A stretch of DNA of 64,000 bases from Octopus vulgaris (lineage: Eukaryota), in assembly GCA_951406725.2 (NCBI GenBank), contig OX597838.1:11718001-11782000 (forward strand). Reading direction: 5' to 3'. Positions 1-64,000 of this stretch are shown here, piece after piece (positions within the stretch are counted from its first letter, which is position 1; every line of letters starts with the position of its first letter). The translations under genes and the position numbers were made by a program. The notes under the pieces are model-generated. The model searched no databases. It saw only the letters and a list, made by a program, of their open reading frames with translations, and had not been told where the DNA came from.

Positions 1-98
1 CGGAGATTTGGACAGTACTCGCGTGTATATGCGCACGCACGCAGCTGTATATGCATGCACTAGCCCTATGACCCGGCAACACCGGGTCATAGTGCTAG
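1..98 (+). mobile_element. Helitron 3' terminus (element extends off the left edge)
   Basis: Hairpin CTATGACCCGG-caaca-CCGGGTCATAG (66-92) followed by CTAG (95-98) then T, the canonical Helitron 3' end. Confidence 0.65.
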
Positions 99-195
99 TT
101 GATATTAAAATCCATTTATATATTTTTCAATACATACTGTTGTTATGATTTCCCTCCCTCGTTTTATGCCTCCATTGTAGATATGTAGATTTGCT

Positions 196-226
196 AGTAA
201 TAATAATAACAATAATTATAATAATG

Positions 227-257
<31 letters not shown>

Positions 258-301
258 TAATAATAATGATAATAATAATAATAATAACAATAATAATAAT
301 G

Positions 302-332
<31 letters not shown>

Positions 333-347
333 TAATAATAATAATTA
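196..347. repeat. (ATA)n/(ATG) trinucleotide microsatellite
   Basis: Direct reading; source of the poly-I ORFs 127..351 and 191..424. Confidence 0.95.
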
Positions 348-407
348 TCAATATTATTTGTTTAACCCCCTTAACCTATCTCTTGCTCTCCATTTTCTCT
401 TCTACAG

Positions 408-563
408 ATGTTTGTCACTCGTGAAGGTCAGAATGAAGGGCAGACAACCCATGTTTTTGTTGTAATAACAGCTCAAAGTATATATTTACTCAAACAAAAT
501 ACTGGTGACCAGAAGTTTATTAAAGAATCTAGTATTCCCTTCCATGAATTGGATTATATTTCT
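408..563 (+). CDS. PLEKHM2: PLEKHM2/SKIP orthologue, internal coding exon (first visible; gene starts upstream of window)
   Basis: tctacag|ATGTTT...ATTTCT|gtgagt; MFVTREGQNEGQTTHVFVVITAQSIYLLKQ...SIPFHELDYIS resembles human SKIP ...YVLLTDCYVYLLRK...VSYNELDYVS; 156 nt. Confidence 0.9.
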
Positions 564-700
564 GTGAGTACAACAAACCGTTATTCCTGTGTTCTGTAGT
601 GAGGTGATCATGTTTAAATTCTCTTTAGTGATAATGATGATGTATTACAGCTGTTATTACCAAACTCTCATTCTGCCATTCTTTTATTCCATTTTTACAG

Positions 701-789
701 CTGAGTGTTAATAGTCAAGTAATTAATATTGTATGTGCCAACCGAAGACGTAAATTCTGGCTGACCACAGGGGATGAAGAAGTATCCAG
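701..789 (+). CDS. PLEKHM2: PLEKHM2/SKIP coding exon
   Basis: tttacag|CTGAGT...TCCAG|gtaagg; LSVNSQVINIVCANRRRKFWLTTGDEEVS(R) resembles SKIP VGLDQQTVKLVCTNRRKQFLLDTAD; 89 nt, ends phase 2. Confidence 0.92.
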
Positions 790-835
790 GTAAGGTTTGA
801 TGTGTTTAACAATATTACTAAAAATTGATGGCCTT

Positions 836-1245
836 ACTCTCTCTTTACCCTTTTACTTGTTTCAGTCATTTGACTGCGGCCATGCTGGAGCACCGCCTTT
901 AGTCGACCAAATCGACCCCGAGACTTATTCTTTGTAAGCCCAGTACTTATTCTATCGGTCTCTTTTGCCGAACCGCTTAGTGACGGGGACGTAAACACAC
1001 CAGCATCGGTTGTCAAGCAATGCTAGGGGGACAAACACAGACACACAAACACACACATACGTATATATATATACATATATACGACAGGCTTCTTTCAGTT
1101 TCCGTCTACCAAATCCACTCACAAGGCATTGGTCGGCCCGGGGCTATAGCAGAAGACACTTGCCCAAGATGCCATGCAGTGGGACTGAACCCGGAACCAT
1201 GTGGTTGGTTAGCAAGCTACTTACCACACAGCCACTCCTGCGCCT
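836..1245 (-). mobile_element. tRNA-derived SINE, family A (head GGCGCAGGAGTGGCTGTGTGG, internal (TA)n(TG)n, tail GTAAAAGAG)
   Basis: Near-identical to copies at 8.7, 16.5, 39.1, 55.4, 57.6, 59.9 and 61.6 kb; Pol III A/B-box-like head (TGGTAAGTAG / GGTTCAGTCC). Confidence 0.9.
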
Positions 1246-1379
1246 TGTGCCAAAATTTGAAACAATCATTATTATTATTATTGAGTGAGAGAGCAGTGCA
1301 TGCCATCAAAGTGACACTGGGGTACAAATATACAAAGCCCAGTATACCCATCATGACTACCCATCTGATAAGGGTACAC

Positions 1380-1750
1380 TAGGCACATATTATTAAGGTG
1401 GCAAGCTGGCACAATCGTTAGCATGCTGGGCAATTTGCTTAGTTCTGAGCTCAAATTCTGCCAAGGTCGACTTTGCCTTTCATCCTTTGAGGGTCGATAA
1501 ATTAATTCCCAGTGAAATACTGGGATCGATGTCCCCTCCTCCAAAATTTTAGGCCTTGTGTCTATAGTAGAAAGGATTATTATTATTATTAAGGCAGCAA
1601 GCTGGCAGAATGGTTAGGTTACCAGATAAAATGCTTATTGGCATTTTGTCTGTCTTTATGTTCTGAGTTCAAATTCTGTTGAGGTTGATTATGCCTTTCA
1701 TCCTTTCAGAGTCGATGAAATCATACTGAAGTCGATGTAATTGATTAGCT
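1380..1750 (+). mobile_element. Two degenerate SINE family B copies
   Basis: GCTGGCA...GTTCTGAGTTCAAATTC...GTCGACTTTGCCTTTCATCCTTT motifs present twice. Confidence 0.65.
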
Positions 1751-1752
1751 CC

Positions 1753-2001
1753 CTGATGTTTTCTTCAAAACCATGTATGGTCCCATGACTTCTTTATACT
1801 CTTAGCTCCCTAATGTTTCTGATGTTTTCTTCAAAACCATGTATGGTCCCATGACTTCTTTATACTCTTAGCTCCCTAATGTTTCTGATGTTTTCTTCAA
1901 AACCATGTATGGTCCCATGACTTCTTTATACTCTTAGCTCCCTAATGTTTCTGATGTTTTCTTCAGAACCATGTATGGTCCCATGACTTCTTTATACTCT
2001 T
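1753..2001. repeat. 66-bp minisatellite, about 3.8 copies
   Basis: CTCTTAGCTC recurs at 1799, 1865 and 1931; copies near-identical. Confidence 0.95.
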
Positions 2002-2137
2002 CCGAGTCCCTTTAGACCTTCCACTCAGGACAGGAACACATGGTGCATTATGCTGAGGATATTAAAGATTGACTTTAGTCTGGTGATTCTCTGTCATGCT
2101 GGAGCTAGACTTTGTTCCAGTAATAGCCTTATATCAC

Positions 2138-2441
2138 GTGATCACGTGACCGACCAGACCATCAGATGTTCTTACACATCGCTGGTCACAATGCATTCGC
2201 ATTGTTTTAACCTTTGAATGACGCCACCCCGCTGGCTAAGCGAGCAGGCCAACAGAAGAAAAAAGAGTGGGAGAAAGAGTGGTGAAAGAGTACAGCAGGG
2301 ATCACCACTCCCTGCCGGAGCCTCATGGAGCTTTTAGGTGTTTTCACTCAATAAACACTCACAACGCCCGGTCTGGGAATCGAAACCGCGATCCTACGAC
2401 CGCGAGTCCGCTGCCCTAACAACTGGGCCATTGTGCCTCCA
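2138..2441 (-). mobile_element. tRNA-derived SINE, family C (head GGCCCAGTGGTTAGGGCAGCGGACTCGCGGTCGTAGG)
   Basis: Reverse complement of the copy at 26855-27168 along its whole length. Confidence 0.88.
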
Positions 2442-2955
2442 CAACAGCCTTATATAATACTAGGTATTACTACCTCTAGAAGAACAATTATTCAGTACAT
2501 GTATAGAGCATATTTTTATTAAATGAGAGGAATTGATAGTACAGTTCCTTCAATACACGCTCACATACACACCACCCACACCTGTCATATTACACTCTTC
2601 ATTGAAGTGACTAATATCATTTTTGTCTAACTTGCCCTTTTTAGTATTTATTGAATTTAATATAGCTTAGTTTTTTTTTTTGAGATCAGCGAAAAATAAA
2701 GTAGAAAAGTAAGTTAGAAGAAGGCTAAAGCACTTGAAAGAAGTGTCCTCAGAAAAACTAATGCAGTCTCTGTATATGCATACATAGAAACACCAGCACA
2801 CACACACACATATATATATAAACTCCACAGGGGCACACTACTAAAAACAACCCCAGTTGTTCTGCTGTAATTTCAATGATCAATAAAATAATTTCTGTGA
2901 ATAAAGTAATTTTCTCTTCTCTCTTATCTCTTTTTGTTTTTTCCCTTCCATCCAG

Positions 2956-3088
2956 GTCAATAATTAATTGTTTGTCTCATGCCATGGAAACCAGTTTCTT
3001 TAACATCCCAAAACTGAGTGTTCTCACAGATGCCACTTCTCAGCAGATAGCAATGAAGAAATACATTTCCCAAGAGACTAAGTCTTCT
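2956..3088 (+). CDS. PLEKHM2: PLEKHM2/SKIP coding exon
   Basis: ccatccag|GTCAAT...TCTTCT|gtaagt; SIINCLSHAM...LSVLTDATSQQIAMKKYISQETKSS resembles SKIP SILTDATMEKLALAKFVAQESKC; 133 nt, phase fits previous exon. Confidence 0.92.
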
Positions 3089-3384
3089 GTAAGTCATCTT
3101 CCGCTTTAGTCTTTTTTACTAATTCGTTGGTGTTTGGTATTATTATTATTTAGCACCACTCAGCTCGGCTCTCATCCTGCAGACCAACAATCAAAAATGT
3201 TCTTGCTATAATGTATCTGGAACAGCTACAGTTGTTTTTGTTCAGTTTTGTTCTAGATCAGTCTTGGATCCAGCAGACCTATTATCAAAGGCATTCCATC
3301 CATGACCATTCAGTCTTTTATTTAAATATTGTGACCCTGCCAGTACTGATGCCATCCAAAAAAAAAAAACATTCAGTCCACACT

Positions 3385-4654
3385 GTAAAGTGGTTGGCAT
3401 TTGGAAGGGCATCCAACTATAAAAAACATGCTTAAATTATCCTTGCTTGTGCCACGTAAAAAGCACTCTGTCCACTCTGCTGGGTGGTTGGCATTTGGAA
3501 GGGCATCCAACTATAAAAACCATGCTTAAACTATCCTTGCTTGTGCCACGTAAAAAGCACTCTGTCCACTCTGCCGGGTGGTTGGCATTTGGAAGGGCAT
3601 CCAACTATAAAAACCATGCTTAAACTATCCTTGCTTGTGCCACGTAAAAAGCACTCTGTCCACTCTGCTGGGTGGTTGGCATTTGGAAGGGCATCCAACT
3701 ATAAAAACCATGCTTAAACTATCCTTGCTTGTGCCACGTAAAAAGCACTCTGTCCACTCTGCCGGGTGGTTGGCATTTGGAAGGGCATCCAACTATAAAA
3801 ACCATGCTTAAACTATCCTTGCTTGTGCCACGTAAAAAGCACTCTGTCCACTCTGCTGGGTGGTTGGCATTTGGAAGGGCATCCAACTATAAAAACCATG
3901 CTTAAACTATCCTTGCTTGTGCCACGTAAAAAGCACACAGTCCACTCTGCTGGGTGGTTGGCATTTGGAAGGGCATCCAACTATAAAAACCATGCTTAAA
4001 CTATCCTTGTTTGTGCCACGTGAAAAGCACTCTGTCCACTCTGCTGGGTGGTTGACATTAGAAAGGGCATCCAGCTATAAAAACCATGCTTAAACTACCC
4101 TTGCTTGTGCCACGGGAAAAGCACACAGTTCACTCTGCCGGGTGGTTGACATTAGGAAGGGCATCCAGCTATAAAAACCATGCTTAAACTACCCTTGCTT
4201 GTGCCGCGTGAAAAGCACACTGTCCACTCTGCCGGGTGATCGACATTAGAAAGGGCATCCAGCTATAAAAACCATGCTTAAACTACCCTTGCTTGTGCCA
4301 CGGGAAAAGCACACAGTCCACTCTGCCGGGTGGTTGACATTAGGAAGGGCATCCAACTATAAAAACCATGCTTAAACTACCCTTGCTTGTGCCGCGTGAA
4401 AAGCACACTGTCCACTCTGCCGGGTGATCGACATTAGAAAGGGCATCCAGCTATAAAAACCATGCTTAAACTACCCTTGCTTGTGCCACGGGAAAAGCAC
4501 ACAGTCCACTCTGCCGGGTGGTTGACATTAGGAAGGGCATCCAGCTATAAAAACCATGCTTAAACTACCCTTGCTTGTGCCACGGGAAAAGCACACTGTC
4601 CACTCTGCCGGGTGATCGACATTAGAAAGGGCATCCAGCTATAAAAACCATGCC
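3385..4654. repeat. 94-bp minisatellite, about 13.5 copies, derived from a SINE tail segment
   Basis: GGGTGG(T/A) unit starts at 3482, 3576, 3670, 3764, 3858, 3952, 4046 ... 4610; the unit GGTTGGCATTTGGAAGGGCATCCAACT matches the SINE tail at 19900-19930. Confidence 0.95.
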
Positions 4655-4790
4655 AAAACATACAGAAGTCTAGTGCAGGCTCATGCCTAGCCAGCTCCTA
4701 TCAAACCGTCCAACCCATGCCGGCATGGAAAATAGACATTAAATGGTGATGATAATGATTATTGCGTATTTAAGGGTGCATTATCTAATG

Positions 4791-5013
4791 CAGTGTTTTT
4801 CAACCAGGGTTCCGCCAGTACAGTGCAGGGGTTCCGCCAGTACAGTGCAGGGGTTCCGCAAGAAGTTACAAAACTGCTAAAGTCGGCAGTAATTTTTAAG
4901 TCTCCTGTGCAGATATGTGTGCATAAGACTATTAAATTATTGTACAGGGGTTCCTCGAGCCAGTGGAATGTTTCCTTGGGGTTCCGCTCCAGCAAAAAGG
5001 TTGAAAAGCACTG
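4791..5013. mobile_element. hAT-type MITE
   Basis: TIRs CAGTGTTTTTCAACC / GGTTGAAAAGCACTG; perfect 8-bp TSD ATCTAATG (4783-4790, 5014-5021); internal 21-bp tandem duplication. Confidence 0.9.
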
Positions 5014-5509
5014 ATCTAATGTATGGTATGATAGTGAATGTCATTACAGTTGTTTAGTCAAAGGTTGGTCAGATCTTACAGACTTATGATCAAATGTGTT
5101 CCAGCAATGATCATCTATCTGTTACTTAGATATAGTGTATATAGGACTACATTAATATAATGTGTTTTTCTTTGTTGCTATTGTTTAAGCCCTGCTCTCT
5201 CCTGATCCAATATATTTATGATATATTTATAAGTGTGTTCCAGCTAAGACTATCCTATGTTTTAATCAGACATGGTATATCTAGGATCACATTATCTAAT
5301 TTGTGGCTCCTTTCTGTTGATATTTAGCTCCAAGCAGCCTTGATCCAATAAACCTTTGATCAAAAGCATTCCAGCTATGACTTCCTAGTTTGATGAGTAG
5401 TTGCAGCTCCAATGGCTAGTTTCAAATAATTTTCAGCAGTTTCAGCTATTTTCAACTAGTTATGGTTTTAGTTTTTTTTAGTAAAATGTCAAAATATTTG
5501 TATTTTCAG

Positions 5510-5670
5510 ATGTATGATGTTGAACTTCACAGTTACCAGCTGATACACTGGGAAGATGCTCAGTTGAGCTGCAACCAAGGGGAGTGGACCTACAAGGAGG
5601 GATACCTTCTCCATCGTTACCATGACTACTTTAGGGGGTTCATGTGGAAACCAGGTTATTTCGTACTCAA
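5510..5670 (+). CDS. PLEKHM2: PLEKHM2/SKIP coding exon (start of PH domain)
   Basis: attttcag|ATGTAT...CTCAA|gtaagt; YQLIHWED...TYKEGYLLHR...WKPGYFVLK resembles SKIP YGLVHWED...ITKEGMLHYK...WKTCFVVL; 161 nt. Confidence 0.93.
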
Positions 5671-5789
5671 GTAAGTTGACTCTGCCTTTTTTAAAACTTT
5701 CTCATAGTATATCATGTGTGCATGTGCATGCACACACACACACACACTATTTTTTTGGGGTGGTGGGGTTCAGATGAGACCCAACTTGA

Positions 5790-6012
5790 GTTCTTGCATT
5801 CTTTACTCTGTTAACTAAATCTTGAAGTTCTTGCATGCTGCTGGCTATGAGGACTACACCATCTGCATAACTCGATTTGTGATGACCTTACCATTAATTT
5901 TGATGCTTTCGGTGAAACCATACAAGACATCTCTCATTATTACCTCAGGATATATATTAAAGAGGTTTGGAGAAAGGATGCAGCCCTGGTGGACACCTTG
6001 TTTGATGTAAAA
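5790..6012 (-). mobile_element. RTE-clade LINE reverse-transcriptase fragment (decayed)
   Basis: IKQGVHQGCILSPNLFNIY...IKINGKVITN then frameshifted YADGVVLIA (GVRQGC..SP and YADD motifs). Confidence 0.8.
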
Positions 6013-6043
6013 CCAATCTGTTACACACACACACACACATGAA

Positions 6044-6480
6044 GAGTAAGAGACTCCGACGTCTAGCAGCTGACTTGGCAGACACCCATAGAATTATTAA
6101 CCATCTTACAAACAATAACTCTGAGCACCTTTTCAAACTCCACCCGTCTAACACCCGTGGACATATTTACAAAGTCAGAAAACAGCACAGCTCCCATGAT
6201 TTTAGGAAACATTTTTTCACGCTGAGAGTTGCTGAAGCATGGAACAGACTGCCGGCATCAGTTGTTAGTTGTCAGAGCACTGCATCCTTCAAAACTTCCA
6301 TGCTTCCTGAGATTCGCCAACACTACACCTGATTTTCTCCCCTCCATACACACGCAAGCATGTATCTGACTCATACATTGTTCGCTTTCCAGACATTTGT
6401 ACATTACTGCATACACTTTATACACACTTTCTGACAAGTTGTGGTGCACCTGAGCACTGTATACAATAATTTGATTATTA
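6044..6480 (+). mobile_element. CR1/L2-type LINE 3' end fragment
   Basis: NTRGHIYKVRKQHSSHDFRKHFFTLRVAEAWNRLPASVV is a typical CR1 ORF2 C-terminus. Confidence 0.8.
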
Positions 6481-6721
6481 ATATGTCAAAAGGTGTAGAT
6501 AAATAGATAAGCAGAGATTAGAGCTCAAACCACATCAAATGCCTCAAATCCAGAGTCACATCACCAGAGTTGTAATCCAAGTAAGCAGCAGTTGGCTATA
6601 AGAAGCAGAATTTGAGCTAATGAAAATATAAGTACAAATAAAAGATAGTCAGGTATAATTACACAGAAAGCAGAAAGATAATTTCTGGTGACCTTTCATA
6701 AATAGGTAGATATCCAAAGAT

Positions 6722-7135
6722 TTCATCATCATTATCATCATCATCATCATTGTTTAACGTTCGTTCTCCATGCTAGTATGGGTTGGATGGTTCGACCGGG
6801 GATCTGGGAAGCCAGAAGGCTGCACCAGGCTCCAGTCTGATCTGGCAGTGTTTCTACAGCTGGATGCCCTTCCTAACGCCAACCACTCCGAGAGTGTAGT
6901 GGGTGCTTTTTACGTGCCACCTGCACAGGTGCCAGGCGATGCTGGCAATGGCCACGATTGGATTGGTGCATTTTACATGCCACCGGCACGGAAGCCAGTC
7001 AAGGCGGCGCTGGCATCGGCCACGATTCGGATGGTGCTTTTTACATGCCACCGGCATGGGTTCCAGTCTAGGTGGCACTGGCATCGGCCACATTCAGATG
7101 GTGCTTTTTACATGCCACTGGCACAGGGAACACAA
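6722..7135 (-). mobile_element. SINE tail (family A2 type, ends (GAT)n) with internal degenerate GGTGC(T/A)TTTTAC(A/G)TGCCAC repeats
   Basis: Reverse complement of the 19880-20047 tail; also at 20125-20265. Confidence 0.75.
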
Positions 7136-7272
7136 CTGCAGTTTCCATTGATTTTGATATTGGTGTACTTGACTCAATGGATCTCCTCAAGCACAGGGTC
7201 GAAACAGTGTTTCTTCACTTGCCACCTGCACATTCACAAGGAATATATTTCAGATGTGTTGTTATTTTTCAG

Positions 7273-7504
7273 GGATGGAGCACTTTGTATGTACAACAAC
7301 AAGACAGATAGTAAACCTTCAGCTTTCATCAACATGGGCATTGAGGACTGTACTGGATGTCGACGAGCCACTGACAGCGACAGAGAGAACACCATAGAGA
7401 TTATGTTGACCAACGGTGATTACTGGTACATTGCTGCTGCTACACCACTGGAGGCCAATGAGTGGCAACAGAGCTTCTGTCAGGCTGCCTCCGAAGTCAT
7501 GCAG
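7273..7504 (+). CDS. PLEKHM2: PLEKHM2/SKIP coding exon (PH domain)
   Basis: tttttcag|GGATGG...ATGCAG|gtgagt; FINMGIEDCTGCRRATDSDRENTIEI...EANEWQQSFCQAAS resembles SKIP SVNMGGEQCGGCRRANTTDRPHAFQV...EMAEWMQHLCQAVS; 232 nt. Confidence 0.95.
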
Positions 7505-7889
7505 GTGAGTGAATGGGGAGTAGAATTGGGGTACTACGGAAGCTGATGAGACATTAGTGGCAAACTGGTAATACCACACACTTGGAGGTTTAGTAGTGAT
7601 AGGTGACACTTCTTAGAGGTCGGTTGAAACATTTGACTCTGCTCTGTTGCAGTGTCTTCTTAATCCAAATTTTAAAACAAATCTTCATGGCTTAATTAGT
7701 GGATGAAGGATAACAGCCATGCTAATATTTGCAAGACCTCTAAGACAGATGGGTGGGTTGGAAAAAGGAATGAAGAAACCTTGTCTATGGGTTATAGTTG
7801 AAAGTTGGACATGAAGCTATGGAGTTGTTTAGACTTGAACTGGAGACCCAGTTTACATGTTTGTAACAGAGTGGACTACAGGCACCCAA

Positions 7890-8140
7890 AGACCATGTAT
7901 TGATGTTCCCAGACAAAAAAGACGTCATCAATGAACCGTAACCACAGTATTGGTTCATGCCCTTGTAGGGATTTGAATGTCTTCAGTAACTGTATCTCGA
8001 ATTTCGTCGTGAAGACATTAGCGAAATTAACTGCTATGGGGTACCCATGGTGCAACCCCTTGTCTGGTGGTAAAATTTTTGTTCAAACTTCATTGTCTTA
8101 CTTTGTAACACAAATCTCAATAGCCTACAGAGAAAATTAG
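7890..8140 (-). mobile_element. Penelope-like element RT fragment
   Basis: Minus-strand LLRFVLQ..FYHQTRGCTMGTP / IAVNFANVF...PILWLRFIDDVFFVW (PLE QxxGxxMG and RFIDD motifs), one frameshift. Confidence 0.8.
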
Positions 8141-8510
8141 ATGGAAGGCATTGAATGGGTACAGGTATGACATCAGGCACAACAACAACAGTAGTTTGAC
8201 TGAACTTGCCAAACATTTTACATCAAACGGCTGTAATTTTGAAAAAGACTTGAGAGTACATATTTGCAGGAAATATTCTGAATCTGCTACATTTTCAGTC
8301 CTCAAAATGCACAAAGAGAAATATGTTTGTGAGTTATTAATATCACTCCCTGGAAGGATGAATAAAATGACAGGAGAATTTCCTTTTCTTTTTTCCTTTT
8401 CTTTACTTTTTTCTCTTTCTTTCTTTTTCTTTTTACCAGTTGTAAACTTGAAAATTGAGGACTGATGATGTTATTGCATCAATGGTGGAACACTGGTTGC
8501 CTCGTTCAAA
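8135..8510 (+). mobile_element. Penelope-like GIY-YIG C-terminal fragment followed by pseudo-LTR-like sequence
   Basis: LNGYRYDIRH...ELAKHFTSNGCNFEKDLRVHI resembles the PLE endonuclease C-terminus; T-rich tract then a decayed CTGATGA...GGAAC motif. Confidence 0.55.
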
Positions 8511-8669
8511 TTTTAGATTTGAATTTCTATAATTTTGAATTTCTATGTATCACTTTTCATTTTGAACTCGACAATACAGGCTAGCTGTCGAAATATTATT
8601 CAACCAATAAAACATCAATTGCAATCACATTGCACTCTGTATTATCTAATAATAACGATAATAATAATG

Positions 8670-8704
<35 letters not shown>

Positions 8705-8705
8705 C

Positions 8706-9119
8706 AGAAGTGGCTGTGTCGTAAGTAGCTTGCTAACGAACCACATGGTTCCGGGTTCAGTCCCACTGCGTGGCATCTTGGGCAAGTGTCTTCTGCTATA
8801 GCCCCGGGCCGACCAATGCCTTGTGAGTGGATTTGGTAGACGGAAACTGAAAGAAGCCTGTTGTATATATGTATATATATATATATGTGTGTGTGTGTGT
8901 CTATGTTTGTATGTCTGTATTTGTCCCCCTAGCATTGCTTGACAATCGATGCTGGTGTGTTTACGTCCCCGTCACTTAGCGGTTCGGCAAAAAGAGACCG
9001 ATAGAATAAGTACTAGGCTTACAAAAGAATAGGTCCCGGGGTCGATTTGCTCGACTAAAAAGGCGGTGCTCCAGCATGGCCGCAGTCAAATGACTGAAAC
9101 AAGTAAAAGAGTAAAGAGT
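8706..9119 (+). mobile_element. SINE family A, full length
   Basis: Same sequence as 836-1245 in opposite orientation. Confidence 0.9.
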
Positions 9120-9267
9120 AATAATAATAATAATAATGACCACGGAATGTTGACTAGAGACAAAGGGATGAAAGAAAATAAAATGGATTCAGTTTGGTGC
9201 TCCATGAGCCTCCTACTGACCCATCTTCTTTTGTTTATTTCATTATTTGTTTCACTTTCACTTTCAG

Positions 9268-9444
9268 AATCGTGGAGTGGTATCAAACAGCTGTATTGGT
9301 TGCTGTGTTTTACTAAGTCAAAACAAGTTACTTATGTGTCATGAGGATCTACAGACCAATTTCTTCCGTACACTGGGCAGTGCCAATTTGGAAGATGTCA
9401 CAGCTATTCTCCAAGACAGCCAGATCTCTTCCTATTGCATTCTG
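9268..9444 (+). CDS. PLEKHM2: PLEKHM2/SKIP coding exon
   Basis: ctttcag|AATCGT...ATTCTG|gtaaat; CIGCCVLLSQNKLLMCHEDLQTNFFRTLGSANL resembles SKIP CIPCCLVLTDDRLFTCHEDCQTSFFRSLGTAKL; 177 nt. Confidence 0.95.
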
Positions 9445-9539
9445 GTAAATTTTTAATTCTTCACATTGATACTGTATTGCAAGCAACACGTTTTGTTTAT
9501 TTTCTTCTTAGAGCCTTAACTAGAGAAAACCCACCCTCC

Positions 9540-10160
9540 TTACAGAGGCAATGACTAGTGACAGACCTTTGGCGATGTGCTCTCCTTAAGAGGACCCATC
9601 AAGCTAAGTGCAACCATGCTGGTGGCATGTAAAAAAATTCAACCCTTGAATGTCAGGCCTCGCAGAAATAAAGTGGCTGAGTACCTTTCAAGTGTTGGAC
9701 CTGATGGCGGCAAAGTGACTGAGTTCCTTTCGAGTGGTGGGCTTCATGGAGGCAATGTACCTAAGTTCCTTTTGCGCATTGGGCCTCACGGAGGCGAGGT
9801 GGCTGAGTTCCTTTTGAGCATCGGGCCTCATGGAGGTGTAGTGGCTGAGCTCCTTTCGAGTGTTGGTCCCCACAGAGGCAATATCCAAGACCTTTGGCAT
9901 TATGGTGTGCTTGAAAAGAAGACCCATCAAGCTGAGCAAAATCGCAGTCGTGGCAGATACTGGTGTCACACAAATGGCACCCATGCTGGTGGCATGTAAT
10001 AGCACCCATTACTCTCTCAGAGTGTTTGACATTAGGAAGGGTATCCAGCCTTAGAAAACCATGCTAAATAAGACTGGATCCTGGTGCAGCCTTCCAGACG
10101 TGCCAGCCCAGTCAAACTGTTCAACTCATGCCAGCTTGGACAACGGACTTTGAATGATAA
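9540..10160 (+). mobile_element. SINE-tail-like repeat with an internal degenerate 42-bp tandem repeat (about 5 copies, 9675-9880)
   Basis: GGCTGAGTTCCTTT...GGGCCTCATGGAGG units; tail TTAGGAAGGGTATCCAGC matches the A2 tail. Confidence 0.6.
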
Positions 10161-10169
10161 TTTATCTTA

Positions 10170-10545
10170 CCTAATGACTTCATTCGAGCTTTGGTGTTGG
10201 AGAAGACGTTTACTGATTCCATGGACAGCGAGGCTCACCAATGGAGAAGTTCTTAAGCAGATCAGGCCGAAAGTGTCGCTAGAAGCTAGGATCACCAAGC
10301 ATAGATTGGCATATTTCGGTCATATTATGTGGCGAAAATCCCTGGAGAAGGACATCATGCTCGGAATGGTCAGTGGCAAGAGAGGAAGAGGCCGGCCAAG
10401 AACCCGCTGGCTTGGCACCATCAAGAGTGATACCGGAATGGACATAGCCAGTCTGAAGGAAGTGGCCCAGGATAGAACTGACTGGAGGACACTGATCCAA
10501 CGAGTGACCGAGAATCGACTTCGACTGAGCGGATAAATAGAATGA
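10170..10545 (+). mobile_element. RTE/BovB-like LINE 3' fragment
   Basis: FELWCWRR..IPWTAR.TN.EVL...RLAYFGHIM...LEKDIMLG.VSGKRGRGRPRTRWL...AQDR.DWR is the RTE ORF2 C-terminus. Confidence 0.88.
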
Positions 10546-10760
10546 CTTCATAGAATTATGTTGTAGGAAATAATACTTACATACTACTAAATGTATGTAT
10601 GCATTCACATACATACATACATACATACTCATGCATGCATATTTGCATACATCTACACATATACTCTTTCACTCTCTCTCTCTTGCTCTCCTACCTGTTG
10701 ATATTTCCACAAATCTGTTTCCCTTGAAATTACTATAGCTATGTGTTTGTTTGTCTACAG

Positions 10761-10880
10761 GAGTTTGAGTCCCAGGAAGATGGTGTCAGTTCAGAGCAGT
10801 GGATATTATATTTCAATTCAGACCAAGAAAAGACCAAATTTATTAACAAACTTATGTACTGTTGGAAGAAACTGTTTCAG
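10761..10880 (+). CDS. PLEKHM2: PLEKHM2/SKIP coding exon
   Basis: gtctacag|GAGTTT...TTTCAG|gtaatt; EFESQ...WILYF..DQEKTKFINKLMYCWKKLFQ resembles SKIP EFSQD...WVIYL..TSELDRLLSALNSGWKTIYQ; 120 nt. Confidence 0.92.
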
Positions 10881-11088
10881 GTAATTGTCACCTTTCCCGT
10901 GATTATTGTTTGTATACGTGTGTGTGTGTGTGAGAGAGAGAGAGAGTGATTAAGGAAATTGCTAATCAAGAACTAGAGAGGTTATAAACCTGTTCAGCCT
11001 TTAAACATTTTTAGATAAAAAATCTAAATGAATCCAAGTGCATTTTCAACTTCTTTAATATATATATGTATGTATGATGACATCTATC

Positions 11089-11122
<34 letters not shown>

Positions 11123-11897
11123 TTATATATATATATATACACACATTATATATCTATCTATATGTATGTATGTATGTTGAGAATTTTCTAGAGTGATTCT
11201 GTCTCTTGAGAGTTATAAAGTAAGTATTTTGGTTTATGTAAGGGCATCACCTCTTATGTTCATGTTTCATTCTCTTGTGGCAAAAAATTTTGGCAGTTCT
11301 TTGTTTTGCATTCATTGAATTACAATGAATGCAAAACATCTATGAAATACTAGTAAAGCCATTATCAAGTATAAACATAATTGTAGGAAGTCTTGTAACT
11401 GTGTGTTTAATGGAAACTATTCTGGCAGTTATCTAGTATACTGTACCAAGGTAGAATTTCACAATGGCTCTTATTCGAAATCTTTCATCAGAGTGACAGC
11501 AAATGACTTTAAGGTGCAATATTTCTCACACGGTTGCAGGCATGGCTGTGTGGTTAGGGAGCTTGCTTCCTAGCTACATGGTTTGGGGTTCAGTCCCACT
11601 GCGTGGCACTTTGGGTAGGTGTCTTCCACTATAGCCCCGAGCCGACCGAAGCTTTGTGATTGAATTCGGTAGGCGGAAGTTACTGCCGTGTGTGTATGTG
11701 TGTGTGTAGCTGCTCAGTGCCTCTCCGAAAGAGAGAGAGGGTCATTTGCTGGTTGTTCCAAACATGAAATTAGCTTCTGGACTTTTAAAATATATTTGGA
11801 GATTAACCCATTAGCATTTAAGCCAGCCATATACGGCCCAAATATGCCACCTGTTTTACGTTCTAACCAGCCAGATCCAGCCCATCACATCTACACA

Positions 11898-12245
<348 letters not shown>

Positions 12246-12364
12246 TGTATGTATATATATGTAAGTATTCACAATCTGTACTCTTCTCCCTTTCCATCTC
12301 TTTCTATATATATTGCCTCATCATGTTCTTTCACTCATTCACTTTCACTTTCTCTTTCTCTCAG

Positions 12365-12466
12365 ATTGAACTCCCTATCAACAAGTTGGACTCTCTTCAG
12401 CTGAAAATGAAATGCAAACGACGTGTGGAACAACTAACCGAACACTTCTCCCTACTGTCGTCCTAG
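12365..12466 (+). CDS. PLEKHM2: PLEKHM2/SKIP terminal coding exon (stop TAG 12464-12466)
   Basis: Long pyrimidine tract ctctcag|ATTGAA; IELPINKLDSLQLKMKCKRRVEQLTEHFSLLSS* aligns to SKIP VDLPHTAIQEASNKKKFEDALSLIHSA. Confidence 0.85.
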   Translation: MELPINKLDSLQLKMKCKRRVEQLTEHFSLLSS

Positions 12467-12990
12467 TCTACAGTCACTGATGCTCAAATTAGGAAACGGA
12501 GTGCTCAATAGTTGCTCATACTGATCCTCAGAGAGGATGGAAATGCTCAGTGGTCTCTCAGTGAAAGTTGGTCAGTAAAGGTGGGTGGCATCCAATGGTT
12601 ACTCAGACTGCTCTTCAAAACCAGGGGTTGGCGAGGAGCAGGGGTCATCACTACCTTCTGCCTTCTCCTGATTCAGTTCTTTTGTCCAACCAATGCTGCT
12701 GTTATTTTGTCTCAATTTGAACTCTCTACTCTTTCTCTCTCTCTCTCTCTCTCTCACCTCACATGACCTGACCTCACTTGACCTGACCTCATTTTAGTTA
12801 GTGTTTATGTCCTCTATTATTATTATTATTTTTTTTGTTTGTTACTCCAGCTGGTCCTGTCCAGTCCAGTCCAGTCCAGTCCAGTCTAGCTTGGTCTGGT
12901 ATGTTTGCTCCAGTCAACTCAGCTTGTTTAAACCCTTGGACACTGAAAGCAAGCTATCTAGCTGTAACAACAAACTGGCCTGTAAAACTA

Positions 12991-13025
<35 letters not shown>

Positions 13026-13632
13026 GATCCTACTGCTGCTTCTTGTCCTTGTCTTCCTCCTCTGCCTCCACCTCCTTCTGCTGCTGCTTGTGTGTCTCAT
13101 ATATCAGGCATGCTCATTGAAAGCCCAAAAGTGTGGAGCAATGTTAAAGATGAAGGCAGATAACACAGCTAAAGAAGACCTTGTGTGCTAGATTTCTTAT
13201 AGTTAGCTCCAGTTCAGTATAGACAAAGCAAAACAGACCTATGGTGAAAACCTTTCCAGTTGTGGCCATCCTGTGTCTTTGTATGTCGTGTGTTTTTATT
13301 TAAGATGTTATGGTGTAAATTTGATGAAAATTTCACTATATCTCGTTTTGGTCTAACAACCATATAGATATTCCATCGTTGGGTGCAGAATGTTAGGAGA
13401 ATGTAAGAATGTGTTGGAGAAAGTCGTCTGTAGACAATCTCACCAATGTTATGTGAATGTTTGGAAAATAGTTTAATTTCTGTTTTTGTAAGAGAAAACT
13501 GAAATCATTTGAGAAGAGATGTCAAAAAGGAAAAAAAATTAACACAAATAACAATAAGGAACGTGTATGTGGTCAGTCGACCTGCTAGAAATAATAGCAA
13601 ATTTTCCCCACAAATCACACCTTACAATCTTA

Positions 13633-13638
13633 AATAAA
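13633..13638 (+). promoter_or_regulatory. Candidate polyadenylation signal for PLEKHM2
   Basis: AATAAA about 1.17 kb after the stop codon; no transcript evidence available. Confidence 0.3.
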
Positions 13639-14456
13639 GAAAAGACCTCCTAGATAATTTACTTCTACATACTCCTAAAAAGACTCACTGGATGGTCATG
13701 GCCAGAGCACCTTTGATCATAGGTTTGCTTTGCCTGGGTTAGCTTTTACCAAAAGTTGTTTCTGAACAAAGCAAAAACAAAAACAGAAAAAAAAACGTTT
13801 TTCTAAAGACCTAGAACAAAATTTTTGTTATTCTTTTGTATTTTTTGTTATATTTTTAAAATTTCACTGATCTTGTGTGCATATGTGCATGGGGGCCCCT
13901 TTAAAGGATTTTATCTAATTTAATAATAATGTTCTCCTGTTAGACTTGTCCCTGTTTCATTGTTGGATCAAACGGTCTCTGTTTCTCTCCTTGAGAACGT
14001 GTGTGTATCTGTGTGTGATTGTGTACATATGTGTGCGTGTGTTCGTTCTGATTATGAGTGTGAGTGTTTTGTTATTTACTAACCGAACCAAGCTATTCAC
14101 TTCCACACAGATTAAAATACAATCAGGCTTGTAGAATAATATCGTAGTTATAAGGTTCTTAAATGTTTTTGGCAAGTCATGCGATCATTAGTACACCACC
14201 TCTTCCCCAAACCTACTGGTTCCCTCTAAGGCTGTCATGTAACACATCTCAAGCACACACACACACACACACACACACTTGTACATACATACATACATAA
14301 ATGTGTGTGCTCACTTGGGTTCCTTCAGTATCTAAGCACGAAAAAGGGAGACAGTTTTATAACCACATTCATTTCAAGCGTAGTGAAAATTTCAGTATAT
14401 TTCTGATCTAATATATTGATGTTGCATACATACATACATACATACATACATACAAA

Positions 14457-14779
14457 GGAGGGGCACTCCGTCGATTACGATGATGAAGGGTCCAGCTGAT
14501 ACGATCAACGGAACAGCCTGCTCGTGAAATTCACATGCAAGTGGCTGAGCACTCCACAGACACGTGTACCCTTAACGTAGTTCTCAGCGAGATTCAGCGT
14601 GACACAGAGTGTGACAAGGCTGGCCCTTTGAAATACAGGTACTACTCATTTTTGCCAGCTGAGTGGACTGGAGCAATGTAAAATAAAGTGTCTTGCTCAA
14701 GGACACAACACGTCACCAGGAATGGAACACAACTTAACAATTGTAAGCCAAATGCCCTAACCACTAAGCCACCGCCTTC
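14457..14779 (-). mobile_element. tRNA-derived SINE, family D
   Basis: Minus strand starts AAGGCGGTGGCTTAGTGGTTAGGGC; body CTCCAGTCCACTCAGCTGGCAAAAATGAGTAG; tail shared with 40436-40575. Confidence 0.75.
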
Positions 14780-14810
14780 ACATACATACATACATACATA
14801 TATACATACA

Positions 14811-14859
<49 letters not shown>

Positions 14860-14862
<3 letters not shown>

Positions 14863-15028
14863 GGTCCAGGGTTGAGTCGGGGTTAACCACAGTAAATAAG
14901 GTACTCAATACATAGCAGAGTAAATTAATTTATTTTATAGAAGGAGCTTCTACAGGACTAGAACTGTTTCATTCAAAAGAAATCATCGAATGAAACAGTT
15001 CTAGTCCTGTAGAAGCTCCTTCTATAAA

Positions 15029-15034
<6 letters not shown>
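14860..15034. mobile_element. Short fold-back element inserted in (TA)n: 47-bp perfect inverted arms, 13-nt spacer
   Basis: Arms 14928-14974 and 14988-15034 are exact reverse complements. Confidence 0.8.
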
Positions 15035-15079
<45 letters not shown>

Positions 15080-16525
15080 TGTCATCATACATACATACAT
15101 ACATATATATATTAAAGAAGTTGAAAATGCACTTGGATTCATTTAGATTTTTTATCTAAAAATTTTTAAAGGCTGAACATGTTTCACAGATTTCTCTGAT
15201 CTTCAAACATTGAGATAGAACGACGTGGAGTTATGCTGCAACTGTCTTCTGATGGAGTTCCAAAATTAGTATCTGTTTTGGATACATTTTAATTGGCCGA
15301 TGATGATTATTTGATTAGGTTTGGTAATTCTTGTAAGTTCCTTGCTGTCAGCCGTAATTTTCAGCATGAAAGACAGTCACATGATATTAATGCACAAACA
15401 TGTTGGGGAACCTACAACAATGTCTAAGGCTAATCATGTGACCTTCCTCTCCTACATTTGACAGATTAAATTCAGAGAGCCTTGTTTGTTTGGGATTGTC
15501 ACTAGACATGTTGACCCAACTGTAACTGCTTTGATTTATATATTGTTCCATGACATTAATAAAAATCAGCTGCAAAAGCATCACAAAAATATCACAGTTT
15601 TTTGTGATATTTCTGCAGCTTTAATAACAATAAAGCATATTACTCTACCTCTGGTATTCGAGTACTATTTTTCCCCACCTTGTTTTATATATATATATAT
15701 ATATATAGGGAGAGTTTACGAAAAAAAAAACAAAAGGCGAAGACAGGTGGTGTACAAAACAAACAGATGTATTAGTATAACGCTCAGGAATATATATATA
15801 TATATATATATAGATATATACATATATATTTATATAGTCTGTGTTTATTTATATGTATATGTGCCTAATGTATCTAGAACTACGTTATCAAATATCTCTG
15901 TTTTTTAAGAGTGTATGGTGTGGTTTTGCAGAAAAATTGGCTGCTTTTTCTGGCAGGTCTAGCAAGCCCACTGAGAGCCTCTCTCATGGGCCTGTTTTCT
16001 TTCATTGTGATAGTAGGGCTGTTAGTCTTTCAGTATGACTCAAGTTATGATTTCGAGTCATGACCCTAAATGTATCTCTTCAAGTTATGACTTTTATTCT
16101 TACTGTGATACGTAGATGCAGTTTTCTTGGTGATTTCCTTTGATTAACATTACCAAATGCTAGAAATCAACTTTTAAGTGTCCTTGTTTATTTTCTCGGT
16201 TGGGGGTCGTGATGGGTAGAAGATTGTTGTTTCTGTTATTGTTGTTGGTGATCATGATGGGCGAGAAAATCCTTTCCTACTACCAAGTCATAACCTATAT
16301 TTTAGAGATGACAAATCGAGAGAATCTTAGTCCGGCCATTTAGTATAAAGAACTTATATGTTTGTATGTTTTGTTTATGTTTTCCAGTTTCAGCTCTTGA
16401 GCTGTGGCCATGCTGGGGCACCGCCATGTGTGTATACTTGTTCTTTAGAACCAATATAACTTCCTGCCAAATTAAAAAAAACACAGTGCTCTAGTAGAAG
16501 GGTATAATAATAATTTTATATACAA

Positions 16526-16928
16526 GGTGTAGGAGTGGCTGTGTGGTAAGTAGCTTGCTAACCAACCACATGGTTCCGGGTTCAGTCCCACTGCATGGCA
16601 CTTTGGGCAATTGTCTTCTACTATAGCCTCGGGCCGACCAAAGCCTTGTGAGTGGATTTGGTAGACGGAAACTGAAAGAAGCCCGTCGTATATATGTATA
16701 TATATATATATATGTGTGTATGTTTGTGTGTCTGTGTTTATCCCCCCCAACATTACTTGACAACCGATGCTGGTGTGTTTACGTCCCCGTAACTTAGCAG
16801 TTCGGCAAAAGAGACCGATAGAATAAGTACTAGGCTTACAAAGAATAAGTCCTGGGGTAGATTTGCTCGACTAAAGGCGATGCTCCAGCATGGCCACAGT
16901 CAAATGACTGAAACAAGTAAATGAGTAA
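16526..16928 (+). mobile_element. SINE family A, full length
   Basis: Matches the other family A copies. Confidence 0.9.
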
Positions 16929-17689
16929 ATTGGTGGCTACAAAAATTTGATTTGTATTGCTTTTTGTACAAGCTATGTGTATATGTATGCTTGTGTGTGT
17001 GTGTGTGTTTAATCTTTGCCACTTTATATTGATATAATATATAGACATTAGCAAGAAATGTACACACACAAAATTAGATAAATTGTTGCATCATAATAGA
17101 TTCTCTAATCTGACACATCATCAGAAATATAATTAAACCAGTGATTGTTCTGTTGAAAACCTCTAACCAATGACACTTTTGTTTACAAATTGTGATATAA
17201 AATAAATAAAAAACGAAGCCGACTTTTTGTCCAGATTTTATGCTCGACTTCCGTAGTCTTTCTTGGATTTTGTGACTATATTTTCATTTCAAATGCTCCT
17301 TAGTTACCCAAGAGGAACTTGAATGTTGGGGGTCAGATGCTGGAGTTTGGACAATACATATAAAATTAGACACATACATGGGTGGATTGGCAAAAATATT
17401 AAAGTGTCAGGAGGTATTTAGCTACATTACTTTAACATTCCAAGTTCACATCCTGCCAGGGTCAACTTTTTTCCTGATTAAACAAAGTACCAGTAAAATA
17501 CTTTGGTTGATTCAGGTCTCTGCTTCTTGCCACTATATTTCTATTAGAAATTGTCATTATTATTAATATGGGCAGAATCATTAGAACATCAGATAAAATA
17601 CCTTACAGGATTTAGTTACAATTCTTTATGTCCTGAGTTTAAAATCATGTTGGGATTAAAATTGTTTTTCACATTTCTGTGTTCATTAA

Positions 17690-17908
17690 CCCTTTAGTGA
17701 TCAGATTATTCAATCAAACATAATGCTTATTGATTCCCATTGATTTGAATTAATCATGCATTATCTCATATCTTCAAGATTTTGATGGTGTAATTACTTA
17801 ATGTAGAATAACATTGTAGGGTAGGTGTGAGGGCCTGAATCTGGTCAGTTTGAACATAAAACAGATTAAATATTTTGGCTGGATATGACCGGTTTAACTA
17901 CTAAAGGG
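17690..17908. mobile_element. piggyBac-type MITE
   Basis: TTAA|CCCTTTAG ... CTAAAGGG|TTAA; related partial copy in opposite orientation near 11803-11895. Confidence 0.8.
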
Positions 17909-19104
17909 TTAAAGTAGCATATAAGTCAACTACCAAGGTCAGTATGATCAACTGTTCCTTGCCCTTCCCCCTGGAATTTCTGGCCTTGTGCCTGAGTAAG
18001 AAATAATCATTGACCCTAAAAGTATAAAGGGCAAAGGTGACCTCTAATCTCAGAGGTCAACTTTGCCTTTCTCTTTCCTTTCTTTTGTTTTTTTTTGTTT
18101 TTGAGTCAATAAACTACAATCTCAGTTAAATAATGTGATTGATAATGTAATCCAACTGATCAAAGGTCTCTGTGAGATTTTAAAGAACTCAGCATTGGAA
18201 CTTAGAATTTTATTCTTGCCATGGCATGTGGTTGATTGTTAGAATGATAACAACCTTAATCTCTAAGCAAAACCAAATTTATAACCAAAACCATTTACAT
18301 AGTGAAACAGTGTTATGAAAACTCTATAAATTTATACATAAAATAGAATATAAAACGTGAAATTTCCATGGAACGCATAAGTGGTTTACTATTATTCTTC
18401 TTGTACAAATTGTTATTGTTATTGTTGAGTTGAAAACCTTGGCAAGTATATTGCTGCTGGCAGCACCATATAGATATGTCATGGCTACATAGAATTTCTC
18501 TGGTAAATTTTAGAAAAATGTTAGGAGGTGGTGTATATAATAGAGTAATATGTTGTGTCATAACATTATAATAAATGTAATGATACCTATTTACAGCTTG
18601 GTAGACAAGAGTGTTGATACTACAAGAGGGACTTAGTGGCCAGAATCGCTGACAGTTAAGTGTTAGGTCATGGAAGCAATTTTGTGAAATATGTGATACT
18701 GTGGAAGAGCTATTTGCAGCTAGGTGGATTGGACTGGACTGGACTGGTCGGAATGGATGTTACTTTGTGTGTGTATTGTATGTTTAAGCCTAATATACAT
18801 GTATATATTTTTTATTTCTCCATATATATATATATATATTATAGATAGATAGATAGATAGATACATACATACACGCGTGCATATATACATACATAGTACT
18901 TTACTTTATTAGTAAAGAGGTTATGTGCCTCCTACCAGCAGGTCTGGTGAGTCACCTATGTTACCAAGTGCAATAGTAGAAATGAAACCATGGTAACTTT
19001 CTGACCAGCCATAACAAAGGATATAAGGATATACTACACAAAATATAACTACTCAAAAATTTTTTTGCAGTATGCTTTTTTGGGGAATTATTTACATCTA
19101 ACCA

Positions 19105-19151
<47 letters not shown>

Positions 19152-19301
19152 GAAAAGAGTGTAAAAACTACAGAAGGCTTGTGTTATGAGGTTAAAGAAT
19201 ATATTTAAGTCATTATGTTAGAAAAATGTTATAAAATTTTGTGTCACTCTTTTCTATTTTTTATACATCCAACCACGTGCTTTCACACACCAACTTTCTC
19301 A

Positions 19302-19343
<42 letters not shown>

Positions 19344-19499
19344 CACATACATTACATACACACACACACACACACACATATAGACATGTTGATGCAAATA
19401 GGAAAAAACGTACTTGTTCTTTGCCCTACATCTTGAGGATCTCTAGGTACAAACTCAAATGCCAGCATGGAGAATTACCATATATATATATATGAACAC

Positions 19500-19824
19500 A
19501 TATACAGCATGGCTACATAGTAGAAATTTGCTTCCTAACCTCATTGTTTTGGGTTTAGCCTCACTGTGTGGCACCTCAGGCAAGTGTCTACTACTATAGC
19601 CCTAGGCCTACAAAAGCCTTGGGAATGGATTTGGTAGATGGAAACTGACGGGAGCCTGTCATTGTATATGTAAATGTCTGTATGCATGTGTCAACATGTT
19701 ACTGTCCCCTTGCTGTGACACTTTGTGATTGTAACGTTCAGCTACAGAAAATCTGCCTCAACTAAACTTCCCTCTGATCTGTGCAAGTATGGAAAAGTAA
19801 GTGTTAAAATGATGATGATGAAGC

Positions 19825-19877
<53 letters not shown>

Positions 19878-20043
19878 CGTCAACTACACTCTCGGAGTGG
19901 TTGGCGTTAGGAAGGGCATCCAGCTGTAGAAACTCTGCCAAATCAAGACTGGAGCCTGGTGCAGCCATCTGGTTCACCAGCCCTCAGTCAAAATTGTCCA
20001 ACCCATGCTAGCATGGAAAGCGGACGTTAAACGATGATGATGA

Positions 20044-20047
<4 letters not shown>
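19500..20047 (+). mobile_element. SINE with family-A-like head and alternative (A2) tail ending (GAT)n, interrupted by (TA)n
   Basis: Degenerate head ...GGCAAGTGTCTACTACTATAGCCC...GGATTTGGTAGATGGAAACTGA; tail GGAAGGGCATCCAGCTGTAGAAAC...AAACGATGATGATG. Confidence 0.7.
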
Positions 20048-20082
<35 letters not shown>

Positions 20083-20265
20083 ACACACACTCTCACATAT
20101 ATGCATACATACGTATATGCATATCATCATCATCATCATCGTCGTTTAACGTCCGTTCTCCATGCTAGCATGGGTTGGACGGTTCGACCGGGGTTCTGGG
20201 AAGCCAGAAGGCTGCACCAGGCTCCAGTCTAATCTGGCAATGTTTCTACAGCTGGATGCCCTTCT

Positions 20266-20302
<37 letters not shown>

Positions 20303-20303
20303 T

Positions 20304-21180
20304 ACAGGGTGTTCGGTCTAAATTTGACAGTTTGCATAAAATTAAAAGAAAACATGATATCCTATCCAAAAATGAAAGTATTTAAAAAAAATCAAAAATG
20401 ATCATGTATATTATGGCTGGGAGATAACAATTTACTCAAATTAGCCATCCTCAGCTTCCACCACTACAGCCTCATTTCAGACCTGGAATGTGGTACATGC
20501 ATTCTCTCTCTGCATCTTTGGGAAGATCTTTGAACACTTCCTTGATCTTGGCTCTCAGTGTGGCCTTGGCATTGCAAGAAGAAGGGTTGGTGTCTTTCTC
20601 AATCCCACCCTTTTATAGTATTCCATGAGATTACAATAAGTGGGGAATTAGGAGGCCAGAAATTGGGGGCTGGTGAAGTTGTAAAAATTCCCTGACAACC
20701 GCTTCTGTCTCTTTCTGGAGGTATAGTAAGGAGCTGAACCCTACTGCCGCACAATGCTCTCCAGCTGTAGCCCTCTTCATCCCGGGGTTTGACCACGATC
20801 GACAGCAGCTTCACGTAGCTGTTCTGAATTGAGCTGAAGGTGATGGTCATCAATTGCTGGATGAATTCTGGCACGTGGACACAGATTGCCTGTCGTGTCT
20901 GTTCTTGCTGGACATGGCTTTGTAGTATCCATTGCATCCGTTCATGTCATGTCTTGCAACCTTTACAGTGTTTACAGAGCCCTGAACTGCAGTTATGAAT
21001 TCGGCATTTTGATACCCTGATACCCAGCATGAACCATTATGATACAAGTAATTCTTTTCCAATATTCAGATGGCTTCCAATCCTCCTTGTCAGCTAACCT
21101 TAATTTTTATGCTCTCCAATGCATCAAGATATTCCTGAAAAAAGGGGACATAGAAAAAATCATCAAATCATTCAATAAAT
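20304..21180 (-). mobile_element. Tc1/mariner DD37D (maT-like) transposase remnant
   Basis: Decayed YVKLLSIVVKP, FWPPNSP and ERDTN-like segments, C-terminal SRSEMRL.VVEAEDG; TA-CAGGGTGT end at 20304. Confidence 0.7.
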
Positions 21181-21303
21181 ACAAGGATTTTAATTCAAGC
21201 GACCATTAGTTTCATGCTGTGAAAGCACCAACTAATAAGCTTGGCACTTTATTGTTTTTTTACAGCATGAAACTAATGGCAGCTTGAATTTAAATCCTGT
21301 GTA
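21181..21303. mobile_element. Small MITE-like hairpin: about 40-bp inverted arms, about 41-nt spacer, TA-flanked
   Basis: ACAAGGATTTTAATTCAAGCGACCATTAGTTTCATGCTGT (21181-21220) is inverted at 21262-21302. Confidence 0.7.
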
Positions 21304-23269
21304 TATCAAATTATATTTGTCTCTCACTGGATGGAATACATTTTTGTTGATCCCACCAATAATGGAAATTATATTTACATAGATATACATACATATTTCA
21401 TCATCATTTTAATGTCCACTTTTCCATGCATGCATAGGTTAGACAGAATTTTTGTTTTGGGACGTTTTCTATTGCTGGATGCCTTTCCTGCCACCAACTC
21501 TCACTTGTTACACCTGTTACAAATTGAGGTAATGTATGTATGTATGTATGTATGTATGTATGTATGTATGTATGTATGTATGCATGCATGCATGCATGCA
21601 TGCATGCATGTATGTATGTATGTATGTATGTATGTATGTATGTATGTATGTATGTATGTATGTATGTATGTATGTATGCATGCATGCATGCATGTATGTC
21701 TACGTATTTATATACACATATATATAAATTATGCATATATATGTGTGTATGTATGCATGTATATATATGTATATATATGCATATGTATATATATATATAT
21801 ATATATATTACAAAATGCTTTTTATTCTGAAATAATTTTTTTGCTTTGGAAAAAAGGAAAAAAAAAATCTCAAAACTGATTAAAATGATGTCTGAGGTCA
21901 GGTATTAATATTTGAAAGTACCATTGATTCTTTGGTGCCACCCCCCTCTCTGAAAACAAGAACCCTAAAACAACAAAAGACTATCCATATATACTCTGAT
22001 CCACTGATACCCTGATCCATTGGTAATCTGGTCTCCTCTCACCACACTTGATGGAGCTGCTCATGATGGTGACTATATCAGCCAATTACAGGTGTGCTAA
22101 TTGTCTCTGTCTGTGTGTCCATATTTCCAGCTGCATCTTCTTCTACAAGCCTATGATATAGGCCAGCCTGGTTCAATATTATCTCCCTCCAATAAACCCA
22201 TAAATACATACCTACCTGTGAACCGAACCACCCAACACGTCCTTCTTATACCCAGGAATGCTCCATCCTTATTTCTGTACTCTTTCAATAGCTCATAAAT
22301 TTTTATTTTTGAGTTCTTTCTGTTGTTTTGGTGAGTGGGTCTGGGTTTGTCCCTTCCTCTCTTACCCTTGCCATCCTTCTCTTCTTCCTCTCTTACCCTT
22401 GCCATCCTCCTCTTCCTCCTCCTCTTCCTCCTCCCTTACTACTACCACCCTACTTTGTCGTACAAGTGTCCTCATGGTCGTGTTTTAACTTTACTAGATA
22501 GCAGTGATGGATGAATTAATGCCGCTCTTTCATTTAATCCTAATCAAGCCATTGCTTGCTGTGTTAATAAACATAATTATAATAAAGATGATGATGATGA
22601 TGACGATGATTATATCTTGTAAATAAATACTCTCAAATTTGTACTGTGTTCCATTTGTATTTCTTTGTAAATATATATTCATTTGTCTGTATTTATGGGT
22701 TAGTTTAAAATAAAAGATATTCCGCCACTCCACATGTTGGAGCGGAATTCAAGATACAACCGCGTTTCAGGCGAAGTTACGATTTAAGGACTTGAAGACA
22801 GAATGTGTGCATCATTCAGTCAGAACCAAGAATCACTCGACAGCGACTATTTGACAATACACACAATAGCCAATTCCTAAGCATGACAGAATGTGTGAAT
22901 CATTCTCAGCTGTCAGAACAAAGCGTCAACACAATACCTCAAATGATAATAGAACGCTATTTTTTGCCAATTGAACGTCGAATGAAGTATGAGCCATTTG
23001 AAGAACTTTCACTAACATTGTTGCAATTAACTGCAATTAATTGATATGATAGCAGTCTATATAATTGGCTGTACGACTCCAATTAACTGGACCAATATAT
23101 TGCAATTAATTTTTCGTCAATTAATATTTTACAACCCCTGATGCCTGCAGCTAGAGGCAAAGTTGACACCGGTAGAATATGAACTCGAAACGCCAAAGGA
23201 TGTAAGTGAATGCTACAATATATTTTGCGTGCTGCCCCAACAATTCTGCTACTTTCATTATATATTTCT

Positions 23270-23400
23270 TTATTGCCCACAAGGGGCTAAACATAGAGGG
23301 GACAAACAAGGACACAGACAAAGGGATAAAGTCGATTACATCGGCCCCAGTGCGTAACTGGTACTTAATTTATCGACCCCGAGAGGATGAAAGGCAAAGT
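23270..23400 (-). mobile_element. SINE family B, 5'-truncated
   Basis: Reverse complement of the 3' half of 23416-23652. Confidence 0.8.
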
Positions 23401-23415
23401 CTATTAGCTGTTTGG

Positions 23416-23652
23416 TAAGGCGGCGAGCTGGCAGAAAAGTTAGCACGCCGGGTGAAATGCTTAGCAGTATTTCGTCTGCCGCTACGTTCTGAGTTCAAAT
23501 TCCGCCAAGGTCGACTTTGCCTTTCATCCTTTCGGGGTCGATTAAATAAGTACTAGTTACGCACTGGGGTCGATGTAATCGACTTAATACCTTTGTCTGT
23601 CCTTGTTTGTCCCCTCTATGTTTAGCCCCTTGTGGGTAATAAAGAAATATAC
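23416..23652 (+). mobile_element. SINE family B, full length with 13-bp TSD
   Basis: AAGGCGGCGAGCTGGCAG...AATAAAGAAATA; TSD ATTAGCTGTTTGG at 23403-23415 and 23653-23665. Confidence 0.9.
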
Positions 23653-24254
23653 ATTAGCTGTTTGGGTTCTTCCGAAGGGTCTCTGGACTAACTTTACTCG
23701 ACAGGGTGTGTAGGTCGGAGATCAGGGAGTCTCTTTAGGTCTAGCTATTCACTACATTGAGAGGTCAACAGCTCTGGCACTACGGACATGTGATTATAAT
23801 GTCACAGGAAAGTATCACAAGACAGATTCTTCAAACTGAGCCAACCGGTAGGAGAGCCGGGGTAGATCAAAACAAGATCGTTGGATAACATCCATTGTCT
23901 TAATTAGTCACGCTTGGGAATCCAAGGATTGTGCATGAGGGGACAGCCACGTTTGAGAAATTTCGAGTTGCACATGAGAAAGTAAGGAGGGATGTCAGAA
24001 AGGGCATCGCTGTTAGACTTCCAGAAGGGAAGGGTCTTCCTTTGATTCTGTTATGATGGCTACTTCTGATAAAACCCTACGGTGGGGGTGGCTGACGACT
24101 CGAACCCCACAACCCTAACAGGAATAATGGATGGAGAAAATGGATAGATGGATGGATGGCTGTTTGAAATGCCATTGGTTTAGTACCCTTATTATTTAAG
24201 TCCAAGAGAACCTCGACCGAATTGACTTATGAGCAAAGTTATTCAACCGAAGTT

Positions 24255-24440
24255 TACTCAAAGTAGCCTTCTTCAGCTTCCACCACTGCAGCCTCCTTTC
24301 ATCCCTAGAATGTGGGGCATGCATTCCTCTCTGCATCTTTGGGAAGACCTTTGAACACTTCCTTGATCTTGGCTATCAGTGTGGCCTTGGTATTGCAAGC
24401 AGAAGGGTTGGTGTCTTTCTCAATCACACCCATTTATAGA
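24255..24440 (-). mobile_element. Second DD37D/maT-like transposase C-terminal fragment
   Basis: Closely matches 20435-20610 (GGGAAGA(T)CTTTGAACACTTCCTTGATCTTGGC...GAAGGGTTGGTGTCTTTCTCAATC). Confidence 0.7.
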
Positions 24441-24689
24441 CTCATGTTTACGAATAGTGTGCACCATAAACTTCTTTGCTTTAACACGAAGCCCATTTTG
24501 AGCCATATTTTCTTCTGACTCAGCGGTTTAATTTTGTTTCAAAATTCACAGGTTTTGCGAAATGGAACTTTTTGAAAATAGCTTTTATTAATTGTATATT
24601 ACTTTATGTATTTTTGTGGTGCGAATTCAAAATATCAATACAGCCAAGATTTTCTCGCCGTTTAATGATACAATATATTTTATATACAA

Positions 24690-25202
24690 CTAGCAGTATC
24701 ACCCGGCGTTGCTCGGGTTTGTAAGGGAAATAACTATATAAGCATTTTTAGAGAGTTACTTCCCTTATAGATGCCAATTCGGGCTTTCTTAGCCATTTCT
24801 GTTTTGGTGTCTTCAAGCCATGAAGTCGTTGTTCTAAAAGAACGCTGGTCTCCTTGACAACGCTTTACGACGTTGGTTTGCTTACACTCCCTTCCCCACA
24901 GCTTCACGAGGGAGGGAAGAAGGGGGAGAAGCAAACAGGTGCAGGTGTGACCATGGACGCCAACTCCGCCGCCATCGACAAACGAAAAATTATGCATTAA
25001 AATGGAATAAAAAATTATGTTAAATTATTTTTAAAATCGTAGACTCATCATAGACGCGCGCTAATACCCAGACGGGCTCGATATGAATCACGACTATAAG
25101 ATACCTGAATTTGGTTAAACTGCACCGCAAAATGTGGGAGTAGTTAGGAATCTAAATCGAAGGGGACAGACACTCACACAACTACAGTTTTATATATATA
25201 GA
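24690..25202 (-). mobile_element. Non-autonomous Helitron
   Basis: On the minus strand: A|TCTATATATA... 5' end, hairpin CCCGAGCAACGCCGGG then CTAG|T 3' end; second copy at 43250-43650. Confidence 0.85.
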
Positions 25203-25456
25203 TTTGTTGGTAAATCCACAAAGGGTAGTACAAAATGAAACTAATAAAAATGAATTTGGTACACTATTTAGCAAAATAAAATGCAATTGAAAAGTAAGAA
25301 AATAGATTTTTACGAGTGTTCAACACCTCAAAGTTATTTATTTCAGAATTTATTTCAGAATTTTTAAAAATTGAATCACAACGTTCATATTCAAGGGGAG
25401 CAACTCCTGTCAAATAGAAAATAACGAAAATAAATATGTAAGGGAAGTAACTCATA

Positions 25457-25502
<46 letters not shown>

Positions 25503-25859
25503 TATAATATTAAATTAGAGATAAAACCACTATTGATTGATTGATTGATTCTAGTTTCAGCTTATGAGCTGTGGCCATGCTGAGGCACCGCCATTTGGTG
25601 TTGCTACTTGGTTTCACTTCACGAAAGCTTTCTAGCAACTGCCATTTGGTGCATGAGAGAGTTCGATGCAGCTGCCCTCATCTGCCCCTCCTGCCGTGAA
25701 GTTGGTTCATCTGGGACACCTGACAGGAAGAGATCCAGCTTCATTTTAAAGACATCTGCATTAGGCAAAACAAACAATGAAAAACTTAAGCCAATACATA
25801 AAATTAATTAATTTATATTATTTTAAATATATATCAAAAGTATTAAAAGTTTAATAAAA

Positions 25860-25948
25860 GATAATATATATATAGCTGTATGTATATATATATATACATA
25901 TATATGTATATGTATACATGTTTATATATGTATATATAGATACATAGG

Positions 25949-26020
<72 letters not shown>

Positions 26021-26244
26021 TATATACGTGTATATATATATATATATACATGTATATTTATACATGTTTATATATGTATATATATGTATATATGTATGTG
26101 TGTGTATATGTGTGTGTTGTGCGTTTAATAGTAGAATAGACGAAGGGAACGCAGCGTAGGAGGAGGTCGTGTATGAGTCGTACGTGGATGCACTGAAGTA
26201 AAACACTTCAGATGTGCGATGCAGGTTCATTCCCCGAACTTCCC

Positions 26245-26282
<38 letters not shown>

Positions 26283-26288
26283 TACCTT

Positions 26289-26343
<55 letters not shown>

Positions 26344-26530
26344 TTGTGTGTGTTTGTGTGTGTGTGGTATGTGCGTGCATGTGTGTGTATAAATGCATGT
26401 ATATATGTATATATATATATATATAAATATTATGAATATGTTTATATGTATATATATATGTATATATGTTTCTATATATATATATATATATAATACACAC
26501 GTACACACGTATATATATATATATATGTTT
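25860..26530. repeat. Complex (TA)n/(TG)n microsatellite field
   Basis: Direct reading. Confidence 0.9.
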
Positions 26531-26783
26531 TAATTACAGGTGAGTGACGTATGCAGAGGGAGGCACTCTCTAACGTAATGAACTATAAAGTAGAAACTAT
26601 TTATATATGGGAATGTTACCTCCATTCTTACACCTGGTCGGCGTTGCTGTTACTTCCTACTACAGCCAACACAATCACCACCACCACCACAACCACCACC
26701 ACCACAACCACCACCACCACCACTATATATACATGTGCATGTATGTATATATAGCCCAGTGGTTATATATATTGTTATATATA

Positions 26784-26853
<70 letters not shown>

Positions 26854-26854
26854 G

Positions 26855-27168
26855 TGGAGGTGCAATGGCCCAGTGGTTAGGGCAGCGGACTCGCGGTCGT
26901 AGGATCGCAGTTTCGATTCCCAGACCGGGCGTTGTGAGTGGTTATTGAGCGAAAACACATGAAAAGCTCCACGAGGCTCCGGCAGCGGGGTGGTGGCGAT
27001 CCCTGCTGTACTCTTTCGCCACAGCTTTCTCTCACTCTTTCTTCTGTTGGCCTGCTCCCTTAGCCAGCGGGGTGGCGTCATTTGAAGGCTAAAACAATGC
27101 GAAGCGCATTGTGACCAGCGATGTGTAGCAACATCTGATAGCCTGGTCGGTCACGGTGATCACGGTGA
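26855..27168 (+). mobile_element. SINE family C, full length
   Basis: tRNA-like head GGCCCAGTGGTTAGGGCAGCGG...GTTTCGATTCCC; tail ending CACGGTGATCACGGTGAT. Confidence 0.88.
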
Positions 27169-27589
27169 TATATATATATATATATATACATATATCTGCG
27201 TGTATGCATCCGTACTTATACGAGTGTGTGTATGTGTGTGCTTAGATGTACACTCACACAAATGCGTGCACGCGTACATACACTACACGAAGGCACGCAG
27301 GCACATACACGCGCTCATACATATACACACACACGTATTCACTTACGCATACACATGCGTGCACACTTTTATCTTCATGTACATATGCACACGAGCGTAC
27401 GCCCACGCGTGCGCATACACAAGTGTGCACGCGTACATACGTGCACATGCACGGGTGTGCACGTATATAGTCGCACATGAGCGCACATATACGCTCGCGT
27501 ACACAGATCCGTGCGCATGCATACAGTGAGCAGATGCATATGCGCGCAATCACGCACATGTGCACGCACATATACTCGTGTGGTCATGT

Positions 27590-28565
27590 ACGATGGCTGA
27601 TGTACAAAGGGTGAGAGTATGCGAATAGACAGGCATAGGGAAGTGTTGGGAAATAGCGATTTGCGGTACTGTTGATGGGGTCAATTTGTGACGGTAACCT
27701 TAGTGCAGGTGCTGCTAGGAGAAGCTGGTACTGAGGAGGCATATCCGGGTAGTCGGCAGCCAGTGACTTAGGTGCGCCAGGTGAATATGGTGATGCCTTG
27801 TTGATCCACTTGAGGCTGGATGTTTCGTGTCGGAGGTCACGAAGTCTCCAGAGAAAGTGCGACAGGTAAGTGGAGTTCTCTCTGTCCCTGGATCTAAATG
27901 AATGCAAGTGCTGGGAATACCTTCCCTTGAAGTTATTGGCTGTCATGCCCGTATAGTGCCTAGTAATGCTATCGGACGGTGTAAGGTTGGCTCCTAGAGG
28001 GCAGGTGGTAGGATTTCGGAAGTTGTAGGTTGGGGTTGGGGGTTGTGTGGGTGCGTTTTTACGTCCGTTGATGTTTGTAATGCTAGATGCGATGTTGTCT
28101 AAGCAGGAGTAGCTTACCTTGACATTATGGAGTTGAAGAGTTTGGGGAATGTTTCTTTATTAACGACAGGATGCCCCTGGCTGAGAGTGTTTAGACACTC
28201 GTTAGCTAACGCCTGAAACCAGGTTTCTAATTACAGTGGGTGGGGCAGTTTGAGCCCTTCTGGATATATACCGTTTCTTCATTAGGCCCCATGTAGGGGT
28301 AGTAGTTGCCCGTATTCAGGTCTAAGGTTACATCCAAGAAATCGACCATAGTCAGGTTGGTAGTAACCGTTATGGACAGGTCGAACTCTTTGAATATTTT
28401 TATCAACTCCTTCCTGAACCTGTCCATGTCGTAGCCATTCATATGGCTTCAGATAGCCTGGTCATCGTCCTTATAGAAGGCCGACCTATGTGGATGGGTA
28501 CGTCTCTTGACGGTATCCAAAATGTATAACCCGACGAGGTCGGCGATTTCAGTCCCATCTAAACA
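27590..28565 (-). mobile_element. Penelope-like element, decayed RT and GIY-YIG (GC-richer copy)
   Basis: DGTEIADLVGLYIL...FYKDD; LIKIFKEFDLSITVTTNLTMVDFLDVTLDLNTGNYYPY; YTGMTANNFKGRYSQHLHSFR...STYLSHFLW.LR. Confidence 0.9.
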
Positions 28566-28816
28566 ATGGACCGCAGCCATGCAAAGGCACCACTTGAAAG
28601 GGTCAACCAAATCATTCCCAGCACTTACTTAAATCTGGTATTTATTCTACTAGTTTCTTTTGCCAAATCTTTTGGGTACTTTTAGCTAATTGAAAGCCAC
28701 AGACATACTGGTGTAGCTTTAGTTAAGCTATGCATAAAAATAACCACAGAGTGTATCGAAGTATCGTTTATTTCACTTCAGTCATCTAAACTGGCTAACA
28801 TATGTAAATTTATAAC

Positions 28817-29155
28817 GCGTATCCTCAGTATATCACGGGTTTTTGCGGCCGGTGGCAACATAAGCATTTTCACGTCTAAAAATTAATAAAACGATTAATT
28901 AAAATACAGTTGAGTACTGTATAATACATTAATTAAAATATATTAAAAGAAAATACGCAGTGTACCGTAGACGAGTAAATAAAGTCGGGAGGCGAGTGTG
29001 TGGTGTTGTTTTGCATTTATATTAAAATAAATATATACAAATTATACAAATGATAAAAATATATACAGTACAATACTGTTTCTACTTCGCGGATTTTCAC
29101 TTGTCGCGAGTGGTTTTCGAACGTAACACCCGCGATAATCAAGGGATTAGTGTAT
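28817..29155. mobile_element. pogo/Tigger-like MITE remnant
   Basis: Right end CCCGCGATAATCAAGGGATTAGTGTA resembles the reverse of TACAGTAATCCCTCG.TATCGCG ends; left end degenerate. Confidence 0.45.
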
Positions 29156-29184
29156 ATCTTTGCCTTTAGGTTGTAAAATTGCGA

Positions 29185-29197
29185 ATTAGCCACACAA

Positions 29198-29262
<65 letters not shown>

Positions 29263-29282
29263 CCTACCTACCTATCTATCTA

Positions 29283-29315
<33 letters not shown>

Positions 29316-29368
29316 GTATGTATGTATGTATGTATGTATGTATGTATGTATGTATGTATGTATTTATG

Positions 29369-29430
<62 letters not shown>

Positions 29431-29822
29431 ACATATAACAATATTGACCAAGGTTACCGTGGTCTTTTTCGTAGGCTTTTCTTCCCACGGATAAACCTTA
29501 CTTGCTTTCCCCTTTACACCATACATCATAACACTGTGATACACGATCCCTATTGATCGTTTTTTTTCCTCTTCCCCTTTTTCCTCTTTTTTCTTCTTTT
29601 TTCATTTTTCTTTTCTTTTGTTACTTTTCCTTTTTTCTTTTTTTCTTTTCTTTTCTTTTTGTTCTTTTTTTCCCTTTTACGATCCCTTTTGATCGAAAAC
29701 CTACGCCACCTTTTTTTGTTTCTTTTGTTTTTTGTTTTTTGTTTTTTTCATCCCCCCAAAGAAAAGCTCTACCCTGTAACTTGTCCCATCTGTGTGCAGC
29801 CCTGTGTGGCCAATAAAGAAAC

Positions 29823-29904
<82 letters not shown>

Positions 29905-30015
29905 GTCTATCTATCTATCTATCTATCTATCTCTCTATCTATCTATCTATCTATATGTCTATATCTATCCATCCATCTATCTATATGTCTATATCTATCT
30001 ATCTATCTATCTATC
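29185..30015. repeat. (TCTA)n/(TATG)n arrays flanking a T-rich repeat fragment
   Basis: Direct reading. Confidence 0.85.
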
Positions 30016-30050
30016 AGTATTAATAATAATGAGTATGGAGATTGTACATC

Positions 30051-30111
<61 letters not shown>

Positions 30112-30125
30112 AAACATATATATGT

Positions 30126-30173
<48 letters not shown>

Positions 30174-30776
30174 TAAATATGTATATTGTGTATACATATT
30201 TATATATTGTTAAATGGCTATATATGAACATACATATATATGCAAGCGCGCGCGCACACGCAGATAAAAGCAGGGAAATTACGTACGTCGATGTACGTAG
30301 GCGTATTGCGGTGTGAATGAAGGCGTACACGTGCGTGTGTACGCTTGTGCATGCATGTATTTACGCGCATTTGTGCATGTGTGCATGTGTGACTATATGT
30401 ATGTATGTGTGCGTTTGTGTGTGCATGTGTGTGCGCGCACGTGTGTGTCTGTGTGCTTATCTGTGAGTGTGTGCTGGACGTGTAGGTGAGATGTGAAATA
30501 TTGCAGCGATCCTGTGCGATATTTCAACGTAGATAGTTATAAATATAGAATCCTTCACCGCGCAATGTTGTAGTGGACAGCGATAGGAGAAGGTCAAATG
30601 ATTATGATGGCGAGATCTATCAGGCCACGAGTCTTTTTCCTGCATCCTCTTGTCATCTTTATTTATATTCTCAATGACACCCGTATTCTTCTGCTTTAGA
30701 TGTATTCTTACTTGTATGCGTGTGGCGTATGGGTGTGTGTCTATACATATACATATATATATGTTTATGTATATAT

Positions 30777-30919
<143 letters not shown>

Positions 30920-31254
30920 TATACATGCATATATATATATACTCATATATGTATATATATATATATATATATATAAAATACATACATATATGTATATGTA
31001 TGTATCTATATATATGCATATACATATATTTATCTATATATACGTGTATACTTGGGTATATATATGTATACATACATTGTATATGATATATATACGCATA
31101 TATATATTTATGTATATATATATATATATATGTGTATGTGTGTGTATACAGATATATGTATATACATATATATAAAATATGCGAGGAGCGTTCGTTAGGG
31201 TGACACAGACTAATAGGCATGCATTCCGAGTGCTCAATGTGGTATGCCACTAAA

Positions 31255-31311
<57 letters not shown>

Positions 31312-31636
31312 TGTTAATGTATGTATTTATGTATATTTACGTGTGTATGTGTGTGTGTGTGTGTCAGTCATTTGACTGCGGCCATGATGGAGCAGTGCGT
31401 TAATGGGTTTAGTCGAACAAATCGAACCCAGGACTTATTCCTAGTACTTATTTGATTAGTTTCTTTTGCTGAACTGCTAAGTTACAGTGACGTGAACACA
31501 CCAGCATTGGTTGTCAAATGGTGGTGGGAGTACAAAACACACACGTACACATAAATATATCTACATATGTATATATAGAAAGATATATATGCATACACAA
31601 CACACACATATATGTATATATATAAGACGTAATTAC

Positions 31637-31796
<160 letters not shown>

Positions 31797-31817
31797 CAAT
31801 ATAAATAATATAATAAA

Positions 31818-33250
31818 TACGTTGGAATGACTTATGAAGTTAATGTAGTTAAAACGGCTAGGAAATCGTTGATTAAATATAATAATAAATTGTGGGCTAG
31901 GAATGATACAAGTGACTATTTTGATATACCTATGGGGGCATCCGATTCTGCACAGGCAACTGATTTAGTAGGTATTTATTTATTATCGGAACCTAGAATT
32001 ATATAAGAAGAAACTATATAATTAAAAAAAAATATGGATCAAGTATTACTATATATAATGAGAACTATAATGTTAATTATTTAGATGCTAATTTTAATTT
32101 AATAGCAGGTAAAACCCAACCATTCCATAAAATTAATGAAAACCTTAGATATATTAATGCTAATAGTAATCATCCACCGTCAATTAAGAAATCGTTGACA
32201 GATCATATAAGTAAAAGAATATCGTTGCTTTTTTCTAATTTTGAGATTTTTCAAAAACACGCACCTTATTATAATGAAGCCCTGCGGGAGGCGGGATATA
32301 ATGATAATATTAAATTCTTTAATAATTCTAAATATAATTATAATATAAAAGATTATAATATAAATGATCCAATATTTTTTATAATAAAGAACCTAACATT
32401 AAGAACTATGATAAGTTTTATTTAGGTACTTATGGTATTAATAATAGGTATTATGATAATACAAAACATAAATATAATAACAGATTAAAAAATAAGATTA
32501 AATTTAATTCATTTAACGATAATAATAAATTTAATAATATAAAAAATAAATATAATAATATGAATAATAAGAACAAAATTATTCCTTATGGAGCTCAAGT
32601 TAAAACAAACATTATTAAAGAGATTTTAAATATAATTGAAGTATTCATTAGAGATAATAAAAAATATAACATTTTTTCTAGTAATAATTTTGGAGTTGGT
32701 TGTTCTACAACTAATAATATTGGTAGCATTATTTCTTCTTTTAATAAATTTAAGCTGAATAAGTTTTACAAAAACAAATCAAATAATTATTCTAATAATA
32801 ATAAAGACCAGAATATATTAATTGTACATGTAAAGATAAGACTAAATGTAAATTTAATAATGAATGTAATTTCGTTGATGTAGTATATAAATGTGTAGTG
32901 ACTTTGATTGATGATAATAGTAGGAATGGTTATAATTTAAATGCGATTTATATAGGGTCGACTTCTAATAAAATTAAATTAAGGGTGGCTCAACACATGA
33001 ATTCTTGTAAGAATAGGAAATTAATTAATTCTACTGACCTTAGTAAATATATTTGGGAACTAAAATCTGAACAAATTAAGTACAAATTAAATTGGGAGAT
33101 AGTTTGTAAGGCAGAATCTTATCGAATAGGTAGTAATTTTTGTTTATTATTTACTAATGAATTTAAGGAGATATTATTAACTAATGATAAAAAATTGGTT
33201 AACCCCTAAATGAGCGAAAAATTAAATGCAGACATAAGTTAAATTACTTA
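31818..33250 (+). mobile_element. Very AT-rich Penelope-like element, decayed RT and GIY-YIG
   Basis: FDIPMGASDSAQATDLVGIYLL; YINANSNHPPSIKKSL...YYNEALREAGY; IYIGSTSNKIKLRVAQHMNS...STDLSKYIWELK...NWEIVCKA; several stops and frameshifts. Confidence 0.9.
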
Positions 33251-33743
33251 TATAATAAATTTAGCTAATTTGTATTTATATATATAAACCCTATTTTATG
33301 TTAATAATTGTTGTAGTTATAATTTGTAGTAGTATAATGTGTATAAATTAGCACGAGATTATATAGTGTATATTACATAATTAGAATAAGACTAAACTTA
33401 GATGTTTATAAAATGAATATATAAATTAAGGGAAATAGATTAATTTATAGAAATTTAGCTTAATTTATGTATATTATGTATTTTAGGCATTTACTGGAAA
33501 ACTTTAAAGTCTAAATAATTTCAAACAATTGTTGTACCTGTTGTATTTCCTGTGAATTGGTGGATATTAGAGGTTTTTACGACTCTGATTTTTACAACAA
33601 TGCCGGCATCTCGTGTTGCCCTCAATTATAAAATTACAAAATTATGAAATTTTGAATTTGCCATTTATCGGTTTTTGCTTGGTGGCCACTTATATTATTG
33701 TTGTTATAATATGATCTGTATGAATATTTTTTGAATATTCATT

Positions 33744-33786
<43 letters not shown>

Positions 33787-33987
33787 GCGCACAAACGCAC
33801 GCGCGCACACACATACACACACGCACACACATGCACACACACGCACACATGTATGGTGGTTGTCTACTCCTTATGTATACACACACACACATATAATGTG
33901 TATATGTGCAAAACACAGCACGCACACACACACAAATGTATGGTGGTTGTCTACTGTTTATGTATATATATATATATGCACACACAA

Positions 33988-34037
<50 letters not shown>

Positions 34038-34504
34038 GCACACATATATATATATATATATTGTGTATATGTGCAAAATACAGCAAAAACACACACACAC
34101 ACAAATAGATGGAAAATAAAGACAACTGCTTAAGCAGTTTTGTAAAAATGAATTCACAATAGAAAAAGCCGTTGTCATAATATGTCAGCGATTGCAGAAA
34201 GTAATGAAAACAGAAACCGGATGATTATTGGCGGCCAAAGAAAATAAATTTGTGTAAAGGAGAGACGAGAAAGGAACGGGGGAGAGGTTGAAGAGGGAAA
34301 ATAACAGGGACAGGGTGAAAGAGAGAGAGAGGGGGAGAGAGAGATAAAGAGAGGTGGAGAGAGAGAAAGCGGAACATTGGTATTGCAACGGCCATTGTAC
34401 GAAGTCTGGTGGTGGTGATGGTGGACTTGAGAATATGTATCTGTGTGTGGTGCGTGTCGGGTAAAGTAGGGCAAGACATTTCTCCAGTGGTAGTGGTGAT
34501 GGTG

Positions 34505-35263
34505 CGAGCTGGCAGAAACGTTATCACGCCGGGCGAAATGCTTAGTGGTATTTTCGTCTGCCGTTACGTTCTGAGTTCAAATTCCGCCGAGGTAGACTTT
34601 GCCTTTCATCCTTTCGGGGTCGATAAATAAAGTACCAGTTACGCACTGGGGTCGATGTAATCGACTTAATCCGTGTGTCTGTCCTTGTTTGGGTAGTAAA
34701 GAAATAGGTATTTCGTCTGCCGTTACGTTCTGAGTTCAAATTCCGCGGAGGTCGACTTTGCCTTTCATCCTTTCGGGGTCGATAAATAAAGTACCAGTTG
34801 CGCACTGGGGTCGATGTAATCGACTTAATCCGTTTGTCTGTCCTTGTTTGTCCCTTCTATTTTTAACTCCTTGTGAGCAATAAAGAAATAGGTATTTCGT
34901 CTGTCTTTATGTTCTGAGTTCAAATTCCGCCGAGGTCGACTTTGCCTTTCATCCTTTCGGGGTCGATAAATAAAGTACCAGTTGCGCACTGGCTGGGGTC
35001 GATGTAATCGACTTAATCCCTTTGTCTGTTCTTGTTTGTCCCCTCTATTTTTAACCCCTTGTGGGCAATAAAGAAACAGGTATTTCGTCTGCCGTTACGT
35101 TCTGAGTTCAAATTCCGCGGAGGTCGACTTTGCCTTTCATCCTTTCGGGGTCGATAAATTAAGTACCAGTTGCGCACTGGGGTCGATGTAATCGACTTAA
35201 TCCGTTTGTCTGTCCTTGTTTGTCCCTTCTATTTTTAACTCCTTGTGAGCAATAAAGAAATAG
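34505..35263 (+). mobile_element. Tandem array of SINE family B: one headed copy plus three headless copies
   Basis: Units restart at GTATTTCGTC at 34708, 34892 and 35080, each directly after AAGAAA(T/C)AG. Confidence 0.9.
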
Positions 35264-35589
35264 GTAGTGGTGATGGTGACGTTTGTGATGCTGATGGTGA
35301 TGATGGTGATGGTGATGGAGATGGAGTGGTAGTGAGAGGTGGTGATGGCGTTGGGGATGGTGGTGATGGTGATGGTGATGAAGGTGATGGTGGTGGTGAT
35401 GGTGATGATAGTGATGGTGATGCTGGTGATGAAGGTAATGGTTGTTGTGATGGTGATGATGTGTGTGAGTGTGTGTGTGTGTAAATATGAGTCGGGATGG
35501 GGGAAGAGAATTCTGGTGGTGGTGGTGGTGGTGGTGTTGATAATGATATAAGACCGCGTGTGTGCATATGCGTGTATATGTGCACGTAT

Positions 35590-35783
35590 GTATGTGTGTG
35601 TTTGTGTTTATGTCTTTGCTGTGTGTTTGTATGTACGTATGTATGTATGTATGTATGTATGTATGTATGTATGTATGTATGTATGTATGTATGTATGTAT
35701 GTATGTATGTATGTATGTATGTATGTATGTGTGTGTGTATGTATGTTTGTATGTATGTATGTGTGTGTGTATGTATGTATGTA

Positions 35784-35816
<33 letters not shown>

Positions 35817-35885
35817 ATGTATGTATGTATGTATGTATGTATGTGTGTATGTATGCATGTATGTATGTATGTATGTATGTATGTA

Positions 35886-35918
<33 letters not shown>

Positions 35919-35923
35919 ATGTA

Positions 35924-35958
<35 letters not shown>

Positions 35959-36015
35959 ATGTATGTATGTATGTATGTATGTATGTATGCATGTATGTAT
36001 GTATGTATGTATGTA

Positions 36016-36046
<31 letters not shown>

Positions 36047-36091
36047 ATGTATGTATGTATGTATGTATGTGTGTGTGTATGTATGTATGTA

Positions 36092-36122
<31 letters not shown>

Positions 36123-36265
36123 ATGTATGTATGTATGTATGTATGTGTGTGTATGTGTGTGTGTATGTATGTATGTATGTATGTATGTATGTATGTATGT
36201 ATGTATGTATGTATGTATGTATGTATGTATGTATGTATGTATGTGTGTGTGTATGTATGTATGTA

Positions 36266-36298
<33 letters not shown>

Positions 36299-36387
36299 AT
36301 GTATGTATGCATGTGTGTATGTATGTATGTATGTATGTATGTATGTATGTATGTATGCATGCATGCATGCATGTATGTATGTATGTA

Positions 36388-36424
<37 letters not shown>

Positions 36425-38099
36425 ATGTATGTATGTATGTATGTATGTATGTATGTATGTATGTATGTATGTATGTATGTATGTATGTATGTATGTATGT
36501 ATGTATGTATGTATGTATGCATGTATGTATTATGTATGTATGTATGCATGTATGTATGTATGTATGTATGTATGTATGCATGTATGTATGTATGTATGTA
36601 TGTATGTATGTATGTATGTATGTATGTATGTATGTATGTATGTATGTATGTATGTATGTATGTATGTATGTATGTATGTATATATGTATGCATGTATGTA
36701 TGTATGTATGCATGTATGTATGTATATGCATGTATGTATGTATGTATGTATGTATGTATGCATGTACGTATGTATGTATGTATGTATATATGTATGCATG
36801 TATGTATGTATGTATGTATATATGTATGCATGTGTGTATGTATGTATGTTTGTATGTATGTATGTATGTATGTATGTATGTATGTATGCATATACGTATG
36901 TATGTATGTATGTATATATGTATGCATGTATGTATGTATGTATGTATATATGTATGTATGTATGTATGTGTGTGTGTATGTTTGTATGTATGTATGTATG
37001 TATGTATATATGTATGCATCTATGTATGTATGTATGTATGTATGTATGTATGTATGTATGTATGTATGTATGTATGTATGTATGTATGTATGTATGTATG
37101 TATGTATGTATGTATGTATGTATGTATGTATGTATGTATGTATGTATGTATGTATGTATGTATGTATGTATGTATGTATGTATGTTTGTATGTATGTTTG
37201 TATGTATGTATGTATGTATGTATGTATGTATGTATGTATGTGTGTATGTATGTATGTATGTGTGTGTGTATGTATGTATGTATGTATGTATGTATGTATG
37301 TATGTATGTATGTATGTGTGTATGTATGTATGTATGTATGTATGTATGTATGTATGTATGTATGTATGTGTGTGTGTATGTATGTTTGTATGTATGTTTG
37401 TATGTATGTATGTATGTATGTATGTATGTATGTATGTGTGTGTGTATGTATGTATGTATGTATGTATGTATGTATGTATGTATGTATGTATGTATGTATG
37501 TATGTATGTATGTATGTATGTATGTATGTATGTATGTATGTATGTATGTATGTATGTATGTATGTATGTATGTATGTATGTATGTTTGTATGTATGTATG
37601 TATGTATGTATGTATGTATGTATGTATGTATGAATGTATGTATGTATGTATGTATGTATGTATGTGTGTATGTATGTATGTATGTATGTATGTATGTATG
37701 TGTGTGTGTATGTATGTATGTATGTATGTATGTATGTATGTATGTATGTATGTATGTATGTATGTATGTATGTATGTATGTATGTGTGTATGTATGTATG
37801 TATGTATGTATGTATGTATGTATGTATGTATGTATGTATGTATGTATGTATGTATGTATGTATGTATGTATGTATGTATGTATGTATGTATGTATGATGT
37901 ATGTATGTATGTATGTATGTATGTATGTATGTATGTATGTATGTATGTATGTATGTATGTATGTATGTATGAATGTATGTATGTATGAATGTATGTATGA
38001 ATGTATGTATGTATGTATGTATGTATGTATGTATGTATGTATGTATGTATGTATGTATGTATGTATGTATGTATGTATGTATGTATGAATGTATGTATG

Positions 38100-38130
<31 letters not shown>

Positions 38131-38208
38131 TGTATGTATGTATGTATGTATGTATGTATGTATGTATGTATGTATGTATGTATGTATGAATGTATGTATG
38201 TATGTGTG
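35590..38208. repeat. About 2.6-kb (TATG)n microsatellite with TG and CATG interruptions
   Basis: Direct reading; gives the spurious 400-860 aa MYVC/HTYI ORFs. Confidence 0.97.
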
Positions 38209-38489
38209 TGCGTGTTTGTAGTGATAAATGTCGGGTGGAGGGAAGACGGAGGGAAAAGATGTTGGTTTGGAATCAAAACAAAGGCACGGAACGTTAAATT
38301 ATGGGCGAAGTTACGAGCTGAAGGAAAGTTTGTGAGTGGAAGGGTGGGGGTAGGGGTGGGGGGATGGAAACGAGGAAAGAATAAGGAAGGAAAAAAACTG
38401 TTTAGGGAAGGAAAGTGAATGAGGAAATAGGAAAAATTATATGAAAACATTGAGGTTGTTTGTATTAGATTATTGTAGTTGTAGGAGGA

Positions 38490-38801
38490 ACAGAGAGTAG
38501 GAGGGAGAGAGGGGGAGAGTGAGGGAGGGAGAGTGGGAAAGTGAGTGGGAGAGAGAGTGGGAGGGAGAGTGGGGGAGAGTGAGGGAGGGAGAGTGAGTGA
38601 GGGAGAATAGGAGAGAGAGGGAGAGGGAGAGTGGGGGAGAGTGAGGGAGGGAGAGTGAGTGAGTGAGGGAGAGTGGGAGAGAGAGTGGGAGGGAGAGTGA
38701 GTGAGGGAGAGTAGGAGAGAGAGGGCAGGGAGAGTGGGGGAGAGTGGGGGAGAGTGGGGGAGAGTGGGGGAGAGTGGGGGAGAGTGAGGGAGGGAGAGTG
38801 G

Positions 38802-38830
<29 letters not shown>
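38490..38830. repeat. Purine-rich (GGGAGAGT-like) degenerate tandem repeat
   Basis: Direct reading; homopurine strand with G-runs. Confidence 0.85.
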
Positions 38831-38834
<4 letters not shown>

Positions 38835-39075
38835 GTGAAGGGGAAGAAAAGGGAAGAGTGTAGAGAGAGAAGGAAGAGTAAGGGGTATGAATGAGAAAAG
38901 GTAGTGTGAGGGAAGAGTAAAGGGAGAGCGATGGAAAGACCGTGGGAGAGATTAGCACAAGACATTAGTATTTGTTATTAATTCAATTCATTTGTTGTAT
39001 CCAATTGAAATAGCCTTCATTTTATAAGCATTATTTTTGTATCATATTTAACGTCAATGCACCGTTGACAGATAT

Positions 39076-39275
39076 ACTCTTACTCTTTACTCTTTTACTT
39101 GTTTCAGTCATTTGACTGCGGCCATGCTGGAGCACCGCCTTTAGTCGAGCAACTCGACCCTGGGACTTATTCTTTTTGTAAGCCCAGTACTTATTCTATC
39201 GTTCTCTTTTGCCGAACCGCTAAGTGACGGGGACATAAACACACCAGCATCGGTTGTCAAGCAATGCTAGGGGGA

Positions 39276-39329
<54 letters not shown>

Positions 39330-39524
39330 TACACATATATACATATATATACATATATACGACAGGCTTCTTTCAGTTTCCGTCTACCAAATCCACTCAC
39401 AAGGCATTGGTCGGCCCGGGGCTATAGCAGAAGACAATTGCCCAAGATGCCACGCAGTGGGACTGAAGCCGGAACCATGTGGTTGGTTAGCAAGCTACTT
39501 ACCACACAGCCACTCCTGCGCCTA
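39076..39524 (-). mobile_element. SINE family A, full length
   Basis: Matches the other family A copies. Confidence 0.9.
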
Positions 39525-40435
39525 TGATGCGGTGGGTTTTGAGAGAAAATCACTGCATAGAAAGGCTTACTTATGAAGAGATTTTCCCTCAGCATCATAT
39601 CTGTCTACACTGTATATATAAATCTCAAGTACAATGCACAGATGGTTCAGTTACACACAGCGTGTTTAATACAGCTTGAGAAGCTTTCCGCAAAATCAGT
39701 GAATGCATTAGTCATTGTTCGCTATACATCAGAGGTGATGGATTTCGTGCAGGCGTACAACTGCGGGTTACACGTCGTTGACGAGCCCCAAGAAGGACAA
39801 AACGAGGGCGGCATTCTCGTGGGTCGCTGCTGGGGCGATATTTGTTTTGTTTTGATGTATATTGTTTTTTAATACATATCAATAAAGAGATTTTCTGTTA
39901 AAAGAAAAACCACAGCGCATTATGCCTGTAATTGGTATATATATATATACGTTAAGTATGATATATAAAGGACTCTTTTAATGAAATTTAATTTAAAGCG
40001 TTCAGATTACGCCATGATCAACTTTGCTTTCTGGGGCCGATAAAATAAAGTACCAGTGAAGTACTGAGGTTGATAAAGTTAACACACGCACAGACACAGA
40101 CACAGACACACACACACACACACACACACAAAGATACAGACACAGACATAGACACACACACACACTCGACGGGTTTTTGCACAGTTTCCGTCAACCAAAC
40201 TTACTCTCAAGGTATTGGTCGGCCCGGGGCTGTAGTAGAAGACACTTTCTTAAGGTGCAACGCAGTAGGACTGAACACATATACCATGTGGTTGCAAAGT
40301 GAGCTTCATAACCACACAGCCACCCCTGCATCTATAGCTGGTTGTGGTTACTTCAAAATTTCTTGTGTTTTTACACCTTTTGTGTACCTCCGCAGTGTTT
40401 CTTACGCAACCCAGCGAATAAAGGTTTTTTTAATT

Positions 40436-40768
40436 TAACAGCCTGCTCGTGAAATTAACGTGTAAGTGGCTGAGCACTCCACAGACACGTGTACCCTTAA
40501 CGTAGTTCTCGGGGATATTCAGCGTGACACAGAGAGTGACAAGGCCGGACCCTTGAAATACAGGTACAACAGAAACAGGAAGTAAGAGCAAGAGAAAGTT
40601 GTGGTGAAAGAGTACAGCAGGGATCACCACCATCCCCTGCCGGAGCCTCGTGGAGCTTTTAGGTGTTTTCGCTCAATAAACACTCACAACGCCCGGTCTG
40701 GGAATCGAAACCGCGATCCTACGACCGCGAGTCCGCTGCCCTAACCACTGGGCCATTCCGCCTCCACA
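40436..40768 (-). mobile_element. SINE with family C head joined to the family D tail
   Basis: 40590-40768 matches the 26855 head; 40436-40575 matches 14510-14640. Confidence 0.8.
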
Positions 40769-41403
40769 CAAATAAAGGTACGTGTACCACAGTTACAGTA
40801 TGTCATTTAGAAAAAATAAGACAAAAAAAAAACGGTTTAGAAATTACAGAACTAAACGACCACCACGACGAGGAAGTTAGTAAGAAACTAAGTAAGCAAG
40901 CAAGCAAATAAACAACGTTCTTCAGAATTATGGAATTATAAAAGAACAAAGAATAATGAAATGAAGAATATGCTTTAGGTATGATAAAGTAATAATAAGT
41001 AAATCTTTGAACGAAATACGAAAACCAAAAATAATAGACATTAATAGACAAGGAAGGAGTTAGAGACAAATAATAAACTATAGCTTCGAAAGAATTAACT
41101 GGAACTAAAGCGAAATAATGCTGAGACTAGACAGAAAAAACAAAAACAAAAACAAACCAACAAACATAGAAAGAAAAACAACACAATAAAATAACTACCA
41201 CTACTACTACTACTACTACTGACTACTACTACTACTACTACTACCGCCACCACTACTACTACCACCACCACCACCACCACCACCACCACCACCACCACCA
41301 CCACCACCACCACCACCACCACCAAAACCACCACCACAACCACCACCACCACCACCACAACCACCACCACCACCACTACTACCACCACCACCACCACCAC
41401 CAT

Positions 41404-41447
<44 letters not shown>

Positions 41448-41690
41448 ACGAAAATAATATTAGCAATAGTAATAATAATAATAAAAGTAATAATAATGAT
41501 AATAGAAACGGCAACAAGAAAGATAACTGATACAGAAGCTATGTCTTCGTGTGCGTGTGTGTATATATATACATATGTGTGTATTTGTGTGTGCGTGTGT
41601 GTATGTATATGTATATACATTCATACACACACACATATATATATACTTATATAAATACATTTATGCTCATATATATATATGATATATATA

Positions 41691-41741
<51 letters not shown>

Positions 41742-42102
41742 GTATATATATATCTGTGTGTGCGTATGTGTGTGTATGTATGTACATATGTAATGTATGT
41801 GTATGTATAGAGAAGGTGTAAAGACTGTTTGCATTTACCACTGGGCATAGAAAGTGGAAAAGAATTGACAAAGAGAAAAAAGCCACAATACTGAGATATC
41901 AGCTCAATGGACCTTCAGAGAATATCTTATTAACTGAATATAAATGCAAAAAGCAAAAAAACCCGAAAAGAACAACCCCACAACAACAAAAAATGTCACA
42001 AAAATTATCCACCTAGCAGCAGAAGATGAAAAAGAACTTTAACATACATACACACACGCACACATTCACGTATACATGCACTCACACATGTATCTGGCTG
42101 AG

Positions 42103-42158
<56 letters not shown>

Positions 42159-42259
42159 TATACACGTGCAAAAAGTATATTCGTAATATATATACATATG
42201 AAAATATGTGAATATACCACCTCACTATATGTGTCTACATACATACATACATACATACA

Positions 42260-42295
<36 letters not shown>

Positions 42296-42853
42296 TATAT
42301 ATACATATATATGTATATATATATATATATATATATACATATATATATGTGCATGTAAGTATTTAGATATACATGAACAAATATACACACATATATATAT
42401 ACATATATATATACATGTTTTAATAGTAATACTAATACGACCCCCAACAATAACGTCTTTCATTAAAATGTTGAATCGTTTTCGTTAATTATAATTCATT
42501 ATGCGTCCTCTATTGGAAAATTTTCATACCCGTTGAACTCTCATCAAAACTGCCTTGCTCCTATGAAATATTTTCGTTTTATCTACGATAGGCGCAGGAG
42601 TGGCTGTGTGGTAAGTAGCTTGCTAACCAGCTACATGGTTCCGGGTTCAGTCCTACTGCGTGGCATCTTGGGCAAGTGTCTTCTGCTATACTCCCGGGCC
42701 GATCAATGCCAACTGAGAAATATATATGCACACACGTGCACGCACGCAATAGGCGCACACATATTTGTGTGTATACATATATGTGCATATAGTATGTATA
42801 TAATTATATATATATGTATATGCTTAGATAGATATTTATTCTTTCTCCTTCTC

Positions 42854-42909
<56 letters not shown>

Positions 42910-43249
42910 ACTATATCTATCTATATATATATATATATATAGATAGATAGATAGATAGATAGACAGAAAGAGAAAGAAAGAGAGAGAAAGCAAGAAAGAG
43001 AGAGCGAGAGAGAGTGAGAGAGAGGAAATTAAAATTGTACGTCTAGTGAATGGACAATAAGTCTGTTACACATTGTCCTTTTGAATAAAAGAATGAATTG
43101 AAAAAATTATTTTAAATGTCAAGTTGTGTACTTTTAATTTTCTTTAAAATGGAAGCATAAAGTTTTCTGTGACAGCGAAACCAAAAGTAGTTCGTATGTC
43201 GCTTCAATTAGAACTTATATCTAAGTTATATTTTTTCTTTTATGTTAAA

Positions 43250-43650
43250 CTAGCAGTATCGCCCGGCGTTGCTCGGGTTTGTAAGGGAAATAACTATATA
43301 AGCATTTTTAGAGAGTTATAGCCAAAATATAGCAAAAAAATGCATTAAAAATGGAAAAAAAATTATGGCAATTTTTTTTTTAAATCGTTGACTCATCGTA
43401 GACATTTTTAGAGAGTTTCTTCCCTTATATAATAGCGAAAAAAATGCATTAAAATGGAAAAAAATGATGGTAACTTTTTTTAAAATCGTAGACTCATCGT
43501 AGACGCGCGCTAATACCCAGAAAGGCTCGATATGAATCACGACTATAAGATACCCGGTTTTGGTTAAACTGCACCGCAAAATGTGGGAGTAGTTAGGAAT
43601 CTAAATCGTAGGAGACAGACAGCACACAACCTCACTTTTATATATAAAGA
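43250..43650 (-). mobile_element. Non-autonomous Helitron (same family as 24690-25202)
   Basis: A|TCTTTATATATA 5' end and hairpin plus CTAG|T 3' end on the minus strand. Confidence 0.85.
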
Positions 43651-43770
43651 TATGACGTTGTAGAAAAAGAAACTTCTGTCTGGTGTAGTTGTTGAGTATC
43701 AAAATTGCTGCTCATCGTGAAGGAAGCACAATATAATCTGAAATCTGCAAGCTAACCAGAAAGCTTACCT

Positions 43771-43955
43771 ACCTGCTTACACAGTTCTTTCGTTCTCTAT
43801 GAAGCATAGGCCATCGACGACTTATCTGCACTGTTTTCGACTCTGGCTCGTCTTTCCTGCTTTTCTTCGGTTGAATCCCTGCTTTTTCGACTTTGCCTTC
43901 GTGCCCTGTTTCCTGCTATTGTGGGTTCCAGGTCGGAGGAGCCAGTCATGCAATT
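43771..43955 (-). mobile_element. RTE-like LINE extreme 3' fragment
   Basis: Minus-strand ...K.GRARVENSADKSSMAYAS resembles a decayed AQDR..WR..VDGLC end. Confidence 0.45.
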
Positions 43956-43959
43956 ACTA

Positions 43960-43980
43960 AAACATTTTATTATTATGTTG

Positions 43981-44058
<78 letters not shown>

Positions 44059-44069
44059 ATTATTGTTGT

Positions 44070-44102
<33 letters not shown>

Positions 44103-44114
44103 TATTATTACTAT

Positions 44115-44167
<53 letters not shown>

Positions 44168-44190
44168 TTATTATTGTTGTTGTTATTATA

Positions 44191-44246
<56 letters not shown>

Positions 44247-44618
44247 CCAAGAACTTCATAGAAGTTATCCAGCACAAAAGTTCTCCGAAACAGTCCATCT
44301 ACTTTTCCCTCGTTGAAGACCAGTGTTTCTCGAGGTCGTCGCTCTCCCTCACCGCTAGATCTCTATATATTGCTAACGTAGAACTTACACAAACTGCATT
44401 GCCCTACTTGTAGAGGCTCTGAAGGATGGCCATTTACTTAAAAAAAAGCATGACACGATCCTTTTGGGAGGACGTTTTATATTGCGTGTAAGCTATTTAC
44501 GGCTTTTCAAACACACGTGTTATACGTGTTATGAAGTAACGGAATAATCCGTAAAGTAATTGCTTTATGTGTGTATGTACACACACACATACACTCACAC
44601 ATTCATATGTGTGTGTAT

Positions 44619-44700
<82 letters not shown>

Positions 44701-44953
44701 AAAGCATACACTTAAATACACGCAAACACACGTACACATATATACATACCATTCAAGGTTAACAAATACCTTCAGAATGTTCTCTCTGTCAATATTTACC
44801 ATTCCTGGTTTTTCTGTTTTCTGCACTGGATCGATGTCAATATTGATAGCCAAGCTGTCAATATCTTTGGCAGAAACAGATTCTGTACCATTCCAGTTGT
44901 ACAAATTACAAAAATGAGATGATGGATACACACACACACACACATTATTATTA

Positions 44954-45005
<52 letters not shown>

Positions 45006-45013
45006 CATCATCA

Positions 45014-45075
<62 letters not shown>

Positions 45076-45106
45076 GTTATTATTATTATCATCATCATCA
45101 TCATCA

Positions 45107-45143
<37 letters not shown>

Positions 45144-45223
45144 TATTATTATTATCACTGCTGTTGTTGTTGTTATTATTATTATTATTTTTATTATTGT
45201 TATTATTATTATCATCATCATCA

Positions 45224-45260
<37 letters not shown>

Positions 45261-45274
45261 CATCATCATCATCA

Positions 45275-45312
<38 letters not shown>

Positions 45313-45352
45313 GTTACTATTACTATTATTGTTATTATTATTATTATTATCA

Positions 45353-45425
<73 letters not shown>

Positions 45426-45662
45426 CATCATCATCATTATTATTATTATTATTTTATCTATTTCACGTGTCATAACGGTTTCACTTCCATTGGCAAGTCT
45501 GCATAATTCTTCGGATTCTTTGGTTCTATTTATTTTTACTTTCTCGCGGTTCGGTTCGCATTTTCTTCTTTTAATATATACCTACAACACGCCTACACTT
45601 TGTTAGAGTAAGACAAATATTGTGTTAGGTGTCAATTACTAAAACGTTTTAATATGATGTTG

Positions 45663-45752
<90 letters not shown>

Positions 45753-45757
45753 GTTAC

Positions 45758-45817
<60 letters not shown>

Positions 45818-45825
45818 AGTTGTTG

Positions 45826-45892
<67 letters not shown>
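43960..45892. repeat. Cluster of (ATT)n/(ACT)n/(ATC)n/(TA)n microsatellites with short unique islands
   Basis: Direct reading. Confidence 0.9.
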
Positions 45893-45894
<2 letters not shown>

Positions 45895-46664
45895 GTACTG
45901 GCTTCACGCGTGTCGTATCGCTCGTAAGTTTATCTGTTTGTGCCTCCAAAAGTTGTTGAATGCTTAATTTTGTTGCAAAACGTTTGTTGAAACCACCAGT
46001 ATTACATAGGTCTGGTTGATTTGTTGGTTTGTTTGTGTTCCCATTCGGCTCAAATTTGAAAATTCCTAATTTTGGAAAAATAATTCTAAAATCAAACATG
46101 GCGATGCCCGTCTTTTTCATTGGCATGCAGGAGGAGGAGGTCAGAGATTGATCTGATAATGAGTTCCTCCACCTTGAACCCTCGAATGGGAGGGGTGAAC
46201 ATTATCCAATTTTTCAGTCCAGTAGACAACACTACCACTTTGGCAACTAACAGCAATAACAACAACAGCAACAACAACAACGACATTACAACACGAGGAT
46301 TTAATTCCAACTATGAAATTGACTCTCCCACCTTCCCAATGAAAGTGACAACACCACAGACATCAACCAACAGCGACAACAATACGAACACGGCCATTAG
46401 CAATTCCCTCACCACCACAACTGCAACAACAAAAATTATGACAGAAAGAAAAAAATTAAAAAAACAGCAGTAGCCTCGGCAACACAAATAGCAACAATAT
46501 TTCCAACATGATGACAATAGCAACATCAACAACAATAATAACAATGCATTCATAGCAACGTCCTACTAAAGGCATTGAACGGTATAATATGGAGAGACAT
46601 GTCTGACACAAGGAGGCAAACCTTTTGTAACAGCTCTACTGGGCACTCTACTCCGCATGCCTTT

Positions 46665-47090
46665 TTATTTCTTATTTCTTTATTACCCACAAGGGGCCAA
46701 ACATAGAGGGGACAAACAAGGGGACAAACGAAGGGATTAAGTCGATTATATCGACCCCAGTGCATAACTGGTACTTAATTTATCGACCCTGAAAAGGATG
46801 AAAGGCAAAGTCGACCTCGGTGGAATTTGAACTCAGAACATAAAAACAGACGAAATACCTATTTCTTTATTACCCACAAGGGGCTAAACACAGAGGGGAC
46901 AAACAAGGGGACAGACAAAGGGATTAAGTCGATTATATCGACCCCAGTGCGTAACTGGTACTTAATTTTATCGACCCCGAAAGGATGAAAGGCAAAGTCG
47001 ACCTCGGCGGAATTTGAACTCAGGACGTAACGGCAGACGAAATACGGCTACGCATTTCGCCCGGCGTGCTAACGTTTCAACCAGCTCCTT
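46665..47090 (-). mobile_element. SINE family B tandem dimer (headed plus headless copy)
   Basis: Same junction AAGAAATAG|GTATTTCGTC as in the 34.5-35.3 kb array. Confidence 0.88.
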
Positions 47091-47117
47091 CTGATACTAT
47101 CCCCAAAGACCGAACAA

Positions 47118-47306
47118 TAATTGGTACCATCTTCATTTCTTCTTTATTTCCTTCAGTCGTGCTGTCTCGTATCTAAAAGGATTGGATGTGTAAATCTTTT
47201 CGTCTGTCTTCTTGAGTATTCGTGGTTCAAAGTGGTACGCAGCACCAATTATAAAGCACATGTGGTTCTCCTTGTCTACCACTGCTTGGTCCAGCTTGTT
47301 GTGCTG
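47118..47306 (-). mobile_element. R4/Dong-type restriction-like-endonuclease fragment (heavily decayed)
   Basis: HNKLDQAVVDKENHMCFIIG...RILKKTDEKI resembles HNKPDIVVVDK..CLIIDV..D.RI..KE.EKI. Confidence 0.55.
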
Positions 47307-47369
<63 letters not shown>

Positions 47370-47410
47370 AATAATAACAATAATATTATTATTATTGTTA
47401 TTATTGTTAA

Positions 47411-47519
<109 letters not shown>

Positions 47520-47599
47520 TATTATTATTATTACTCTGAGAGACTCTCGGATATTTCTTAATTACCGGTTGTTCTTTACTTGAAAGCAGGCAACAACAA

Positions 47600-48300
47600 A
47601 TCACCAAAGGTTTCAAGTAGTGCCCTCTCCTGTGACTCAAAGAGAAAAATACTCTCCTTAGAATGCGATCTGTACCCAACAATGCCGTCTTCTCTGGATC
47701 ACCTCGATATTCTTAATATGTTTTTCAAAGCCCTTGGAAACTGCTCCTAATGCCCCACTGGTATCACTATTATTTTCTTCATGCCCCATAACTTTCCTAT
47801 TTCGTCCCGGAATGGCAGGTACTTCTCAATCTTTTCTGTTTCCTTACATTTCACCCTCGAATCGCCTGGTATTGCAACATCTATTATCTTTGCTTCTTTT
47901 TCACCTTTATAGATGAGTACAACATCTGGTCCTCTCGCCTCTATGACTTGGTCGCACTGCATGTTAAATCCCAGAGTATTTTGTAATGTTCGTTTTCCAT
48001 TACTCCCACTGGCTTGTGTTCATACCATTGTTCGGCTTTTTCGAGGTTTGATTTACCGCACAACAGCCAGTGGACATATCTGGCCACGTTGTCGTGTCTC
48101 CTTTTATATTCGCGTTGTGCAAGCTTACAGCACTCACTAACAATATGGCTTATACTTTCTCTCTTCTCAGAGCTCATCCAACACTGTGGCGAGTCGGTGC
48201 TTTTATCAATGTGATATTTAGAGTAGTTCGTTCTGACTTTAAAATCTGGAGTTATTTTCATTGAAATCTTGCTCTGGATAAATAGAACAAACTTGTCGTT
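47600..48300 (-). mobile_element. R4/Dong-clade non-LTR element C-terminus (CCHC finger plus PD-(D/E)xK endonuclease)
   Basis: ESISHIVSECCKLAQREYKRRHDNVARYVHW.LC...WYEHKP...ENEHYKILWD; IEARGPDVVL...IIDVAIPGDSRV..KETEKIEKY. Confidence 0.85.
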
Positions 48301-48718
48301 GCAGCTTGTTTTGCAGTCGATCGGCAACTGATTCCATATATTATATTTCTTTGTTTTCTCTGTTAGGCAGGTTATTACTTTTAGTATTATTTTTATTTGC
48401 AATGTTTTACTTATCCGCTTACGCACAGGTTTGTATACACATATGCAAACACACACAAACACATACACACACACACACATACACACATATGGGAAGATAG
48501 AGAAGGATATAGATAGATAGATAGATAGACAGACTGACAGATAAATAGAGAGATAGATAAAAAGCATATATTACGGTTTGCAAACATGCATGTATATTTA
48601 TGTATATTTATACAAATGCTTATAGATACAAATATATATATACAAACGTGTAATATATATGCATATAAAAATGCGTAATATATATTGATATATGTATATA
48701 TGTGTGTGACTGTGTGTG

Positions 48719-48775
<57 letters not shown>

Positions 48776-48854
48776 TTAAAGCAGCAGGAAATTCAACAAA
48801 ACCTGTTACTCTGAGTATATATATATACTTGCATATATAAACCTGTTACTCTGA

Positions 48855-48900
<46 letters not shown>

Positions 48901-49183
48901 TTGCATATACATGCTTGCATATGTACATACATATTTGTGTATATATATAACTATATATATATATGCATATTTGTATATATACTTACACGTGTCCGTGTAC
49001 GTGTTTGTAAGTGCATATGCATGCGTGTGCACGAATTGCTAATGTTATGGACACGCATACACACGCACATATGTACACATGCAAAAATACACATTTTATG
49101 CGTGCATACATGTATGTATAAATAAATATATAAATAAGTAAATAGATATTTGGGTTAAGGTGTAGATAGATGAACAGAAACAG

Positions 49184-49238
<55 letters not shown>

Positions 49239-49744
49239 CGATGGATATATTACCTGTACTTGTATACATGTTCATATGTATTTACGCATAGAAGTATGCA
49301 TGTATATATGATATTGTGTGTATGTTTGCATTTGCTACGTATTCAAACATATATATGTGTATCCTTATATAGACATATATATATATATATATATGCATAT
49401 ATGTATGTATATGTGTGTATATGTGTATGTATTTATATACATGTATGTGTGTGTGTGTGTGTGTGTGTGTATGTATGCATGTAGTCATATAGATACGTGT
49501 ATGACAGTATACGTTCTTCTCGCCAAATGCCAAAACGAAGCGCGTTCTTCAAGTGGCGTCATTTCGTGTTAGCCATTGGCAAATAATGGGTTTTAGATTC
49601 AATCAACACAGAATAAAGGCGGTTTTGATGTTGCTATGGAGATGCAAGTACAGGTGGGTGTGCATGTGCATGAGTGCTTGTGTGCATGCGTATGTGCAGT
49701 GATGTCGTGCATAGGCAAATGCATATATATATATATATATATAT

Positions 49745-49922
49745 ACCGGAGTAAACACATAAATGTGAAACAAGGTGGAAAAAAGAGTACTCAAATACTA
49801 GGGGTAGAGTAATATGCTTTATTTAAAAGCAGCAAAAAATTCAACAAAACCTGTTACTCTGAGTTTCACGTGAAACTCAGAGTAACAGGTTTTGCTTGAA
49901 TTTTCTGCTGCTTTTAAATAAA

Positions 49923-49923
<1 letters not shown>
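49745..49923. mobile_element. Short fold-back element in (TA)n: 53/54-bp inverted arms, no spacer
   Basis: 49817-49869 versus 49870-49923 differ by one substitution and one 1-nt indel; arm fragments also at 48771-48815 and 48838-48855. Confidence 0.8.
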
Positions 49924-49976
<53 letters not shown>

Positions 49977-49990
49977 ATGTGTGTGTGTGC

Positions 49991-50031
<41 letters not shown>

Positions 50032-50678
50032 CATAGACATGCATTTTTATTAAAGCTGCATAAGCATCACAAAAAATCTGCTGTTCAGAGCTTCACGTTC
50101 ATCCTCATCTGTCCCATTCCTTTTTTCTTTCTTTCTGCTCCTCCCTAATTTTTCAATCCCTCTATCCACTACCTCTCTCTCCTTCTTCCACGTGACCGGT
50201 GTTCCAACTCTGACCTTTCTTTCTTGGTTCGACTACCATCCGTGTAGCATCTCTTGTATTCCTTTCCATAACTTTCATCTCTTATGTTCCTGCCGTAAGG
50301 TTTCACTTCCACACACGCCAGCTTAATTTACTTCGTCCTTAGTCGAAAGACACTTGTTGTTAATGTCCTGTTGTTTGTATTTGTAATTGTGTACCATTTC
50401 TCATTTTTTTTTCTTTCCGTCCTTATTTTCCTATACATTCGCTTGCTTTCTTTCAAAGAATCTAGTGCTCTTAGCTTAGATTTCTTTGAGGCCGGCACGA
50501 TTAGAGCAGTCTCGAGATTAACCGGCTGAAACTGCAAAGACGATCTGGAACTCGACTGAAGATTGAAAGCTCCGAATGACCCGTCCTCGTTTTTTCCTGT
50601 CCTTTTTTGTATCGTCTAACTGTCCGAATGTTTTGTTGTCGCCTGTTATGCTCTTGTCCTATTTTTTTGTTTTCATTT

Positions 50679-50752
<74 letters not shown>

Positions 50753-51255
50753 TATATATACATATGCGTGTGTGTGTGTGTGCACAGGTTCATAGGAATT
50801 AAGATCGGTGGCTTTCCAAACATACAGCAAAGAAAGTGCAAAAGGAAAAAAAAATGAATATAACGCGAAAAAACAAAAGCGACGACGATTTTTCTCCCCA
50901 TAAAAATGGCGTACGGTGGTCGTCTGCTCCTGGAATACGAATTGTCTGCTGCATAGAAATAAAGACAAAGCTCAATCTTGATTGGCACTTTGTTATCTTT
51001 TTTTTATTTTCATATACCGTAGTAATTGAATCCTTTATCCTTTCTATTTCGTCTCATTGTCACATTGTCCCTTTTGTATCATCTTCAGCTTTTAGCTATT
51101 TTCTTTCTTTTTCCTTCATGTCATCTCATGCACCTGTCTGTCTGTCTGTCTGCCTGTCTGTTTGGTTATCTGTATGTGTATCTGTCAGACACACAGTCAC
51201 GCCTGCACGTGTATGTAACATATATACGTATGCATATTGTCTTCATTATTGCATA

Positions 51256-51306
<51 letters not shown>

Positions 51307-51307
51307 A

Positions 51308-51377
<70 letters not shown>

Positions 51378-51473
51378 TATAAGTATTATATATATATATA
51401 TATATATATATAATACTTAAACTTATGTATAGATATATCTATGTCTTTCTATCTATCTATCTATCTATCTATG

Positions 51474-51571
<98 letters not shown>

Positions 51572-51618
51572 AACACACACACACACACATACGCACACAC
51601 ACACACGCACACACACAC

Positions 51619-51770
<152 letters not shown>

Positions 51771-52276
51771 GGAGAAATGTACATTTATATGCATACAGAT
51801 ATACGACATCTATTTTCGCACCTCTAATTGACACAAATGTCTCATTTTTCTCAATATTATATTGCTATTTGATTGAATGAAAAAATCGTTCACATATCGT
51901 CATCTCCTTCCTTTGTTTCATTGTTTCTTTCTCTTATTCATTCATTCTTTCATTCATTCATATACTTTCATTTATTTTTTTTTCTTGTTATTTTTCCCGT
52001 TGTATTCTTTTTTTCTTTTTGCACTTCTTCCATTTTGTTCTGCTTCATACGTTATCAGCATTTATGGTCGCCGTCGCCGCCACTACCATCACCATCACCA
52101 CCACCACCATCACAAAACCCACCCACACATCATCATCATCGTTATCATCATCATCATCAATTGATCTTGACCCTTGTACGTATCGTCATCAACCTTCCAC
52201 ACACACATAGGCACCCCAACACACATACATACATACACACGCACACATATATTTCTGTATATATATGCGTGTGTGC

Positions 52277-52366
<90 letters not shown>

Positions 52367-52370
52367 ATAT

Positions 52371-52443
<73 letters not shown>

Positions 52444-52625
52444 TAAAAAGGAAAATACGCACACTTACATAGTTTTAATATAATTTTTAATATATCGACC
52501 GGTTTCGCTATCGCTATTCATGATATTATGTTTTACTTATTTGAATATATATTTTTTCTTAAGAAGAAATTTGGTCCATGTTGTGTGTGATGAAATTCAC
52601 TCGTGAATAATTAAAATTCATTAAA

Positions 52626-53045
52626 ATGACAGATCCATCGGATTTTCAAAGAGGTCAAATTGTTGGTGCTCGTACAGTAGGTATTAGCGTAATGAAAACA
52701 ACCGAAGCGCTTGGTGTATCAAGAAATACTGTGCATCAAGAAGTACTTGAGAAAGAGGGAAAAACCTTCTCGTCGAAACAAAACTCGGGAAGAAAACCAA
52801 AACTTTCAGATAGGGACTGTCGGACTCTTACGCGAATTGTTGGAAAGAATCACAAAACTACATCTCCCAAAATTACTGCAGAGCTTAATGACCATCTTGA
52901 GAACCCAGTTTCCACAAAAACTACTCGTCGGGAGCCGCAAAAGCCGGATTTCACGGAAGGTCTGCAATCAGAAAACCACAACTTTCAAAAACATACGTTG
53001 CAAAGCATTTACAGTGGAGTGAAAACCTACAGAATACAATGTCTT
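52626..53045 (+). mobile_element. Tc1-like transposase N-terminal (DNA-binding) pseudogene fragment
   Basis: SDFQRGQIVGAR..G.SV.KT.E.LGVSR.TV...NSGRKPKLSDRD.RTL.RIV.KNHKTT..KITAELNDHLENPVSTKT, then frameshifted AGFHGRSAIRKP; no DDE domain present. Confidence 0.88.
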
Positions 53046-53240
53046 TCACAATAAATACACAGCGTGTTGAAACGAGGAAAGCAAGCGAATAGAATTTTTT
53101 AAAATTCGTTATTCCCTAATCGGACTGATTTCTGGATTAATCCACAAGGATTCTTCCTTCTTCAGCGAGAAACACGATAAGAATAAATGGAACACTTACA
53201 TAGGCGCAGGAGTAGCTGTGTGGTAAGTAGCTTCTTACCA

Positions 53241-55437
53241 GACAGACGTGTTGTTTTTTGCTCCTGCAAATGTCACGTGTTTGAACGTGAAATGTTGAAC
53301 TTTTGACTCGGTGACAGGTAAGACGTTCTGTATTTTTAGAAGCATAGTGAAGTTTATTGCTTGCTTAATGTTATTTAGCAGTTAACGTTATCTAGCATTA
53401 ATATTTTTTTGCGGGTAATAGACTTCACTTTACTTCAGATATATTTCTCTGCCTGTTGTCGTGTCTAAGGTCTCACTCTTTAGTGAGAATTGTGCTTTTT
53501 GAGGAGGCGTAGCCCCTCCGCAAAAATTAATTTGTTTGCTTGTGTTTTACTACTTCGCAAGAAAATTATAAAAATAAGCCACTATTGGATTACCCTTCGG
53601 ACCCATTTTTGTGGAGGTTGTGTTGCAGTTGCGGCATTCCAGGTTCAACCCAGGCCGGGAGTACCGCAAGGCCAGAATATTTTTGCTGTGTTTTTTCTGT
53701 TTATTAACTTTCTTTTGAACTTCATTTAAACCCCCCCCTTTTGTTTTTTTCTTTATTGCGACTTTCCGTTAATTTCTTCCCTTCTGTTGTGCTTTCTCCT
53801 TTTTGTTTTTTCAAAAATCTATCAAATTTTATTTAGACTTTTGAACTTTTTTCTTCCTGCTCTTGAGTTTAATTTGAATATATTTTTAAAAAAACATGGC
53901 AATGAAAAATAACAAAATTTTGGAGTGGGAAATCATACCACCCAAAAAGTGGTTAAAAGACCGTGAAGATAGGACGGTGGTGTTGAGAACCTACTCCAAG
54001 GCACTTGACACCATCGCCCTATTCGAAAAGACGGCAATTGAGGAGGAGTTGGAAGAGTATTTGCCAACAATTAAATTCATTTCAGGGGTGTCAAATATGC
54101 AACGGTGTGGTTGCTATTTGACACCCCTGAAGAGGCTTGCATATTTGCTAGCAAACCCTTGGAGGGTAAGGAAATCTTATTCCTGCCCACGTACAAAAAA
54201 AAGAAATTGATGAAAGCTTGGATCTGCGGACTGCCACCCGACATAGAACCCGAGTGGATAGAGGAGACTATCCGCCGGGGTCTGGGTGACAGCGAAACTA
54301 AGCTCCTCAATGTAAAAGTTCTTCCTGCGGCTGCTTGGGTTGGGTCGAAAGCAATTTTGACTCTGTGGACACAATCAGCCAATCTGGTTCTTCCAGATTT
54401 TTTGAAAATGGCCGGGTGCAGGTACCCGGTGATGCTTGAGGGTCGCCCCCCTAAGTGTCATCGGTGCTTGGAGTCCGGCCACATAAAGAAGAACTGTCCT
54501 CGGGAACAAAATAGGATCCCGGAACAGTTAAGTAAAACCCCTCTAGAAGAGGGAACGATAACGGCCGAGAAAGCAGAGGACTCCTCAAACAGAGGCCGAA
54601 AGAGGAAGGTGAGCAACAATGGGTGCTCACCAAAGGATAATAGGGATGAGGAGAGGAAGGCGAATCTTCCAGCCACGGAGGAGACGCACCCTCCCTCAGT
54701 TGAAAAGGGAAAAAAAAAGAAAAAGAGGAAGAAAAACGGGACATTACCGGCTGTCAGTGTAGCACCGGAATGTCGCGGAACTACGTCGGTTGGGGTTGTG
54801 CCACCGACAAGAGAAGGAATACCGTTGGCGGAAACTGTGCCGCCAACGAAAGAACTAAATGTGTTGGTCCTCTTCTATAGAGGAGGAGAAATTGAAAAAG
54901 TGATGGAAGAGCACTACAAGGGAGCACCTTTAGCCTTCACACAGGACCCCGAATGGCCTCCGCAGGTAGCTGTGGAGGCCGTGGCGTTCGACGTGACGCT
55001 AGGGCTAAAGGAGCTCATCGAAGATTATAACTTGGTCCCGGGCGACGCGAACTCGGAACTTGACTACGTTCTGAGGGAGGCGTGGTTGATGGTGGAGGGC
55101 GCGGGCACAAGCTATTTCGAGGACGATATGTATTATTAGTAATGGACTTAAGTCCAAAAATTGAAAAATTGTAAGAGGATTAATACCTCGTTTTGTATTA
55201 ATAATGGACTGCTAAGCCCAAAAATTGGGAAAAATTGTAAGAGGTTTTATACCTCGTTTTGTGTTTATCTTTTTAAAAAGAACAATGTTTTAGAGAAGCA
55301 AAAGTCGGCGGGCGCTTTCTGTCTTCTCCCATCCTTATCATCTTTCTTTCATTATCATTCACTTCATTAATGTCCTCGTCCAGCCCGCAAAGCTAACTTA
55401 ATCTGTGTACTGCCTTTATGGCAAATGTTTTGAAATA
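53241..55437 (+). mobile_element. ORF1-only non-LTR-like element (half-LINE/HAL1-like, Tx1/L1-type ORF1)
   Basis: About 650-nt 5'UTR, single ORF1-like CDS, about 300-nt 3'UTR ending AATAAA, imperfect about 17-bp target duplication; no RT or endonuclease ORF. Confidence 0.7.
53896..55139 (+). CDS. Gag-like/ORF1p nucleic-acid-binding protein with one CCHC zinc knuckle; one frameshift near 54075-54090 (about 414 aa if repaired)
   Basis: AAACATGG start; RRM-like segments (TVVLRTY, WLLFDTPEEA, AWICGLPPDI); C-x2-C-x4-H-x4-C CHRCLESGHIKKNC at 54456-54497; basic KKKKKRKK; ORFs 53896..54210 and 54105..55139 overlap in different frames. Confidence 0.75.
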
Positions 55438-55586
55438 AAGTAGCTTGCTAACCAACCACATGGTTCCGGGTTCAGTCCCACTGCGTGGCATCTTGGGCAA
55501 GTGTCTTCTGCTATAGCCCCGGGTCGACCAATGCCTTGTGAGTGGATTTGGTAGACGGAAACTGAAAGAAGCCTGTCGTATATATG

Positions 55587-55619
<33 letters not shown>

Positions 55620-56220
55620 TTGTGTGTCTGTGTTTGTCCCCCTAGCATTGCTTGACAACCGATGCTGGTGTGTTTACGGCCCCGTTACTTAGCGGTTCGG
55701 CAAAAGAGACCGATAGAATAAGTACTGGGCTTACAAAGAATAAGTCCCGGGGTCGATTTGCTCGACTAAAGGCGGTGCTCCAGCATGGCCGCAGTCAAAT
55801 GACTGAAACAAGTAAAAGAGTAAAAAAGAGAGTAAAGAGTATACCCACTGAAAGAACAGCTGCAAAGTCATGTGTACATTTAAGTACCCCGAATATATCT
55901 AAACAGAAATTGTGTAGCAAGCCTCAGCACACGTGTAGACGGTCTGGAAAACTCACGTAAAGTGCTTACTAGTCCCGAAGTGAATGGTAATAAGTTTACT
56001 TCTAATGTAAGAATAACATTTTTTCAAGCAAAATTTTATCAATGGCCAGCATATTAAAATATCTTTCTAAGTGAAAATTAGAAACAATTATAAATAAGAG
56101 CAAAAGAGGCTTCCTATAGAATTTCTGTTTAGATATATTTGGGGTACTTAAATGTACTCATGTCTTTGCATCTGCTTTTTCCGTGGGTGTATATAAGTGT
56201 TCCATTTATTCTAATTGTGT

Positions 56221-56280
56221 TTCTCGCTGAAGAAGGAAGAATCCATGTGGATTAATCCAGAAATCGGCCCGATTCGGGAA
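56221..56280 (+). ncRNA. Type I hammerhead-ribozyme-like motif
   Basis: Stem I TTCTCG/CGGGAA, core CTGAAGA (56227-33), bulged stem II GGA/TCC plus AATCC/GGATT, GAAA (56260-63), stem III ATCG/CGAT, NUH triplet ATT; folded by eye. Confidence 0.55.
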
Positions 56281-56356
56281 TAACGAATTTTTAAAATTTA
56301 TGTTATCTTACTTTCCTCGTGAGAAATATCGTATGTGGTTAGACGATCTAAGGTCT

Positions 56357-56662
56357 ATGATATTGCAGTGGGCTCGCCCTAGACAAGAAGTTAGAAATTT
56401 TTTGCCCATGATACTACATGGACCCTAAGTAAGGCATGTGTAAAATTTGAATGAAATTGGTTGTGTAGTTCTCAAGTTTTAGGGATTCATAGTGGAGAAG
56501 ATATGATATTGCTGTGGGCTCGCCCTAGGCAAAAAGTTAGAAATTTTTCGCCCATGACACCTCCTGGACCCTAAGTAAGGCATGTGTAAAATTTGAATGA
56601 AATTGGTTTTGTAGTTCTCAAGTTTTAGGGATTCACACAGACAGACAGACACACATTCTCAG

Positions 56663-56672
<10 letters not shown>
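56357..56672 (-). mobile_element. Two tandem about 146-bp units plus a Helitron-like 5' end (GACAGACAC...AGTTATATATA)
   Basis: ATGATATTGC(A/T)GTGGGCTCGCCCTAG starts at 56357 and 56503; the end resembles 25165-25200. Confidence 0.5.
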
Positions 56673-56726
<54 letters not shown>

Positions 56727-56849
56727 CGTGCCCGATCTGTATACAATCTATATACACCTTTTATTCAGAGTCACTGATGCAACTGAACGCAAATTATGAA
56801 ACAGCTGTGAACATTCGGAATAAAATTTTATTTTCCTCTCACTTCTCTG

Positions 56850-57330
56850 TCACCACCACCACCACCACCACCACCACCACCACCACAGACACCACCACCA
56901 CCACCACCACCACCACCGACACCACCACCACCACCACCACCACCACCACCACCACCACCCCCACCACGACCACGACCACGACCACGACCACCACGACCAC
57001 CACCACCACTACCACCACCACCACTACCACGAACACGACCACGACCACGACTACGACCACCACCACCACCACCACAACCATAACTACCGTCGTCGTCATC
57101 GCCGCTACCGCTACCAAATCGACATCACCAACATCACCGCCACCACTACGGTTATATAAAAGCACTGCCAGCACCAACACCAACACCAACACCAACACCA
57201 ACAATACCACAACAGCATTATCATCAACACTACCGTCATCACACTACCACGACGATCTCGTAACATCTACACTAGCACCAGCACCAGCACCAGCACCACC
57301 AGCACCACCATCACCTGGCCCGGCCCCAGC
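56850..57330. repeat. (ACC)n/(ACG)n/(AGCACC)n trinucleotide field
   Basis: Direct reading; source of the poly-T ORF 56777..57541. Confidence 0.9.
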
Positions 57331-57631
57331 GCCCCCATCACGATCACAGTTTTGTAACAGTTACAACACAACCACCAACACCACTGATACGACAACACTA
57401 CCGCCGCCCTTTCTCCAATACGGTCTCACAACAGCTACAGCATCAAGACAACGCTGCCACCGCAGTCTCATAATAGTCATCCCATTGCAAACACCCCACC
57501 ACCAGGTCTCCATCCCTGCCTCCCCATTGACAGGTTGTTAATTAAACTGCAGAGTTCAAGCTGTTATGAATTAACAATATTGATTAACAATAACTAACAA
57601 CTACCTCTCACCTCTCGCGTTTTATATACAC

Positions 57632-57805
57632 GGAGTGGCTGTGTGGTAAGTAGCTTGCTAACCAACCACATGGTGGTTCCGGGTTCAGTCCCACCGCGTG
57701 GCATCTTGGGCAAGTGTCTTCTGCTATAGCCTCGGGCCGACCAAAGCCTTGTGAGTGGATTTGGTAGACGGAAACTGAAAGAAGCCTGTCGTATATATAT
57801 TTATA

Positions 57806-57870
<65 letters not shown>

Positions 57871-58094
57871 TTGTGTATATGTTTGTGTGTCTGTGTTTGT
57901 CTCTCTAGCATTGCTTGACAACTGATGCTGGTGTGTTTACGTCCCCGTCACCTAGCGGTTCGGCAAAAAGAGACCGATAGAATAAGTACTGGGCTTACAA
58001 AAAGAATAAGTCCCAGGGTCGAGTTGCTCGACTAAAGGCGGTGCTCCAGCATGGCCGCAGTCAAATGACTGAAACAAGTCAAAGAGTAAAAGAG
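57632..58094 (+). mobile_element. SINE family A, near full length
   Basis: Matches the other family A copies. Confidence 0.9.
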
Positions 58095-58858
58095 TATGTG
58101 TATATGAGTGTGTAAATGTATGTGTGTATATGAGTGTATATGTGTATGTGTGTGCGTATGTACGTGTTTACATATGTGTGTATGTGTATGTACATGTGTG
58201 TGTATATGTGTATGTATATGTATGCGTATGTAAGTATCTACGTGTGTGCAGGCATAGATGCATGTATAGATGTGTATGTATGCATGTACATGTATGCGTG
58301 TATACGTATATCTATCTATAATAACAATTTAATAAATAAAACATATGCATACATACTTACATATATATATATATATACATACCATCTATATGTATATATA
58401 CATGCATATATAAGTACAGGACACCACAAATAAACGTAGAACACAACGAGAAACGAAAACACAAAACCAAGGAAACGGACTTTTTTTAACAACGATAAAA
58501 CAGAGTACAAGACAAATAACACAAGGAACATTCCCCTTCTTCAGCTGCCCCTGTTTCGACTCAATGCGTGTTTCAAAGGTAAGGGCAGAACACGGCCACG
58601 CCGAAGCAGTCCTTCCCGCAAAAATGTATGCATATATATATAGGGATGTGGGGGTATTTGCGTGCTTATGTGTATGCGCGTGTGTATTAGATATGTATAT
58701 ATGCGTGCATGTTAGTATGTATGTACGTATGTATCAACGTTTGTGTGTACGTATGCTTGTATGTATATGTATGTGCAGTGAACAAGAGCGTATTCCGAGT
58801 CTCTGTAGCAGGTATGTTTGTGTGTGCGCGCGTGTGTGTGTTTGTGTATCTGTATGTG

Positions 58859-58906
<48 letters not shown>

Positions 58907-59062
58907 CAGACAGACAGAGACTGTTCTCTCTGCATCTGCTTATATTTGTCTGTGTGTTTGACTCAGTACTCCTCTATGAGTGCGTGTTTGTGAATGTGTG
59001 TTTGACAGTGTGTATGAATGAATGCGCGCGTGCTTTTCCATGAGTATGTCTGTCTGTATATA

Positions 59063-59134
<72 letters not shown>

Positions 59135-59321
59135 CGCGTGTGCCTCTTAGTATCTATGTATGTATGCGCTCCTGTCTGTGTGTGCGTGTGCTTTTCGCTG
59201 AGTATGTCTCTATGTGCCTGCGTGTATATATTCTTTTATTCTGTTATTCTTTTACTTGTGTCAATCATTTGACTGCGGTCATGCTGGAGCATAGCCTTTA
59301 ATCGAACAAATCCACCCCAGG

Positions 59322-59549
59322 ACGAGCTGGCAGAAACGTTAGCACGCCGGGCGAAATGCCTAGCCGTATTTCGCCTGCCGTTACGTTCTGAGTTCAAATT
59401 CCGCCGAGGTCGACTTTGCCTTTCATCCTTTCGGGGTCGATTAAATAAGTACCAGTTACGCACTGGGGTCGATGTAATCGACTTAATCCGTTTGTCTGTC
59501 CTTGTTTGTCCCCTCTGTGTTTAGCCCCTTGTGGGTAGTAAAGAAATAG
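59322..59549 (+). mobile_element. SINE family B inserted into the tail of a minus-strand family A fragment (59245-59585)
   Basis: CCCCAGGA|CGAGCTGGCAG...AAGAAATAGGA|CTTATTT; the family A tail resumes after the insert. Confidence 0.85.
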
Positions 59550-59890
59550 GACTTATTTTTTGTAAGCCTAGTACTTATTCTATCAATAGTATGGTCAGTC
59601 GCTATGCTGAAATCCCATAAGATCCTGTAATTATTATCCTCCCTCGTAGACTCTTGCTGTTTGGATCAGGGAATCCAGGTTTTCCCTTTCTTTTCTTTTT
59701 GTTTTTAATTCTTCGTGCACAGTGTGTCTACCAAATCCACTCAAAAGGCTTTGGTCGACCCGAAGCTATAGCAGAAGACACTTGCCCAAGGTGCCACGCA
59801 GTGGGAATGAACTCGCAACAACGTGGTTTGGAAGTACGCTTCTTACCAAATCGCCACTCCTGCGCCAATCTCTCTCTCTCTCTCTCTCTC

Positions 59891-60441
<551 letters not shown>

Positions 60442-61454
60442 ATATATATATGTCTCTTTGTGTATATCTTTGTATGTATGTATTTACTTAAAGATGTGTG
60501 TGAGTGCATGTGCATCTGTGTGTTCGCATGTGTTCGTGTGTGCGCTTCTGATTTACCTGTCGGTGTGCGTGGCCGTGTGATCACAAGTGCTTCTCTTTCC
60601 CCCTCTTCTCTCTCTATCCTCTCGTCTTCCCCATCCTCTTCACATACCTGTAGGCATATCAGAGTATATCAGTGATCCTAATTACACGACTACATTTCAA
60701 GACGAGGCCTTTGCAATTCAGTATAAAATAAAAAAAGTGGATTAAAAGCTTACCTGTATTTTCAACAGTTCTTTCCTAATCACCTGTTCTTATCAATTGC
60801 TTATCGTGGAACAAGCACAGTTGTGGCTCGATATAAGAAACTCATTTTGCAAACCTTTGGTTTCGGGTTCAGTCCTACCGCGCAGCACTTTGGGTAAATG
60901 TCTTCAACCATAGCCCCGAGCCTACCGATGGCTTGCAAGTGAATTTTGTAGACGGAAACTGTATGGAAACCCCCTCTTATATACATATTTATGTGTGCGT
61001 ATATGTGTGTGCATGTGTGTGTGCGAATATGTGTGTGTGTGTGTGTGTGTATGTGTGTGTGTGTGTGTGGTATGCATGTATGGAGTGAGGGCGCTTAGTG
61101 GTCAGTATGTTGCACCCATGGTCGTAACATTATGGTTTCAATTCCTGCACCAAGCGATGCGTTGCGTACTTGTTTCAGTCTGTACTCTTAACCCCACCCC
61201 TCCCCCAAAGACAGCGCAAATGGAGCAGATCTATAATCAAAGACATTCCAAGCATGACTACCTCATCATTTCGGGGTATCTTGAACTACGTTATTTATGT
61301 GTCCGGTCCTTTTTATAAGACGAAGGAATTTAGTTGCTACTTCCAGCAGATATTTTGACCACGTAGAAACCGTATTTGTATCCTCATTACTTTTCATGTG
61401 TTTTCATCGTTTAATTCAACGTTTTCAACACCCATGAAAGCTGACGTAAGGGGC

Positions 61455-61741
61455 TTTAGCAAACAAGTCCTTGCTTTCAATGGCTGCTGTGCATGATTGT
61501 GGCTGTGAACTGATTGATTACCCCACCGCCCCTATTCTCCTGACTTGGCCCTATTTGACTATCATCTGTTCCCCAATAAGAAAAAAAAATGGCTGTGTGG
61601 TAAGTAGCTTGCTAACCAACCACATGGTTCCGGGTTCAGTCCCACTGCATGGCACCTTGGGCAAGTGTCTTCTGCCATAGCCCCGGGCCGACCAATGCCT
61701 TATGAGTGGATTTGGTTGACGGAAACTGAAAGAAGCCTGTC

Positions 61742-61799
<58 letters not shown>

Positions 61800-62256
61800 G
61801 TGTGTGTGTGTGTGTTTGTGTGTCTGTGTTTGTCCCCATAGCATTGCTTGACGACCGATGCTGGTGTGTTTACGTCCCCGTCACCTAGTGGTTCGGCAAA
61901 AGAGACCGATAGAATAAGTACTGAGCTTACAAAGAATAAGTCCCGGAGTCGATTTGCTCGACTAAAGGCGTTGCTCCAGCATGGCCGCAGTCAAATGACT
62001 GAAACAAGTAAAAGAGTAAAAGAGTAAAAGAGAGCTTGGATGAGAACTCGTATCGCAGAGATGATGTCATATCTGTTGTTGATGAATTTTTTGACCAACA
62101 AGATGAAAGCTTCTTTACCAATGAGATCCAAATACTGCAACATCGATGGAAAAAGTGTGTGGACTGCAAGGGGGACTGTTGAAAAATATACCTCCGTTGG
62201 TCACATTCCATGAAAGTATCTCGGTTAGCCTATGAAATTTTCAGCCGGTCCTCGTA
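61455..62256 (+). mobile_element. Mariner (DD34D) transposase C-terminal remnant interrupted by a SINE
   Basis: MAAVHDCG.ELID.P.YSPDLA.FDYHLFPN; after the SINE: DDVIS.VDEFFDQQDESFFTN.IQ.LQHRWKKCVD.KGD; TIR-like end CAGCCGGTCCTCG-TA. Confidence 0.85.
61590..62030 (+). mobile_element. SINE family A inserted in the mariner remnant
   Basis: Matches the other family A copies; inserted at an A-run. Confidence 0.9.
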
Positions 62257-62739
62257 CGTGATTCACATAATATAAATACAAATTTGAGACTACGGCCACT
62301 ATCCTTGCGGGGGAAGTCTAACCTGTCTACATCTCCATTGGTGTTGAAGATTCCTGTAACACTGAGCAGTTTGCGGGTTCAAATATATAACTCATTGAAT
62401 TCTTGTAGTGACCATTTCAGAAGGCAAAGGTTGAAGACATCAACCACATTACTGCCAACGGCGAGAGAATGTCTTCAAGATATTATCTTCCGACGGGGAA
62501 TGATGCAGCAGCTTGAACAGGATAACAAAAAGGAAGACACCTATAAACTAAGTTAACTATATTGAGATCGAAGGGTAAAAAAATATTGGTGGAACTTATA
62601 AATTAAAACTGCTTCCATGTTAAAACACAACCGGTCAGATATTGTTGCGTAGGAGTACGAAGAAAACCTATGTTCTTGTGTGGAAATGTGTTTGATTTTG
62701 CAAAGAACTGAAGGTTGGAGGAAAACATATTTATATCTC

Positions 62740-63175
62740 GGATCTTTTCGGATTGACTGGCAGTTTTTTAAAATAATTTCCACGTAACTAAACACTTATA
62801 AACTTCGCATACTGGTAGAATGTGTTTATAAAACATCTTTTTTTTCTTGGCTTTATTGAGAAAATTCTATAGTTTGTAAGATATTTGTTGTGTTTTTTTT
62901 CTTCAATTTCTGCAATTTCAACCAATCACTGACGTCTATTGAGGTAAAATAAATTCTGTGCCGTATGAATATGTCCCTCATTTAAGAAACAGATTGGGTT
63001 TATTTACATTTCTGAAGAAAAAAAGATATCCTTCCCCCACCCCTAATCCTAACCCTAACTAACCCTAACCCTAAAACAGATTGAAATGCAATAGATCGAT
63101 ACTAGGGTCATAATTATGGGCGACAATTTCATATGACACCGCTAGAAAAAACTGCCGTTCAAACCGAAAAGATCC
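62740..63175. mobile_element. MITE with GG-starting TIRs and 8-bp TSD (Merlin-like)
   Basis: GGATCTTTTCGG(A/T)TTGA(C/A)(T/C)GGCAGTTTT at both ends inverted; TSD TATATCTC at 62732-62739 and 63176-63183. Confidence 0.8.
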
Positions 63176-63639
63176 TATATCTCTTCCAGCCGTGAACATC
63201 TCGTTGAATTTTATTGATCCTACCTGTGTATAAGTAAATTACGAAAAACATATTTATTAACCTCAGAAGACATTATCATCCGATTTGCTTCCCCCCCCCT
63301 TTCTTTGTTCTTGTTATTTATTAAAGACGGTTATGGCGTGATTTTGAGAGACACTTGGTAGTTATTTCCAGAGGATGAAGTGACCACGTTGAGGATCCTG
63401 GCATACTGGTTGTTGGGATTGCGGTAACAATAGTCAGTATGGTGGTCATAATAAGGTGAAATAAGCGTGTGTGTATGGGTGGGGGAGGGGGTAAAGGTTG
63501 TAGTACTGATGGTGGTATAAGTTGGTGTGGTGGTGGTGGTTGTGGTGATGGTAATGCGGGGATGGTGAGGGGTAGTGATAGTTATGGTGACGGTGGTGTA
63601 AGTGGTGGCGCGAATATTGACAGCAACTGATGGTGGTAA

Positions 63640-63669
63640 TAGTTGTAGTGGTAGTAGTAGTAGTAATAA

Positions 63670-63701
<32 letters not shown>

Positions 63702-63702
63702 A

Positions 63703-63740
<38 letters not shown>

Positions 63741-63790
63741 ATAGTAGTAGTAGTAGTAGTAGTAGTAGTTGTAGTAGTAGTGGTGGTGGT
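63640..63790. repeat. (AGT)n microsatellite in a GT-rich low-complexity tract
   Basis: Direct reading. Confidence 0.9.
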
Positions 63791-64000
63791 GACATGTAGC
63801 TACAGTGTAGGTATTGGTGTCAGTAGGTATGGTGGTAGTATGTGTAGTTGTGGGATGGTGGTAGTAGTAGTGGTGGTGTTAGTGGTGGTGGTAACAGTTG
63901 TAGTAGTGGTGATGATGGTGGTGGTAGTGGTGTCTCTCAAATGGTAGTGAAAGAGAGCAAACGATATAAATTGACTGTCATCTCTACTAGCATATACATA

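What the first reader, a model, noticed from the sequence alone, without database searches (positions are those of the whole stretch)
53241..55437. ORF1-only (half-LINE-like) retroelement encoding a zinc-knuckle protein, sitting inside a SINE head
Seen: a 2.2-kb non-microsatellite island with 5'UTR, one gag/ORF1-like CDS (RRM-like segments, one CX2CX4HX4C knuckle, basic NLS-like run) and a 3'UTR ending AATAAA. It has no RT or endonuclease, and SINE A sequence continues on both sides. Known: L1/Tx1 ORF1 proteins have RRM plus CCHC knuckles, and vertebrate HAL1 elements encode only ORF1 and move in trans. Inference: a cephalopod HAL1-like non-autonomous family. It keeps both its apparent 5' end and a polyA-signal 3' end, so it does not look like a 5'-truncated LINE. 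I am not aware of such a family being described in octopus, but could not search.
Basis: partly seen in the sequence, partly recalled or inferred. Interest (0 to 1): 0.8.

Follow-up and report, generated by a model that had tools for sequence, protein, structure and literature searches.

The report
ORF1-only LINE derivative inside octopus SINE
This 2.2-kb insert is a dead copy of a retrotransposon that kept only the RNA-binding "ORF1" gene of an octopus LINE and lost the reverse-transcriptase gene, so it must have been copied by another element's enzyme. This is a known kind of genomic parasite (like mammalian HAL1), not yet described in cephalopods in the papers I could search.

Summary
Window 53241-55437 is a single-copy 2.2-kb unit with a 655-nt leader. 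It has one 415-codon ORF broken by one frameshift, encoding two RRM-like domains, one CCHC knuckle and a basic run. A ~300-nt trailer ends in AATAAA(G) with no poly(A). It interrupts a young SINE-A copy and is flanked by a 14-17-bp target-site duplication.

The ORF is a remote but significant homologue of ORF1 proteins that sit directly upstream of APE+RT+zf-RVT ORF2s in five LINE loci. Four are octopod (O. vulgaris, O. sinensis, Argonauta hians and one unidentified sequencing run); one is a marine-metagenome contig. No such ORF2 exists anywhere in the 64 kb.

The last ~40 nt align to the conserved 3' tail of those LINEs. A second SINE family in the window carries the same tail, so the element holds the handle for trans-mobilisation.

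The "family" claim is only partly shown. I found one close relative (O. sinensis LOC115225585; dN/dS 0.21, dS ~1), and it is 3'-truncated. That relative joins the SINE-A head at the same nucleotide. Both copies keep a very stable 23-bp hairpin inside the ORF. Two other octopus loci (59% identical) are also ORF2-less.

Verdict: a real, HAL1-like ORF1-only LINE derivative. Interest is moderate.

The parts
53191..53240 (+). Head (5' about 50 nt) of the host SINE-A copy, left flank of the insertion
   Evidence: Aligns in register with the heads of 8 other SINE-A copies in the window. It differs from the window consensus at 3 of about 42 positions.
53224..53240 (+). Left copy of the target-site duplication (14-17 nt; 2 differences from the right copy)
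   Evidence: The left flank ends 17 nt further into the SINE than the right flank begins. The joined flanks give a normal SINE-A, 90% identical to consensus.
53241..53895 (+). 5' leader (655 nt, T-rich). It starts (A)GACAGACGTGTTG, like the 5' ends of full-length relatives
   Evidence: It is homologous to, but much more diverged from, the leader of the O. sinensis copy (A2). The 5' ends of LINEs L004 (GACGTTAC) and L002 (GGACGTGTCTCC) share the GACGT start. A T6 run 13 nt into the leader would stop Pol III.
53896..54081 (+). ORF1 piece A (frame 1): N-terminus and first half of RRM-like domain 1
   Evidence: 67% identical to residues 1-63 of O. sinensis P0001. The AF2 model of P0001 has pLDDT 87-97 here.
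54079..54084 (+). Single frameshift that breaks the ORF (one-base length difference from the O. sinensis copy, which reads straight through)
   Evidence: The frames were worked out by hand and confirmed.
54081..54131 (+). Very stable hairpin inside the coding sequence: 17-bp perfect stem, an inner 5 bp, and a 6-nt loop
   Evidence: the repeat finder pair I2, 100% complementary. RNA MFE is -38.2 kcal/mol, z=-7.7. The O. sinensis copy gives -34.9, z=-6.8. There are only 2 differences in the 47-nt core despite 73% overall CDS identity, and neither change disrupts pairing. The hairpin is absent at the same place in 5 other ORF1 families.
54084..55139 (+). ORF1 piece B (frame 2) with stop codon: rest of RRM-like 1, RRM-like 2, knuckle, basic linker, C-terminal region
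   Evidence: 61% identical to P0001 over 212 aa. Direct tblastn hit from a bona fide LINE ORF1 (L004), E=3e-9. The AF2 model has pLDDT 85-95 for residues 1-140.
54456..54497 (+). CCHC zinc knuckle, CX2CX4HX4C
   Evidence: Pfam zf-CCHC E=0.006. The cysteines are among the most conserved columns of the 30-sequence alignment: one invariant and two at >=90%. The family profile hits retroviral nucleocapsid knuckles in the PDB, E about 2e-6.
54705..54740 (+). Basic run KGKKKKKRKKNG within a low-complexity linker
   Evidence: Read from the translation. The region is disordered in the model. Relatives have comparable basic linkers.
54840..55136 (+). C-terminal region; probably the counterpart of the C-terminal domain of LINE ORF1s (..FPxDVG.. 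module)
   Evidence: Motif-level resemblance only. hhalign gives E=0.065, not significant. The model has low confidence here.
55134..55268 (+). Two tandem copies of a 62-66-bp unit spanning the stop codon and the start of the 3'UTR
   Evidence: Self-BLAST 86%; the repeat finder families D2, D4 and D5.
55140..55440 (+). 3'UTR (about 300 nt), about the same length as the 3'UTR of the full-length LINE L004 (274 nt)
   Evidence: Positions 55310-55365 align weakly to a 3'UTR module shared by the two other ORF2-less loci L003 and L014.
55401..55440 (+). LINE-type 3' tail ATCTGTGTACTGCCTTTATGGCA..AAATAAAG with a small hairpin (TGCC/GGCA, 55411-55423)
   Evidence: Aligns to the tails of LINEs L004, L002 and L013, the L001 LINE fragment, the solo unit L003, and SINE-B copies (A6). 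The tail motif occurs 7 times in the window against 0.02 expected. The hairpin sits at the same place with six different complementary stems.
55438..55454 (+). Right copy of the target-site duplication (matches the SINE-A consensus exactly)
55438..55860 (+). Remainder of the host SINE-A copy, right flank
   Evidence: 94% identical to the copy at 834-1245.

Best explanation
Window 53241-55437 is a dead, retrotransposed copy of an ORF2-less ('half-LINE') derivative of an octopod LINE superfamily of the L1/Tx1 type.

Shown here. The single ORF encodes a type-I ORF1 protein: two RRM-like domains, one CCHC knuckle, a basic linker and a C-terminal region. The unit has no endonuclease or reverse transcriptase. 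Its last ~40 nt are the conserved 3' tail (small stem-loop plus AATAAAG) that ends the autonomous LINEs of this superfamily. That tail has also been borrowed by an abundant second SINE in the same window. The unit was inserted into a young SINE-A copy with a 14-17-bp target-site duplication.

Inferred. Pol II transcribes the unit from its leader, and ORF1p coats its own RNA. The ORF2 protein of a related autonomous LINE recognises the 3' tail and copies the RNA into a nicked target by target-primed reverse transcription, priming on the AAG shared by tail and target. This particular copy later acquired one frameshift.

The ORF had been under purifying selection for a long time before insertion. 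It probably belongs to a lineage that persists without its own RT.
For: - ORF1 homology: the profile search returns 60 hits at E<=1e-3, and every hit that carries a source name is octopod. In five loci the homologous ORF1 is followed directly by an ORF2. These are L004 (O. vulgaris; Pfam Exo_endo_phos + RVT_1 + zf-RVT), L002 (O. sinensis), L005 (unidentified run), L013 (Argonauta) and L012 (marine metagenome).
- L004 ORF2 matches human L1 ORF2p at E=2e-71 over residues 3-868.
- Fold: the AF2 model of the intact O. sinensis homologue has pLDDT 81. Its top Foldseek hits are tandem-RRM proteins (NONO/SFPQ, hnRNP A1 UP1), E 7e-6 to 1e-4.
- No ORF2 is found in the 64 kb.
- Tail: alignment A6; motif 7 times against 0.02 expected; hairpin with six different complementary stems.
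- Target-site duplication and host SINE.
- Selection: dN/dS is 0.21 with dS about 1.04 against the O. sinensis copy over 273 codons.
- ORF2-less precedent: L003 and L014 are colinear at 59% identity over 1.9 kb, lack ORF2, and have pN 0.27 against pS 0.74.
- Literature: type-I ORF1p = RRM + CCHC, typical of Tx1-like elements (PMC5203782). HAL1 = an L1 derivative that encodes only ORF1p (PMC5753468).
Against: - Only two members of this lineage were found. The second is truncated inside the ORF, so an ORF2-less architecture is documented for this lineage once.
- No autonomous partner sharing more than the terminal ~40 nt was found.
- Similarity of the 5' ends and of the C-terminal domain to LINE relatives is at motif level only (hhalign E=0.065).
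- Transcription, ORF1p function and trans-mobilisation are all inferred.
- The protein databases hold no further close relatives, even among short fragments. That argues for low copy number.
Confidence: 0.7

Rival explanations
1. One-off deletion derivative. The lineage's master copies are ordinary full-length LINEs (ORF1 + ORF2). This copy lost ORF2 by an internal deletion or template switch during or after its own retrotransposition. There is then no self-perpetuating ORF1-only family.
For: - Only one ORF2-less copy of this lineage is documented. The O. sinensis relative is uninformative because it is truncated.
- A tandem duplication sits exactly at the stop codon/3'UTR junction, which could be a scar of rearrangement.
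- Purifying selection on ORF1 is also expected for full-length LINEs.
Against: - The unit looks clean: a full leader, a complete ORF1 with its own stop, and a 3'UTR of normal length (298 vs 274 nt) with an intact tail.
- A different octopus ORF1 lineage shows an ORF2-less architecture shared by two copies only 59% identical. ORF2-less lineages therefore do persist here.
- The window's 3'UTR resembles a module of those ORF2-less loci that is not found in four LINE 3'UTRs. That resemblance is weak.
Confidence: 0.2
2. Host gene rather than transposon: a domesticated ORF1-derived gene (as L1TD1 is in mammals). The window copy would be a processed pseudogene or duplicate of it.
For: - dN/dS is 0.21 across an old split.
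- The O. sinensis relative is annotated as a gene, LOC115225585.
- The lineage is a long, isolated branch among octopod ORF1s.
- Copy number appears very low.
Against: - Both known copies are broken. The window copy has a frameshift. The O. sinensis copy is truncated and its first knuckle cysteine is replaced.
- The unit ends at the LINE/SINE tail with no poly(A) and within 0-3 nt of AATAAA. A processed mRNA copy would not end this way.
- It sits inside a SINE with a target-site duplication.
Confidence: 0.07
3. This rival concerns the SINE association only. The SINE-A head would be part of the element: captured once at its 5' end, or added by template switching onto SINE RNA. It would not be flanking target, so the shared junction in two species would be inheritance and not site preference.
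For: - Both copies carry the head, joined at the same nucleotide.
- Both element-linked heads read CTT(A)CC where the window's SINE-A consensus reads CTAACC.
- In the L003/L014 lineage, the conserved upstream 100 bp turned out to be part of the unit.
Against: - In the window the SINE continues seamlessly after the element, with a 17-nt overlap. A captured head does not explain this unless the nick also fell at that SINE position.
- Each head matches the window's SINE-A consensus at about 88-93% of positions, counted by eye. This is far better than expected for sequence that co-evolved with an element whose copies differ at dS about 1. The head is only about 41 nt, so the test is weak.
Confidence: 0.25

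Closest known systems
HAL1 (half-L1) of mammals
   Same: A non-autonomous LINE derivative that keeps a leader, an ORF1 under selection and a LINE 3' end. It has lost ORF2 and depends on a partner's ORF2p (PMC5753468, citing Smit 1999 and Bao & Jurka 2010).
   Different: - HAL1 carries the type-II ORF1 (coiled coil-RRM-CTD, Transposase_22) and a poly(A) tail recognised by L1.
- This unit has a type-I ORF1 (2 RRM-like domains + CCHC) and a specific stem-loop/AATAAAG tail without poly(A).
- HAL1 is documented as multi-copy families; here there are two copies.
HeT-A of Drosophila telomeres (from my own knowledge, not checked here)
   Same: A non-LTR element that encodes only a Gag/ORF1-like protein with CCHC knuckles and relies on the RT of another element.
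   Different: HeT-A belongs to the Jockey clade, is telomere-specific, forms arrays and is co-opted for telomere maintenance. None of this is indicated here.
Tx1-group LINEs (Tx1L and relatives) within the L1 clade
   Same: - The relatives' ORF2 has APE + RT + zf-RVT and is L1-like.
- ORF1 has RRM + CCHC, the type-I form described as consistent with the Tx1 clade (PMC5203782).
- The Tx group is known for target-specific insertion, including into other repeats (PMC3747384). Here one relative sits in (ATT)n, others form head-to-tail arrays, and the two copies of this lineage join a SINE at one nucleotide.
   Different: - Clade membership was not tested by an RT phylogeny against reference elements.
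- This unit itself has no ORF2.
SINEs with LINE-derived tails (stringent-type SINE/LINE pairs)
   Same: Trans-mobilisation through a shared specific 3' tail. SINE-B in this window carries the same tail as the LINEs and as this unit.
   Different: A SINE is short, Pol III-driven and non-coding. This unit is 2.2 kb, has a T6 run right after its start that would stop Pol III, and encodes a protein.
L1TD1 (domesticated L1 ORF1 gene of mammals)
   Same: An ORF1-derived protein kept under selection without ORF2 (PMC4161310, title and abstract).
   Different: L1TD1 is a single syntenic host gene. This copy is broken, flanked by a target-site duplication and nested in a SINE.

Membership tests
Type-I LINE ORF1 protein (Khazina & Weichenrieder classes, as summarised in PMC5203782) | At least one RRM-fold domain | tested here: met
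   The AF2 model of the intact O. sinensis homologue has two beta-alpha-beta domains at pLDDT 83-97. Its Foldseek top hits are tandem-RRM proteins, E 7e-6 to 1e-4. The window's own piece B alone gives only weak ferredoxin-like/RRM hits, E>=0.019.
Type-I LINE ORF1 protein | CCHC zinc knuckle after the RRM(s) | tested here: met
   CX2CX4HX4C at 54456-54497. Pfam E=0.006, below the cut-off. The cysteines are among the most conserved alignment columns. The profile hits nucleocapsid knuckles in the PDB.
Type-I LINE ORF1 protein | Homologues are encoded as the first ORF of APE+RT LINEs | tested here: met
   L004, L002, L005, L013 and L012 all show ORF1 followed by ORF2.
Half-LINE / HAL1-like non-autonomous element | Encodes ORF1 only; no EN or RT | tested here: met
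   tblastn of LINE ORF2 against the window finds nothing. About 300 nt separate the ORF1 stop from the element's end.
Half-LINE / HAL1-like non-autonomous element | Keeps the partner LINE's 3' recognition end | tested here: met
   Tail alignment A6 and the conserved hairpin. The same tail is on SINE-B. Homology is limited to about 40 nt.
Half-LINE / HAL1-like non-autonomous element | Inserted by target-primed reverse transcription (target-site duplication) | tested here: met
   14-17-nt overlap of the two SINE-A flanks.
Half-LINE / HAL1-like non-autonomous element | Many copies share the ORF2-less structure and both ends (amplified as such) | tested here: inconclusive
   One close relative exists, and it is 3'-truncated. 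There are no further close proteins or fragments. The metagenome scans were empty. No cephalopod assembly is searchable by DNA here.
HAL1 proper (mammalian L1-derived) | Type-II ORF1 (Transposase_22) and poly(A) tail | tested here: not met
   There is no Transposase_22 hit and no poly(A). The unit works like HAL1 but is not a member of it.
Autonomous L1/Tx1-type LINE | ORF2 with APE endonuclease, RT and zf-RVT | tested here: not met
   Absent from the unit and from the window. Present in relatives.
Target-specific (Tx1-like) retroelement | Independent copies at the same position of the same target sequence | tested here: inconclusive
   Two of two copies join the SINE-A head at the same nucleotide and in the same orientation. 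The host SINE is young (94% to another copy), while the copies differ at dS about 1. N=2, and the 3' side of the second copy is lost.
Processed pseudogene of a host mRNA | Poly(A) tail 10-30 nt after the AATAAA; no transposon termini | tested here: not met
   The unit ends at AATAAA(G) with the LINE/SINE tail.

The most novel reading that the evidence does not exclude
Octopods would harbour ancient, self-perpetuating lineages of ORF1-only retroelements that have lived for a long time (dS >= 1) on the reverse transcriptase of Tx1/L1-like LINEs. The lineage seen here would insert specifically at one nucleotide of the tRNA-like head of the most abundant octopus SINE, a parasite targeted to a parasite, as Tx1L is to Tx1D. 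It would also carry a selected 23-bp RNA hairpin inside its ORF as a cis-acting signal for localisation, packaging or RT recruitment, or as an ADAR or Dicer substrate.
Probability: 0.3. Interest if true: 0.7.

Novelty: new member of a known kind. Interest (0 to 1): 0.45.

Why it matters
- Half-LINEs are well documented essentially only in mammals (HAL1), and by analogy in Drosophila (HeT-A). An ORF1-only derivative of a type-I-ORF1, specific-tail LINE in a cephalopod shows that the strategy has arisen in a very different LINE lineage.
- It gives a natural system for asking what ORF1p contributes when the RT comes in trans.
- The work also identifies the LINE superfamily whose 3' tail is carried by one of the abundant octopus SINEs. 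That is useful for annotating cephalopod genomes, where LINE activity in the brain is being studied (PMC9115989 reports only RTE and Dong elements).
- If the shared insertion point in the SINE-A head reflects real target choice, it would be a new example of nested target specificity.
- The conserved coding-region hairpin is a concrete, testable candidate cis-element in a genome famous for RNA editing.

Tried and rejected
1. Pfam on both ORF pieces gave only a sub-threshold zf-CCHC hit and no RRM or Transposase_22. The RRM assignment needed structure prediction.
2. Word-indexed protein searches with the C-terminal 130 aa and with the RRM2-knuckle piece, meant to catch short fragments of further copies, found nothing.
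3. A metagenome scan with the conserved hairpin as probe, and a peptide-pattern scan with alignment A1, found nothing.
4. Rfam on the unit gave only microsatellite noise in the flanking SINE. ARAGORN finds no tRNA in the window.
5. I first read an 11-bp repeat (TGCTGGGTTCG) around the ORF2-less locus L003 as its target-site duplication. I withdrew this after L014 showed that homology runs about 100 bp upstream of it. L003's boundaries are uncertain.
6. Homology of the window's C-terminal region to the C-terminal domain of LINE ORF1s rests on motif resemblance only: hhalign E=0.065 and a low-confidence model.
7. A programmed -1 frameshift at the hairpin was considered and rejected. No slippery heptamer precedes it, and the O. 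sinensis copy is in frame.
8. Mobilisation of SINE head + element as one Pol III transcript was rejected. The insert separates the A and B boxes by 2.2 kb and starts with a T6 run.
9. Orthology or segmental duplication of the window and O. sinensis loci was rejected. There is no flank similarity, and the host SINE is far younger than the split of the two copies.
10. The ORF1 tree could not place the lineage: it is a long branch on an unresolved node.
Full report
**What is there.**

Window 53241-55437 (+) occurs once in the 64 kb.
- It has a 655-nt T-rich leader.
- An ORF starts at ATG 53896. It reads in one frame to about 54081 and continues, after a single frameshift between 54079 and 54084, in a second frame to the stop at 55137-55139. 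I kept the two pieces apart in every search.
- The translation contains an exact CX2CX4HX4C knuckle at 54456-54497. Pfam zf-CCHC gives E=0.006, below the curated cut-off.
- It also has a basic run, KGKKKKKRKKNG, and about 100 further residues.
- The ~300-nt trailer begins with two tandem 62-66-bp units (55134-55268). It ends ...GAAATAAA with no poly(A).

**The flanks.**

The 50 nt to the left and the 423 nt to the right are one copy of the abundant tRNA-derived SINE ("SINE-A").
- In register with eight other copies, the left flank ends 17 nt further into the SINE than the right flank begins.
- This is a 14-17-nt target-site duplication (53224-53240 and 55438-55454, 2 differences). Its exact length is blurred by an AAG shared between the element's end and the target.
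- Joining the flanks restores an ordinary SINE-A, 90% identical to the window consensus and 94% to the best other copy.
- The unit was therefore inserted, by a mechanism that duplicates the target, into a fairly young SINE.

**What the protein is.**

A word-indexed search found one close relative: O. sinensis LOC115225585 (P0001, 281 aa, 61% identity). P0001 reads straight through the window's frameshift site. It has lost the first knuckle cysteine and is truncated.

A profile of the two sequences, run against 1.8 billion representatives, found 60 proteins at E<=1e-3. They match the N-terminal ~200 residues plus the knuckle. Every hit that carries a source name is octopod: O. sinensis, O. vulgaris, O. 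bimaculoides and Argonauta hians.

Fetching the loci showed what these proteins are.
- In O. vulgaris L004 the homologue is the first ORF of a 5.3-kb LINE present as a head-to-tail array. An overlapping 1132-aa ORF2 follows it, with Exo_endo_phos, RVT_1 and zf-RVT. That ORF2 matches human L1 ORF2p at E=2e-71 over residues 3-868.
- The same ORF1-then-ORF2 layout is seen in O. sinensis L002, in a Logan contig of an unidentified run (L005), in Argonauta L013 and in a Tara Oceans contig L012.
- The L004 ORF1 hits the window directly by tblastn at 54084-54497, E=3e-9. The L004 ORF2 hits nothing in the window.

An AlphaFold model of P0001, built with the 38-sequence alignment, has mean pLDDT 81 (83-97 over residues 10-200). 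It shows two beta-alpha-beta domains. Its best PDB matches are tandem-RRM proteins, E 7e-6 to 1e-4. The window's piece B models confidently only for RRM-like domain 2 and the knuckle.

Two RRM-like domains plus a CCHC knuckle define the "type I" ORF1p. That type is described as characteristic of Tx1-like members of the L1 group (PMC5203782).

**The ends.**

The pattern CCTTGTG-N(3-14)-AATAAA occurs seven times in the window against 0.02 expected.
- All seven are the 3' ends of a second SINE family ("SINE-B"). One example is 23420-23648, with a 13-bp target-site duplication. There are also tandem arrays at 34700-35260 and 46680-47050.
- The SINE-B tail GTCCCCTCTATGTTTAGCCCCTTGTGGGTAATAAAGAAATA is the 3' end of the LINEs L004, L002 and L013. 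It also ends a LINE fragment in L001 and the ORF2-less unit L003.
- The window unit's last 40 nt (ATCTGTGTACTGCCTTTATGGCA...AAATAAAG) align to this tail (A6).
- At the same place every tail can form a 3-4-bp hairpin, usually with a 5-nt loop. The stems differ but stay complementary: CCC/GGG, CTC/GAG, GCC/GGC, AGGC/GCCT, GATT/AATC, and here TGCC/GGCA.
- So the unit carries the structure that this LINE superfamily's RT evidently uses, since a SINE has borrowed it.
- AATAAAG is part of that tail and need not be a working poly(A) signal.

At the 5' end the unit starts (A)GACAGACGTG. The full-length LINEs start GACGTTAC (L004) and GGACGTGTC (L002). This is suggestive of a complete 5' end but is no more than a motif.

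**Is it a family?**

- The window and O. sinensis copies are 73% identical over the shared 870 nt, and their leaders are barely alignable. dN/dS is 0.21 with dS about 1.04 over 273 codons. The two copies therefore come from lineages that separated long ago and were selected for the protein all along.
- The window copy has no in-frame stop and one frameshift, and it sits in a SINE only about 6% diverged from its closest relative. It is therefore much younger than that split.
- The O. sinensis copy breaks off in the C-terminal region (about L001 10960). No ORF2 lies within 10 kb downstream. It cannot tell us whether its lineage had an ORF2.
- No more close relatives exist in the protein collections, even among short fragments. 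No cephalopod genome could be searched by DNA.
- Indirect support comes from a different ORF1 lineage. O. vulgaris loci L003 and L014 are colinear from leader through ORF1 into a shared 3'UTR module over 1.9 kb at 59% identity. They lack ORF2 and show pN 0.27 against a saturated pS of 0.74. In that lineage the loss of ORF2 predates an old split.
- The window's 3'UTR resembles the L003/L014 module weakly. The module was not found in four LINE 3'UTRs.

**Two unexpected features.**

(a) The O. sinensis copy is also preceded by a SINE-A head, in the same orientation, joined to the element at the same nucleotide. The window reads ...GTAAGTAGCTT-CTTACCA|GACAG. L001 reads ...GTAAGTAGCTTGCTT-CC|TGTGC.
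- Sequence upstream of the two heads is unrelated.
- The window's host SINE is far younger than the split of the two copies, so one ancestral insertion later copied as DNA does not fit.
- Three readings remain. The first is a real target preference: strict specificity, or a favoured nick site in a very abundant repeat. The second is a head that travels with the element, with homology-assisted joining. The third is gene conversion between SINE copies.
- Relatives hint at non-random integration. L002 lies in (ATT)n on both sides, and L004, L012 and SINE-B form head-to-tail arrays. Tx-group LINEs are known for target specificity (PMC3747384).
- With two copies, this stays a lead.

(b) Inside the ORF, at the foot of which the frameshift lies, is a perfect 17-nt inverted repeat plus five inner pairs and a 6-nt loop (54081-54131).
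- As RNA it folds at -38.2 kcal/mol, z=-7.7. The O. sinensis copy has the same hairpin at -34.9, z=-6.8.
- Its 47-nt core differs at 2 positions, against 27% elsewhere in the CDS. One change turns A-U into G.U, and the other lies in the single-base bulge.
- Five other ORF1 families have nothing comparable at the homologous RGxxYGTVxVxF segment.
- I have no tested explanation. A cis-acting RNA signal is the natural guess.

**Comparison with known elements.**

- Functionally the unit matches the half-LINE concept (HAL1; PMC5753468) and, from memory, Drosophila HeT-A.
- It is not HAL1 itself: it has a different ORF1 type and no poly(A).
- It is not an autonomous LINE, and it is not a processed pseudogene.
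- The library search for octopus + LINE + ORF1 + retrotransposon returned nothing describing such an element. The main octopus LINE paper reports RTE and Dong elements.

**Verdict.**

This is a new member of a known kind, with two side observations that deserve a genome-wide follow-up.

Noticed in passing
window 23420-23648 (+), 23269-23400 (-), 34700-35260 (+), 46680-47050 (-): A second SINE family ('SINE-B', about 230 nt, B-box-like GTTCTGAGTTCAAATTCC). Its 3' tail (..GTCCCCTCTATGTTTAGCCCCTTGTGGGTAATAAAGAAATA) is the 3' end of the octopod L1/Tx1-like LINEs L004, L002 and L013. This identifies its partner LINE superfamily. One copy has a 13-bp target-site duplication, ATTAGCTGTTTGG. Other copies form head-to-tail arrays of 5'-truncated ~185-bp units.
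   Followed up: partly
window 54081-54131; L001 10189-10236: A 23-bp hairpin inside the ORF1 coding sequence, conserved between two copies that are otherwise only 73% identical (z -7.7 and -6.8). It is absent from five other ORF1 families. Its function is unknown.
   Followed up: partly
L001 9450-9490 versus window 53198-53240: The O. sinensis relative is joined to a SINE-A head at the same nucleotide and in the same orientation as the window copy, although the flanks upstream of the heads are unrelated.
   Followed up: partly
L004 2440-14300 (O. vulgaris OX597840.1): At least three head-to-tail copies (period about 5285 bp) of a full-length LINE. The first copy has intact ORF1 (503 aa) and ORF2 (1132 aa). 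The 3' end ..AAAACACTGATAAG abuts the next copy's 5' end GACGTTAC directly.
   Followed up: partly
L002 7720-7780 and 13345-13380 (O. sinensis CM016872.1): A LINE of the same superfamily (ORF1 615 aa, decayed ORF2) is flanked on both sides by (ATT)n. This suggests insertion into a TAA-type microsatellite.
   Followed up: no
L003 7818-9652 and L014 5828-7706 (O. vulgaris): Two ORF2-less ORF1 loci of another lineage, 59% identical over 1.9 kb. They share a 3'UTR module that is 89% identical over 56 nt, more conserved than their CDS. L014 is flanked by an ~80-bp direct repeat. L003's 3' flank repeats about 30 nt of its own leader.
   Followed up: partly
window 29768-29822: An orphan LINE/SINE-type tail (..CATCTGTGTGCAGCCCTGTGTGGCCAATAAAGAAAC) after a T-rich stretch and directly before a (CTAT)n microsatellite. 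It is the tail most similar to that of the ORF1-only unit.
   Followed up: no
window 52626-53054 (+): N-terminal fragment of a Tc1/mariner-type transposase (HTH_23 and HTH_Tnp_Tc3_2, both weak hits), about 140 bp upstream of the host SINE.
   Followed up: partly
window about 7250-7546 (+): The C-terminal part of an ORF matches a PH domain (Pfam PF00169, E=3.5e-5, just under the cut-off). It may be an exon of a host gene.
   Followed up: no
window 35159-38450: More than 3 kb of TACA/TATG-type microsatellite. It gives spurious ORFs of up to 863 aa on both strands. Much of the rest of the window is also microsatellite and SINE-A (10 or more SINE-A copies or fragments).
   Followed up: no
L012 (Tara Oceans marine metagenome contig, 6159 bp): An unidentified marine eukaryote carries tandem LINEs with an 861-aa ORF1 of the same superfamily (RRM-like x2, CCHC, C-terminal ..LYRALKVTFPTDVGG..) and an APE-RT ORF2 35% identical to the octopus one. 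The ORF1 type is therefore not confined to cephalopods.
   Followed up: partly
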